Source of the DNA: Cyanophora paradoxa CCMP329 | Taxonomy: Eukaryota; Plantae; Glaucophyta | Reading direction: 5' to 3' | DNA: 64,000 nt | Assembly: GCA_004431415.1 (NCBI GenBank) | Contig: QPMI01000265.1 | Location: 24,738 to 88,737, forward strand | Shown here: one piece after another, positions 1-64,000 of the stretch | Layout: each line of letters begins with the position of its first letter | How positions within the stretch are numbered: position 1 is the first letter of the stretch | Made by a program: the position numbers and the translations under genes | The notes under the pieces: model-generated | What the model saw: only the letters and a program-made list of their open reading frames with translations | Told to the model about the DNA's origin: nothing | Database searches by the model: none

Positions 1-1445
1 GGGTTCAAACATCACACGTAGGGCGCGCGCGTACGAACCTCCTCTGAGTAGACGCTGACGACGCCGGCAGACGAGACGGCCACGTACGGGAGAAGCGGCG
101 ACCATCCAAGCGCAGCTTCAGGCGCGGAGCAAGTAATGTCAGAGCTGTCAGCGGACTGCGGCAGGCACGCGCACCAGTTTCGCCGCGCGTCGGCGCAGCG
201 AGACGTTCAAATTGGAAGTATGAGCTCATAGCTGTTCAGCAACCGGCTTTAGCTACGTTAGCTACTGAGCTGCTCCGTGCGGCGTGCTCATGAACAGTTT
301 GCCTCAAGAAGATCTTGGCACGCCAAGCTGAGTCTGCCCTCACCGAAGACAGCTGTTTCTGTGAGAGTGTACCCCCTGTTTGCCTGTCGGTAGGGACGGT
401 GCTTGCAAGGAAGCAGCTTGCGTTCAAGGTGCATTTTCGGGTGTTTAAGCGAAGCTTGTCAAGCTGGCAAGGTGCTCAAGGCAAGGCGCAAGCTGCTGCC
501 ATACAAAAGTTTTGTATGGGAGCGGCATATATGCATGGTATACGTATCATATATAGTATATACGTATACGTCACGGCGTAGCCCCCCCCTGTCCGGCTGT
601 GCACGTGTATTGGTGGAAACTTTTGTAAAAGTTCGGGGCTCATGCACATTGATAACACTGGCATACTAGCGCTGCGGACAACGCGAGCTAGAAGCGGCGC
701 CGGCGGTGCTACGTATATACCTACGGGGGCGAGAAGCCGCGAACGACGCAGGCAGGGCCCTCTGAAGGGGGGCCGGCGGGCGTGCACTCCCCCTGGGGTT
801 CCTGAAGGGGGGCGTGCACTCCCCCTAGGCCTAGGCCCTGGGGTTCCCCCTGTAGGTGTCCACTCTGTACGGGGCTCATGCGCACATGCACTGGCCCGGA
901 ATTCGAAATACATGTTCCGAATTCGAAGTTCTAGCTAGCACTAGCACTAGAGCCCGTGGATTGCTCGCGAACACTGCTAGTCCGAACAGCTACTGGTCTA
1001 GTTCAGATAACGCGTGTGTGTATCTGAAATGCAGCAGTGCGTGCGTGTGTGCGTATACACGCGTACGCGTTCCTACGCACACGGATTGGACCAACGGCGC
1101 GCTCTAAGAAGCACGCATGCGCAGGAACAGTGACTGAGCCTAGTGAGTGCGGCCGAGTGACCGAGCCTAGTGAGTGCGGCCGCGGGCCATCGCGATCGAT
1201 ATATCGGATTCGGATCCGAATCAGGCCGCTCGAGCTCGAATTTTACCCCATTACTTTTATTTCGATCTGAACCTAGGCCTCGACCTTGGCCCTGCGGGGC
1301 TGGAGCGTTACTCCCCTTACGACCTTCGGAGAGAATGGCTGGGCCAGCAATGGCGAGGGCCGCACCTTCCTATTTGTAGCCCAGACAGGCGTAGGTCACA
1401 GATGCAGCTAGCTAGCCGCTAGCTTGCGTGTCTACGCTGAACGTT
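1..1445. repeat. Degenerate repeat/MITE-derived region rich in short palindromes; ends in the family terminus ...GTGTCTACGCTGAAC
   Basis: 949-1002 matches 6649-6702. 1398-1443 matches 9992-10037. The reverse complement of 1300-1445 resembles the repeat start at 5543 and 24483 (GGGCTACAA, TAAGGRGAGTAA). No credible coding sequence. Confidence 0.7.
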
Positions 1446-1447
1446 TT

Positions 1448-2755
1448 CTACGAACTACACAGGGACTCCAGGGCGAACTCCTGGTGCTCGAGTGACTCCT
1501 GAAGCTGGGTGTACTCGTCCACCAGGGCACGGAATTCGGACCCGATGCCCTCAAACTGAGAAAGTCTTTGCGAGGCCCCCTCATGGGCATCCCTGGCACG
1601 CTGAAGACGCTCATTGAGAAGAGTGCTGAGGAAATGAGGGGGAAGAAAAGAATTATTCAAAGAAGGACAAGCGATTAGCTGCACAGCTGCACACCGGATG
1701 CGTCGAAGGGCAGGGACAGTCTCCTTTGTGTAGGTGTCCACTCTGTACTGGTTCTTGACAACTCTGCGATAATTATCGTCTTGTTGAAGGCAATAGGCAG
1801 TTTTGAAAATTTAAAAGCAGCACGCACGTAAGCTTCAAGGCTGTGATATCGCACTTCGCCTCTAGGAGCCGCAATTCAAGATCCTCATGCTTCGGCCAGC
1901 TCTGAACCCGAAGAATCATGCCGACGTTCAGAAGGCATTCCAGCGTGGCTTCATCAGCTGCTCTAAGCCGGGCTCGTTCGGCCTGCCGGGCTTCATGCAC
2001 TTTTCGAAGACGGGTTCTCTCAGCATCCCGCCTTCTTTTTAATGCCAGCGCCATTGCACTAAGCTGCTGACCCAGATCTCCACCGCGCACCGATGCACTT
2101 TGAAACGTGCCTTCAATTTTGGGGAGAGCAATGAGCGATGGGCATATGAAATAACAACTCCAGATCCGATACCTGGAAGTGAGCTGTCCTCGAGGAAACT
2201 CAGAGCACTTTCACTCGTTGCTTTTAGAAGTGCACAAACTGATTTCGTAATGATAGCGCATCCTGCATCCAGATCCTGCGGGCGACTATATTCAGCTGGA
2301 TCATAACTATCGGAGTTGCATGTGCCACGCACTTTGCCCTGCAAAGCTGTCCTCATGTGGAGCTGCTCTAGAAAAGCACGTTCGACCCCGAGAACAGTCA
2401 CAGTCTGCCCGCTGTCCGCCGGCGCATCTGCATTTCTAGTCTCCGAACAGCGGCAGCGCGAGCACTGGGGCCGCAGACCGACAGGCAGGGGCAGCTCAAG
2501 CTGACTGATCGCCGAGACCACAGTGAGAAGCTTCCCAAACGAGTGCAACGCCTGCCCCGACGTCGTCAGTGTGCGACGGAGGACTGCCGTCGCAACCAGC
2601 ACCTGCGTCTGCGCCCGGCCCTTGACGGCGCGCTCAGAGCTCTCGTCACCTCTGGCCTCGACCAGCGCTTCTTTGATGAATTCGAGGAGGACAGCGGCCT
2701 CCAGGAAACGCACACGTGAGCGGCGCTCGGCTTCCAGAGCGCCCGCCAGCTCCAT
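1448..2755 (-). CDS. HAUS4: HAUS augmin-like complex subunit 4 (spliced)
   Basis: C-terminus DTYTKETVPALRRIR...FRALVDEYTQLQESLEHQEFALESL matches the HAUS4/AUG4 C-terminal pattern. GT-AG introns interrupt the ORFs. Confidence 0.8.
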
Positions 2756-3104
2756 GGGCGTGCACGTCTAGATGCAGAAAGCAGTATCTCTGCCCTTCTG
2801 AGCGCTTCTGAAGCGCCGTTTGGAATAAGCTGAAGCGCGCCGGGGCGCTGGACCGAACGCCAAACTACACTTCTCCACCTAGTACCCCTGTCCAGAATTC
2901 GAATTCGGCGGGAGCGCACCAGTCCCTACAGCCCGTCCCTGCGCCGCGCGCGCTCTAGTCTGGGGAGGCGCATATCGTTAGGCGCATCGGCCAGCGCCGC
3001 GACGCAGTTCGTTAGCCGGATCGGCCAGCGCCGCGAAGATCAGCGGGCCGGCCGGCACAGCGCGGAAGTTCCCGCCATTCCTCCTCCAGCCCAAGCGATC
3101 CGAA

Positions 3105-5523
3105 ATGTCTTCGGAAGGGGACTTGATTGCCGAGTGTCGCCGTAAGCTCGGCCTGGAGCTATCGCCGGACTCGGAGCTGCTGACAGCGTGTACGTCGTTC
3201 CAGGCACTTAGCCAGCCGCCCATCACTTGATCTAAAACCCCCGTCGCAGGCGCGAAGGTCTGCCGCGCGGTTGGTATCGGGGCACGGCAGCTAGCGATGG
3301 AGCTCGAGACTTACTCCATGAACAATCTGGGTGGAGACAACAACAAATTGGCGGCGAAGCACGTGGATGCACTTCGCTCAGCACTGGAGAGCAAGGCCAA
3401 AAGCAAATCGCTGCCCGCAACCACCACGCGGCCAGTGCGTTCAGGCTTGTGCATGCTTACGCGTGCTGCATGTTGATTGCACTCGCCAGGCGAAACTGTC
3501 TCGTCCCAGTTCCGATGTTTCTCAGAGTCCAGAACAGGAAGAGCGGCCAGCTAAGCGTTTCGCACCCGTCAGCCCTGAGCAGCCTTCCCGGGCTGCGGTG
3601 GAATCATCCAGCGTTACTCGGTGCACAAAATTGCTCAATCGTAACTGTCCGCCCAGACACCCTCTGAACGTGTACGCATAGTGAGGCCCTGGTTGACACC
3701 TTCAAGGAGCGCAAGAAGGGCGTTGTTGTCGTCAAACTCCATGAACACCTCTCAGAGAACCTAAAGGACGACAGCAATGCCTCGTTTGAGGTTATCCCTT
3801 CTTTTCTTCGTGACTTGGTCTATCTCGCGTTGACTAGCAAGTTTTGCAGGTGAACACACTTGGGGTTCAACTGGAGGCTTGCCCGAAGTTCATGTTCGAG
3901 CCCCCGGTGGACCGTGTCAACAGTGAGCTGCAGCTGTTGTATGCATGATTTTTAATGTTTTGCGAACTGAAATTCGCTTGCAGAGCTTCAACAGCGCCTG
4001 ATGTCCGTTTCACAAATGCTAATAGAGAACGCTCGCTCTGGCGATGGCGATGAACAGAAAAGTGTGGAGGCTCTTGACAAACCTGTTCAAGATGCCGTGC
4101 TAGTGCGTGGCAGGATCGCGTGCGACGGAGAAGGTCGCCCTACTGCACAGTCCTTGCTTTTGCAAGATAAAATCGCTTCTGTGCCCCTCGATGTTTCAGC
4201 AGTACCAGCATTCGCCTTGTTTCCTGGACAAGTGGTGGTCGTGGAGGGCATCAATCCAACAGGTCGCAAGATTTACGCATCCAAAATCCATAATGTGCTT
4301 TTTCTCGCGTTCTCGGCAAGAATTTTGTCTTGACGAAATGCAGGACTGTGGTCTTCAGAATGACGAGGACGCCAAGGTGGAACTGCAGCATGGTATTCGA
4401 GTGGTTGCTGCAGCTGGTCCATTTACGACTTCTGCAAACGAGGAGTATGATCCTTTGTTCGAGCTGCTTGAGACAGCCCGCGAGTTTAAGCCCCACGTGC
4501 TTTTGCTGGTTTGCTGATTTGTCTTGACTTTGACGAAGTACCCAATATTAATCAGACCCGTCATGTGATTTCAGATGGGTCCTTTCATTGACGTTCAGCA
4601 TCCAAGTGTCCGGGACTCTACCTTGGAGTTGTCTTTTGCTGACCTCTTCCAGCAGGTGTGTTGAGCTAACCGTGTGCACTTTTGGACGAACTTTATTGCT
4701 CAAGCTGTATGCCAGAATGTTGCCGACAAGCTGGAGAAATTCGTCTCCAGGGCCCCGGAATATACACGTGTCTTCATCATGCCTTCCACTCGGGATGCCT
4801 TGCACCCCTTCCCTTTCCCGCAGCCTCCCCTGGATAAGGAAAATTTGTCTCTCTCCATCCCTTCCTCGGTACACAGATACCATTTTTAAATGCTTGTGGG
4901 AGACTTGACTCTTACTCAGGTCACGTGCATCCCCAATCCGTGCACCCTGGAAATCGCTGGCACAAAACTCTGCATTGGTGCATGTTCGCAAGATGTCATC
5001 TTTGCCTTGAATCGGGAGGAGCTCGCAGTGTAAGTGATCGATAACATTCCAATGCTCACATTAACTTCTTTATTTCCCTGCCTAGTGCCGGTGATGGCAT
5101 TCCTGCGGACAAACTGGGCCGCCTGGCAAAACATCTGGTTGCCCAAAGAAGGTGCCACCAACAATTAGTGGGAGACAATGAGCTCTAACGAGGGGATCAC
5201 AGCTACTTCCCACTGCACCCTGGGCCTCCTGACACTGCTGTGAACGTGGCTCGGAGTGAAATGTACTCGATGCCACGAACCCCGAATATTTTAATTCTTC
5301 CCTCCGACCTTGCGCATTTTGCCAAGGTCTGGTCCTCTCCTGTCTCCAGATGATGGACTCCGACTGATCGCCTCTGCAGCGCATCAATGACAGCACTGTG
5401 TGCTTGAATCCAGGCCGTTTGGCGAAGGGCACAGGTGGCGGGACCTTTGCCAAGATCGTTGTGCATCCGACAAAAGATGCACCAATAGCTGACAGTGTTA
5501 GAGTTGACGTGGTTCGAGTGTGA
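3105..5523 (+). CDS. POLA2: DNA polymerase alpha subunit B (spliced)
   Basis: Motifs VRGRIACDGEG, FALFPGQVVVVEGINPTG, VVAAAGPFT, MGPFID, ILILPSDLAHFAK and CLNPGRLAKGTGGGTFA. ATG at 3105 is inferred; TGA at 5521-5523. Confidence 0.93.
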
Positions 5524-5539
5524 TGAGGGTTGACCTTCA

Positions 5540-6733
5540 TTTCGCATTTGGACACGCACTAAAACTCAGGTCCGGGCTACAAGTGTGGGAATGTACACTG
5601 CGGCGGCCGCGGCCGCGGGCCCAGCTGCAGCCCACCAGCGAACTGGTCGGCCGAGCCCTGCGTGGCCCCCTAAGGAGAGTAATGCGCCTCCCCGCGGACA
5701 CTCTGGCTAGCTATAGCTGCATGTGCCCGCGCGGCGTGGTGCTGCATGGCGTCTTGTGGCGGCGGGGGTCGTCTCGGGGTGGTGGCAGGGGGGGCGCCCC
5801 TACGGGCCAGGGGGGCCCTGGGGGGGCCGACATGGAGTAACTGAGTCAGCCTGCGGACGGGTGGCCAAAAAGGGGGTCAGATCGAAATCGAAAACTATTG
5901 ACATCCAAATCAAAGCAAACGGGGCCGGGGCGCACTCGATCGACGAGCCTCGATCGATCGACGAAAGCAAACGGGGGCGCACTCGAGATAGACGTCCTAA
6001 TCGTAATTATAATCGCAATTTAATCGCACTGCGGCAGATCAAGGACGTCCTATAGCTAATCGTAATCGCAATCGCCGATCAAGGACGCCCTAATCGTAAT
6101 CGCAGATCATCGGATCAAAGCTAAGACGCCCTAATCGTAATCAAAAACATCCGATCCTAATCGTTATCGCAATCGCAGATATCGACCAAGGACGCCCTAA
6201 TGGTAATCGCAGATCAAGGATGCCCGACCCAAGCTCAGTCATCCAACCCCCAATCGTAATCGCAGATCAAAGGCCAACTTTCGTCCATCTGCAGTGTACG
6301 TATACATTCCCACACTTAGCTTGTAGCCCTGACTTGCGTTTCTAGTACGTGTTGATATCCTGGGGCCGGGATTGGGCAAGACTCATAGCATATAGCTATA
6401 GTGCTAACCAGCCGGTGGCCAGCTGCAGCCAGGGGGGGCTACCACCCAGAAGGGGTACAGAAACAGGGGAAATTGGCTACGGAATTCGAAGGGTCATCCC
6501 GGGTGTAAATCATGTGAATTTGGGCCTCAAAAGAGTGTCACTGAGTCAAGTTGACGTTCAGGTGACTGCAAGCATGTTTCGACCCCTTAGATTCGATTAC
6601 GACCCCTCGGTTTCGATTTCGATCTCGACATCGAGTTGCCTATCCGAGAGAGCCCATGGATTGCTCAACGAACACTGCTAGTCCGAACAGCTACTGGTCT
6701 AGTCTGAAATGCACCACGTGTCTATGCTGAACT
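5540..6733. mobile_element. Non-autonomous TIR element (MITE-like) filling the POLA2/SQS convergent intergenic space
   Basis: 5543-5860 is homologous to 24483-24795. 5550-5601 recurs inverted at about 6291-6350. The right end at 6716-6733 is a degenerate inverted copy of the left end. No TSD resolved. Confidence 0.65.
5990..6273 (+). repeat. Minisatellite, consensus about GATCAAGGACGCCCTAATCGTAATCGCA, roughly 7-8 degenerate copies
   Basis: Tandem units directly visible; no unique spacers. Confidence 0.85.
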
Positions 6734-6735
6734 TA

Positions 6736-9285
6736 CTAGAACCTGGACTGATAGCGGTCGATGAGCGAGGCTGACACGTACAGAACTGGAGGAAGAAGGG
6801 CAATGTTCGCAGTTGGGTCCAGCGTGTCCAAACGCGAATACATGTAGAAACTGCACGCTGCAAGGGCAGCCCCGAAGACTGCAGTCCCCAGCCACGAAAC
6901 AGGCTTTGTAGACTTGGGTATCAATGCTTCAGCATCCTTGATTGATTGCACAGTCCTGGCATATGAAGTGAGACAGACGGATTGTCTCATATGTTTGCAT
7001 CTCTTACCACGGAAGAACAGTTGTGTTCGCAGCAGACCGTGTCTCTGTGCGGAGAGACTTCAGGAAGAACGCAAACCAGCGATACACAGCATCCATATCA
7101 TTGCAATCCAAGATGATCTGTGCAGATGTCCCATTAAAACAGATCAACTAGACGATGTGATTACAAACCTTTACACTCAGGCCGCGCCGAAGCTTTACAA
7201 CACCCGTAAAGACATTAGGGTTGTTGTAGATTGCTGCAAGAGTGGCAATCGCCATTATCTGGGGAATCGCACAGAACTTGAACACATTCTGCAGAAAAGC
7301 ATGATGAGTGTGCACATGCCCTAGTGGACAGATTGCGCTTACAGGATCCTTGAGGCCTCGCAAGTACTCAAAGCAGTCAGGGATGTGACGAAGTGCGTCA
7401 GTGATGAGGTGGTTGAGGCACTCGAGGCCCTTTTGACCCAAGAAAAAAAGTTGAGATGCGCAGATGTCGGATTAAAGATAAGACCACCTTGCTCAAATTC
7501 TCCTTCTTGGAAAAAGCAGCAATCTCAGGTGCATACTGGGCCCTGGTACATGCATTCAGAGCGATGCAAAACAAGGCTTTGATGTACGCACCACACTTCC
7601 TTTGGCCAGAAGATCCGTTTGTCAAGCAGATCTGCAGAAATTGAAGTTAATGTCTCTGTGCTCGAAGCACGACGGGGCAGGATAATTAGAGCGAACCTTC
7701 CAGATAATCTCTGATGATGTTCACCTTCTGCAGGAAAAGCCCCATACTGTTCGACAGCTTATCCTTCGAAGCGTAAGATTTATCTAAGATAAAAGGTTCA
7801 TGTGAGAGCAAGTACTTGCGACAAAAAAGCAGCAGAACCTTCGATTCCAGAAGCAGCAAACATCTTCGAGAGACCTATTCCCACGAGGCCCGCCACATAG
7901 TGACAGTAGAGATTATAGTCTTCCAAAGAGTCGACCGTCTTCTCCACAAAGTCTGCCATGCCATTTCCCATTCTATTCGTGATATCTTTGATTACCTGTT
8001 CGCCCAATTAGAACGGAGAATTTCGCAGAAAAAGCAAAACGCGCGAATTGCCTCCTGGTATCTGAGGAGGGCTTAGCTCTGGTGTCACCAATAGTGCAGA
8101 ATATAAGCTGTGGAACGCACGCAGGCTTCAGCTTGCGGAAAACCTCCTGGACGCGATCGAAGTTCTGAAGCAGTTCTAGCTCCTTTCCCTTTCCAGCATC
8201 TTTAAAAGCGCAGATGATAAGCTTTCAATGTAGCTTCGCACGTGTGCAAATTTGCAGACCTCCTGCTTTCCAGCTCACTTCTCCGAGGTGATTGTGGAAA
8301 TCTCGGAGGCGTGCGACGCGTGTGGCCTTTGGAATTGTTGTGTCGTCCTCTGAGGCGAAATTCAAGTCTGTGCGGAGCAAGGGGCCAGGAAGGCAAACCG
8401 ACAGTGTCCAAGGCACGGAGAACCAGATAGAAGATGCAAACCTGCTCTCATGTCAGCGGCTTGCCGGAAAATTCAGTTCGTGCTACACACAGGATCACGG
8501 AGCTCATCACCAAGTTGTTGGATGACCACCTGCCAGATGGCGATAAGAAAACATACCGCCCAGATGACGAATTTCACGCAGCGTACCGCAAAAGAACGAC
8601 TGACAGCAACAAGCATGCGGTAGCTGTACTTCCATGCTGAGAATTCATGAACGGTACGCTGGTAGCAATTCGAGAAACTGGAATGCACCTGGGTCAGGGT
8701 GATCGGTAGTTACTGCCTGCGAAAAAAAAGTTAGGCGCTACTGCTTTCTGCAGCTGCCTGGGCTATCAAGAAGATACTATCAGCCGCCAGCCGGAAGGTT
8801 ACAAGTGTTCTAAAACCGGTGTTGGGGTGACAACGGGCAGGGACAACACACGTTGTGCCTGGTTTACTTTAAATCGGAGCCCCGATCTATTTGCGCATGT
8901 AATACGGATGCAAAGAGCGCCTACCGACACGCCCTTCAGCGCCGAGGACGACTGAAGCCTGTATCGCGGACTCGTCAGCGACGCTCAGCAATCTGAACTA
9001 GCGGGCGTGTGAAGCACGTCGGGTCGATGTCCGATCACATAAAGATTTCTTAGCGCGCGTATAGCTACACTAGCTAAGCCGCGGAACGGCGCGAACGCAC
9101 TTGTACCGAACCAACGACAGAACCTAGGGTGCAGCGGTCAGGCAGCGCGGCGCGAAACCGGCGCGCAAGTGAGTACCTCGTCCGGGCGGGAGAAGCTCTG
9201 CGCCGAAGGTGGCGTTCAGTGAATTTGCCGCGAGCTCAGCGAAGGGCAGCTGCACCTTGGCGAAGGCGCGCGCGATTTCCCCCAT
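6736..9285 (-). CDS. SQS: Squalene synthase (spliced)
   Basis: Spliced translation [25 protein letters not shown]...VSRSFAVVIQQL...[60 protein letters not shown], plus a C-terminal TM helix. Confidence 0.96.
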
Positions 9286-9529
9286 GATGATGGAGGTATG
9301 ACTAGCGCCCGGAGGTATGACAATCTACGTCCGCTCTTCTGCTTGGCCGTTAACCTTTGGTGCGCGGGCGATGTGATCGTGCGCAAATTAAACGCACTGG
9401 ACGCTCGCGGCGCTCGCCGCTTCTCCTCTCGCTTGAGCTTGAACGTCGACCGTACGTATACCCCTGATTGGCCGGTTCCAGCTAAGTACCCCCCCCCCCG
9501 TTCCGGCTAAGACGAGGAACCGGCCCACG

Positions 9530-10037
9530 AATGACAGCTAGCGCTGCAGGTATTTCAAGAGCACGTGCGGCACGGATCAAGATCAAGCTTAAGGTTGCCG
9601 GCCAACCAGCTGCAAATCTAAATCAAAGTCGAAGTTCAACCCCGCCCAACCCCGCCCAACGTTTACCCCAATAACCAACTTTGGCAATGCCCCAAAGTCA
9701 AAGTTCAACCCCGCGCTGTGCTGCAATTTGAATTGCAAGCGCTAGAAGGGGTATAGCTAAGAAAGAAATAGCTAAGCGAAGGGCCGGGAGAGATAGCAAA
9801 AGCTACCAGCAACGGCAATTGCAAGGGTTGCACCCTCCTGCGTGCATGTAGCCAGACACCTCACAGGGGTCCCCACCCACACAAACCAGTGGACAGGGAG
9901 CGGTGGATTCTCCAGAGCAGACTGGCAGGTTTGCTTGACATTTGGGGGGGTGTTTGTTTTCTAGTTCCTTGTTTGGATTTGGAGCTCCGCCACAGATGCA
10001 GCTACCTAGCCACTAGCTTGCGTTTCTACGCTGAACG
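9530..10037. repeat. Repeat-family fragment ending in the shared terminus ...TTTCTACGCTGAAC
   Basis: 9992-10037 is near-identical to 1398-1443. Internal duplications of AAGTTCAACCCCGC. Left boundary uncertain. Confidence 0.55.
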
Positions 10038-10204
10038 CAGTTCAGTTCAAGCAAATCAAAATCAAAAGACGAAGTCCAACGTTAAACCCTTCCAACCCCA
10101 GCCCCTTGTCGTCTAGGGACGTTCGCAAGGGGCCCGAACTTGATGCGCATGGACTGCTTTCCTTTCGAATGACTCCTCCCACACAACAGGAAGGGAAAAC
10201 TCCC

Positions 10205-12454
10205 TCACTTTGGGCCGGGGAGAAGGGACGCTGGCTCCTTCTTGATCTGGGAAAACTGTGCACTCCCTCCTGTTAGAGCCTTGAAAGGCAAACACCATCG
10301 ATATCAGCACCAGGGTGTGCACCGTGCCAGAGCTGGAGAAATATTTGCCACCATCCTTCTTTCCGGCAGGCTGGGCGTTGGGGTTCACTAGTTCCAGACC
10401 CTGGACCGGCGTGAAAACGATTGAAGACGAGATGCCACTCGTCAAGCCTGAGCTCCCTGTCGGCCGCTGCTTGATGAGCTTCATCTTTGCTGCGCAACAG
10501 GATATATGTTGAGACTTGTTGAATGCCGGGATGTGGCACGAGAGGCGGACCCTTGGTCATGATCTTCTGGTCCTTCGGTGTGATGCGCAGTTTTCCTGAG
10601 CCCTCGACGCCAAGGAGGCCAAAGCCCCTTCCGGTGGCTTGATACTCCTCCTCCGCCTTGCCGAATGCAATGCGGTTTGCCGCCTTGCGCACTTCCGACA
10701 TCACGTACCGCTCTTTCATCCGCCGCACCCTACCAGGTGCACGGAGGGCGGATTTAGCAGGATCATAGCACAAACAGGACATAACGAACGCACCGCTTGC
10801 CGGCACGTTTCGTTCGCGGCTTGGAGTCCGGCGCCGGGAGGGGCTTCGGTGCCCGCGGAGGGGGTGGCTCCTGGAGCTTCTCCAGGCGCTTTGTGATGTC
10901 GGCAAGGAACTTCTTCCCAACTGAGCCTGCAGAAAAAATCAATGCGCAGAATGAAGGGCACGCACGGGGAGGCCAACCATCTGGTGCCTCATGGAAGCTG
11001 TCGATGCGGGCGGCGAGTGTGAGCCTGCACAGGCAACTGAGGTCACCACGGACAAGCCCCACAGATAAACAAAAATAAATCTGCTGACTTGGCGGCAATG
11101 ACACGCTGTGCCTTGACACGGAGTGAGGGCGGCGTGTTCTGCACGATGTCTGCAGTGTAGATGAACCCTGCGTGTGGAAGGGCGCTGGCCGTCGACATCC
11201 CCGCAAGGTTCTTCTTTCGCTTTCCAAGCACCTGCGCATCCCCACACCAGTCAGCCACCCGCTCGCTGCAGTTCGCGACATGCCGTTTGCGAACCTGCAC
11301 GTTGCAGCCCGGGATCTTGGAGAGAGCCACAAGGCCTCCAGCAGCAGCGACAATCTTTGCGGCGATGGAGCTGCCCACGATAGCGCTAACGTTTGGCGCA
11401 ATGAAGGACATACGGCTCTCGACGTAGTCGATGATCTGCGCCGAGCTCGAACACTCTAAACGCCTAAAGGGGCCCCCGCAGCACCTTCTTCTTGCACGCG
11501 TCGAGCTCAAGAATCTCGGTGCAACCCTGCATGACGTTCGCGAGCTGCGCATCGTCCAGCGGTGTGCCCGACGTGGTCGACCCCGTCACAGAGACGACCA
11601 TAATAGTGGCGGAGGGCAGTATTCCCGTCAAGTCTATGAGCGTCATATCCTGAGACGCACGGCGTCAGTGGCTGCTACGTGCAGTGGCTGCTACGTGCAG
11701 TGCTGGGTGGTGGTGCACCATCTCATTGCCGATGGTGCGGACGACGCGGGCGTAGTCCAGAGGGTTCAACACGAGGGACTCCAGCTCCGGAAATTTGTGC
11801 GCGTACAGATCCCGCACGTACTTGTGGAGAACAGCAACCTCGTTTTCGATTTCAATCGACAGCTGCGATGCCCGCGTTAGGAGGCTTGCATCTTAAAGCC
11901 TAGCGCGTGACGCCGCGCCTGGTTGGACTCCACGATGAGCTGGTATTCGGGATCCTCTTCTATGGGGCCAACGACCCCGTCTGAGCGTGGGTTTTGCATC
12001 AGCTCTGTAATTTTCTGCGCGTGCGATCAACAAAAGCGCTTCCACGGTCATTACAGCGTTCGCATTTCACCTCCAGGTGCTTCTTCATGCGCTTGCTGTT
12101 CCGGATCTTCGCTATATTCGCGAAGGCAGCGTTCTTCGCGGCTTCCTCGATGGCTTGCTCCCTGGATTTCTGCGGCAAGTTCAGGAAGTAGGTACGACGC
12201 GTTTCGGGCCAATACGCACCTCAATTTCCATCAGATCTTTGCTCTCCTCGTCCTGGGGCTCCTCCTTCACCTGCACCTCCTCGCCCGCCTCGCCGTTGTC
12301 ATCTAGCGCCGCATAAGCGCAAGTTGCGAACCAGCGCCCCGCGTCGACGCGCACCTTCGCCGGCCGACTCGTCGCCCTCCTGATCCTCTGCCTCCTCCGC
12401 GCCCGCGCCAACATCGTCCTCAAGGTCCTCGAGGAACGCGTCGGCGAGGGACAT
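10205..12454 (-). CDS. PRPF31: U4/U6 snRNP protein Prp31 (spliced)
   Basis: MSLADAFLEDL, YVESRMSFIAPNVSAIVGSSIAAK, KIPGCNVQVLG, LTLAARID, KLQEPPP..KPLPAPD, RKAANRIAFG, SGISSSIVFTPVQGLELVNP. Confidence 0.96.
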
Positions 12455-12777
12455 CGTCGAGCGCTGTTACCAACTCGAAGGGCGCACGCGCCGCTCTACG
12501 GCCTCTGCGAATCGCGGCTGACGGAAGCCTTCGGCACCTCGGCTTACAAACGACCTGCCGTCGCTTTCAACCTGCCTATATGTGCACGTGGATGCCCCTC
12601 GAACGCGGCGGTCTTCTTGAGGGGCTGAACTGTCTCTCGCTCTTCTTCGAACGCGCAGGAGCGACTGTAGAGACGGTACCCCTCGTTGGAGTGCGTACCC
12701 CTACTGTCAGCTGCGCTGCCACCTGCGCTGGCGTGGCCCGCGCAGTACGCGCTTTTTGAGGCGCACAAGATAGCACC

Positions 12778-15700
12778 ATGCTCGAACCGTTCTTGCATGC
12801 GACGCTTCTTGGCGGCGGCGGGGCGATACGCCCGGAGGCGCTCCGCGCAACGCTTCAGCAGGCGCGTACTCGTACAGAACCCTGCGTGCAGGACGCGCGG
12901 TTAACCTGGGAGCAAACAGGCGGTGGTACTCATCGCACAGAGCGGTGGCCATGTAGAGGTCCACAGCCTGCCTCCTGACTATCGAAGGCGCGGGAGCGTG
13001 ACCGCTACCCGCAGAGTGGAGCGGATGCCGCGCAGGTGCTTCAGCGCATGTGCCAGCACAACAACGTGTGCGGCCGCGTATGGAAGAAGGACGGTGCCGA
13101 TCTTGCGTTCAGCCCCGTGAGTGGTGCGTTGATGCCGCGTTAGAAACCGCGTACAAGTGCCGCAACTGCGAAATGGACCCGACATGTGCGATTTGCGTCG
13201 ATTGGTGCGCTTGCCGAGGCCGCCTGACGTCGCATGCGCCCTCGGCCTCATTCTCGCCACAGCTTCGATCCTGCCATGCACGCTGGGCACGACTACTCCA
13301 TCATTCGCACGGGCGGCGGTTGTGCGCCGCTGCTAGCCGATCAATGCCTGCACATCACGCTGACCCGCCACAGGCTGCGACTGCGGAGATCCGCAGGCGT
13401 GGTACGACACTCGATTGCAAATCGTTAGCTTTATTCAGTTTCCTGCAGGAAGCAAGAGGGTTTCTGCCGGCAGCACCGCGGCGCGTCGGAGGACTCGGAC
13501 CCCCTCGTTGGCGTGCCAGCAGCCGTGGTCGCGAACGCACGCGGGGCGGTCCGTGTTGTGGGACGATTCATTGGGGATCGGCTCGACGAGCTTCCGGCCG
13601 CCCCGGCCATCGCCAACCTGCAGGTGCCTACGACCCTCGACTCCGCGGCGCCCTGTCCGATCCTGATGCGCCCACAGGAAGCGCTCGCGTGGCTCACGGG
13701 CCTCTGCTCTCTGGGCGATGCGCTGCGTCGCATCGTCTGCGAAGAGCTGTGCCGCGCAGGCCCGCGGGAGGCCGAGTGCGGTCCGCACCGCGACCCCCCC
13801 CCCCCCCCCCCCCCGGGCTCAGGGCGGAGCTTAAGCCCGCGTGCAGGGGTGGTCTCGCGTCTGATGCAGTTTGATCGACTGCCGAACGCATTGGCGCCGC
13901 CCGTCCACAACCTGTACTTTCAGCTCATCCTCGAGTGCGACGGCCCGCGCCAGGCGAACCGCCCCGCCCGCCCACCGCGCCCCTGACGACCCTTCACAGC
14001 GTGCCGTTCAAGACGACCTTCACCCGCCTCTTCATCGCGAACTACCCCCGCTACATCCACGCCCTCGTTCGCCGCTGGGGCCCCGCCTCGGCAGCCCAGC
14101 ACCCTCGCGAGCTTCCCCGCAGATGGCGTCCAACGACGACGATGGCGGGCCTGGCGGCAGCGGGGACGGCGGTAGCAACGCGTGCGCCCCGTAACGCTCG
14201 GGCGCCTCGCCGCGGACGACGTTGGGCGCAGGGTCGGCTCGGGCATGGACAACTTCTCCGTCCAACTCTTTACCGTCCCGAACCTCACGCCGCGGTCCTT
14301 GCTCGCCACCCCGTCCCGCCTCGCCCTCGCGCCTGACTGCTCGACAGATGCGTGCGCGAGGGCGGCCTGCTGCATACCCTCCTGGGCACCCTCCACTCCT
14401 CCTTAGAACGCACCCTCATCCGTGTCCCGCCGCCGCCTCCGGAGCCGGCGCCCGGCGGCCCTCCCGCCGCCCTCATCTCTTCCCCGCCGTCCGCGTCCTT
14501 GCCGCCGCCGACCGAGGGACCGGGAGGGGCCGCCGCCGGCCCCGCGCCACTGCGGCTCGGCGCGGCAGCTGCGGGCGGGGCCGTGGCAGGCGGGGCGCTG
14601 GGCCCCGGAGAAGGGCGGGTGCGGCTGCCGGAGCAGGTGGACTGCAGCCAGGCGGGGGCGACGGACAAGTACTACTGGCGCGTCACCACCGACCTCCGCT
14701 ACGTCCTCGCGCACCCCTCCGTCGCCCAGTGCGCCCCGTCCGGCCCCGTGCCTGCGCCGGGCCGACGCGCTGCAGGCACGCGCTGTACGCGCGGCCGGAG
14801 CTCTTCGAGGCGCTGGTGCGCATCTACGCGCGGATGCACGCCATCAACGGGCAGGCGCGCGCCGAGGGCGCCCACGTCGAGCACGAGTCGGACGCCTGGC
14901 AGTTCGCGTTCACCCTCGAGGCCCGCCCCGCCCCACCCCGCCCCGGCCCCTCCCCGCCTCCCTCACGCGGGTCCAGATGGAGGCCCTCCAGCTCGTCCCG
15001 CCCCTGCTCGCCGGTCTCCGCGCCGGCGACACGCCGCTCCCCGACGGGGCCGCTGCGCCTCCGCCGGACGCCCCCGGGGGCCCCGAGCCGGCGCGCCTGC
15101 GGGAGCTGCTGGCTCACGTGGCGGGGCAGCTCGGGAGCTGGTACGAGCAGGCCGGCATGGCCGAGCGCGCGACCGCGGCGGGGCGCGTCGCGGACGCGGC
15201 GGCCGCGGGGCCCGGGGACGCCTTTACGTTCCACCTGCCCCTCGTCCGCCTGCACGCCGCCCTCGCCTCCGAGGCCACTCGCCTCTGGCCCCTGCCCCTG
15301 CCCGCTCTCCTCCCCGTGCGCCCCCGCGCTGCCGCCCCGCGCCCTCCCCCGACACCGGGCCGCAGGCGGAGCCGGCGTCGCTGGCGCCGTGCATGGCGGA
15401 CCAGCTGCTGCGCCTGCAGCTCTTCCTGGCGGAGATCCGGGCCGGCCGTTGGGTGCGCAACGGCCGCTCCCTCCTCTCGCAGCTCGGCCTGTACGGCGGC
15501 GTCCACTGCTTCTGGCTCGACTGGGACCTCTTCTCCCTGCAGGTCGCGCCCCCGCCCCCCGCCCCGCCTCGCCTCTCCCCACAGCCCCCCGCAGCTCTGT
15601 GCCCTCGCCATGGGTCCCGAGCGCTTCCTCTGGGCCGCACTCGCCCGCTGGCGCCTCGAGCCTTTCTTCTCCTTCGATGCGTCCCGCGATGGTGCGCGCC

Positions 15701-18700
15701 GCGCGCCGGCGCTCGGCGCTGGGGGCGAGCGGGGGCCGCAGGGGCCGGGGCGGAGGCGTGGCAGGCGAGTGTCGGGGAGGAACTGCTCGTGCTCCTCGTG
15801 CGGATTCTGCAGGAGCGCTCCCGCGCCGGCCTCTTCCACGAGGCCGCCGTCCGCCGCGAGCTCGTCCACCGCCTCGCCGCCGAGGACTGCACCCACAGGC
15901 TCGCCCGCCCGCCCGCCTGGCCCCCGGCCCGCGACCCCCGCCCGAGCCGGCGTGAGCAGCCAGGTCCTCAAGCACATCAGCAAGCGCGCCAAGGAATGCA
16001 AGAACCTCGAGGCGATCATTAAGGAGGTGGCGACGTACCAGGCGCCCGACCACGTGCGGCTGCAGCAGGGGCGCTACGTGCTGCGGCCCGAGTGCTGGCG
16101 CGAGGTGGACCGCTTCTACCCGCACTACACTCGCCGCGACCTCCAGGCCCTCGACGACCGCACCGCCGCCCTCCCCGCCAACGTCGCCCCCTCCCAGTGC
16201 GCGCCCCGCACCCCGTCGCCGGCGCGCCCCGACGGCCCTGCAGCGCCTTCGAGCCGAACGACGCGGCGCTCTTCCCGGCCCTGCGCGGTCTACCGGGGGC
16301 CCTCTCCTGCCGCGCCACCTTCGCCCTCGTCGCCGCCGCGCTGCACGCCGCCGCCGCAAACTCGTGCGCCCGCCCCGCCCCCGGCCCCGCCCCGCTGACC
16401 CCCATGCAGGCCCCGCGCGACACACGGCTCCGTCACCGCCGCCCTCCGCCTCCTCGCCCGCCTCTGCCGGGCCGCCGCGGGGCGCCCGCCCTGCGCCTGC
16501 TCGGAACCTGGCGAGGCCCCCGCCGAGGGGGTGGCGGGCCTTGCGGAGGCGGCGGCGCAGCTACCCTCCGAGTGGGACCCGGCGCCGAACCTCCTCCACC
16601 CCTTCCGCATCCGCCCCGCCTCGCCTCAGGCCCGCCTCGTCCCTCTGGCCCGCCCCGCCAGGCGCTGACGGTTTGGGCGCAGGAGGGGGAGTCGGCGCGC
16701 CCGGGCCCCGTCTTCCGCATATTGGATGCGCTGCTCGCCCTGCGGGCCGCCCCTCAGGCCACCGCCCTCCAGCGCGCCGTGCGGGCCCCGCCGCCCCGCC
16801 CTCGCCCCGCCCGACACCCGCGCAGGACGCCGACCTCATCATACGCCTCGCCGCCGAGCGCGGCGGGCCCTGCGGTGATGCCATCCGCCGGGACGCCGCC
16901 GCCGCAGCCGCAGCAGCAGCAGCCGCGCAGCCGGCGGCGTCGGCGAGCCCGCCGGCGCGGGCGGCGGCGGGGCAGGAGGAGGAGGAGGGGTCGGGGCGGC
17001 GGCGGGCGCTGAAGGAACGGCAGGCGAAGATCATGGAGGAGTTCCGCCGCAAGCAGGCCGCCTTCGCCGCCGCCGCGGGGCCCTCGCCCTCCCCCGCGCC
17101 CCCGTCCGTCTCTCCGAGCCCGCCTCCGGCCTCCGCCTCTGCTTCCACGCCGGCGTCCGCCACGGAGGCCGCGGAGGCGGCCTGCGATGGCTCACCGCTG
17201 TGCGCGCTTTGCAAGGAGCGCGGGGCGGGCCCCGAGGGGCGGCCTATCGCATACCTCTCCTTCGTGCAGCCGTCGCGTCTACTCGCCCTCGCGCACCCCG
17301 ACCGGTCCCCATCTGCCGACGAGCCGCGCATCATCGTGGGCCCCCCTGCCCTGCCCGGCGCCAAGCCCCGCGGCGTCAACTCGCCCCGGCCCTCCGCCGC
17401 CGTCTCCCGGCCCATCGCCGCCCCACCCCAGCCCCAGCAGCCCGCCGGCCCCACCATATCTCCAGCGACAGCGGCTGCTGCATTTGCGGCCGCCGCCGCC
17501 GCCGCCGCTGCCGGCGGCGGCGCGGCGGGCGCGGGCGCAGCTGCGATGGCGGCGACCGCGGCGGCGACGGCGGCGGCAGCGGCGGGCGGCGGGCGCGTGG
17601 TGGCGGGCGCGGCGGCGACGGCGCTGGCGCAAGCGCTCGTGCGGGCTGGGCGCGCTGCGGTGGAGGCTGCGCAGGAGGCCGGCGCGCAGGCCCGCCGGCG
17701 CGCCGAGGCTGCCCTTGCCGGCGCCGCACCCGGCGTCCCCCCGGCGGTTCGCTTCCCCCCTTCCCCCCCCCCCCCCACTTCCCCCTCCTCCTTCCCCCTC
17801 CCCCCCCCCCCCCCCCCCCCCTCCCCGATGCCCTCCACGTCGTGGGGGCCGACGCGGGGCGCGTCGCGGCAGGAGGCGCAGGCGGCACGGGACGAGGCGG
17901 CGGGGGCGGCGGCGGCGGAGGCCCTGGGGCAGTGCGCGGCGCCGGGAGCGCGGGGGGCGCTGGTTGGGTACGAGGGGGCGCAGGCTGATGGAGACCCTCG
18001 AGGGGCTCGAGGAGGGCGAAGAGGCGATGCCCGACGGCGACGACGAGGAGGAGGGGGAGGGCGGGGAGGAGGCCGAGGGCCGGCGGCGGCGCCAGCGCGA
18101 GGAGATGGCGCAGGCGGCGCAGGCGGAGGAGGAGCTCGAGGCGATGGACGAGGACGACGACGGGCCCTGGGCCGACAACGACGACGACGACGAGGCCCGC
18201 CCGCTGGCCCCTCCCCGCGCGGCGGCTGCTAACGGGCGGGCGGCGCAGCTCGCGGACGCGGAGGTGGAGGAGTGGAACCTGCCGCCGGCGGCGGGGGCGG
18301 CCCCCTCGCCGATGGTGCTGGACGAGGAGGCGGCGGGGGTCGCCTCCTACGAGGCCGTCGCGGGGGTCCCCTTCGACGAGCGCCCTGCACCGGGCGCCCA
18401 CGCCTCCTTCTGCGGCCACGCCGTGCGGCCCTCGGCCCCCGCCCGGGGCGGCGCGTGATGGGGCGCGGGGCGGCAGATGCACGTGGAGTGCTTCGAGCGG
18501 TACCTGGCGTCGCTGGTGCAGCGGCACGCGGCGATGCGGACGTACGAGGGCGACGCCATCGTCGAGCTCGAGCGCGCCGAGATCCTCTGCCCCACCTGCC
18601 GCCGCCTCTCCAACGCCCTCGTGCCCCTCACCCCGCGCCTCGCCCCGGGCCCCGCCCCGGCCCCGCCCGCACCCGACGGGGACCCTCTCCGCACCGCCCT

Positions 18701-20829
18701 CGACGCCCTCGCGGCCGCCCTGCGGGCCGCCGCGGAGGCGCCGCCCGGGCGGCGGCGGCGGTGGACGGCGCTGTGGGGGTCCTGGCGGAGCGCGTCTACT
18801 GCGCGCAGCGGGGCCTGCGCCTCGAGGCGGCCCCCGCGTCGCCCCTGCTCCTCTCCGCCAACCTCTGGGCCGCCATCGCCTACACCGCCGCCGCCCGCGA
18901 GCTCGCCGCCCGGCCCCGCCCGACGGGCCCGCCCCCTCCTCCTCCTCGGGCCCGCCCCGGCCGCCTGCGAGTGGGGCCCGCGGGACGGCCCGGCGATGCG
19001 GGCCCTGGTGCGGTGCGGGCAGCTGGCGGCTGCGGGGGCGCCGCGGGGGCGGGAGCTGGACGCCCTCGCGCGGCTTCTTGAGGGCGCGAGCGCCTCCTTC
19101 CAGCCGCGGGGCACGCCGGCGGGGCGCCCCGCCCCGGCCCCTCCTCGCCCACGACGCCTTCCAGCTTTTGTGCTATACCCTCTCCTGCCTGGCCCCAGCC
19201 AGGCCCAACGCCCCGCTCCGTGCGTCCCCCCGCCCACTCCCCCCTTCCCCCCTCGCATCCTCTCCCCTCCCCCCCTCCCTCCCCCCCCCCCTCCCCCCTC
19301 TTCCCTCCGGCCGCGGTCCCTCGCTTTGACGTGATTTTACAGAGCGGGCGGCGCTGCTGGCTGCGTACGGGACGGCGGCGCACCAGGCGCTCCTCTCCCT
19401 GCACCTGCACGGGGGGCCCGGGGCGGGCTCCGGCGCGAGCGAGGGCGGCGAGGCGGGCGCCGTGCACGAGGCCTTCGCCCGCCTCGCCGACTCCCTCGCC
19501 TCCGTCGCCACATCCCCCTCCCCGGCAGCCTCTCCCGCCCTCGGCCCCCGCCCCTTCGACGCCTCAGCCCTCGGGCGCAGCCCGCCGGCGGGGAGCCCTC
19601 TCTCGCCCGTGCCGCCCCTCTCGCCGGACCCCTCGGCCCTCTCCCTCTCCCCGCCGGGCCTCCCCGCACTCATACCCTCGGCCCTCACCCTCTCGCCCCC
19701 GAGCCAGCCGCTGGGACCGCCCCCGGCGCCGCCCCTCACCGACTTCGCGCCGGGGCCAGGACCGGCGCCCGCGCGGCGGGAGCCGCCCGGGGACCTGCTG
19801 GGGCGGCTGCAGGTGGCCCTTCTGCCTTTCCTGCGGCGGGCGCGCCTGCTGGTCGCCCTCCTCGAGGGCGAGGGAGAGCCCCAGGCGCCGCCGCCGAGCG
19901 CCGAGGGCCCCGCCGCCGAGTTCGCCGCCCTCGTCGCCGCCCTCCGCCTCCCGCCCCTCTCCCAGGCCCGCCCGCCGGCCTCCCGCGCGCCCCCGCCCTG
20001 ACGCCCGCGCAGCTGCTCGCCTCGCGCGTCGGCCCCGCGTGGCTCCGGCAGGCCTCGCGGGCGGCGGCGCGGGCGCCCGGGCGGCCGCCACTGGCGCAGC
20101 TGCTGCCGGTGCGGGGCCGCGGGGCGGACGAGCCGTTCCGCCTGGCGCCGCTGCCGTACCTCTTTGAGGAGCTCTACAAGCGGCTGCTCGCCGCCACTTG
20201 CCCCTCGTGCGCCGGGCTCCCCGCCTACCACGGTGCCCCGCCCACCCCGCCCGCTCCGCCGCCCCCCGAGGCCGCCCCCAGGCGTCTGCCTCTTCTGCGG
20301 CACCGTTGTGTGCGTCGGGGGCCGCTGCTGCCGCGACGAGGCCGCGCGGGAGGGCGAGTGCAACTCGGTGCCTTCCCCTGGGCCCCCGGGCGGGCGGGGC
20401 GGGCCTGACGGCAGGCGGCAGCACATGCGCAAGTGCGGGGCCGGCGTGGGCGTCTTTCTCGTCCTCCGCATGTCCATGCTGCTGCTCCTACGGGGGCGCC
20501 GCCGTACCTTCTGGCCGGCTCCCTACCTGGTGCCGCCCGCCGCCCGCTGCCCGCCGCCCGCCGCCCGCCGCGCCGCACCGCAGTGGGGCCGACGCCGGGG
20601 CAGGACAAGTACGGGGAGGAGGACATCGAGTTCAAGCGCGGCAAGCCCCTCTTCCTCTGTCACTCGCGGCGCGCCCCGCCCCGCGTCCCCGCCCCGCCCC
20701 CGCCCCGTCGCGCCCCCGGCGAGCCGGCGCAGGTACGCGGTGATCGAGCGGCTCGTGGCGGCGCACGCCCTCGACGCCGACCCCCGCGTACTCGAGCTCA
20801 CCATCCGCCGCGACGCCGCCTGGTACTGA
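12778..20829 (+). CDS. N-recognin E3 ubiquitin ligase, UBR1/PRT6 family (spliced, many introns)
   Basis: UBR box [30 protein letters not shown]...HAGHDY...GGGCCDCGD. FSVQLFTVP. Split RING CALC...CGHAMHVECFERY...CPTCRRLSN. C-terminal CLFCG...HMRKCGAGVGVFL...PYLDKYGEEDIEFKRGKPLFL. Start inferred. Confidence 0.92.
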
Positions 20830-21004
20830 GCCCCACGACGCCGCATCCTGTGAATATGCCCCCCCCCCTCGCACGCGCTGTGTGAATGTTGGCATCGTGA
20901 CGATGGCGCACCGGCCAACCACGTTCCGAGAACTTCCGACTCTGGGCCCTTTTATCCCAACTCGACCAGAAATATTCATTAAAGCGTTAGAAAACACCGC
21001 AATA

Positions 21005-21643
21005 CTACTTTTTTTGCTTCTTCTTGCCCCCATCTTTCGCTGCGCCTGCTGCGCCCGCCGCCGCCTGCACCGTTGCGCCCTTGGCTGGTGCCGGCGTGTC
21101 GACTGCGCTTGGCGCGTGAGCGGTGGCCGGCGCGTACACGGTGGCCAACGAACCCTCCATTGCCGCCGCGCCGCGCTTCTCTCCTTTTTCGGTCGTCATC
21201 TGGCGGCGCGTCAGGCGTGTTGTGGCTGGCAAAGCAGCGCAAGTGCAAGTCCGCACCTGGAACCACCTGTTGTTCAGCTTCTCGATCTGCGGGCGCCATA
21301 AACGAGCGGAATGCCGCACAGGTGGGTGTTAGCGCACCTTCTTCAGGTCCTGCGCCTGGTCTGTCCTGTACTTGAGGCACTGTGCGACGGTCAGCGTCGC
21401 GGCAGACTCCCAAGCGAGCGGCGCGCCGCACCACTTTGTCGTCGGTGACCTTCAAGACGAGCTTAGCGTCGCAGTGCCTGTACTTGATGCAATACCTTGT
21501 CTGCCGCGAGGTCGGCGCGCGGACACACGGAGCAGGGACGCGCGGCGGCATGCGATCGCGTTCCGGTTTACCTCTGCCGGCCGCGCGGCGTAAAGCTTCT
21601 CCGCCTCCGCGGCGAATTCATCCCAGCTCTCGATGTAGACCAT
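21005..21643 (-). CDS. SRP9: Signal recognition particle 9 kDa protein with C-terminal extension
   Basis: [62 protein letters not shown]. Confidence 0.93.
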
Positions 21644-21790
21644 CCCGTGGCGAGGCGGACACGCAGATCAGTGAGAGCGCCCGGAAAGGAAAACGGCTGC
21701 TACGACGGGTGTGCTTGCGGAGTGCTACGACGAGGCCAAGCAGCCGGGGTACGGCTGTTCGAAGGGAGTACACCCCCACGAGGCGAAAAA

Positions 21791-22268
21791 ATGTTGCGGC
21801 GCGTCGTCCTCCGTTCGGCTGCCGCAGTTGCCGCCCCGGCGGCGCGCAGGCTCATCGCCAGCGCGGCTCGCCCCGTCGCCGCTGTCGCCCTTCGGCCCGC
21901 TGCACACATCATCGTGCCGGTGCGCAACTTTGGCGGCGCCGCAAGCTTCCTGGATCGTGCCCAGGTCACAGATCGGGTGCGTGAGCCTTTCGCGCGCCGA
22001 GCTTGACCGCGCGGGCCTGGATGGTTCCTCACGCCGCTTCGACCAGGTCATCACCGTCATTAAGAACTTCCAGAAGGTGGACCCCGAGAAGGTTACTCCC
22101 AACTCTCATTTTATCAACGACCTCGGCCTGGACAGCCTCGACACTGTCGAGCTCGTGATGAGCTTCGAGGACGAGTTCTGCATTGAGATCCCCGACCAGG
22201 AGGCGGAGAAGATCCACTCCGTGGCGGACGCTATCTCGTATGTTGCGTCGCATCCGCAGGCGAAGTAG
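21791..22268 (+). CDS. Mitochondrial acyl carrier protein
   Basis: Arg/Ala-rich presequence MLRRVVLRS...; phosphopantetheine motif [14 protein letters not shown]; one intron. Confidence 0.95.
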
Positions 22269-22369
22269 CTTAGTCAGCGTGTGTCGCGAGTTAGCTTTTT
22301 CACATAATGCTTCACAGTCCAACCCCATCCCGCGCGGAGAGCCGGACAAGGCGTCCGTCTCTAATAGCA

Positions 22370-23967
22370 CTACGGTGGGCCGCTCCAAAGCGCAAGTTCT
22401 CCACTCCAGGAGCAGCTAGCCACGAAGGAAGTGCGAGCGGGGTGGAAAGCGACGTCTGAGCAAACGTGTTCGTGGGCACGGAGGGTCTTGAGAAGTCGGG
22501 CCCCTGCCCACGAGTAGAAGTACATAGCACCATCAGCTGAGCCAGTCCCGATAATCTCCCCGTCCGGGCTGAAACCGCAGAGGACGCGAAATCCTGAAAC
22601 CTGATGTCCCTCGAATCGCTGCATTCGATGAGCTAGGCTTCGTGAGGGGCAGCCGAGCATGCAACTGCACCTTGTGCTTGTTCATTTTGAACGGCGCTTT
22701 GGAGCTGAAAATGGCAATGTAGTTCCCGTTACTCTGGGCAATAAAGCTGGGTCGATGGGGGTGCAGCCGGATAGCAGGGGCGGAATACGCCTCCATGTAG
22801 ATCTGGCTCGATACCACGCATCCCTGAAACTTATGAGCTCACATCTTCAAAAGGGCGACAAGCAAGCACACCAGCCGCAGGTCCCAGACCAGTAGTGTCT
22901 TGTCCACAGTCCCTCTCGATGTAACTTCCGATGATGACACAAAAGTATTCTCGTCCAGGAACTCTACATCTTGAACTTGCCCAAACGCGCCCTTAAAGCT
23001 TTGTGTAATCCTGTTCGATTTACATGTTTGAACAAGCCAGAGGCTGGTGTGCGCACAGACGTCGACACGTACATGCCTGATCTTGTGTCCCAGCACTGCA
23101 ACTCTGCCATGCTGGTTCCAGACAAAAATGTGTGCTCGTGAGCAGGACGGAGACGAACAGCCATCACAGAATTCTCGTGTCGGAATCTCTGTGCCGGCCT
23201 TGAGAAATTGCACCCATTTGAGCAATGTCACTTGTCTCTGCACCTTATCTAGAATACCAGTGCTCGCATCGAAGATAGCAGATGTTTTGTCGAAAGATGC
23301 TGTGAGCAAGCGAGATCCAGACACAGACCATTGGACATCCCGAACGCCCTCTGAGTAGGTAGGAATCAAATTCGTTTGCACTCGTGTTTAACTTCTCGTT
23401 CACCAGTATGCCCGCGTAGCTCTTGGTGCATTCGAAGAAATGGTTCGCATTCCCATAACTTTATGGTCTTGTCCATGGCTGCAGAGGCGAGTAACTTGCC
23501 TGCAGACAATGTGAGGACACGTTTTGATGTCGAGCGGCTACGCTGCATGCACCATCGCGCGGGCTCCATCGCAGCACGTTGATCGCTCCTGAATGGGCGG
23601 ATAGACGGGCTGCCCGTCTTATGGGGAATGCTGAAGGCGCCACCGGCTCTCCGAATGAAGATGGGGGCGGCACTTCGGCCGACGGCGTTTCCGGCAGCGA
23701 GGGACCAGCCGCACACGTGCCCGCTGCTGGAAGGTGCTGTAAACCACCCACGCAAGCGCTATGCGCGCTCAACGGGCCGGAAGCGGCGAGCGTCCGCGCA
23801 TCGCCGGCGCCTCCTGTTGCCGCCACGCTTCTGAACCGTTTCGCGACGTATCCGCGCGTTTGGCCCTGCACATCGGTGCGTACGTGCTTCGCGCGCTCAG
23901 ACTTCGGCGCCGGCGAAAACTGATCAGACTCCGGGTCAGAATCGTACGCGGAGGTGATCAGGTCCAT
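22370..23967 (-). CDS. WD40-repeat protein, WDR25-like (spliced)
   Basis: N-terminus MDLITSAYDSD; WD repeats LLASAAMDKTIKLW and FIAQSNGNYIAIFS..PFKMNKHKRFEGHQVSGF; C-terminus VASCSWSGELALW. Confidence 0.85.
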
Positions 23968-24097
23968 GCTTGCAGATCATAAAGCGCCGGCGCGCTGATA
24001 TGGAGTTGCACGGCAGCGGGCCACCGCAGGCTGGGCCGTTGAGATGGAGTTGAACGACGACCCGGGTTGCAAACTGCGCCGCGGGTACACGCAACAA

Positions 24098-24502
24098 ATG
24101 TTGCGTTCGGCACGCGGCGTCTCGCTCGGCATCGCACGCACACACACCGCCTATTACACGACAGCGTTTTCTTACAAATTAGGTGTTCCTGGTAGTGCCG
24201 CAGCTGTTGCTATCGAGTTGCCGGACGGTGAAACGAATTTGCAGATTGAGCGCGTAACAGACGATGTCGCTCGTGTCTTCTTCGCAAACAAGGTGACCAA
24301 GAAGGAGATCCCAATCCCCGCCAGCGCCCAAGCCGTCGACATCTCCCAAGGCACATCAGTCCCGCTGCGGCCGCGCTTCAATGGCTTCTGGGTCTCATGG
24401 GTACGCCCACGTGCACTGCGCCCCCTCCGAGGCGAACATTCAATTGTCTCAGGTTTCCAGCGTGATGGTATCGAGGTCGTCCGCATTTGGACACGTACTT
24501 AA
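24098..24502 (+). CDS. Small orphan protein, possibly with a mitochondrial presequence; 3' end runs into the MITE terminus
   Basis: Protein-like composition, divergent from WDR25, likely donor GTACGC at 24401; no recognised family. Confidence 0.45.
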   Translation: MLRSARGVSLGIARTHTAYYTTAFSYKLGVPGSAAAVAIELPDGETNLQIERVTDDVARVFFANKVTKKEIPIPASAQAVDISQGTSVPLRPRFNGFWVSWVRPRALRPLRGEHSIVSGFQRDGIEVVRIWTRT

Positions 24503-25142
24503 GACGCAGGTCCGGGCTACAAGTGTGGGAATGTACACTGCGGCCGCCGCAGCCGCGGGCCCAGCCCACCGAGCTCACGCTCGGCCAGCGCTAGCCGGGC
24601 CCTGCGAGGCCCCCTAAGGAGAGTAATGCGCCTCCCCGCGGACACTCTAGCTAGCTAGAGCTACGTGTGCCCGCACGGCGTGGTGCTGCATCGCGTCTTG
24701 TGGCGGCGGGGTTCGTCTCGGGGCGGTACCGGTGGCGGGAGCCCCTACAGGCCCTGTGGGGGGCCCGACATGGATCCGGAGTCAGCCTGCGCCGGCTCAT
24801 CAATCAGAAACAGCAAGAAACAGAAACAATCAATCCGGCTCATCAATCAGAAACAGCAAGCCCTTGTTGTCATCTGATTTTTCCAACAACAAGAGAACAG
24901 TTCGAATTCGTTGCTTCAACCTGCATCCGATTCCGATCGCGAGCTGACCCTTCAGGCCCCCGGCGCAGGCTGACTCCGTGTCCGGTCCCCAGAGCCCGTA
25001 GGGGCTCCCGCCACTGTCCCGAGACGACCCCGCCGCCCCAATGCACCCGCCGTGTGGACACCTGTAGCCGGTGCTCGCAGAGAGGCGCATTACTCCCCTG
25101 GGGCTCAGCTTATACGTTGCGACTCAATTCGTGTCCAAATGC
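24483..25142. mobile_element. MITE-like element with 13-bp terminal and about 180-bp subterminal inverted repeats
   Basis: GCATTTGGACACG (24483-24495) and CGTGTCCAAATGC (25130-25142). About 24611-24795 is inverted at about 24960-25103. Homologous to 5543-5860. Confidence 0.8.
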
Positions 25143-26070
25143 TTGAAGCTTTGCATGATCATGATCCGATGATCCCGGATCCGGAACCGTTGAACATTAA
25201 CCTCGGGAGCTCGACCTCACGGAGTCGTACTAGTTCTAGTACTGTTGATCAAGATCATGATCCGGTGATCATCCTCCGAGGCCCTGAGGCTCGATGGCTC
25301 AGTGATTTGAATTCTGAACTTCCGAAGTTCGGAAGTTCAGGCTTGCCGGCCCGGTGGGGCCCGCTGCCCCGCCCGGCTGGGCCCGGCCAGACTCTGATCA
25401 TGACAGACTTCGAGGGGGGGCTCTGAGACTCAGTGACTCTAGATCTGCAGCTGAGCTCGACTCTGAGTCCGACGGTCTAAGAGAGTGTCTCTCCTCGGAC
25501 TCCCTGGGAGTTGTTCGAGTCACTGAGTTCGAGAGTCCCGGAGTCCATCGATATATCATAGCTATATAGCTATAGTATCCTCATGATCATCGGATCAAAC
25601 CCGGTGACCGTTCAACTTGGCAAGGTTGCCTAGCAACGTTAACTAGTGAAGTTACTAAGCCCTGAGCCTTTGATCATGAAGCTACACTGTGACAAGCCTT
25701 GGAGCCTAGGCCTTGAAGCGATAGAGCTATATATAGTTAAATCCGATGATCAAGTAAAGTTTTGAAAGCTTGACTCAGTGATCATGAGCCTCGGAGTCCG
25801 ACGGTCCCGGGTCCGGATCCAAAACTCCCCGGGGGCCCCGGGCCCGGCCCGGCCGGGCCCCGATCGATATCATGGTACTACGGTATCCGGATCCGCCGGG
25901 CCGGGACTCAAGCCGGCGCCATGCCGCGGCCATGATCATCGCCGAGTCGGATGGGACTCTCGAAGTCTGACCCCGCGGGGCCGGCCCCCCTGGTCCAGGA
26001 TTGCAGTACCCGAACCTTAATTTCATTTGCTTATAATTCACATGAGCCTCAGAGGCCTGAGGCTCGGAGT
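25143..26070. repeat. Non-coding region saturated with 4-9 nt palindromes (GATCATGATC, CCGGATCCGG, TAGCTATA)
   Basis: Directly visible; no credible ORF. Confidence 0.6.
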
Positions 26071-26166
26071 GCACCTTGCACCTTGCCGCAGCTGCAGCGC
26101 CAGTTAAACGTTGGCTAAGCGGAAATTTAAATCTCGTTGTTACAATACAACTGCATGCTTTATGTT

Positions 26167-29100
26167 TCAAATCTGCGTTTGGTTCTGCATGAGGTGAAGG
26201 GTGAGGCTGGCCAGAAAGGCGGGGATAGAGTGAGAGATCCGGAGGCTTTCCAGGACATCCGCAGGCACGCGGCCACCGGGGCAACAGTACTCCGTCTCAA
26301 GCATCTGGCGCATGGGTAAGGGCAGGATGGGGAGGGGAGGGGAGGGCAGAGAGGGAGAGTGAGGGAGAGGGGGGAGGGGGGGGGGGGGAGGGGGGGGGGG
26401 AGGGGCGCTTGCCTGCATACGGCCCTGCTCGTCGAGCTTGAAGCGGAGGACGTCACGCTCGCTCTCCGCAAAGGCCGAGAGCAGCTGGTACTCCTGGTTC
26501 ATCATGCTCATCTTGTACCCGAAGAGGTTGTAGCACGCCTCGCGGAACTCCTGCACGGAGCGCTTGAAGACCTGCGCCCCGGGCGGGCGTGAGCGTCCGG
26601 CAGGCGCGTGGCGTGGAGGCTGCCCACCTCCTTCATGCGCGTGACGTTCTTTTGCGCGTCCCGCACCTGCTCCCGCAACCGCTCTCGCTCCCGCTCCGCG
26701 GCCTCCCCCGCGAGCGGGGCGGCCCCCGCCCCCGCTGAGCCTGGCGTAGCCGGCGTCGACGGTGTGACCGGTGTCTGCAAGCCCCGCGCCCCCCGCCCCG
26801 GGGCGCCCTCCGCCTGCCCCGCGCCATGCTCCGGGCGCTGCGAGGCGGCGTGAGGGGCGGGGCGGGGGCGGGGAGCGGGCGGGGCGCCTTGAGGAGGTCG
26901 GCCTCGAGGGCGGCGACGCGCTGTTTGAGGCGCTCGTTCTCGCCCCGCATCGCCTCCTGCGCCGCGCGTGAGGCGCCGCCGCCGGCGCCCGGGGCGGGGC
27001 AGGCGGGCCATGTCGGCGGTGAGCGAGGAGGCGGCGCTGCCAGCGGGCCCCATGCCCATCTTCGCGGCCGCTGCGACGACCGCCGGGTTGAACCGCATGT
27101 GCAGCACCTTCGCCGACGCCGCATTGTACTCCCCACGCCCCAGCTGCATCGAGCGCTCGCTCGCGGCGCGGGGCGCGCGCGAATGGGGGCGGGGCGCGCG
27201 AATTCGCGGACCCGGGCTTCGAGCTCGGCGACGCGTTTGGAGAGCTGCTCGCACTCCCGCTCCAGCGACGCCCCCTGCACCTTCAGCCGCTCGTTCTCCT
27301 CCTGCGCGGCCCGCTCGCGCCGCAGCGGCGCCGCGACGGCGAGGGGCGCACCCTCAGCTGCACGGCTGCCGAGACCTGGCCGACGGAGGAGGGCGCGGCA
27401 GAGGCGGCGGGGTCGGCCTGGGCGGCGAGGCGGGCCTGCAGCTCGGCCACCAACTTCCGCTCCTCCCCGAGGCTCTCCTCCAGCAGCTGCCCCGCCCCCG
27501 CCCGGCTCGGCCGCCCGCCCCGAAGGGAGGGGCCCACGCAGCGCACCCCGGCCCGCTCCTGCGTGAGCTTGTCGACGTTCGCCATCGTCAGCTCCTCGCC
27601 GTAGGAGTCCTGGGACGCGCGTCGGTGGCCGGGGCGGGGCGGGGGCGCGGGGCGCACGATGATGCGCTTGAAGCCATCGCGCTCCTTGAGAGCGATAGCG
27701 AGCCGCCGCTCGCACCGCCGCGACGCCTCCTGGACCGCCGCCGCCTCCCGCCCCGCCTTCTCCGCCTCGCCCCGCGCCCCCTCGAGCTGCCGGCCGGCTC
27801 GGGGCGGCGCGGGGGATGGGGCGAGGGCGGCGGACCTCGCGGGAAAGGGCGGCGACGCGGGCCTCGAGGGCGGCGGCCTGGGCGGCGAGGACGCCGAGCT
27901 GGTCCGCCAGCAGCGCCCGGTCCTTCTGCAGCAGCTGCACGTGCGCTGCCACCGCCCCCGCCGTCGCCTTCCCTTCCCCGTGCCCAGAGCCGGCCGCCTC
28001 CCCTCCCGGCCCCGCCCGCCAGCAGCGTCCGCGCCACCCGCTCCCTGTCCCCGCCGCTCACCGGGGCCGCGCGAGGCCAAGCGCGGGGCGCACCAGCCGG
28101 CGACTTCGGCGGCGAGGACGTCGGCGCGGGCGGCGGCGGCGGCAGAGGCGGTGGCGGCCTCCTCGGCGCGGGCGGCGCGCTGCTGTGCGGCTTCGAGTTC
28201 CTCGCTCAGCAGCTCCACGTTCTCGCTCTGCCGCGGCCCCGCGCGCCCGCGCCGTCCCACGCCCTCCTCGAGCGACCGGATCTCCGCTGTGCCGGCGTCG
28301 CACCAGGCCGGGCGGGGGCGGGACGGCTGCCCGGCGCACCGCGAAGGGAGCGTATGACGGCCTCGGCCTCCTCGTGCGCGTCCGCCCGCGACCTCAGCAC
28401 CTTCTGCTCCTCCCTCAACTGCGGTGGGCGCTCTGCGCAGGTTTGCGGGGCCGGTGCGCCAGGCGGCGCGCCTGCATAAGCGCCGCCTGGGCGAGCTCCC
28501 CTTCCTCAAGCTGCTTCTCCACCTCTTTCGCCTTTCGCCTCCCCTCGTCCACCTGCCGCGCGCCTCAGCGACGGCGCCGCCATCCCCCGAGCGCCCCCGC
28601 GCGCCCTCTCCCTGAGCTCCTCCAGCTCGATCTGGAGCGCCTTCTGCTGCGCCGCCGCCCGCTGCTCCGCCTCCGCGAGGGCCCCCTTCTGGTCCCGCAG
28701 CGACGACTCCAGCGCCCGCACTTTGTCAGCCAGCGACGCCCGCTCCTTCTCCACCTCGCGCGCTCGCTGCTCCACGTCCTCCTTCGTCTTTCGGCTCTCC
28801 TCCTCCACGCTCTTGAGGCGCGCCTTCAGCTCGCCCTCCACCTCAAGCAGGTACCGCCGCTGCCGCCGTAGCTGCTGCGGTGCGCGATGCGCGCGAGCTC
28901 AGAACTGACGCATCCGCCTCGCAGTTTGCGCACATCAATTGTCTTGGCGTCGTTCACGCTCTCCGCCTCCCGCGCCGCCCGCATCTTTGAAATCTCCAGT
29001 TGCAGCTACGGACGGGTCAACTCCGATCACCCGCAGGAAATCGAGGATATCAGCGAAAAGCACCTCTTCGCACTGCGCGCGGCTCTGTGCGAGCTCAGCG

Positions 29101-29396
29101 TTCTGTAGGGCGGAGGACACGGCGACGCTCGCTGTCCAGGAGCATTAACTCCTGGGCGGCGCGCGCGAGAACAGCCCGGCATCCGCACCTGTATCGTCGG
29201 GCCTCGGACCGCCGGAGGCGCGCTTTCGCTTCGCAGTCGGCGAGAGGAGAGGTTCGCCGGCCTCGGCTGGCAGCTCGCTGCCCGAGGTGCCCCGCCGAAC
29301 GAGGTCTTCGAGTTGCTGGATGTGCACGGTCTGCTTTGCGATGACCGCGATGGCCCGAGAGAGCTCGTTGGCATCTGCGGGCTCCAGGCCAGCCAT
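26167..29396 (-). CDS. MAD1: Spindle checkpoint protein MAD1 (spliced)
   Basis: Long coiled coil; KVLHMRFNP (MAD2-interaction motif); C-terminus RMKEVF...EFREACYNLFGYK...SIPAFLASLTL. Confidence 0.9.
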
Positions 29397-30375
29397 GGCG
29401 CCGAACGCCGCCTTGGTGTGTGTTATGTAGCGTTATAGATAGCTGAAGACGAGTGCTGCTGCGTGCTAGTAAGCTGCCAGACAGCTGCAGTGCCGTGTCA
29501 GTGCGGCGACAGTGCCAGCTGGGCGGGTACAAGTGCCCTCTTGCCGGTGGCAAGTGGGGGCGAACGCAGTGAAAGCTAGCTATAGTACTAGTACGTATAC
29601 GCGACTCGCGATCGGCGATCGCGAGCTTGAATTCGAAGATGCCTTGATGCCTTCAACGTGAACGTTGATTGACCTCCCCTCGGGGTCGCGCGCGGAGCGC
29701 GCGACCCCTCGGCTCGGCCCGGATCGGCGACCAAGTCCTTTAATTTACTAATTGTTACTTAATTAATTTATAAGTTTTTTTGGTGAATTACCGGCCACAG
29801 TCTCTAGACACCAGCACTGCGGGGGCTGCCCAGGGGGCATAAAGACAAAAAAGCAAAATAACTAAGACAAGAGCACGAAGAAAGATAAGACAAAGAGCCA
29901 AAATCGACAATAAAAAAGGAAAGACACAGAGCTCGAGACAGATCGATAGCGAGAAGAGACGATAAATCGAGCAGATCTAGGGACAGAGGATAACTGACAC
30001 GAAGAAGCCTTGAAGAGCCAGAGCTAGAGATACCATCAATATCAGAAGGAATTACATCACTAAGAAGCGGGGGACAAAATTGAGAAAGATAAATAACAGG
30101 AAGAAGACAAGTATATACGTAAGAGGAACAACAAGACGACATGGAGGCGGAGGCGAAGCAGGACGATGCGAAAGGGCAGAGCTACGGCACGAGGTCGAGA
30201 AGGACACAGGAGGCGGAGCAGGCGGATCAAGAGCAGGCAAAAGGACAGTCAAAGGAATCACTAAAGCCGGCCGGGGTCGAGGCGGGCAGTCGAACTGCAA
30301 ACGACGGCGAACAACAGGTCGAGCACGAGGACTATAGCTAGTATTGAAACTAACTCTAGCATCAACACTACGATC

Positions 30376-30832
30376 AGAAGAAGAAGAGTATGTATAAGAC
30401 ACGCCCAAGCCGGTTGTGCGGTTTTGACGAAAGGCGAAGGACCCGAAGGCCCGAAGCACAATCGACAGTGAACCAACCAGACAAGGGTAGTGGCGGCGCA
30501 GACGGGCGCCTATACAGTTCACCATGTATGCCCCGGCGGTCCGGCGCTCATACACGCAAACCTGGAAAACAATCGGCGAAATCCCAATGCGGGCCTCTTC
30601 CTAATGCCGGCCTGGGGTATTCCCGATCCTGTTTAGAGCTTTAAACCCCAGTCGAGGAGAGAAATTGAAGGTCCATGGCATCAGCTTCAGCATCATAGTC
30701 AATGAGCACCACAGGAGAACCCGAATCATCACTGAGAACTGAAAGGTCAGCAGGAGAGGAAAGATGCAAACGTTTAACGGAAGGAAGAAAAGATGGGTCA
30801 ATAGTACCGTCTGGGTAACCATAGGCATCCGA
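30376..30832 (-). repeat. 457-bp internal direct repeat, copy 2
   Basis: Near-identical to 31887-32343 (offset 1511, no indels seen). Confidence 0.95.
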
Positions 30833-31987
30833 ACCAGACCGAACTAAACTAGAAGACGAAGAAGTACGCCGGCGCCGGCGGGATACGATCGCGACCAGCG
30901 AAGCAGAAGACGAAGGCAAAGGCGGCAGTCCGGTATCAAGAACAAAGGCCGGAGGGTCCGGCCCGGCAAACCGCCGGGGGGAAGTAGAAGGAGCCGCAGG
31001 CTCGGCAAGCCGGCGACGGGTACGACCACGAGTCCGGGAGGAGATCGGGGAAGCCGGTCCCGGAGCTGAGGGCCCAGGAGCAGAGCCAGGAGAAGGTAAG
31101 CCCGGCGAGAAATCTGACCCGGAGCCGGAACCCAGCGAACGACGACGACGAAGAGGCCCCCGAGGAGCCACGACGGGGGAGCTACCGAGCAAAGTACTGA
31201 CAGCCGGCGCCGAACACGGCGGCGGAGGTACCCCGCAGACAGTGGCAGGCGGAGGGTCCAGGGTCGATCGAGAGATCCGCCGACGGGAACGCGGCGGGGG
31301 CCGACGAGACGGAAGAGGCGAGGAGGGGGCCGAGGAAGGGTCGGAGGCAGGGGAAGGGCCGCGAGCAGGTGACGGGGATCGCTGCCGGCGCCGAAGAGAG
31401 GGCAGCGAAGCAGGAGAAAGGTCGGGTGGCGCCGGATCAGATGACACGGAGGTCAGGGCCATGGGCGGCGCAGAGAGAGACGAGCTCGAGGGCGCAAGGG
31501 CCCGACGAGGGCGCCGGCGGCGAATCTCACGAGCGCCAGGAAGCGGGATAGGACCCGCAGATGGGACCCGAGGCGCCGAAGGGGGAGCAGGGAGCCGGAA
31601 TGACGGGGAGACCGAAAAGAGGACAGTCTCGCCAACACTCGGAAGCGGGGCAGAGGCCGAGGACCCGGAGCTCGAGGGGGGGAGGGAGGGCGGAGGAGGA
31701 GAGAGAAGGCGGCTATTCGAAGGGTATGGAGAATCGAGAGCGGAGGCGAGGGAGGCCGAAGTGATGGCGAGCTCTGGAGGCGAGGGGGCCTGCAAGCGGA
31801 TCCGGGAAAGTGGATGCAGACGCAAAGAGACCGGGGACGTAGAGGCGGGAGGGGCATGCAAAAAGATAGTGCCGCCCAGCGTCACAAGAAGAAGAAGAGT
31901 ATGTATAAGACACGCCCAAGCCGGCTGTACGGTTATGACGAAAGGCGAAGGACCCGAAGGCCCGAAGCACAATCGACAGTGAACCAA
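30641..31987 (-). CDS. Ser/Pro/Arg-rich ORF of the retroposed cassette (no ATG start in this frame)
   Basis: 448-codon open frame with an N-terminal hydrophobic stretch; C-terminus shared with the upstream ORF. Confidence 0.4.
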   Translation of the reverse strand: MVHCRLCFGPSGPSPFVITVQPAWACLIHTLLLLVTLGGTIFLHAPPASTSPVSLRLHPLSRIRLQAPSPPELAITSASLASALDSPYPSNSRLLSPPPPSLPPSSSGSSASAPLPSVGETVLFSVSPSFRLPAPPSAPRVPSAGPIPLPGAREIRRRRPRRALAPSSSSLSAPPMALTSVSSDPAPPDLSPASLPSLRRRQRSPSPARGPSPASDPSSAPSSPLPSRRPPPRSRRRISRSTLDPPPATVCGVPPPPCSAPAVSTLLGSSPVVAPRGPLRRRRSLGSGSGSDFSPGLPSPGSAPGPSAPGPASPISSRTRGRTRRRLAEPAAPSTSPRRFAGPDPPAFVLDTGLPPLPSSSASLVAIVSRRRRRTSSSSSLVRSGSDAYGYPDGTIDPSFLPSVKRLHLSSPADLSVLSDDSGSPVVLIDYDAEADAMDLQFLSSTGV

Positions 31988-32343
31988 CCAGACAAGGGTA
32001 GTGGCGGCGCAGACAGGCGCCTATACAGTTCACCATGTATGCCCCGGCGGTCCGGCGCTCATACACGCAAACCTGGAAAACAATCGGCGAAATCCCAATG
32101 CGGGCCTCTTCCTAATGCCGGCCTGGGGTATTCCCGATCCTGTTTAGAGCTTTAAACCCCAGTCGAGGAGAGAAATTAAAGGTCCATGGCATCAGCTTCA
32201 GTATCATAGTCAATGAGCACCACAGGAGAACCCGAATCATCACTGAGAACCGAAAGGTCAGCAGGAGAGGAAAGATGCAAACGTTTAACGGAAGGAAGAA
32301 AAGATGGGTCAATAGTACCGTCTGGGTAACCATAGGCATCCGA
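31887..32343 (-). repeat. 457-bp internal direct repeat, copy 1
   Basis: Near-identical to 30376-30832. Confidence 0.95.
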
Positions 32344-33591
32344 GAGGCAAGGAGGAGTGACGGGGCGATTCTCAACAAGGTTTGCCTCACGGCTCCCCGT
32401 TTCCACACGCAGAGGAAAAGCCGGATCCACCAGTACAGGGTCACACTTAAAAGTAAAGTTGTACTCGGGGCGTTTAGTTGATGGATCACGGCGGTCATAA
32501 TAAACAGGGTCATGGTCCACAGCAAAATCAGCCAGTTTCTGAGCAGCCACAGCACAAAGTATAGTTGGGGTGTTCATTGAAAGGGGTAAGAACATTGTGT
32601 GGTCGCCAAGAGTAATGTTGGGGTTCGCAGATGCAAGCTCAATTTTTTGAAAAAGCATGTCTGTGTCAATCTCTGTTGGGGCCTTGCTGGAGACCAGGAC
32701 GTTGTTAGGTTGGGTGAACGCATGCTGAATTGAGACAAGGACAGTCTGAATAAACTCATCAGACTCCATAGTAGCTGCAGTATAAAAGGAATGGTGCGGT
32801 GGGGCCGATGGAGGGAGGCTGATAGAAAGTTCGACCAAGACACGGGGCTCAGGATCAGTGGGCGCCATTTCTTTGCTGAAAGCTGGTACAGAGCCGGGGA
32901 GGCAAGAGGCAGAGTTTGCACGGACAAAATCAGTGACAAAGTCCATGTCAGAGAAAAGCAATTCACGTTTGCTGAGAGAGTCGCGTTCAACGCGCACAGA
33001 GGGGAAAGCGTCCAGGATTTTGTCCAAGGTTCCATGGTGCGCCACGAACGACTGGTAGGCGCCGTGGTCGGGGCAGTGGAAGTCCAGAGTCATGTCAACA
33101 GCATTCTTTTCAGTGTTAGAGCGGGCCTCAATGGTAATTCCAGGAGTGTGACCGTGCACACGGTTGCCCTTCCAATCGGTTGTGTATATCCGGCGCTGAA
33201 AAGGAGGAGTTTGGTAGTGCTGAGTCATAGCTTTGATGCGGGTGAGCATGTGTTTCTGTCGAACGGAGCCTTGGACTGCTGACACATCGCGGGCTTCCGT
33301 GAAACGAGCGGCACCAGGGTTTAACGGGAAACGAAGACGCATTTGACGAGAGACCCCGTCGGCATGGAGCAGTTCCATCTTTGTAAGGTACTTCTGAGCG
33401 GCCGGCGCGGCACCAAAGGCGTCCTGCTCACGACGGGCGTCACCACGGTGCCAGAGACCGATAAAACGAGGCCGTTGATCAGGCTTCTGGAGCTTTTGAG
33501 AAGCGTCACGCTGCGCAGCCAGTTTCCATTTTTGTACGTTCGCCATAACGGTCAGAGCTCTACGCGCGACGCAAGCGTCAGGAACAGGCAT
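32176..33591 (-). CDS. Intronless orphan ORF (about 470 aa from the Met at 33591) in the retroposed cassette
   Basis: Long open frame (32176-33720) at moderate GC with globular composition; no RT, EN or integrase motifs recognised. Confidence 0.7.
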   Translation of the reverse strand: MPVPDACVARRALTVMANVQKWKLAAQRDASQKLQKPDQRPRFIGLWHRGDARREQDAFGAAPAAQKYLTKMELLHADGVSRQMRLRFPLNPGAARFTEARDVSAVQGSVRQKHMLTRIKAMTQHYQTPPFQRRIYTTDWKGNRVHGHTPGITIEARSNTEKNAVDMTLDFHCPDHGAYQSFVAHHGTLDKILDAFPSVRVERDSLSKRELLFSDMDFVTDFVRANSASCLPGSVPAFSKEMAPTDPEPRVLVELSISLPPSAPPHHSFYTAATMESDEFIQTVLVSIQHAFTQPNNVLVSSKAPTEIDTDMLFQKIELASANPNITLGDHTMFLPLSMNTPTILCAVAAQKLADFAVDHDPVYYDRRDPSTKRPEYNFTFKCDPVLVDPAFPLRVETGSREANLVENRPVTPPCLSDAYGYPDGTIDPSFLPSVKRLHLSSPADLSVLSDDSGSPVVLIDYDTEADAMDL

Positions 33592-36500
33592 AGAGGTAGG
33601 CGCAAAACGTAGTAAACTATGCGTATAGATAGAAGGATCAGCGATTTGTGCCCGAGGGCAGAGAGTTTGCGCCATACGGCAGAAAGTTTGCGCCCGAAGG
33701 CAGGAGAGTCCCAGAATCACGCAAAGGGTAAGAAAAGGTGCGTACCACGCTCCGCGCTGCTGCCGCTGTGCTGCTACGTGCCTCGCCAGGTTCCGGGGGC
33801 GTCACAGTTGCAGAAGCGGGGGCAAGAAGGATGGGCTGAAGAGGGGGCTGAACCAGGAGGACGTCAGAAAGAGGGCCTCGCAGGGGCGGAAGTGGAGGAG
33901 CAAGGGGAAGAGGTAAGAAGGGGTATGGAGCTGCAAGATGACCAGGGACCTGCCGGGGAACAGGCAAGTGATCATGAAGAGGCCCCGTGACAGCAAGTTG
34001 TAAGGAGGGAGGAGGCAGAGGCGGGGCCAGAGGGCCAAGGAGCACAGGGATCGGGACCGCAGGGAATGGGGGGAAAGGAGCGTCGAGAGGGGCAGCGAGA
34101 GCAGGAATAGGAATGGGCCCAAGGGTCACTACAGGGGCCAGAGCAGGAGGGGACGGCGCAGGAGGCGGGCGACCACCAGGGATCCCCAACGGGACATTCC
34201 CACGAACGGCAAACTCCGCAGGATTCAATTTATAAGTTATGTGATTGCAGCATGCATATACTAGGTCTTCAAGGCTTCGACTCGCCCCCGCCCGCCCCTG
34301 CTCGTCTCATATGCATGATCCGATGATCAGGATGTGCGCGCAAGGGGGGTTAAACGTTCTGAATTGAAACACGTGAAGCTTAAGACAGCTTCTAGGCCGC
34401 CGGCGCCTGACTCTAAAAGCGCCCACCGCGCCTCGCCCCGCGCCGCCCTGCCGCGTTCGAATTCTAGCCGCGCCCTAGGCCTCGCCCGGCGAGCCGTGCC
34501 GCCGCTTGCCGCGCCTCCGCCCCGCCCGGCGAGCCGCACCGCGCGCCGCCCATCGCGAGCTTGAATTCGAAGATGCCTTGATGCCTTCAAGGCTTCATGA
34601 TCAACGTTAACGTTGATTGACCTCCCCTCGGGGTCGCGCGCTCCGCGCGCGACCCCTCGGCTCGGCCCGGATCGGCGACCAAGTCCTTTACTAATTGTTA
34701 CTTAATGTATAAGTTATGTGATTGCAGCATGCATATACTAGGTCTTCAAGGCTTCGACTCGCCCCCGCCCGCCCCTGCTCGTCTCATGATCAGGATGTAC
34801 ATGTGCGCGCGCGCAAGGGGGGTTAAACGTTCTGAATTGCAACACGTGAAGCTTAAGACAGCTTCTAGGCCGCCGGCGCCTGACTCTAAAAGCGCCCACC
34901 GCGCCTCGCCCCGCGCCGCCCTGCCGCGTTCGAATTCTAGCCGCGCCCTAGGCCTCGCCCGGCGAGCCGTGCCGCCGCTTGCCGCGCCTCCGCCCCGCCC
35001 GGCGAGCCGCACCGCGCGCCGCCCATCGCGAGCTTGAATTCGAAGATGCCTTGATGCCTTCATGATCAACGTTAACGTTGATTGACCTCCCCTCGGGGTC
35101 GCGCGCTCCGCGCGCGACCCCTCGGCTCGGCCCGGATCGGCGACCAAGTCCTTTACTAATTGTTACTTAAGTTATGTGATTGCAGCATGCATATACTAGG
35201 TCTTCAAGGCTTCGACTCGCCCCCGCCCGCCCCTGCTCGTCTCATGATCAGGATGTGCGCGCAAGGGGGGTTAAACGTTCTGAATTGCAACACGTGAAGC
35301 TTAAGACAGCTTCTAGGCCGCCGGCGCCTGACTCTAAAAGCGCCCACCGCGCCTCGCCCCGCGCCGCCCTGCCGCGTTCGAATTCTAGCCGCGCCCTAGG
35401 CCTCGCCCGGCGAGCCGTGCCGCCGCTTGCCGCGCCTCCGCCCCGCCCGGCGAGCCGTGCCGCCGCCCGCCGCACCTCCGCCCCGCGCCGAGAGCCGCTT
35501 CGCCGCCCGCCGCGCCTCCGCCCGCGCCGAGAGCCGCTTCGCCGCCCGCCGCGCCTCCGCCCCGCCCGGCGCGCCGCTCCGCCGCCCGTCGCGCCTTCGC
35601 CTCGCCCGGTGAGCAGCGCCGCCGACCGCCCCGCCTGCGCCCCGCCCGGCGCGCCACGCCGCCGCCCGCTGCACATGCGCCCCGCCCGGCGAGCCACGCC
35701 GCCGCCCGCCGCGCCTCCGCCCTGCCCGGAGAGCCCGCCGCCCGCCGCGCCTCCGCCCCGCCCGGCGCGCCGCGCCGCCGCCCGCCGCGCCTCCGCCCCG
35801 CCCGGCGCGCCGCTCCGCCGCCCGCCGCGCCTCCGCCCCGCCCGGAGAGCCGCGCCGCCGCCCGCCGCGCCTCCGCCCCGCCCGGCGAGCCACGCCGCCG
35901 CCCGCCGCGCCTCCGCCCCGCCCGGCGCGCCGCTCCGCCGCCCGCCGCGCCTCCGCCCCGCCCGGCGAGCCGTGCTGCCGCCCGCCGCGCCTCCGCCCAC
36001 GTACGCGCGCGCGTTCGCGGCTATAGCGTTTTAGTGCTTAACGAGGAGATGCTAATGGTTTCGATCTGCGGGGCAGCTCTCCTGAAAGAGCGAAGCCGCG
36101 AGGGATGATAACGCTGATAGCCGAGCGTAGTCAGCACGATCACATCGCAAGCGTGCCTACCATTCGTTTCACGCCTTTCGCAGCAGATGCGACTTCCTTG
36201 GACATGGTTCCCCGGAACCGGAGACCTGCGACAAGACGGCACGCTAATCAGCTCGACCTTTCCGACAAGCTGCGCTAAGCTCACAAGCCGGACGTACCTG
36301 ATCACGCATACGACCTCCGAAACAACAGCCCGGCCTTTACACAGCAACGACCACCGACGGCGAAGCACTGCGACCAGGGTACTTCACAGGTCGACCTGGG
36401 GATACACCAACTCTACGTTCCCTCGACTCCAGCACTTGCGCAAGCTTTGGCGCATGCAACGCGTAGCGCTGCAAACTATGCCCTAGCCCATTCTTAATCT

Positions 36501-36791
36501 TATGCATTTATAATGATTACCTGGGCGTGACGGCGTCACAAAACACTACCGTGACGGCGAGTCTGCGCTGACGTATCTTTTCTATTGAGTTCTTCAGAAG
36601 CTTGTACCCGTTTTTGTTAGCGAAAAAAATCGACCCCTTCTGAAAAGCGACACAGGTAGAGCTCACTTCGTTCGCCGCTTCGCGGCTTCTCTGCGTTCGC
36701 GACGAGTTTACGACGAAAGTCAGTGCTATACCCAGCTTGCATGCGCTAGCTGGGCTCGCGTGCCGAATTACGCGCAAGGAATCGACTCACG

Positions 36792-39700
36792 ATGCCGTCC
36801 TACTGGTCGCTCGTGTGCGAGAACGGGCGCCAGGTTCGTCCTGCGAACGCGATAGCGGCGCGTCGCGCGCGGATCTAGCACTCGGTCCAGTGTCTCTAAA
36901 TGCGTGGAGTAGGTAGCGCACGTATTCGGCGGCCCTCCCCGCTCCCGCCGCGAGTTGCGGTGCTGGAAGCGCGTTAAAGAAGTAGCGCCCGCCGTGCTGG
37001 GCTGCCGGGGCCTCTTGTTGAATTAGCGATTCGAGCGCAGTCGCTCCCACGCCTACAGGCTGCCGTGCCGGCTTGACCTCCCTACTGTGTGCAGGTGTGG
37101 AAGTACATCGAGGCCGGTCAGTATGTCGCGTCCGAAAAGGCCGCAGAGTTCAACCGGAGATGCAACGAGGCGCGCGACCTCTTCACGAAGAACCGTTTGA
37201 CGCAGAAGGCGCGCCGTTACCGGCCCGAGCGCCTGGCGTGACGCGGATCCTCGGGCGGGCTGACGCGGGTGCAGAACTCGGCGGACCGCATCTACCGGCT
37301 GCAGAGAGCGGTGTTCGGGCCAGCGTCGGCGAAGAAGGCGCAGGTCGGGGTGGAGAGTCCGAGCGGCGCGAAGGCGAAGACGCCCGAGGAGGCTGCGCGG
37401 CGCGCGACGAGCTTCTTCTCCGAGCTGCAGGACGACGACGGCCACTGGCCCGCTGGTCCGCCTCCCCTACCCGCCGCGCGCTGAAACCTGAGCGCCGCCC
37501 TCGCAGACTACGGCGGTCCGATGTTCCTCCTCCCGGGTGCGCCCTTGGCGGGGCGGAGGGGGCGGGGCGGGCGCTGAGGGGTGCGGCGCAGGGCTCGTGT
37601 TCACGTGCTACATCTCGAAGACGGAGCTGTCGGCCGCGCAGAAGTCGGAGATGATCCGCTACCTCACCAACCACCAGAACGCCGACGGCGGCTGGGGGAC
37701 GTGCGCGCCGCCAGCCGCCCGGCGGGGGCGGGGGGCGACGGGGCGGCAGGCACATCGAGAGCAAGTCGACGATGTTCGGGTCGACGCTGAACTACGTGGC
37801 GCTGCGCGTCCTCGGCGTCCCCAAGGACGACCCCCGCGCCATCGCCGGCCGCAACTTCCTGAAGTCCCAGGGCGGCGCCGTAGGGGCCCCCTCCTGGGCC
37901 AAGTTCTGGGCCCGCCCCGCCCCGCCCCGCGCCCCGGCGCCGCTGACCCGGCCCCAGCTCGCCGCCATGAACCTCTATGACTGGAACGGGCTCAACCCCA
38001 TCACCCCGGAGCTCTGGCACGCCGCCCCGCCCCGCCCCGCCCCGCCCCGCCCGCTGACCCCCGCCAGGCTGCTCCCGTACTGGGCGCCGGTGTGCCCGGG
38101 GCGCATGTGGTGCCACTGCCGCGTGGTGTACCTGCCGATGGCGTACGTGTACGGGGCGCGGGCCGTGCCGCCCCTCGACGAGCTTCTCCTCTCGCTGCGC
38201 GAGGCGCCCCGCCCGCCGCCCCGCCGTCGCCGCGACGTGACGCGCGCGCAGGAGATCCACGCGGAGCCGTACGAGCAGATCCGCTGGAGCTCCCTCCGCG
38301 ACAACTGCCACCCCAACGACACCTACACGAAGCAGTCCTGGGTCCTGAAGATCACCAACCGTGCGCCCCGCGCGCCCCCGGGTCCCCCCGCAGGCGGGCG
38401 AGGGCCCCCGCAGGGTTGACGGTGCTGTACGAGAAGATCTACATCCCGTGGCTGCGGCGGCGGGCCCTCAAGTGCTGCATCGACCACATCCAGTCCGAGG
38501 ACCGCAACACCAAGTACATCTGCATCGGGCCGGTGGGCGGGGCGGGGCGGGGGCGGGGCGGCGGCGGGGGGCGAGCGGGAGGGCGGGCGCGCAGGTGAAC
38601 AAGACGATGAACATGCTCTCGATCTTCCACGAGTTCGGGGAGTGCGAGGCGCTGGAGCGGCACCGGGAGCGCCTCGCCGACTACCTCTGGCTCGCCGAGG
38701 ACGGCATGAAGATGCAGGGCTACAACGGCTCCCAGCTCTGGGACTGCGCCTTCGCCGTCCAGGCCATGATCACCACGGGCCCGCCCCGCCCCGCGCCCCC
38801 GCCCCGCCCCCCGGCTGACTTCACCCCGCGCAGGCCTCACCGCCGAGCTCCAGGAGACGCTCGCCAAGGCGTACATGTACATCGACACTTCGCAGGCGCG
38901 GCGCGGCTCGCGCGCTGGCGGGGCGCGGGGCCGGCGGGGGGCGAGCGAAACGCCGGCAGGTGCGGGAGGACGTGCCGGAGATGGCCAAGTACTACCGCCA
39001 CATCTCCAACGGGGCCTGGCCCTTCAGCACCATCGACCACGGCTGGCCCATCTCCGACTGCACCGCCGAGGGCCTCAAGGCCACCCTCATGCTCCACAAG
39101 CTCCCGTGCGCCCCGCAGGCCGCCGCGCGCCGGCCGCGCGCCGCGGCGGGTGAGCCGGCGCAGGTACATCAAGAAGTCGCGGCGGATCTCGGACGAGCGG
39201 CTCTTCGACGCCGTCAACGTCATCCTCTCGCTGCAGAGCGTCGATGGGGGTTGGGCGACCTACGAGCAGCGCCGCGGCTCCTACCTCCTCGAGCTCATCA
39301 ACCCCTCCGAGGTCTTCGGTGCGGTGGCCCCTGCGCCGCCGCCGGCGCGGGGCCGGCGACGGGGCGGCAGGGGAGATCATGGTGGACTACCCGTGCGTGG
39401 AGTGCACGTCGGCCTGCGTCACCGCCCTCTCCGCCTTCATGAAGGACTACCCCGAGCACCGCGCCAAGGAGCTCAAGTGCGCCTCCCGCCGCCGCCGCCG
39501 CCGCCCCGCCGACGCCGGCGCAGGAAGGCGGTGCAGCGCGGCGTGCGCTTCATCAAGCAGATCCAGCGCAAGGACGGCTCCTGGTGCCGCCCGCCGCCCC
39601 GCCGGCCCGAGCGGGGGCCTCACGGGGCGCAGGATGGGCTCCTGGGCGGTCTGCTTCACGTACGGGGCCTGGTTCGGCGTCTCGGGCCTGGTGGCGGCCG

Positions 39701-40244
39701 GCGAGAGCCTCGACTCGCCCGCCATCCGCAAGGCCTGCCAGTACCTCGTCGACCGCCAGCGCCCCGACGGAGGCTGGGGTCCGCCCCCGCCCCCGCCCGC
39801 CCCCGCCCTCACCGCCTGACCGCGGCGGCCGGCAGGGGAGTGCTACCTGGTGCGGGGGCGGGGCGCGGGGTGCGGGGGCGGCGGGGCGGACGCTGAGCTG
39901 GGCGCAGTCGTGCGTGGAGAAGAAGTACGTGCAGAACCCGGAGCGCTCGCAGGTCGTCGACACGGCCTGGGCCCTCATCGCCCTCATGACCGCCCACTGG
40001 CACGACCCCGCCCCCGTCAAGAAGGGCATCCAGGCGCGTCCCGGCCCGCCCCGCCCCGTGCCGCCCGGGCCGACGCCGGGTGCAGTTCCTGGTCGAGAGC
40101 CAGCTGGCGAACGGGGACTGGCCGCAGCAGGGGATCAGCGGCGTGTTCAACCGCAACTGCATGATCACGTACACCACGTACCGCAACACCTTCCCCACGT
40201 GGGCCATCGGCCTCTACACCAACCACTACTCCAAGAACCATTAG
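36792..40244 (+). CDS. CAS1: Oxidosqualene cyclase, cycloartenol synthase type (19 introns traced)
   Basis: [61 protein letters not shown] motifs. The Tyr/His/Ile triad equivalent to AtCAS Y410/H477/I481 indicates cycloartenol. Confidence 0.95.
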
Positions 40245-40420
40245 CCCCGCCCGCCCTCCCCCGCTCCCTCTCGAGCCCCACGCCGCCTCGCGAAGCGTGC
40301 AGCGCGTGCAGCGAAGTGCAGCTCGCGCGGGCGCGATCGCTTGAAAAGGGACGATCTGCATTGAAACGAACTAAAGAAGGCTGCGGGTGCGGGGGAGGGG
40401 CTAAGGAGGGGCCGGGGGCT

Positions 40421-42730
40421 CTAGACGGCGATCTCGCCCTCTTCGTACTCGCGCTGCTTGACCTCCTTGACGGGGATGCTCGTGACGAGGGCCTTGGTGG
40501 TGAGGACGAGGGCCCCCACCGAGCACGCGTTCTCGAGGGCGGAGCGCGTGACCTTGGCGGGGTCGAGCACGCCGGCCTCCATCATGTCCTCGATCTTGCC
40601 CGTCGACGCGTTGTAGCCGACGCTGAACGGCAGGTCCCGCACCTTGGCGACGATCACGTCGCCCTCCTCCCCGGCGTTGTGCGCGATCTGCCGCAGCGGC
40701 GCGAGCATCGCCTTGATGACGACGTCGGCGCCCATGCGCTCGTCCTCGTCGGCGAGGCTGGCCTTGTACTCCTCCACGCGGGGGACGAGCTTGACGAGGC
40801 AGGTGCCGCCGCCGGGGATGACGCCCTCCTCGACGGCCGCCTTGGTCGCGTTCACGGCGTCCTCGAAGCGCAGCTTGTTCGACTCCATCTCCGTCTCCGT
40901 CATCGCCCCCACCTTGATCACCGCCAGCCCGCCTGCCCGCCCCGTCGGCCCCGCCCCGCCCACCCCGGCGGGGGGCCTGCGCAGGGGCGCACCGGCGAGC
41001 TTGTTGATGCGCTCTGTGAGCTTCTCCTTGTCGTAGTAGGTGTCGGCCTCGGCGAGGTCCTTCTGCAGCTGCTTCACCCGCGACTGCAGCTCCTCCGGGT
41101 TCGCCGAGTCTGCCGCCCCGCGTCGGCCCCCGTCCCGCCCCCGCCCCGCGCCCCGCGCCCCAGCCGCCGCGCACTCGAGACGAGGACGGTCTTGCCCTGG
41201 TACACAAAGACCTTGCGGGCCGTCCCTAGGTCCTCCATCTTCGCCGTCTCCAGCTTCACGCCCTGGTCCTCGATGAAGGCCCGCCCGCCTGCGGCCCCGC
41301 GTGTCGGCCGCCGCTCGGCGAGGCGGGGCCGAGGGGGGCCGCGCGAGGGACGGATGGCGGACCGGTGAGGATGGCGATGTCCTCGAGGTTCTGCCTCCGG
41401 CGGTCGGCGAAGGAGGGGGCGCGGATGGCGGCGACGTTGAGGACGCCGGCGATCTTGTTGAGCACGAGGGTCTGCAGGGCCTCCCCGCTGACGTCGTCGG
41501 CGATGATGAGGAGCGGCTTGCCGGCCTGCGTGACCTTCTCGAGGATGGGCACGATGTCCGCCACGCTCTTGATCTTGAGGTCCGTCAGCAGGATCTTCGC
41601 GTCCTCGAACTCGACCAGCGAGCGCGACTGGTTGTTGATGAACTGCGCCGAGATGTAGCCGCGGTCGATCTCCATCCCCTCCTCCACCTCCACGACCGTC
41701 TCCGTCGACTGCGAGCTCTCAAGAGTGATGACGCCCGTGCGCCCCACCTGCTTCATCGCGTCCCCTGCCCGCGTGCCGCCTCAGCGCCCCCTCGCGCGGC
41801 CCCGGCGCGGGGCGCCCCGCACCGATGATCTTGCCGATTTCAGGGTCCGACGCGGAGATGGTGGCGACCTTCTCGAACTCGTCGTCCGCGATCCTCGTCG
41901 CGACCTTCGTCACCTCCTCGCGCACGAACTGGCACGTCTTGTCGATGCCCCGCTTGATCCCGATAGGGTTCGCGCCGGCCGCCACCAGCCGCAGACCCTC
42001 GTTCACGATCTCGCGCGCCAGCACGGTCGCTGGCGAAGCGGAGGCGTCGAAAAAGGAGGAGGAAACCAATGCGCGGCGTTCCGACGCCCCGCGCACCGGT
42101 TGTCGTCCCGTCGCCGGCCACATCATTCGTGCGCGAAGCGATCTCCTGGACAAGGCGCACGCCTGCTCGGAGGTCGGCGCACGACCGCTCCCATGGCAAG
42201 CTAGCCGCGCGCACCTGCGTTTTCCTCGGGATTCTCGAGCTCGACCTGCTGGGCGATTGTGACGCCGTCGTTGACTGCAGGCACGAGCGGCGTCAGGAAA
42301 GCGCGCGCGGCTGCGGACGCCCTGCGTACCGATGTAAGGCGCCCCGAACTTGTTCTGGAGCACGACGTTGCGGCCCTTGGGACCCATGCTGAAGGTTCGA
42401 GAATGTTCAGAGGCGGAAGGGCACCGATCTCGTGATCGGGGGGAGGCGGGCTCACGTAAGCGCGACTGCGTTGGCCACGGCCTCCACCCCGCGCCGCAGA
42501 GCTTCCTGGGAGTGCTCGTCGAAGGACACAATCTTGGACATGCGGATCCCCGTCTGGCTGGCGCTAGCGCGGATCCTCCGCTCTGCATCGCGCTGGCCCT
42601 GGAAGAAGCGGCGTGTGCTAGAGAGCGCCGAAGGAGGTGCGCGCCGAAGGCTCGAGAAGCTCGAGCTAAGACCGAGCTTCTTCTGTGAGACCACCGAGGC
42701 GGCTGCCGGGACAACGAATGCGTGATCCAT
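40421..42730 (-). CDS. Plastid-targeted chaperonin 60 (Cpn60-alpha/GroEL2-like)
   Basis: Ser/Ala/Arg-rich transit peptide MDHAFVVP..., then MSKIVSFDE...[38 protein letters not shown]. Confidence 0.95.
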
Positions 42731-42952
42731 GAGCCGTGAACAATCCCGAACAAGCCCGCGAGCTGTGATGGAGGACCCGAACGCACAAATCGCAGTCCGC
42801 AATCGCGTACCCGCCTAACACAGATAGCGCTCTCCCAGCATCGCAGTTTGCGTCCCAGCTCTCAACTAGAGACATCGCAGACCTAGCCGGCACCTCGCGG
42901 CGGCCTCGTGAGTGGCCTAGCCTGGCCGGTGCGGGTGCGGCGGCGGGGCGCG

Positions 42953-45900
42953 ATGTACGGCCGGCGCCCGCCCTCAAGCTCGGCCCATGTGCGCACCCGC
43001 ACCGGCCAGGCATGCTACAAGCGCCTGAACGCTGCTGGTCGCGCAGGGCCGCTTCCGAGGCGACGCGGACCAGGTTGCAGGGCCAGACTGGCCAGAGTTG
43101 CGGTGGGCCATGCTTATAGCTTGCTGTCTTCACGTAGCTACTCTAGATCTCTCATCGCCAGCGCGGTGGCTTATCGACCTCGATTCGATTGCAGCCACCG
43201 AGTGGAGTCGCTTTGGGCTGAGCTCCACATCCCTAAGCGGGAGCGGGAGCACTTTGCCTACAACTACCTCGCAGCCAGCACGCCCGAGAACATGCAGAAG
43301 ATCAGCCACCACATCAACGCGCTGCTGGAGCACAGGGCGCGCACGATAGAGGTATTGAAGCGCATTGAAGTGCGAGAGGACGTCGGGAAGCGTTTGAAGC
43401 TTGCCATCAAGTGCGCCGCGCCCTCCGACAAACCCCGCGCTCCGCGAGCTTACCTCGCGCCAGTTCGGGGGCGGATCGAATGGAGCTCGCCGACCTCCTC
43501 GGGCAGTTCGAGCACTGCACGGCCGAGGTCCTCACGTCCATACTTGAGTGGCGGGTGCACGCCGATTCCTTTCCCTTCTTTCTTGTCGCCGCCTGAGCCG
43601 CGCTCGCGCCTTCCCCGCAGTCCGGCCTCTCCAGACCACAGGCGCGTCTCGGCGCTCTCTGCCTGTTTGATCGATCTAACGCACGAGAAGGCATTCGTCT
43701 TCAACGGAGCGAACTACATCCTGAAGATCCGCAGCGACTGCCAGATGACGGGGGAGGCCGGCGCGGCGCTGCAGCGCTTCCCTCTCCTGCAGACCCTCTC
43801 TCAGGTCGCGAGCGCCGTGGCCGAGGGTCCGCCGTCCGCCGCCCCGCGCGCACGCCGCGGTGGCTGAGGGGGCGGCAGGGCGGGACCCGGAGGCGGTGGT
43901 GGCGGCGGTGGGGAGCCCCGTGCAGGGGCGGCGATCGAGCTCGGATTCGAACGCGTCGTCGTCGCGGGGCCGGTCGCCGCCGGGGACGGCGGGGCGGGGC
44001 GAGGCGGCGCAGGCGGGGCTCGAGGCGCTCGTGCGCGCCGTCGTCCTCGAGGAGCGCCTCCAGGCGCAGCTCAAGAAGGAGCGCGAGGCCCTCCTCGCCT
44101 CCGGCTTCTACGCCCCGACCCTCCGCGTCCACGGCTACGAGCGGTCCGCCCCGCCCCGCCCCGCCTCCCGCCCCGCCTCCCGCACCTTGCCGCGCCCCGC
44201 GCCCGACGCTAATGCCCTCGCCGCGCAGGCCCATCTGCCCCTTGGCGCCCTCCTCGCGGGCAGCGGCAGCCGTCAAGGCGGCTGCAGCGGCCGGCGGCGT
44301 TGGCCGCGGCCGGCCGGACGCTCCCGACGCCCTGCAGGGCTGGTCGCAGCCGCCCGACGTGCTGCGCGCCGGCTCGGCCCCCTCGCGGCCCCTCGCCGCG
44401 CCGGCCCCTCGCCCTGCCCCCCTCCACGGCAGCCCCTCCGGCACCTCACTCTCCTCCACCGCCGGCGCCGACCCACGCTCCCCCAGCGGCACCACCTCTC
44501 CGCCCGCCTCCCGCCCCGGCACCTCCTCGCGCGTGCAGCCCGATGCGGTGCGGGGCAGCCCGCCTTCCTCGAACGGCGCGGCACAGCACAGGAGCAACGG
44601 GCGCTCAAGCGGCGGCCGCCTCAGCGACGGCCACGAGAGCTCCGATGCCGGCCCCGCGGGGCCGCAGAGCGGAGCTTGGGGAGAGGGGAGCGGGGGCGTG
44701 CCGGGTGGCCCGGCGCTGGCGCGGGTGGCGAACGCGCTGCTGGCGATCTCGACGGACCTGGAGCTGGGGCAGTGCATGCGGCAGGTCTCGCGGGCGGCGC
44801 GCGAGCTCGTCGACGGCGACGAGGCGATGGTCTACCTCATCGACGACGTCCGGCGCGAGCTCTTCTCCGCCGGGCCCGACTCCCGCACCGCCCCGCGCCC
44901 CGCCCCCGCCCCCACCCCGGCCTTCCCGGGCGTGACCTCGGGCCTCGTCGAGAACGAGACGCGCTTCGCGATCCACCGGGACAACGGCCTCGCCGCCACC
45001 TGCGCCGTCCACGCCCGCCTCATGAACCTCCCCGACGCCCAGCTCGACCCCCGCTTCAACCCCAAGTTCGACCTCGGGGGGCGGGCCCCCGGGGAGGAGC
45101 GGGGGCGGCGGGCCCTCCCGATGCTCGTGGCGCCACTGCGGGAGCCGTCGGGGGAGCTGCTCGGGGTGCTCGAGGTGGCGCGGCGGAGCGCAGCGCGGCC
45201 CTTCGGGGCGCCCGAGGAGGCCCTGCTGGAGCTCGTGGCGGCCCAGGCGGGGACGGCGCTGCGGAACGCGCTGCGGTACGAGGGGGCGCTGCGGGGCAAG
45301 CGGATGGCGGACGAGCTCGTGGAGGTCGTCAAGAGCCTCTCTCAGCAGCTCGACATGCCTTCGCTGCTCGAGAAGGTCCGCCGCAACGCCGCCTCCATCC
45401 TCAACGCCAACGCCTGCGTCATCCACGTGCGCCCGCCCCGCCCCGCCCCGCCCCGCCCCGCCCCGCCCCGCCCCGCCGGCCGTCGCCGAGGCCGGCCGGC
45501 AGCTCGTGGACGCGGAGCGGCACGAGCTCGTCACCGTCCACTCGAGCTCCGAGGAGCCCGGCGACGGCCGCGTCCTCAACGAGGCCCGCCCCGCCCGCCG
45601 CAGGGCTGCGCCGCGCGGGGCGACCGGCGGGGCTGACGGGGCGCGGGGCGCAGGAGGGGCTGGTGGAGGAGCGGCGGCCGCTGGGCGAGGGCCTCGCCGG
45701 CTGGGTCGCCCTCAACGGCAAGACCCTCAACACCTCCTCCCGCTCCTCCGTCGCCCAGCTCAAGAAGCCCGGCGAGCGCGCCTGGCTCCTCACCGGCCAC
45801 TTCCGCACCCTCCTCGCCCTGCCCCTCCATGACCCCGCCGGCCAAGTAATCGGTGTCATCGAGGTGCGGGACAAGCGGCTCGGCGAGCCGGGGGCGATCG

Positions 45901-46244
45901 GGGCGCGCTTCGCGCCCGGGCGGGGCTCGCGGCGGGCGTCGGTGGTGCTGGCGGGGAGCGAGGAGGGCGAGGCGGACTCGGGATTCAACGCGGAGGACGA
46001 GGAGGTGCTGGAGGCGATCGGCGTGCAGACGGGCATCATGCTGCGCAACGCGCGCCTCTACCAGGAGACGCGCGAGGCGCAGGCGCGCGTGCAGACGCTG
46101 CTGGAGATCTCCAAGGCCCTCTCCTCGAACGAGCTCGACATCGGCGGCCTCGTCACGACGATCATGACCAAGGCCCGCGACCTCATGGACGCCGACCGCT
46201 GCTCCCTCTTTCTCATCGGTGCGCCGCCCCCCCCCCCCCCCCCC

Positions 46245-46277
<33 letters not shown>

Positions 46278-48287
46278 CCGCCCGGCCCGGGGCGTGACGG
46301 GCGGGCAGACCACGAGAAGAAGCAGCTCTTCTCGACGATGGCGGACGGGTCGGTGGAACTGCGCTTCAGCATGAATCAGGGGATCGCCGGGCACGTCGCC
46401 ACCACCGGTGAGGTCGTCAACATCGAGGACGCCGTGCGTGCACCCCCCCTCCCCCCCGCCGCCCCGCACCGCGGCCCGACCCGCGGCGGCAGTACCGGGA
46501 CCCGCGCTTCAACCAGGAGATCGACAAGAAGACGGGGTACACAACGCGCTCGATCCTGTGCGGGCCCCTCCGCAACAAGGACGGCGACGTCGTCGGCGTA
46601 ACCCAGGGTGCGCGGGGCGGGGCGGGGCGGGGCGCGGGCCCGGCCTCACGCGGGGCGCGGGGCAGTGATCAACAAGCGGGGCCGGCCCTTCAACAAGCAG
46701 GACGAGGAGCTCCTCCTCGCCTTCACCTCCCAGGCCGGAGGCGCGCCCCGCCCCGCCCCCGGCCCCCGCCCCCGGGCCCTGACGGAGGCGCGCAGTGGCC
46801 ATCCAGAACTCGCAGCTCTTCAAGATGACGGTGGAGATGACGAACTTCAAGAAGTCCATCCTGACGTCCATTACGAGCCTCGTGTTGACCCTCGACTTGG
46901 ATGGCAAGGTGACGATGGCGAACCACGCGCCCGAGAATATCCTGGGGGCGCCGTGGACGGAGGAGGGCCTGCGGGTGACGCGCTACGAGGAGTGGAGCGC
47001 GGCGGCGAGCGCCGACCTCTACCACGACATCAAGAGCGTCTTCGAGCTGGGGGGCGAGAGGGTCGGCAAGGACTGCGAGCTCAAGCTCCGCGACGCCCGC
47101 AACGTCTCCGTCAACTACAACATCGTGCCCCTCCTCGACGGCCAGAACGCCAAGAAGGGCGTCGTCCTCATCATCGGCGCGCCGTCCCGCCCCGCGCCCC
47201 CGCCCCGCCCTCCCCCCGCGCGGGGCCTGACGGGGCGGCGCAGAGGACATCTCGCCGGCGAAGAGGGCGCTGAACACGCTGCACCGCTACCTCTCGCCGC
47301 AGCTGGCGGAGGCGGTGCTGCAGGCGGGCGGGGCGCAGCTGGGGGGCGTGCGGAAGAAGGTGACGATCCTCTTCAGCGACATCCGCCGGTTCACGTCGCT
47401 GACGGAGAACATGGCGGACCCGACGAGCGTCGTCGCCCTCCTCAACGACTACCTCTCCGAGATGGTCGACTGCATCTTCGAGGAGAAGGGGATCCTCGAC
47501 AAGTACATCGGCGACGCCGTCATGGCCGTCTTCGGCGTCCCCTTCACCGATAAGCTCGACAGCGTGCGCGCCTGCTGCTGCGCCCTCAAGATGACCCAGC
47601 GCCTCGCCTCCTTCAACAAGAAGCGCACGGAGCGCGGCGACCCGCCCCTCGCCATCGGCATCGGCATCAACACGGGCCTCGTCGTCTCGGGGAACATCGG
47701 GTCGGAGAAGCGGCTGGAGTACACGGTGATCGGGGACGGGGTGAACCTGGGGTCGCGCCTGGAGGGGGCGACAAAGAGCTTCGGGGTGACCGTCCTCATC
47801 TCCGAGTTCACGTACGAGGAGGTCAGCACCGAGTTCATCACCCGCGAGCTGTGCGGCCCCGCCCCGCCCCGCCCCGCCCCGCCCCGCCCCGCCCCGCCCG
47901 CCCGCCCCGCCCCGCCCCGCCCCGCCCCGCCCCCGAGCCGCCCTGCAGGGACGCAATCCGCGTCGTCGGCAAGTCGCACCCCATCCGCGTCTATGAGCTC
48001 GTCGGCTTCAAGGACGAGAGTGCGCGCCGCGCGCCCCGCGCCGCCCTGCGGGGCCGACGGGGCGCGCAGAGCTGCCGGCGGCGCGGGCGGAGAGCATTGA
48101 ACTCTTCGCGCGGGGCCTGGAGCGGTACCGGGCGATGGACTGGGCGGCGGCCGAGGAGGCCTTCGAGCGAGCGTGGAGCGTGGCCCAGGACCCGCCCTCG
48201 CGCGTCTTCCTCGACCGCTGCAGGCAGCTCAGCAAGGAACCCCCGCCCCCCGACTGGGACCGCGTCTGGAGCATGACCGACAAGTAG
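42953..48287 (+). CDS. Class IIIb adenylyl cyclase: helical N-domain, 3 GAF, PAS, CHD, TPR-like tail
   Basis: GAF motifs DPRFN and NK...F...DE. Cyclase [23 protein letters not shown] and [17 protein letters not shown] (Lys/Thr pair indicates ATP specificity). Start and N-domain fusion inferred. Confidence 0.88.
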
Positions 48288-48640
48288 CCACAGCAACCCC
48301 GCCCTCCCTCGTAACCCCCCTCCCACCGGTACCGAACTCTTTCCTTTCCTTGCGCCTTGCACCATTTTACGTATAGTCATCCATGTACCTTATTTGATTC
48401 ATGATGTGCATCTAACAATCGGAATTGCATTCTCCCACGACCGGTGTTCCTCTGATCCCGGCCGAGCCAGCAACCAAAAAACGATCGAGCGTCGATAACA
48501 GTAATCACAATACGTACTACCCGGAGACCCTACGTACTACCAGGGTCGCGGGTGCACGGCTCCCGCAGCCACATAGAAAGCCCGGCACAAGGAAAACTTG
48601 GTGAAGAGATTATGAAAGAGAATTACAAGGGTGAACTGAA

Positions 48641-49365
48641 TTAGTGGCCGATGCGGGCGTTCTTCAGCTCGTTGTTGGAGAGGATGGCCTTCAGACCAGC
48701 GGACGACTTCTCCAGCTGCTTGAGGCGCTCAATGCCTGCAGCGTCGGATGTAAGGACGGCATCGGCCAAGTGCGCATGGCATGCAACCAACGCACCGCTC
48801 ATTGCTACCCGCTCGCGGTTCTCCCGGCGGACTTCTGCGAGAACATCCTGGAGGTAGGGCTCCCTGCGGAGCACGTGCCAGGCATCAGCGCAGGCGGCGC
48901 TGGAGGGGCGTGGGAGCCCGGACCAGGGCTTCTGCATGGCCTGCGAAGCGGGGGCGCAAGTCATCTCATATCAACGCGCATGCGTGCATAGTGAAACAAA
49001 GAACCTGGATCTCGGACGGGAGGTACATCTTCTTGACAGACAGGTCGACAGCACGCTTGACGCGCTTGTTCCGGGCCTCGAGCACGTCAGCGGGCAGGCG
49101 CTTCAGCGCCTCAAGGACCTCCTCGTCCTCAATAAGAAGGTCCTCGTAACGCAGGCCATACTTCCTGCAGCGGCGGTGAGCCACAGTGCCGGCGCGGATC
49201 GCGGCGACTGTCCGCCGCGCACCGGAGGTCCTGCGGAGACGGAGCGGGTCAGCGGGTCCGCCAACCACGCAGGAGAGCACCAAAAGCTATGCGGACCTGC
49301 TCCATGCGGGCGCGGTAGCGCTTAGCGTAGGCCTGCCACAGCCCCGTCTTCGTCACTTTGCTCAT
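48641..49365 (-). CDS. QCR7: Cytochrome b-c1 complex subunit 7
   Basis: LRKYGLRYEDLL..DEEVLEALKRLP....ARNKRVKRAVDLSVKKMYLP...PYLQDVLAEVRRENRER; an upstream start is possible. Confidence 0.9.
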
Positions 49366-49789
49366 CACTGCAAGCGGGCGGCGCGAATCCAGTCATTACA
49401 TTGCGCAAAACCGAAGAAGAGACCAGCCAGCGATTCCGCGTGGCCGGCCGGCGAATCAGGGCACGTCGGCGGCGGTCTTCTATCCGTCTACAAAGACATC
49501 CCCAATGCATAGGGAGCGCACCCGAGTGCACGGCATCCTCGAGCGCGTAAAGGGCCGCCATCCTGTCGGCGCGAACTGTACCCCCGGCCCCGCGTCACGT
49601 CGGCGTTGTTGCCACTCCACTACGTACCCTTTTGCACCACGTAGCAGAATCGAGTTGGACGGGCCTATTACATGATTGCCGGGGCCCCGTGCCCAAATCC
49701 GCTTTGGGCACGTCGGGGCTAGGGCGCGTCGTGCCCAAAGGCCTGGGCACGGCGGGTAGAGCAGCGTCGTGCCCAAGTCGTGCCCCGCG

Positions 49790-52635
49790 ATGGCGGGAGA
49801 GCAGCCTGGCAGCGCGGCAGGCGGGGGCGTGCAGGCTCCAACTATGTGGTCGTTCTGTGTGTACTTGCATAGCGAAGTTGGCAATCCAGCGGAGTGCTTG
49901 CCGACGATGGGCAACATGGTCCAGCACCGCTCATACCGTCGGCGGAGCCCATATTCAGGAAGCTGGTAGACAGGAAGCTTCTTCGTCCGGAGATACAGCA
50001 GATAGATCAGCTGCGCTTCTGGCAGTGCTGGCGGGGAGCTACTGTGCGACTCTATCATGACGTGCGAGTCGTACTGCCGCGTGCAAGCAACGCCGATCGA
50101 CTGATCTGGACTCGGGCATGCGCAGGAGTTCGCCGTGGTGGTCGAGGGAGGGCCCGTTACCCTCATCGTCGCGCCGGCCAAAGTAGTGCAGCCCGACCTG
50201 GCGCACTACGGCCTGGTGCGCTAGCTAACGTGAACGATATCCCGCGCCTGATGTCTCCTGCAGGGCCTCCCACCGGCCGGCCCTGCAGCTCCCGCAGCGC
50301 TAGCAGCGGTAGCGCCTCGCGCCCCACGGCCGCATCCAGCGCGGGCAGCGCCGCCGGAGCGGTGATGAGGATGACGGGCTGGAGCAGTATGAGCGCTTCC
50401 TCAGTCTGGACACGGATGGCATCTTCGGCGGGATCAGCGCTGACCAAGCGAAAGACCAGGTACATGATCCGGGCACGATCCGGGCACGTACGGGGCACGT
50501 CTGAGCACGGGCCGTGCACGCAGATCTTTGGAAAGGGCGCGCGAGCGAACATCAAGAACCTGAACCGATTCCTTGCCGCCCCGTTTCGTCTGCACTACGG
50601 GGAAGCTGACGGCCTGAGCAAGGTGAGAGGACAGAACACGCTGGTCATTGCAGACATGGAAGACGCGTGAGTGGCTGCGTTCTTTTGGAAGCAGCACAAG
50701 AGCAGCGCAAACCTTGCCTCGCAGGTTGGCCGTCCTCCTGGACAGGACGGTGGAGACCTCAAGCATCCCAGCGAAGATCAAAGAGAAGTGCACGGAACGG
50801 ATGAAACAGCGGCTCCAGACCCTCAACCCGTACGAGAAGACCCGAGCACTGCTGGAGGTCAACAGGATCTACAGGACATGGACGATGATCATGTCAGTCG
50901 ACAACATCCCGTTCCTTCCGAAGTGCGCCCTTGCCGCTCTCTTTCTCTTTCTCTTTCTCCTCTTTCTCCCGCCATGGACGCTAAGCCTCGCCGCAGGCCT
51001 GACGTGGAGCCGCCATGGGAAACGAACCTGGCGACAGTGAAGGAGAAGGCGGCCAGGTCGGGCATAACACACCAGAGCCGGGTTCACGCTGCGAAGCGAA
51101 GAGACGACGAGAACTCCGATGGAGGAGGCGGCGCTGCAACCGAGCATCCGAAGAAGGCGACCAAGAAGGCGCCAGCGGAGAAGAAGGCCGCTACGGAGAA
51201 GACGAACCGGGCGCGGAAGCACGAGGAGGCGGAGGACGAGAACGCGGCGGAGGCCGCCGTGACCGGAGCACGTTTGGGCACGGCGCGGGCACATTTGGGC
51301 ACGACGCGGGCACGTCCACAGTCGTCGGGCACGGCTGGGGCACGTAATGGGGCACCACGTGCTGAGAAATCGGTGAGCTTTCATGAGGACGTGCTCGAGA
51401 CGCCCCACGCCCGCTGTCACATTCCAGACACTCATGCAAACCCGGCGCAGGCTACGGGTGGGCAGAACGCAGAGGACTCAGTGAAGAAGAAGAAGAAGAA
51501 GAAGAGGACGCCGGCGCCGAAGGACACTGAGGAAGAGCTGGAGACAGAGATTGAACCGCAACTGTCGAAGAAGCCCAGGGCAGCGAGCGTGAAGGAGCAC
51601 ACGTCGGCGTCGTCGTCGTCGAAGGTGGCTGCCCGCGCCGTCCAACGTGTGCATCTCTCCCCACCTGACGTTCACTGAAGGCAGCATCTGGCCCGGAGAA
51701 GAAGGCGGCGAAGGGAAAGGACCCGGAGCACTCAGGCAAGGCTCAGGAGCAATCTTCGCACAGGGGGCCCAAGCATGCGCCCTCGCGCGACGACGAAGCC
51801 AGCACTCAGGCTCCCCCGTGCGTTCCCGTGCTTGGGCACGGTCTGGGTACTATTTGGGTATGTCGCGTCCTTGGTCGTGCTGCACTCTCGTGCCCAAACG
51901 TGCCCCAATCGTGCCCCAACGTGCCCCATGGTTCTCCCGACGAAATCTGATTCCGGAGCGTCGCTGTTGCAGGCGAGAGAAGGGGAGGCACTACGACTTC
52001 AACACGATGGACCCTACAGGGTGCTTTCTTCGGTCCGCCGTGCCTTCTTTCTGCCCGACTGACATGTCAGACGCAGAAAAACGTGGCGGGATCGGTTCCC
52101 CCCTGTAGAGATCGTCCCAGCCTTGCGGGCAAGCCGGAGCCCAGAGGGCGACATTCTGTACATGATCGACGTGTACACCGGCCGGTACGGGGGCCCCGTC
52201 GACCTGGTCGACGATTCCCGCGGCACCACGCAGTCTCTCTTCATCTGCTGGACGGTCAGCTTGGATGGGTATGAGGACGACTGGGCATATGCCCCTGTCG
52301 TTCAGGGGGCAGAGATCACGACGCTCGAGTGCGAGTTCGATGCCGAGCACGCGGATTCCAAGGTGCTCAACTCCAAGAAAACACCTCCGGCGGTGAGAGC
52401 ACTGCTCCTCTTATCTCTCCTTTCATTTCTTAGCGAATCCCAGTTCAAGTACTTCCTGTGCATACGGGAGACGGTCAAGTCCAAGAGCACATACAAGCAG
52501 GGCCACATCTTCCCCAAGTGCAACAAGCACGGCGATCCGCCGTCGGGCTGCCTAGGGGTGTACGGGATCAAGCAGCTCATTCAGGACACCGCAAAGCTAG
52601 CTGCGGCCCAAAAAAAGGCGGCGGCGGCAAAGTAG
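49790..52635 (+). CDS. Spliced cargo gene(s) of unknown function inside the transposon
   Basis: Protein-like exons (IFRKLVDRKLLRPEIQQIDQLRFWQCW; YMIDVYTGRYGGPVDLVDD...FKYFLCIRE), a basic NLS-like KKKKKKKR and GT-AG introns; exact structure unresolved. Confidence 0.55.
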
Positions 52636-53254
52636 ATCCAGTGTCTATCTCCTAGTAGCAGTCCTAGTAGCTCTACTAGCATTGATAGTGTTGCTCTATT
52701 AGGGTTTTGCAGCGTATCTTCCTTAGAATTGGGTCGTGCACTGGTCGTGCCCGGCTCGTGCCCAAACATGCCCAAATGTGCCCCGTCATGCCCAAACCGA
52801 CTTGATCCTGAATTTAGCAGTGATTGACGTCGCGGAGCACGATTGCGCATTGAACTGCACATTTGCCATGTGAACTTAACAGTATTGATATTTTACAACG
52901 TTTTGATGAAGAAAGGCGATGCGAAGAACTTCAGCATGACATGTTCCGCGTCGCTCAGAAGTCTGACCATCGGACTCGCATCATGATGTGAAGCCAAGGG
53001 TCATGAACTCATGATGAGGCCTCGAAGACCTGAAGCAGTTCCGACCCGTCCGAGAGGCCGCACAAGTTGAATTTGAGAATGCTGAAGCCTTGTTTAACTC
53101 GTATTCATGAAGCTTCATGGTTCGCTCCCTCTTTACCGGTTTCTGCTACTTGCTCGTGCCCACGTCATGCCCAATCGTGCCCAAGTACGTGCCCAGACGA
53201 AGTTCGGACATGCTCAAGGAGGGCACGACTCGGAAACTCTTTCACAACGAAAGG

Positions 53255-53700
53255 CTATTCCAAAATCGATCGTAAACTGGCTGCACTACTTGGCATTAGA
53301 GGGCCCGCCTCAGCCTCAGGCTCGGCGGGGCCAGCCGCGGCCTCTGCCGCGGCAGCGGCCTCCTTCTCGGCGCTCTTCTGTACTTTCTTCCAAGGTTTCT
53401 GGATGCAAGAGCGGTTCTTGCACGCGTCCCTCCCCGACTTCTTGTGGCACTTTGACGAGCAGATGATGTCTTCGTACTTGCAAATGCACTTCTTGTTCGT
53501 GCAGCCAGTCGTGCAGTTGCAGATCTTGCTCGGCCTGTCGATTTCGATGGCGCACCAGTCAAAGAACGCTTTTCTGCCAGGCAAGACATGGCAGTCAGAG
53601 CGCTGAGAAAGAATGCTGGAGGAAGACGGACCTGAGGGTTACAGGTTCGGTGCTGGCGGCGGTGATGCTCTCGATGAGATGCTTGAACCCGGCAAAGCCG
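53255..53700 (-). pseudogene. C-terminal remnant of a Ginger2-type transposase
   Basis: KICNCTTGCTNKKCICKYEDIICSSKCH...CKN resembles the Cys-rich tail of Ginger2/KRBA2-like integrases. The DDE core is absent and the remnant abuts the TIR. Confidence 0.7.
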
Positions 53701-54117
53701 TCCAACTCGATTCTGCAATCATGTAATAGGCCCGTCCAACTCGATTCTGCTACGTGGTGCAAAAGGGTACGTAGTGGAGTGGCAACAGGCGTACCCGCCC
53801 GAGCTTCTTTTTGCGACTGTACATGTAGCGCGGCCTGGCGGCTCCTCGCACTCGAATGGCTCGAACGGCATGCATGTGATTGCCACGGTAAGCGATGAAA
53901 CTGATCAAAGGCTGCCATTGCGACGTCGACGTCGACGTGCATGCGGGCACACGCATCGCGGTGAGCTGTCCGTGGCCAAAGCCCTGAGGCAGGGATGTGG
54001 AGGATCCGGGGCCTGAATCAGGGGACCGGATCCGGGCTCCGGCCGGCGCCGCGGGAGGAAGCGCTAGCGGCGCGCGCGACCACGCGCGCGCGGGGCGCGC
54101 GGGGCGGGGCGGGGCGG

Positions 54118-57100
54118 TCAGGCGAGGGAGCGGACGAAGGCGGAGACGTCGAACTCCTCGTACTGTGCCTCGTCGGCGAGCTCCTCGAGGCCGGCCAGCA
54201 CGGCCGCGACCCCCTTGCCCCCCGCGAGGGCGCCCCGCGGGCCGGCGGCCTCCCCCTCGGGGGCGAGGGAGAGGAGGTCGACGACGTTGCCCGTGTCCAT
54301 GCTCTTCATCGACGCGTTCTCCGCGTTCACGACGGCGTTCGCCACGCCCACCTTGAACTGCTGCAGCGACATGATCCGCTCCTCCAGGGTGCGCCGCGTG
54401 ACGAGGCGGTAGACGTTGACGACGCGGCGCTGCCCGATGCGGTGCGCCCGGTCCATCGCCTGCAGGTCCTTCATCGGGTTCCAGTCGTGCTCCTGCCCGC
54501 CCCGCCGCGCGTGAGCTGCGCCGGGGCGGGGGGGCGGGGGCGGCGGACGAGGAAGATGACGACGTCGGCGGCGGTGAGGTTGAGGCCGAGGCCGCCGACG
54601 TGCGTGGTGAGGAGCAGGCAGTCGATGCTCGCGTCCGCGTTGAAGCGCTCCACCACCGCCTGCCGCCGCCCCGCCTCCACCGACCCTGCCCCCGCCCCGC
54701 TCACGCCCCGCCGCCCCCGCGCGGGGCCGGCCGCCGGCGCACCGTCGAGGCGGAGGAAGGTGACGGAGGGCATGTGCCGCCGGAAGAGGTCCTGCGCCCC
54801 GCTCGTCCCCCGGCCGGCGGGGCGGGCAGGGGGGGGGGGGGGGGGGGGGGGGGGGGCGGGCCTCCTCGACGCAGTCGAGCATGGACTTGAGCTGCGCGAA
54901 GATGAGGACGCGGTGCTGCCCGGGGGCGCCCTCCGCCCCCTGCCATCCGCCTCCTCGCCGCCGCCGCCGCCGCCGATGCCGCACTCGGTGAGGAGGTCGC
55001 GGAGCGCGGCGAGCTTGGGTGCGTGGGCGAGGTCGTGCAGGTCGGAGCCAGCGCGCGCCAGCTCCGCCTCCAGCGCCCCCCGCCGCGGGTGGCCCTCCAA
55101 CGCGAGCCGCGGGTGGCTGCACACCTTCCGCAGGTACTGCAGCGCCTGCAGCGCGCCCCGCCGGCCCCCGCGCGGGCCTCGCCGGCGGCGAGCTGGGCGA
55201 TGGCGGCCTCGACGCCGCCGCGGGCGGCCGAGTGGGAGAACTCCTCGTAGAGGCGGGCCTGCAGGGGCGAGAGCTCGCAGTGGCGGTCCTGGATGATCTT
55301 CGGGGGCAGGTCGCGGAGGACTGCGGGGCGTCGGGCGGGGCGGCGGGGGCGGGGCGGGCGGGCGGCACCGTCCTCCTTCATACGGCGGAGGACGAAGGGG
55401 AGGACCTGCTTGTGGAGGGCCTCCATCGCCAGCGCCCCCGCCTCCCGCTCCGCCCCGCTGCACTTCCCGCCCCGCGCCGCCAGGATCGGCTTCCTGCGCC
55501 CGCCTCGCGCCCGGGGGAGCGGGGCGGGGCGGGGGCGGGGGGCGGGCCCGTAGGCGGCGTGGAAGGCGCGCTCGGAGCCGAGGAAGCCGGGCATGAGGAA
55601 GTCGAAGAGGGACCAGAGCTCGTGCGCGCTGTTCTGGATGGGGGTCCCCGAGAGCAGCAGCCGGTGCGCCGCCGGCAGGCCCTTCACCGCCCGCGCCACC
55701 TTGCTCTGCCCCGCCCCTCAGGCCCCCGCGGCGGGGCGGGGCGGGGCGGGGGGGGCGGGGCGGGGCGGGCCTTGGGGTTCTTGATGACGTGGCCCTCGTC
55801 GAGGACGAGGTAGGACCACGCGAGGCGCGCCAGCGCCTCCCCGTCCCCCCGCACCGCCTGCGCCCCGCTCGCCCCCCGCCAGGCCCGGCCCGGCCAGGCG
55901 CAGGGCGGGGCGGGCCTCGTAGCTGGTGACGACGAGGCCGGTGTGGCGGGCGGTGCGGAGCTCCTCGAGGACGCGCTGCCGCGCCCCGGGCGTCCCCGCG
56001 TACGACACCGCCGTCAGCGCCTCCGCCTGCGCTCCGCCCCGCTCGCGCCGCCCGGGGCCCGGCGCGGCGCGGGGCGGGGCGGACTGGGAGGAAGCGGTGG
56101 CACTCGTTGACCCAGTGGTCGACGAGGGTGGCGGGGCAGACGACAAGGGAGGGGAGCTCGCGGGCCCCCTCCCGCCGCAGCCGCGCGTGGTGGCTCCCCA
56201 CCATGCACAGCGTCTGCAGCGTCTTCCCCAGGCCCATGTCTGCCCCCGCGTCAGCGGCGGGGGCGGGGCGGGGCGGGGGCGGGGGCGGGCGGGCCGTCGC
56301 AGAGGGCGCCGTGGAGGTGGAAGCGGTTGAGGAAGGCCATCCAGGAGAGGCCGTCGCGCTGGTAGGGGCGCAGCTCCGCCCGCACCGCCACCACCGGCTC
56401 GAACGGCTCCACCTTCGACCCGTCGAAGAGCTGCTCCAGGAAGCGCCCCTCCCGCTCCCGCGCCGCCCGCAGGTGCCCCGGCACGCCCTCTGGCAGCGGG
56501 GCCCCCTCCTGCGGGGCGGTGAGCGGGGCGGGGGCCGGCGGGGAGGAGGCGCGCCTGGAGGGGCACGAGGCGGACGAGGGCGGCGAAGCAGCGCGCCGCC
56601 GAGGAGCGCACCGCCTCCAGCGGGTCCGACATGCGCGACAGGCATGGCACCACCTGCGGGCCCTCAGGCCCCCGCCGGGCGCCCCCGGGGCGGGCGGGGG
56701 CGCACGAAGAAGGCGGCGTAGGGGGCGATGCGGAAGCCCATCGCCTCGATCACGTCTGCGGCGCGTCACGCGCGCAGCGGCGCCGGCGGGGGGGCGCCTA
56801 CGGGCGACGGCCTCCGCGGCCCGAGGCGCGCCGGCGGCTCGTCGGCGCGCAGGAGGAGCGGGAGGACGGCCTCGACGACGGCGCAGACGGCCGCCGGGCC
56901 GCAGTGCGCGCAGCAGGCGGCGGCGGCGCGGGCGGCCATCGCGCGTGCCCCGCGTGGGGCGAGCGGAGGGCGGCGACGAGGCCCGGGAAGGCCTCGTCGA
57001 GGGCGCGGCGCTGGACGGCGGGGTGCAGCGCCGGCGCCAGCGCCGCCAGCACGTGCAGCGCCTCCAGCAGCGCCTGTCCCGCCTCTGGCGCCGCCCGCCG

Positions 57101-57310
57101 GGCCCCACGCTCGGCCCGCCGGCGCCGCGCAGGGGCTGCAGGGCGGCCCAGAGGGCGGGGGCGGCTTCGGGAGGGCCGCCCCGGAGCGGCGGGCGACGGC
57201 GCGCAGGGCCGCCTCGGCGCCCTCGCGCGCCCGCGCGGCGGCGGGGTCGGCGGGGAGGGACCCCGCCGCCCCCTCGCCCTCCTCGATCAGCCCGAGGCCG
57301 GCAACCTCCC

Positions 57311-57341
<31 letters not shown>

Positions 57342-60300
57342 GCCCCGGCCCCGCCCCGCCTTCTTCTTCGTCCCGCCCGCCTCCGCCGCGGGGGCGGCCC
57401 GCGAAGCCGCCCGCCGCGCGCTCGGCGGAGAGGGCGGCGTCTGGGGCGGGGTCAGAGGGGCCGGCGGGGCGGGGCGGGCCGGGCCGGGCCGGGGACGGCG
57501 GCGCGGTCGGCGGTGGCGTCGCGGAGGAGGACGCGGAGGAGCTTCCCGTTGGGGCACGGCCGCCGCTCCGCGCACGCCGCCAGCAGCGCCGCCACCGCCC
57601 CCGCCGCCCGCTCCCGCAGCGCCCCTCCTCCTCCCGCTGCCCCCGTCGCCCGCCGCCGCGCAGGGGCCGGCGGGGCGGGGCCGCACGCGGAGGGCCCCGA
57701 GGAGGGCGTGGATGACGGGGTTGAGCTTCGCCGGCAGCTGCCCCGCCGCCACCGCCGCCTCCGCCGCCGCCCCGCGACCGCCGTCTGCGCCGCCTCGCGC
57801 GCCGCCTGCCGGGCCGGCTCGGGCGGGGCCGGCGGGCGGGGCGGGGCGGCGCACGCGGAGGGCGGCGGCGGAGGCGAGCACGCGCTGCGCGGCAGCGCGG
57901 CCGGCGTCGGCCTCGGGCCCCTTCCCGCGGGGCAGAGCTCCCCCAGCGCCCGCTCCGCCTGCCGCCGCCGTCAGCGCCGCCGTCCGTCCGGCGCGCGGCG
58001 GCGGCGGACCAGCTTTTCGGCGGCGTCGGGCGCGAGGGGGCCGCCGGCGCCGAGGAGCGCGTCGGGGCCCCCGCGCGGCGCAGCGCCGCGACGAGCGCCG
58101 CGGCGTCGCCTGCGCGCGTGAGGCGGCGCGGCGGGGCCGGGGCGCGGGGCCGCACCGCGCAGCTGCCCACGAGGGGCGCCAGCTCCGCCAGCGCCTCCCC
58201 GCGGGGTCCCGCCTGCCGCCGCCTGAGCCCGGGGCCGGCAGCGCGCGAGGGGCGCCCGCACCCGCCCTCGGCGCCCTCGAGGATGGCGTGCAGGCGGGCG
58301 AGGAGCTGCCCCGCCAGCGAGGCCGCCCCCTCCTGCCCCGGGCCTCAGCGCGGGGCCGCTGCGCAAGGCGGCGGGGCGCGCGGCGCACGGGGCCCGGGAG
58401 GCGAGGGCGGGGGCGTGGGCGAGGACGAGGGCGGCGAGGTGGCGCCCCGAGCCCGGGGCCCCCGAGAGCATCTCCAGCAGCGCCCGCTGCCACGCCCCCG
58501 CTCCTGCCCCGCCTCAGGCCCCCGCCCGCGGCGCGGCGCGGGTAGCGGGGCGCGCCTGGGCGGGAGGGCGGTGGCGAGGCGGGCGAGGGCGGGGGCGGCG
58601 GCGAGGCGCAGCCGAACGGCCGCCGCCCGGTCCTCGATCACCCGCGCCGCTGCCGCCGGCGCCGGGCCCAGAGAGCCCTGCCCCTTGTGCCCGTGGCCCC
58701 GCGCCGCCTCGGGAGCCGGCGGCTGCGGCGGGGTGAGCGGATGGAGACGGGGCGGGGGCGCGGGGCGCGCACGGGAGGAGGAGGGCCGGGGGACGGGGCA
58801 GGCCGGGGGCGTGGCGGCGAGGGGCAGGAGGGTCGCAGCGAGGGCGGCGGCGAGGCCCGGCAGCTCGGGGGCCCCGCCGCGAGCAGCGCCTCCCACGCCG
58901 CCGCCGCCGCCGCCGCCACCTCCTGCGGGGCGGTGAGGCGGTGCGGGGCCGGCGTGGCGGGGACACGCACGGGGGCGCCGGGGAAGAGGAGGGCCTGGAA
59001 GACGTGCCGCAGGGCGGCGGCGAGGGCGGGGGCCGGCAGGCGGCCGGCCCCGAGGCCGACACGAGGCGCGCGGCGGTGCCGAGGACGGCGGCGCGCACGC
59101 CGGCCGACTGGTGCTCCACGTACACCCACAGCCGCGGCACCTGCGCCCCGTCACGGCGGGCGCGGCGGGAGGCAGTGGGGTCTCCGCACGAGGTCGCGGG
59201 GCGGGGGCAGCTCGCGGGAGGAGGCCGCCTGGGGCCCGCCGGCGCCGGCGGCGTAGAGGGCGGCTGCGGGGCGTGAGGGGGCGGGCGCGGGGCGGGGCCG
59301 GGCCGGGGCGGGCCGAGGGCGAGGAGGAGGGGCCGCGTGGAGGGCGAGAGGTCGTCGGCGTCGGCGAGGGCGCCCCACAGGGCCCCGCCGCCCCGCCAGC
59401 CCCGCCCCCGCCGCCCCGCCGCCCGCGCCGGCCCCGCGGCGAGGAGGCCCTCCGCCGCCGCCGCCCGCACCTCGTCGTCGGCGTCCTGCAGCCTGCGCGC
59501 CGCAGCGGGCTCGGCATGGGGGGCGGGGTGGGGGGCGGGGCGGGGCGGGCCCGCGGAGGAGGACGGGGGCGACGCGGGGGAGGGCGGCGGGGGCGGCGTC
59601 CTCGCGGGCGGCGAGGAGGTACTTGAGGCCGAGGAGCCCCGCGTGGCGCTGCTCCCACAGCGGCCGCCCCGCCAGCGCCGCCAGCGCCCCCAGCAGCGCC
59701 TGCAGCTCCCCGCCCCGCGTGCCGCGCCAGCGCCCCAGCGCCTGCGCCGCCGTCTCCCGCACCGGCGCCACCGCCTGCCCGCCCTCAGCCGCCCCGCCGC
59801 GGCGGGCGAGCGGGCGGGCGGGCGGGGCGCCTGGTCGGAGCCGTAGTCGGCGAAGCGGTCGAGGGCGAGCACGGCGAGGAGCCCCGCGCCGCACTCCGCC
59901 ACCCGCCCTGCCCCGCGTCGGCGGGGGCGGCGGGGGCGGGGCGGGCGGGGCACCGGGGCGGGGGCGCGGGCCTTGAAGAGCTCGCGGAGGCCGATGGCGG
60001 CCCGTGGCGCGCCTCCCAGCCGGCGCTGCGCGGGGTCGGGGTCGGGGCGCGGGGTGGAGCCCGGGGCGGGGCCGGCACTCGAAGAGGCGCCCCGCGAGCA
60101 GCTCCGCGAGCTCCTCCAGCGGCCCCTCCTCGTCCCCCTCCCCCGCCCCGCCCCCGCCCTCCGCCCCGCCCGGCTCGGCCTCGGGGCCGGGGCCGGCGGC
60201 CGAGGGGAGGGAGGGGAGGGAGGGGGAGCTGGTCATGCCGCCCCCCTCGGCCTTGAGCAGCCGCATGCGCTTGCTCGCCGGCGGGCCCCCCGCGGAGGAG

Positions 60301-61403
60301 ACCTCCGGCGCCGACGAGACGCGCCGCATCGCCGCGCCCCCGCCCCCGCCGGCGAGCTGCGCGACGCGCTGCGGCACCCCTTCCCCTGCTCCTTCCCCGC
60401 CTGCCGCGCCTTCCGCTTCGCCCGGTTCCGCTCCCGCGCGCTCATCCCTCCAGCTCCGCCGCCGACGGGGCCGCCGCCGCCCTGCGGGCCGCCTCGGGCC
60501 CCGCGGCGGGGGCCGGGGGCGGGCGGGCCGGGGCGGGGCGCACGGGGCGGGGCCCGGGGCGAGGGCCATGTCCTCGTCGTCCACCAGGTCGTCGAACACC
60601 TCTGCGCGCCCCGTCGCCCCCGCCCCGCCCGCCCCGCCCCGCCCCCGCACCGCCGAGGGCCGCCGCGGCGCCGGCGGGGGCCTTGTCCGCCTCGACGAGC
60701 CCGATGCGGCCGAGGAGGGCCCGCCGCAGGGCCGCCGCCCGCTCCCGCCGCCCCGCCTCGCTCACGTCCCCCACCTCGTCGTACTCCTGCCGCCGCCTCA
60801 GCGCGGCGCGCCGGCCCCGCGGCGGGCGGGCGCGCCTGGCCTCCGGAAGCGAGCAGCGCCTGCCCATGCTCGAAGACGTGGTTCAGGTCAAAGCCCGCGA
60901 AGCGCAGGACTCCGTCCCCCGCTGCGCCCGCCTCGCTTCTCCCGCTGCCTTCCTCTGCCGCCCCCCGCCATCGCCGGCGGTGGGGGTCAATCGCGGCGGA
61001 TCGGCGGGCGGCACGCACGCTTCACTGGTGGCGGAGGGGGCGGCGCCGCGCGGACGATGGCCTCGATGGCCTGGCCGGCCGCGACGCGCGCGTCCCAGCT
61101 CTTTTTAAAGAGGAAGGGCTCGACCTGCAGGGCGGCCCAGCGCGTGAGCCGCTCTCCGGAATGAGCGCGTGGAGGCGTACACGGCGCAGCAAGCCCCGCA
61201 GGTCGTCCGGCCGCTGCTTCTGCAGCTCGCCAATCTGCTCAGCGGCGCTGCGGCGCGCCTCCGGCGTAGATCCGCCTGCGCGACGTCATTCTCGCACAAC
61301 GTCCGCGATCCTCGCGCAGCAGGCACGCACTCTCAAGCAGGATGCACAGGCGATCGAGTCGGGTCTGACCCTGCCCCTGCTGCGGCCCGCCGACGGTCGC
61401 CAT
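54118..61403 (-). CDS. BTAF1: TBP-associated SNF2 ATPase BTAF1/Mot1 (spliced)
   Basis: [114 protein letters not shown]. Confidence 0.96.
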
Positions 61404-61570
61404 GGTGCCTTGTAGGCAACTTCCAAGTGCCGAGGGGCCGCTGGGAGCCTGATCAAGGTGTTGAAGGTGGAACAAGGTGCGCTGGGGGGGATACCGCGAG
61501 CGAGCCCGCTTCGTTGGCAGCTTGCTTGGCGTATCGTAGAGCAGCCGCAGCGCGACCGGAGCGCGCTAAC

Positions 61571-62682
61571 ATGGCCGACGAGGACCGGCGATCGAAGAAG
61601 AAGGAGGCGCGCCGCACTGCCGACTTTCCGCGCGCTGCGAACTCACTCGCGCCCGTGCGCAGCGCGATGAGGATGAGGAGGAGCGCAGGGCCCGCAAGGA
61701 GGCGAAGCGGCGCGAGCGCGAGCGCGCTGAGGCGGAAGCCGAGGAAGGCGAAGCCGCCGAGAGCCCGCGGGACAGCGAAAAGAAGAAAAAGAAGAAGGAG
61801 AAGAAACGAAGCGAGCAGGAGGAGGAAGAAGAGCGCAGCCCTGAGCCAGACGATCGTGAACGCGAGCGGGCGGCGAGGAAGGCGGAGAAGCGTGCCGCGC
61901 GCGAGGCGGCAGCTGCCGCTGAGGCGGAGCAGGAGGCGGAGGAGCCAGCGAAGAAGGAGAAGAAGAAAGACAAGAAGAAGGACGCTAGCGACGAAGACGG
62001 CGAGGTGCACCCCGAAGGAGCTTAGCTACGGGCCGCTGGATGCTGCCCTGGCATCACGCGCTGATCCCGCACATCGAACTCGTGAGCTCAAGCGATTGCG
62101 TACCGACCGAAGCCCGCCGCGCAGGCCAAGAAGAAGAGCAAGGAAGAGCCCGCCGCCGACGAGAGCAACAAGAAGAGGAAGAAGCGGTGGGACGAGACGG
62201 GCGGCTCAGCAGAGGCGCCTAAGGCTAGCGCTAGCGAGTCCGCGAAGCCGGTTGCGCCGGCCCCCGCGGCCCCGGCGCCAGCGGCGGCGCCGGCAGCGAA
62301 CACGGCGAACCTCTCCTTGGAGGACAAGCGCAAGGTGCGGGGGCGCCGTGCCGCGCCGCGTCAGCGGCACTAAGAGAGGCCGCAGATGCTCTGGGCGGGC
62401 AAGGGCGGTAAGAACACGGCAACGTGGGCGGGCGTGGAGCTCGAGGGGGGGGACAGCCGCAAGTGCGCGCCGCGGGGCGTCCGGGGGCCGGCGCCGGCTA
62501 ATTGGGGCCCGGGGACCCTCAGGGACAAGTTCCTGGCCCTGATGGGGGCGAAGAAGGCGGGGAACCAGCCGGCGGCGCCGGTGGGGGCGCCCGCGAACTC
62601 GTCGCTGACCCTCGAGGGGCAGAAGAAGCTCTTTGCGGACCTCGAGAAACAGTACGCCACCAGCATGGCCGGCAGGCGATAG
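61571..62682 (+). CDS. Lys/Glu-rich protein with a C-terminal small acidic protein (SMAP) domain
   Basis: KRKMLWAGK...WAGVEL....RKDKFLALMGAKK...LFADLEKQY. Confidence 0.8.
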
Positions 62683-62735
62683 CCCAGCAGCAGCCGCGCC
62701 CCCGGCCCACCCCGTTGCCACAATGCTATTCCGAT

Positions 62736-64000
62736 TCAATGATTCAAGATTGTCAAATGCACTGCACGCATCCGCCCCCTGGCCCCTCGCTCGCGTGATC
62801 GCGCAAGCGTCAGCTCGCTGCCGCGCACATGTACAGAGAGTGTCCCAAGCGGGTGGCGGGGACGGTATGAGAGCTCACGAGGCCCGCGCGGTCTTTGGGC
62901 TCGAGCGGAACTCGAAGGGGGACCACCCGCCGGTGCCTGGCCCGGGGCTCGCCGTGCCAGCCCCGGCGCCGGGGCCGCCGCCCCCGCCGCTCCCGCCCGA
63001 GGCGGCGGAGGGGAGCTCGTCGGGGCCGCCACTCGCGGGGGCGGGCCCGGCGCCTCGCCGGCCCGCTCCAGCAGCCACGCCACGTCCCTGCGGCCCCGGC
63101 GCGTCGGGCCCCCGGCCCCGCCGCGTCTAGCGGGGGGCGGGGCGCACGGGGAGGCGGCGGCGGCGTCGGCGGCGAGGGCGGCGGTGTGCGGGGGCAGGGG
63201 CGCGCGGGCGGCGCGGGCGTAGCGGAGGGCGGCGGGGAGGCGGGCGGGGCCGGCGGCGGCGAGGAGGTCGGCGACGAGGGCGTGGAGGCCGCAGCGGTGC
63301 AGCGCCGCAAGGGCCCCGTGCGCCAGCGCGGCGCGCTCGCCCGAGGGCGCCGGCCCCGCGAGCGCGAGCGCCCGCAGGGCGAGCACGGGGCAGTCCGGCA
63401 CGAGGCGCGCCGCCTGCGCGCTCGCCAGCTGCCCCCAGCGCCCGCCCAGCGCCAGGGCCTCCAGCAGCGCCTCGCCCACCGCGTGCTGCGCCCCGTCGGG
63501 CCGGGCCCGGGGCGAGGGGCGGGGCGGGGCGGGGCGGGCCTGCGGCTCGACGCCGGCGGCGTGGTAGCTCCGGAGGAGCTCGGTGAGGAGGGCGGCGGCG
63601 TAGGGCGCCTCGGCGCCGCGCAGGGCCGGCAGCAGCACCCGCCCCAGCATCCCGAACTGGTCCACCGCGCACGCCGGCCCCGCCCCGCAGGCCCCCCTCG
63701 AACACGAAGTCCCCCTGTCCCCGCCCCGCTCCTGCCGCCCCGCCCCCTCACCGGCCTCCCGCAGCGCCCCGCCCGCGCGCGGGAGGGCGCACCGGGGCGG
63801 GGAGGGCCCCAAGGAGGCGGTCGCCGGGGGCTCCCTCGGGGCTGCCACGCCGGGGGCGAGGTACCTGCGGGGGCGTCGGGCGGGGCCGCCCGGCGCGGGG
63901 GCGGGGCGGCGGACGTGCAGAGCGCCGCCACGCCGCCCCGCAGGGCCTCCTCGTGGAGGGTGTGGCCGGGCGGCAGCGCCTCCCGCGCGCGCCTGCCGCG
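62736..64000 (-). CDS. 3' part of an RMC1/Mic1-like gene (regulator of MON1-CCZ1); runs off the window, stop uncertain
   Basis: VDQFGMLGRVLLP...YAAALLTELLRSY...GQL....LVPDCPVLALRAL resembles the Mic1 domain. Confidence 0.65.
   Translation of the reverse strand, partial: RQARAGGAAARPHPPRGGPAGRRGGALHVRRPAPAPGGPARRPRRYLAPGVAAPREPPATASLGPSPPRCALPRAGGALREAGEGAGRQERGGDRGTSCSRGACGAGPACAVDQFGMLGRVLLPALRGAEAPYAAALLTELLRSYHAAGVEPQARPAPPRPSPRARPDGAQHAVGEALLEALALGGRWGQLASAQAARLVPDCPVLALRALALAGPAPSGERAALAHGALAALHRCGLHALVADLLAAAGPARLPAALRYARAARAPLPPHTAALAADAAAASPCAPPPARRGGAGGPTRRGRRDVAWLLERAGEAPGPPPRVAAPTSSPPPPRAGAAGAAAPAPGLARRAPGQAPAGGPPSSSARAQRPRGPRELSYRPRHPLGTLSVHVRGSELTLARSRERGARGRMRAVHLTILNH

Follow-up and report, generated by a model that had tools for sequence, protein, structure and literature searches.

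Sequence-specific anti-silencing by a transposon is, to our knowledge, known in detail only from the VANDAL elements of Arabidopsis. The TnpA protein of Spm binds subterminal motifs and counters methylation-linked silencing. For the Arabidopsis systems VANDAL21/VANC21 and VANDAL6/VANC6, both binding and hypomethylation have been demonstrated (PMC5735166, PMC10398659); VANDAL21/VANC21 is characterized by one short motif, which forms dense arrays across the non-coding parts of the element, whether intronic, intergenic or terminal (PMC5735166). Transposons of the Ginger2/Tdd type are described, in the portion of the published account used here, by termini of the form TGTNR, TIRs of 45-300 bp, a TSD of 4 bp (metazoan elements) or 5 bp (TDD-4, TDD-5), a preference for the AT-rich target RTATAY and a transposase with an H2C2 zinc finger (PMC2836005). 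The same portion names protists, fungi and animals as hosts, not glaucophytes, and mentions neither a second gene nor internal arrays (PMC2836005).

The transposon copy analyzed here occupies positions 49607-53787 (4181 bp) of the window, i.e. of a stretch of 64,000 nucleotides from contig QPMI01000265.1 of the glaucophyte Cyanophora paradoxa (strain CCMP329). It is a non-autonomous derivative of about 4.2 kb that arose by internal deletion within a young family of two-gene cut-and-paste transposons with Ginger2/Tdd-type ends. Retained are a complete second gene (cargo gene) and the tail of an integrase-like gene; the heptamer CGTGCCC (GGGCACG on the opposite strand) recurs in six arrays along the copy.

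The likeness to VANDAL/VANC consists of a short motif that is enriched in the element, rare outside it and organized in degenerate, largely non-coding tandem repeats (five of six arrays here), of a second, fast-evolving gene that accompanies the one for the transposase, and of a host that methylates young transposable elements, as reported for C. paradoxa (PMC12344493). Unlike the Mutator-like VANDAL elements, however, the C. paradoxa transposon has Ginger2/Tdd-type and not MULE ends, its cargo shows no detectable VANC homology, no Pfam family and, for the C-terminal 185 aa, no relatives outside the family, its motif is a different one that holds a CpG, and one of its arrays is coding. Many short motifs in both orientations that adjoin the TIR are shared with En/Spm and Ac, but there the motifs lie within a few hundred bp near the ends, whereas the C. 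paradoxa arrays recur across the element; the proteins are unrelated. A VANDAL-type architecture is now seen in an unrelated superfamily of a distant lineage, as the glaucophytes split from green plants more than 1 billion years ago.

Boundaries of the element and family relationships

The ends of the copy are defined by four features:

49602-49606, no strand: left TSD GGCGT, 5 bp; the same pentamer adjoins the right end (by sequence and by script)
49607-49679, plus strand: left TIR, 73 bp, beginning with TGTTG; 100% complementary to 53715-53787
53715-53787, minus strand: right TIR, 73 bp; 100% complementary to the left TIR, with CAACA as the element terminus
53788-53792, no strand: right TSD GGCGT (script check)

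The terminal 23-mer of the TIR occurs in only two places in the window, namely at both ends of the element. Contigs of other family copies part from the window sequence exactly at 49606/49607, and both junctions with unique host DNA were recovered in an independent DNA run. Searches with the element (blastn and tblastx) yielded no further copies in the rest of the window, and no Rfam families were found over 49000-54200. The TGTTG terminus, the 73-bp TIRs and the 5-bp TSD, the latter as in TDD-4 and TDD-5, agree with the Ginger2/Tdd type. The label "Ginger2-like", given to the locus in an earlier note made from the letters alone, is therefore apt as far as the ends are concerned; the window copy has no integrase, and the ends are the whole basis of the label in this copy. 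Unlike the described Ginger2/Tdd elements, it lacks an integrase core and lies in a GC-rich target (GGCGT) instead of RTATAY, although this is a single site in a genome of approximately 67-80% GC.

At the right side, a gene remnant abuts the scar of the internal deletion:

53286-53700, minus strand: integrase-like remnant; the last two exons only, without a start codon
53701-53714, no strand: deletion junction; filler of 14 nt that duplicates inner TIR sequence, with microhomology at the borders

The remnant consists of an exon at 53632-53700 and one that runs from 53573 down to the stop codon, separated by an intron (53574-53631) whose joint (53573>53632, CT..AC) is present in three runs. It encodes a Cys-rich tail of the pattern CxCx3Cx4CxCx6Cx3CH, which we take to resemble a CXC module, and it is 100% identical to the C-termini of the gene models P0003, P0004 and P0008. 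The family contig departs from the window at 53700, and its subsequent sequence is not in the window; the 18-mer at 53698-53715 recurs at 53732-53749 and, reversed, at 49645.

The tail had no match in Pfam and none to an HMM for DNA binding, and a PDB sequence search with the integrase-like models gave no matches. An integrase-type H2C2 zinc finger, as in Ginger2/Tdd elements, is tentatively indicated in one gene model of the family: P0008 matches Pfam Integrase_H2C2 (PF17921) with E=5e-4 and 20.5 bits, i.e. below the cut-off of 25.5 bits, and the HxxxH...CxxC pattern is visible in it; the H2C2 region is deleted from the window copy. No frame of the window copy matched the integrase-type DDE catalytic core (rve), and neither did P0008, a model that omits what lies between the zinc finger and the C-terminal part. 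In the ESM Atlas, the look-alikes found for the C-terminal 213 aa include a KRBA2-like cluster (0.92); KRBA2 derives from Ginger2 (PMC3575427).

Judged by read depth, the internal part is present in about six copies and the ends in about ten pairs. Family copies are nearly identical, the window copy differing from the collapsed family contig by one substitution over 4 kb, and both family genes are transcribed and spliced, as seen in RNA-like contigs. With its 100% identical TIRs, intact TSD, low divergence and multiple copies, the family is young and active-looking.

The cargo gene

The second gene extends over most of the copy:

49791-52635, plus strand: cargo gene; 11 exons and 10 GT-AG introns, from spliced contigs

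Its splice joints are found in the RNA-like runs X15, X16 and X18 and are absent from the DNA run X1. The splice dinucleotides were checked, and the exon translations agree with the paralog gene models P0005, P0006, P0001 and P0002. The stop codon lies at 52633-52635, RNA-like contigs terminate at 52861-52932, and the reading frame appears intact from short-read data. The predicted protein has about 700 aa, including a long K/E/A-rich middle part with lysine runs.

Searches were carried out with individual exons, and questions concerning the whole protein were addressed via database gene models. Pfam returned no meaningful family for the long stop-free frames of the element or for the models P0001 and P0003-P0006, nor was a DNA-binding domain recognised in the cargo with Pfam. 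Word-index protein searches retrieved only C. paradoxa gene models from the same family. An exhaustive phmmer search with the C-terminal 185 aa found the family copies and one FN3-repeat protein, and no diverged paralog; the FN3-repeat protein, which matches a 28-residue strand motif 11 times, was rejected as spurious. Matches in PDB to short-chain dehydrogenases (E about 0.03, residues 54-145 of P0006), being without Pfam support or Y-x3-K spacing, were likewise dismissed as chance. The description of the cargo as an orphan gene in the earlier note holds in that it is expressed, spliced and free of Pfam domains, and its C-terminal 185 aa have no relatives outside the family. Structure prediction, to which that note had looked for the cargo protein, turned out uninformative: the single-sequence pLDDT of AlphaFold2 was 39.5 for the N-terminal 262 aa and 32.7 for the C-terminal 185 aa, which is too low for a fold search, and the ESM Atlas gave no usable match to the C-terminus.

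Distribution and specificity of the motif arrays

The six arrays are situated upstream of the cargo ATG, in two introns, in one coding exon and in two 3' tails:

49688-49785, no strand: array 1; six exact motifs of mixed orientation, with two inverted pairs, between the TIR and the cargo ATG (promoter/5' UTR)
50471-50520, minus-strand motifs: array 2; fills nearly all of the 64-nt intron 3 (50460-50523)
51266-51356, minus strand: array 3; eight or nine motifs in coding exon 6 (50997-51372), in frame
within 51818-51972, in a plus-strand gene: array 4; lies in intron 8 (155 nt), with one minus motif at 51834 and four plus motifs at 51889-51926
52735-52795, plus strand: array 5; six plus motifs in the cargo 3' UTR
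53155-53228, plus strand: array 6; five plus motifs (three exact, two variants) and one minus motif

Exact motifs, counted on both strands, number 42 in the whole window against 22.2 expected (largest value among shuffles, 35). Twenty-five of them fall within 49688-53227 (6.0/kb), and the other 59.8 kb hold 17 (0.28/kb), so that density is about 21-fold higher in the element. A second-order Markov simulation predicts 1.76 motifs for the element, and never more than 7 in 2000 runs, which makes the observed number a 14-fold excess; no other 7-mer of the element is as over-represented as CGTGCCC. If one mismatch is allowed, the clusters comprise 39 sites. Distances of up to 40 bp between same-strand neighbors (n=28) are 10 bp in nine cases, 11 bp in eleven and 12 bp in two. 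Hence, the six cluster positions and the spacing of mostly 10-11 bp, both given in the earlier note, are borne out, and the arrays are specific to the element. Because the count drops from 25 to at most 13 for overlapping neighbor words, the core is sharply bounded and the linkers of 3-4 bp are variable.

One explanation for such repeats could be that they have no sequence-specific reader, but are minisatellites spread by slippage and ectopic conversion, or exert an effect through DNA structure; in the structural variant, G-tracts every 10-11 nt (G-quadruplexes) or phased AAA tracts that bend the DNA may be responsible. In keeping with this explanation, TRF classes the arrays as tandem repeats (degenerate, with a period of 10-11 or 20-21), and the GGG runs are spaced compatibly with long-loop quadruplexes. 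Moreover, metagenomes often contain single arrays of this word and period that are simply tandem repeats, and one array alone would therefore mean little. What six separate arrays have in common, however, is all seven core positions, not GGG alone, while their linkers differ. Among 120 metagenome loci with the same word, 116 have one cluster and none has more than two. Slippage predicts identical units, whereas none of three adjacent units are identical here, compared with 64% in the unrelated metagenome arrays, and one array stays in frame within an exon. On these grounds we consider arrays without a reader very improbable.

The placement of the arrays relative to the genes is well supported. 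The GT-AG intron at 50460-50523, which the earlier note had described as composed almost wholly of the motif, is borne out by spliced contigs from three runs (joint 50456>50521, cut +3, GT..AG; coordinates checked), and the joint of intron 8 (51817>51973, GT..AG) is also present in three runs. The view that arrays lie mainly in introns or other non-coding parts applies to five of the six; the stretch at 51266-51356 belongs to coding exon 6 and not to an intron. Contig pieces covering 50997-51371 are unbroken in X15, X16 and X18, the translation of exon 6 matches P0006 in 125 of 125 residues, and array 3 has a periodicity of 21 bp (TRF). With one array in coding sequence, the idea of "non-coding landing pads" does not hold strictly. 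Array 6 belongs to the 3' tail of the integrase-like gene, which is on the minus strand and whose RNA-like contigs begin at 53164.

This arrangement also bears on a possible recruitment of a host factor (transcription factor, insulator or chromatin protein), by which the arrays would serve as promoter or enhancer modules or as boundaries, unread by proteins of the element. Array 1 immediately precedes the cargo ATG, arrays 5 and 6 lie on either side of the converging 3' ends, and dense homotypic clusters are typical of enhancers. Yet the 17 motifs in the surrounding 59.8 kb show no excess over chance (22 in whole-window shuffles), which suggests that CGTGCCC is not a common host word here, and we regard a host reader as improbable.

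In the sense of the RNA, GGGCACG is found in intron 3 and exon 6, and CGUGCCC in intron 8 and the 3' UTR; orientation flips even within array 4. Because motifs occupy both strands relative to transcription, a DNA-level signal is more plausible than an RNA signal. The CpG observed/expected ratio of the element is 0.99, i.e. there is no long-term methylation footprint in either direction.

Proposed function of the arrays

We assign a probability of roughly 0.5 to the interpretation that the arrays dock a protein which the element itself encodes and which marks the element along its full length. They would serve as high-avidity sites to which a protein produced by the family binds in a sequence-specific manner; a 7-bp core every 10-11 bp would align the bound molecules along the same helix face and could thereby allow cooperative side-by-side binding, and clusters every 0.4-0.9 kb would mark the entire element, beyond its ends. 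Such marking could serve to keep the element identifiable and open to transcription in a host where young transposons are methylated; recruitment of the integrase is a possible second role. The logic would be VANC-like or Spm TnpA-like. We infer that a protein binds, that it originates from the element, and which protein it may be. Candidate readers are the cargo protein and the CXC-like integrase tail, the latter being, as judged from its cysteine pattern, at least as good a candidate; the lysine runs of the cargo, which are typical of nuclear proteins, and its lack of relatives fit a fast-evolving element-specific factor. An anti-silencing purpose is suggested by the analogy with VANDAL, the published methylation of young transposable elements (PMC12344493) and the transcription of the family.

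An alternative is that the sites serve transposition only. In this case, the arrays would be subterminal and internal sites that are bound by the transposase (integrase) and aid assembly of the synaptic complex, would have no role in silencing, and would be unrelated to the cargo. Spm TnpA 12-mers, Ac subterminal hexamers and the internal enhancer of phage Mu are precedents. Several observations speak for it: the first motif of array 1 begins 9 bp inward of the left TIR, the TIR itself contains the one-mismatch variant CGTACCC, the left and right halves of the window copy carry the motifs in mirrored orientation, and the Cys-rich end of the integrase-like protein could bind DNA, if its presumed CXC likeness is real. 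This assignment of DNA binding to the tail lacks HMM support, however, and four of the six arrays, located in introns, an exon and 3' UTRs at 0.8-2 kb from either end, occupy places in which sites for end binding would be superfluous. Measured from the left end, the arrays lie at 0.08, 0.86, 1.66, 2.23, 3.13 and 3.55 kb; the window copy lacks the right subterminal region that belongs to the full element. We consider a role in transposition alone unlikely.

The docking interpretation can be extended to a more specific, and rather doubtful, hypothesis: Ginger2/Tdd-type transposons of glaucophytes may have independently evolved a VANC-like self-marking, in which a family-specific word, repeated once per helix turn, is combined with a fast-evolving reader that blocks DNMT1/DNMT3-dependent silencing. 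Introns and UTRs would hold the words, as would even a disordered stretch of coding sequence; the reader would form a coat on the element, and non-autonomous derivatives such as the window copy would continue both to supply it and to respond to it. If functional, the combination of motif arrays with a reader protein private to the family would constitute a recurrent route of transposon escape from DNA methylation, and the 7-bp word with its two candidate proteins would form a compact, testable pair. To this picture the window copy adds a coding-exon array that is tolerated, a cargo frame supported as intact, and a derivative without integrase in which both the arrays and the cargo gene have been retained, i.e. 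have outlasted the loss of the integrase.

Motif arrays of the element

The word CGTGCCC (GGGCACG on the other strand) forms arrays that are real and specific to a 4181-bp transposon copy at window positions 49607-53787 (the element). We read these arrays, at roughly even odds (probability about 0.5), as docking platforms for an element-encoded reader that would mark the element as a whole; by analogy, we infer anti-silencing as the purpose.

Counted on both strands, the window contains 42 CGTGCCC matches in 64 kb; its dinucleotide-preserving shuffles contain 22.2, the largest value being 35. More than half of the matches (25 of 42) fall within 49688-53227, and the density is 6.0 per kb in the element versus 0.28 per kb in the other 59.8 kb, so that within the window the motif is not equally common elsewhere; equal frequency outside the family, the earlier note had said, would speak against its reading. 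It is quite unlikely, in our view, that the arrays are sites for a host factor. Under a second-order Markov model of the element, 1.76 matches are expected, with a maximum of no more than 7 in 2000 runs, and no other 7-mer in the element is as over-represented as CGTGCCC. The core is sharply edged, because counts drop from 25 to at most 13 for overlapping neighbour words. When one mismatch is allowed, 39 clustered sites are recovered, and they lie at all six places where clusters had been noticed previously. A spacing of mostly 10-11 bp had also been claimed, and rightly so: among 28 same-strand neighbour distances of up to 40 bp, 20 measure 10 bp (9) or 11 bp (11), and two measure 12 bp. Tandem Repeats Finder (TRF) agrees, describing the arrays as degenerate tandem repeats with a period of 10-11 or 20-21.

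Motif arrays of the element (window coordinates)
Array 1: 49688-49785, mixed orientation with two inverted pairs, between the left terminal inverted repeat (TIR) and the ATG of the plus-strand cargo gene
Array 2: minus-strand motifs, filling intron 3 (50460-50523) of the cargo gene
Array 3: 51266-51356, minus-strand motifs, within coding exon 6
Array 4: intron 8 of the cargo gene, where the motifs switch from the minus to the plus strand
Array 5: 3' UTR of the cargo gene, plus-strand motifs
Array 6: 3' tail of the minus-strand integrase-like gene, plus-strand motifs

The array centres are spaced 0.4-0.9 kb apart. The suggestion that the arrays are mainly non-coding holds for five of the six and fails for array 3, whose period of 21 bp keeps the frame and which encodes part of the disordered middle of the cargo protein. 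The GT-AG intron said to consist almost entirely of the motif is indeed intron 3, as the spliced contigs agree. The motifs of arrays 2 and 3 are on the minus strand and those of arrays 4-6 on the plus strand, the orientation switching inside intron 8. The cargo RNA thus contains the word as well as its complement, an argument for a signal at the DNA level. The core contains a CpG, and the variants seen most often in arrays 5 and 6, CATGCCC and TGTGCCC, are both CpG transitions; over the whole element there is no CpG depletion (observed/expected 0.99).

As a control, public metagenome contigs were scanned for three phased CGTGCCC copies with a spacing of 10-11 bp, and at least 120 loci matched. 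Among the matches listed, 116 of 120 loci have a single cluster, none has more than two, and no relative of the cargo or the integrase-like protein is encoded by any of them. In these listed arrays the linkers are identical in 64% of adjacent units, and hence they are plain tandem repeats. In the element, the core is common to six separate arrays and the linkers vary. What sets the element apart is therefore the way in which several arrays, all with the conserved core, are dispersed over it; a single array of this word is ordinary elsewhere. That the element's arrays have no reader or are purely structural appears very unlikely to us.

The cargo gene and its product

Three RNA-like runs (X15, X16, X18) contain ten GT-AG splice joints in plus-strand orientation and an eleventh on the minus strand, all of them missing from the DNA run (X1). 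The cargo gene has 11 exons, with its ATG at 49791 and its stop codon at 52633-52635. All introns are GT-AG at adjusted coordinates, and every exon translation matches one of the paralogous gene models P0005, P0006, P0001 or P0002. At six sites (49920, 50321, 50355, 51658, 52704, 53300) the window differs from all short-read contigs, whether DNA or RNA-like, by a single base of homopolymer length, and its version finds no support in any contig. Three of the six break the assembled cargo frame, and one shifts the last integrase-like residues. They are probably long-read assembly errors, and for that reason the cargo reading frame is probably intact.

The cargo protein consists of an N-terminal part of ~300 aa, a long middle rich in K, E and A that contains lysine runs, and a C-terminal part of ~185 aa. 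Protein searches were run exon by exon, and whole-protein questions were addressed via database gene models. Pfam returned nothing for the cargo, and thus no recognisable DNA-binding domain. An exhaustive phmmer search of 1.84 billion representatives, with the C-terminal 185 aa as query, found family copies only, besides one repeat protein that we treated as spurious. The description of the cargo as an orphan is thereby borne out for the C-terminal domain, and Pfam and PDB do not contradict it for the rest; there is no support for its being a recently captured host gene. The organism is Cyanophora paradoxa, and the only protein relatives carry EukProt EP00741 accessions. A dehydrogenase identity was rejected, as the PDB matches were sub-threshold and had no Pfam backing. 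Two single-sequence AlphaFold models gave no usable fold (pLDDT 39.5 and 32.7).

Boundaries, copy number and classification

The element is bounded by perfect 73-bp inverted repeats (49607-49679 and 53715-53787), begins with TGTTG and has GGCGT on both flanks. Both junctions to unique host DNA are present in an independent DNA run. Contigs of other copies diverge precisely at the TIR tips, which are hence the mobile ends. Depth in the DNA run is ~66 in the flanks, 418 in the internal part and ~1400 in the TIR, from which we estimate about six internal copies and some ten end pairs. The terminus (TGTNR), the length of the TIRs and the TSD of 5 bp agree with the Ginger2/Tdd definition in PMC2836005, and we accept this label for the ends. 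The proposed "Ginger2-like" affiliation thus stands as far as the ends are concerned, but the catalytic core was not seen and is absent from the window copy; provisionally, we call the family Ginger2/Tdd-like.

The TIR and the first ~145 bp are common to other copies, which diverge after 49751 into different sequence that also contains GGGCACG; most copies have a T at 49743. Since this divergence is accompanied by more TIR arms (~21 by depth) than internal copies (~6), we conclude that there are more derivatives, or else a subfamily, sharing these ends and this word. Exon 6 lacks 152 bp of its low-complexity part (51063-51216) in the DNA run and one RNA-like run; deletions of 858 bp (50868-51727) and 425 bp (51999-52425) occur in RNA-like runs only. 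All three represent other copies or transcripts.

A deletion derivative and the integrase-like gene

A collapsed family contig from the DNA run tracks the window over 49713-53700 with one substitution, and beyond 53700 runs 1.5 kb further with sequence not in the window. In this copy, 14 nt duplicated from the inner TIR come directly after position 53700, with the TIR itself next; the 18-mer at 53698-53715 is repeated at 53732-53749. Microhomology-bounded filler DNA is what interrupted gap repair after excision usually leaves behind. The junction at 53698-53749, with its 14-nt filler and microhomology, is a scar typical of this process and shows by what route the non-autonomous copy came about. 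This derivative has no integrase and retains both the cargo gene and the arrays. We consider it unlikely that the arrays are integrase sites serving transposition only.

The minus-strand remainder represents the last two exons of a gene with the paralog models P0003, P0004 and P0008. On its own contig, P0008 adjoins a cargo gene model (g16944 and g16945, tig00020996); it matches Pfam Integrase_H2C2 at E=5e-4, under the curated cut-off, and the gene model has no DDE core. The integrase-like C-terminus (P0004/P0008; window 53400-53560, minus strand) contains ten Cys and one His in the pattern CxCx3Cx4CxCx6Cx3CH. We take this tail to resemble the DNA-binding CXC/CRC domains of LIN54, TSO1 and MSL2; Pfam gave no HMM support for such a domain. 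By language-model features, P0004 (C-terminal 213 aa) resembles a KRBA2-like cluster, and Ginger2 is the source of KRBA2 (PMC3575427).

A possible role in marking the element

If the arrays are docking platforms, a sequence-specific DNA-binding protein would dock on them; the 7-bp core every 10-11 bp would pack readers on one face of the helix, and clusters over the whole unit would mark the element as a whole. Candidate readers are the cargo protein and the Cys-rich tail of the integrase-like protein. In array layout, the closest known system is VANDAL/VANC, and the same layout has been demonstrated experimentally for VANC21 on VANDAL21 (PMC5735166). Unlike VANDAL elements, the element has ends of the Ginger2/Tdd type and is not a member of that family. 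Young TEs are methylated in C. paradoxa (PMC12344493), and the element family is transcribed, as seen in the RNA-like runs.

Host surroundings

Host genes flank the element on both sides.

Neighbouring host genes (Pfam)
Left: 48600-49563, minus strand, 5' end of a cytochrome bc1 14-kDa subunit gene (UCR_14kD, E=8e-18)
Right: minus strand, 3' end of an SNF2-family helicase gene

An intron of 154 nt (49368-49521) immediately precedes the ATG of the bc1 gene. The first mapped exon of this gene ends ~43 bp from the element, which lies upstream and hence in or next to the promoter.

One X18 contig joins 53684-53712 to 53795-54100 on the minus strand (CT..AC, 82 nt skipped); here, host DNA lying downstream of the SNF2 helicase gene is spliced across the right TIR to the element. 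Its coverage of junction-specific sequence points to read-through, chimeric transcription of this copy.

Homopolymer tracts of ~50 C with one T (46226-46276) and ~29 G (54828-54856), together with (CCCCG)n runs, lie in or beside very GC-rich host genes (75-85%). Islands of low GC (54-60%) comprise the transposon and the regions at 1-12 kb, 22-26 kb and 30-34 kb.
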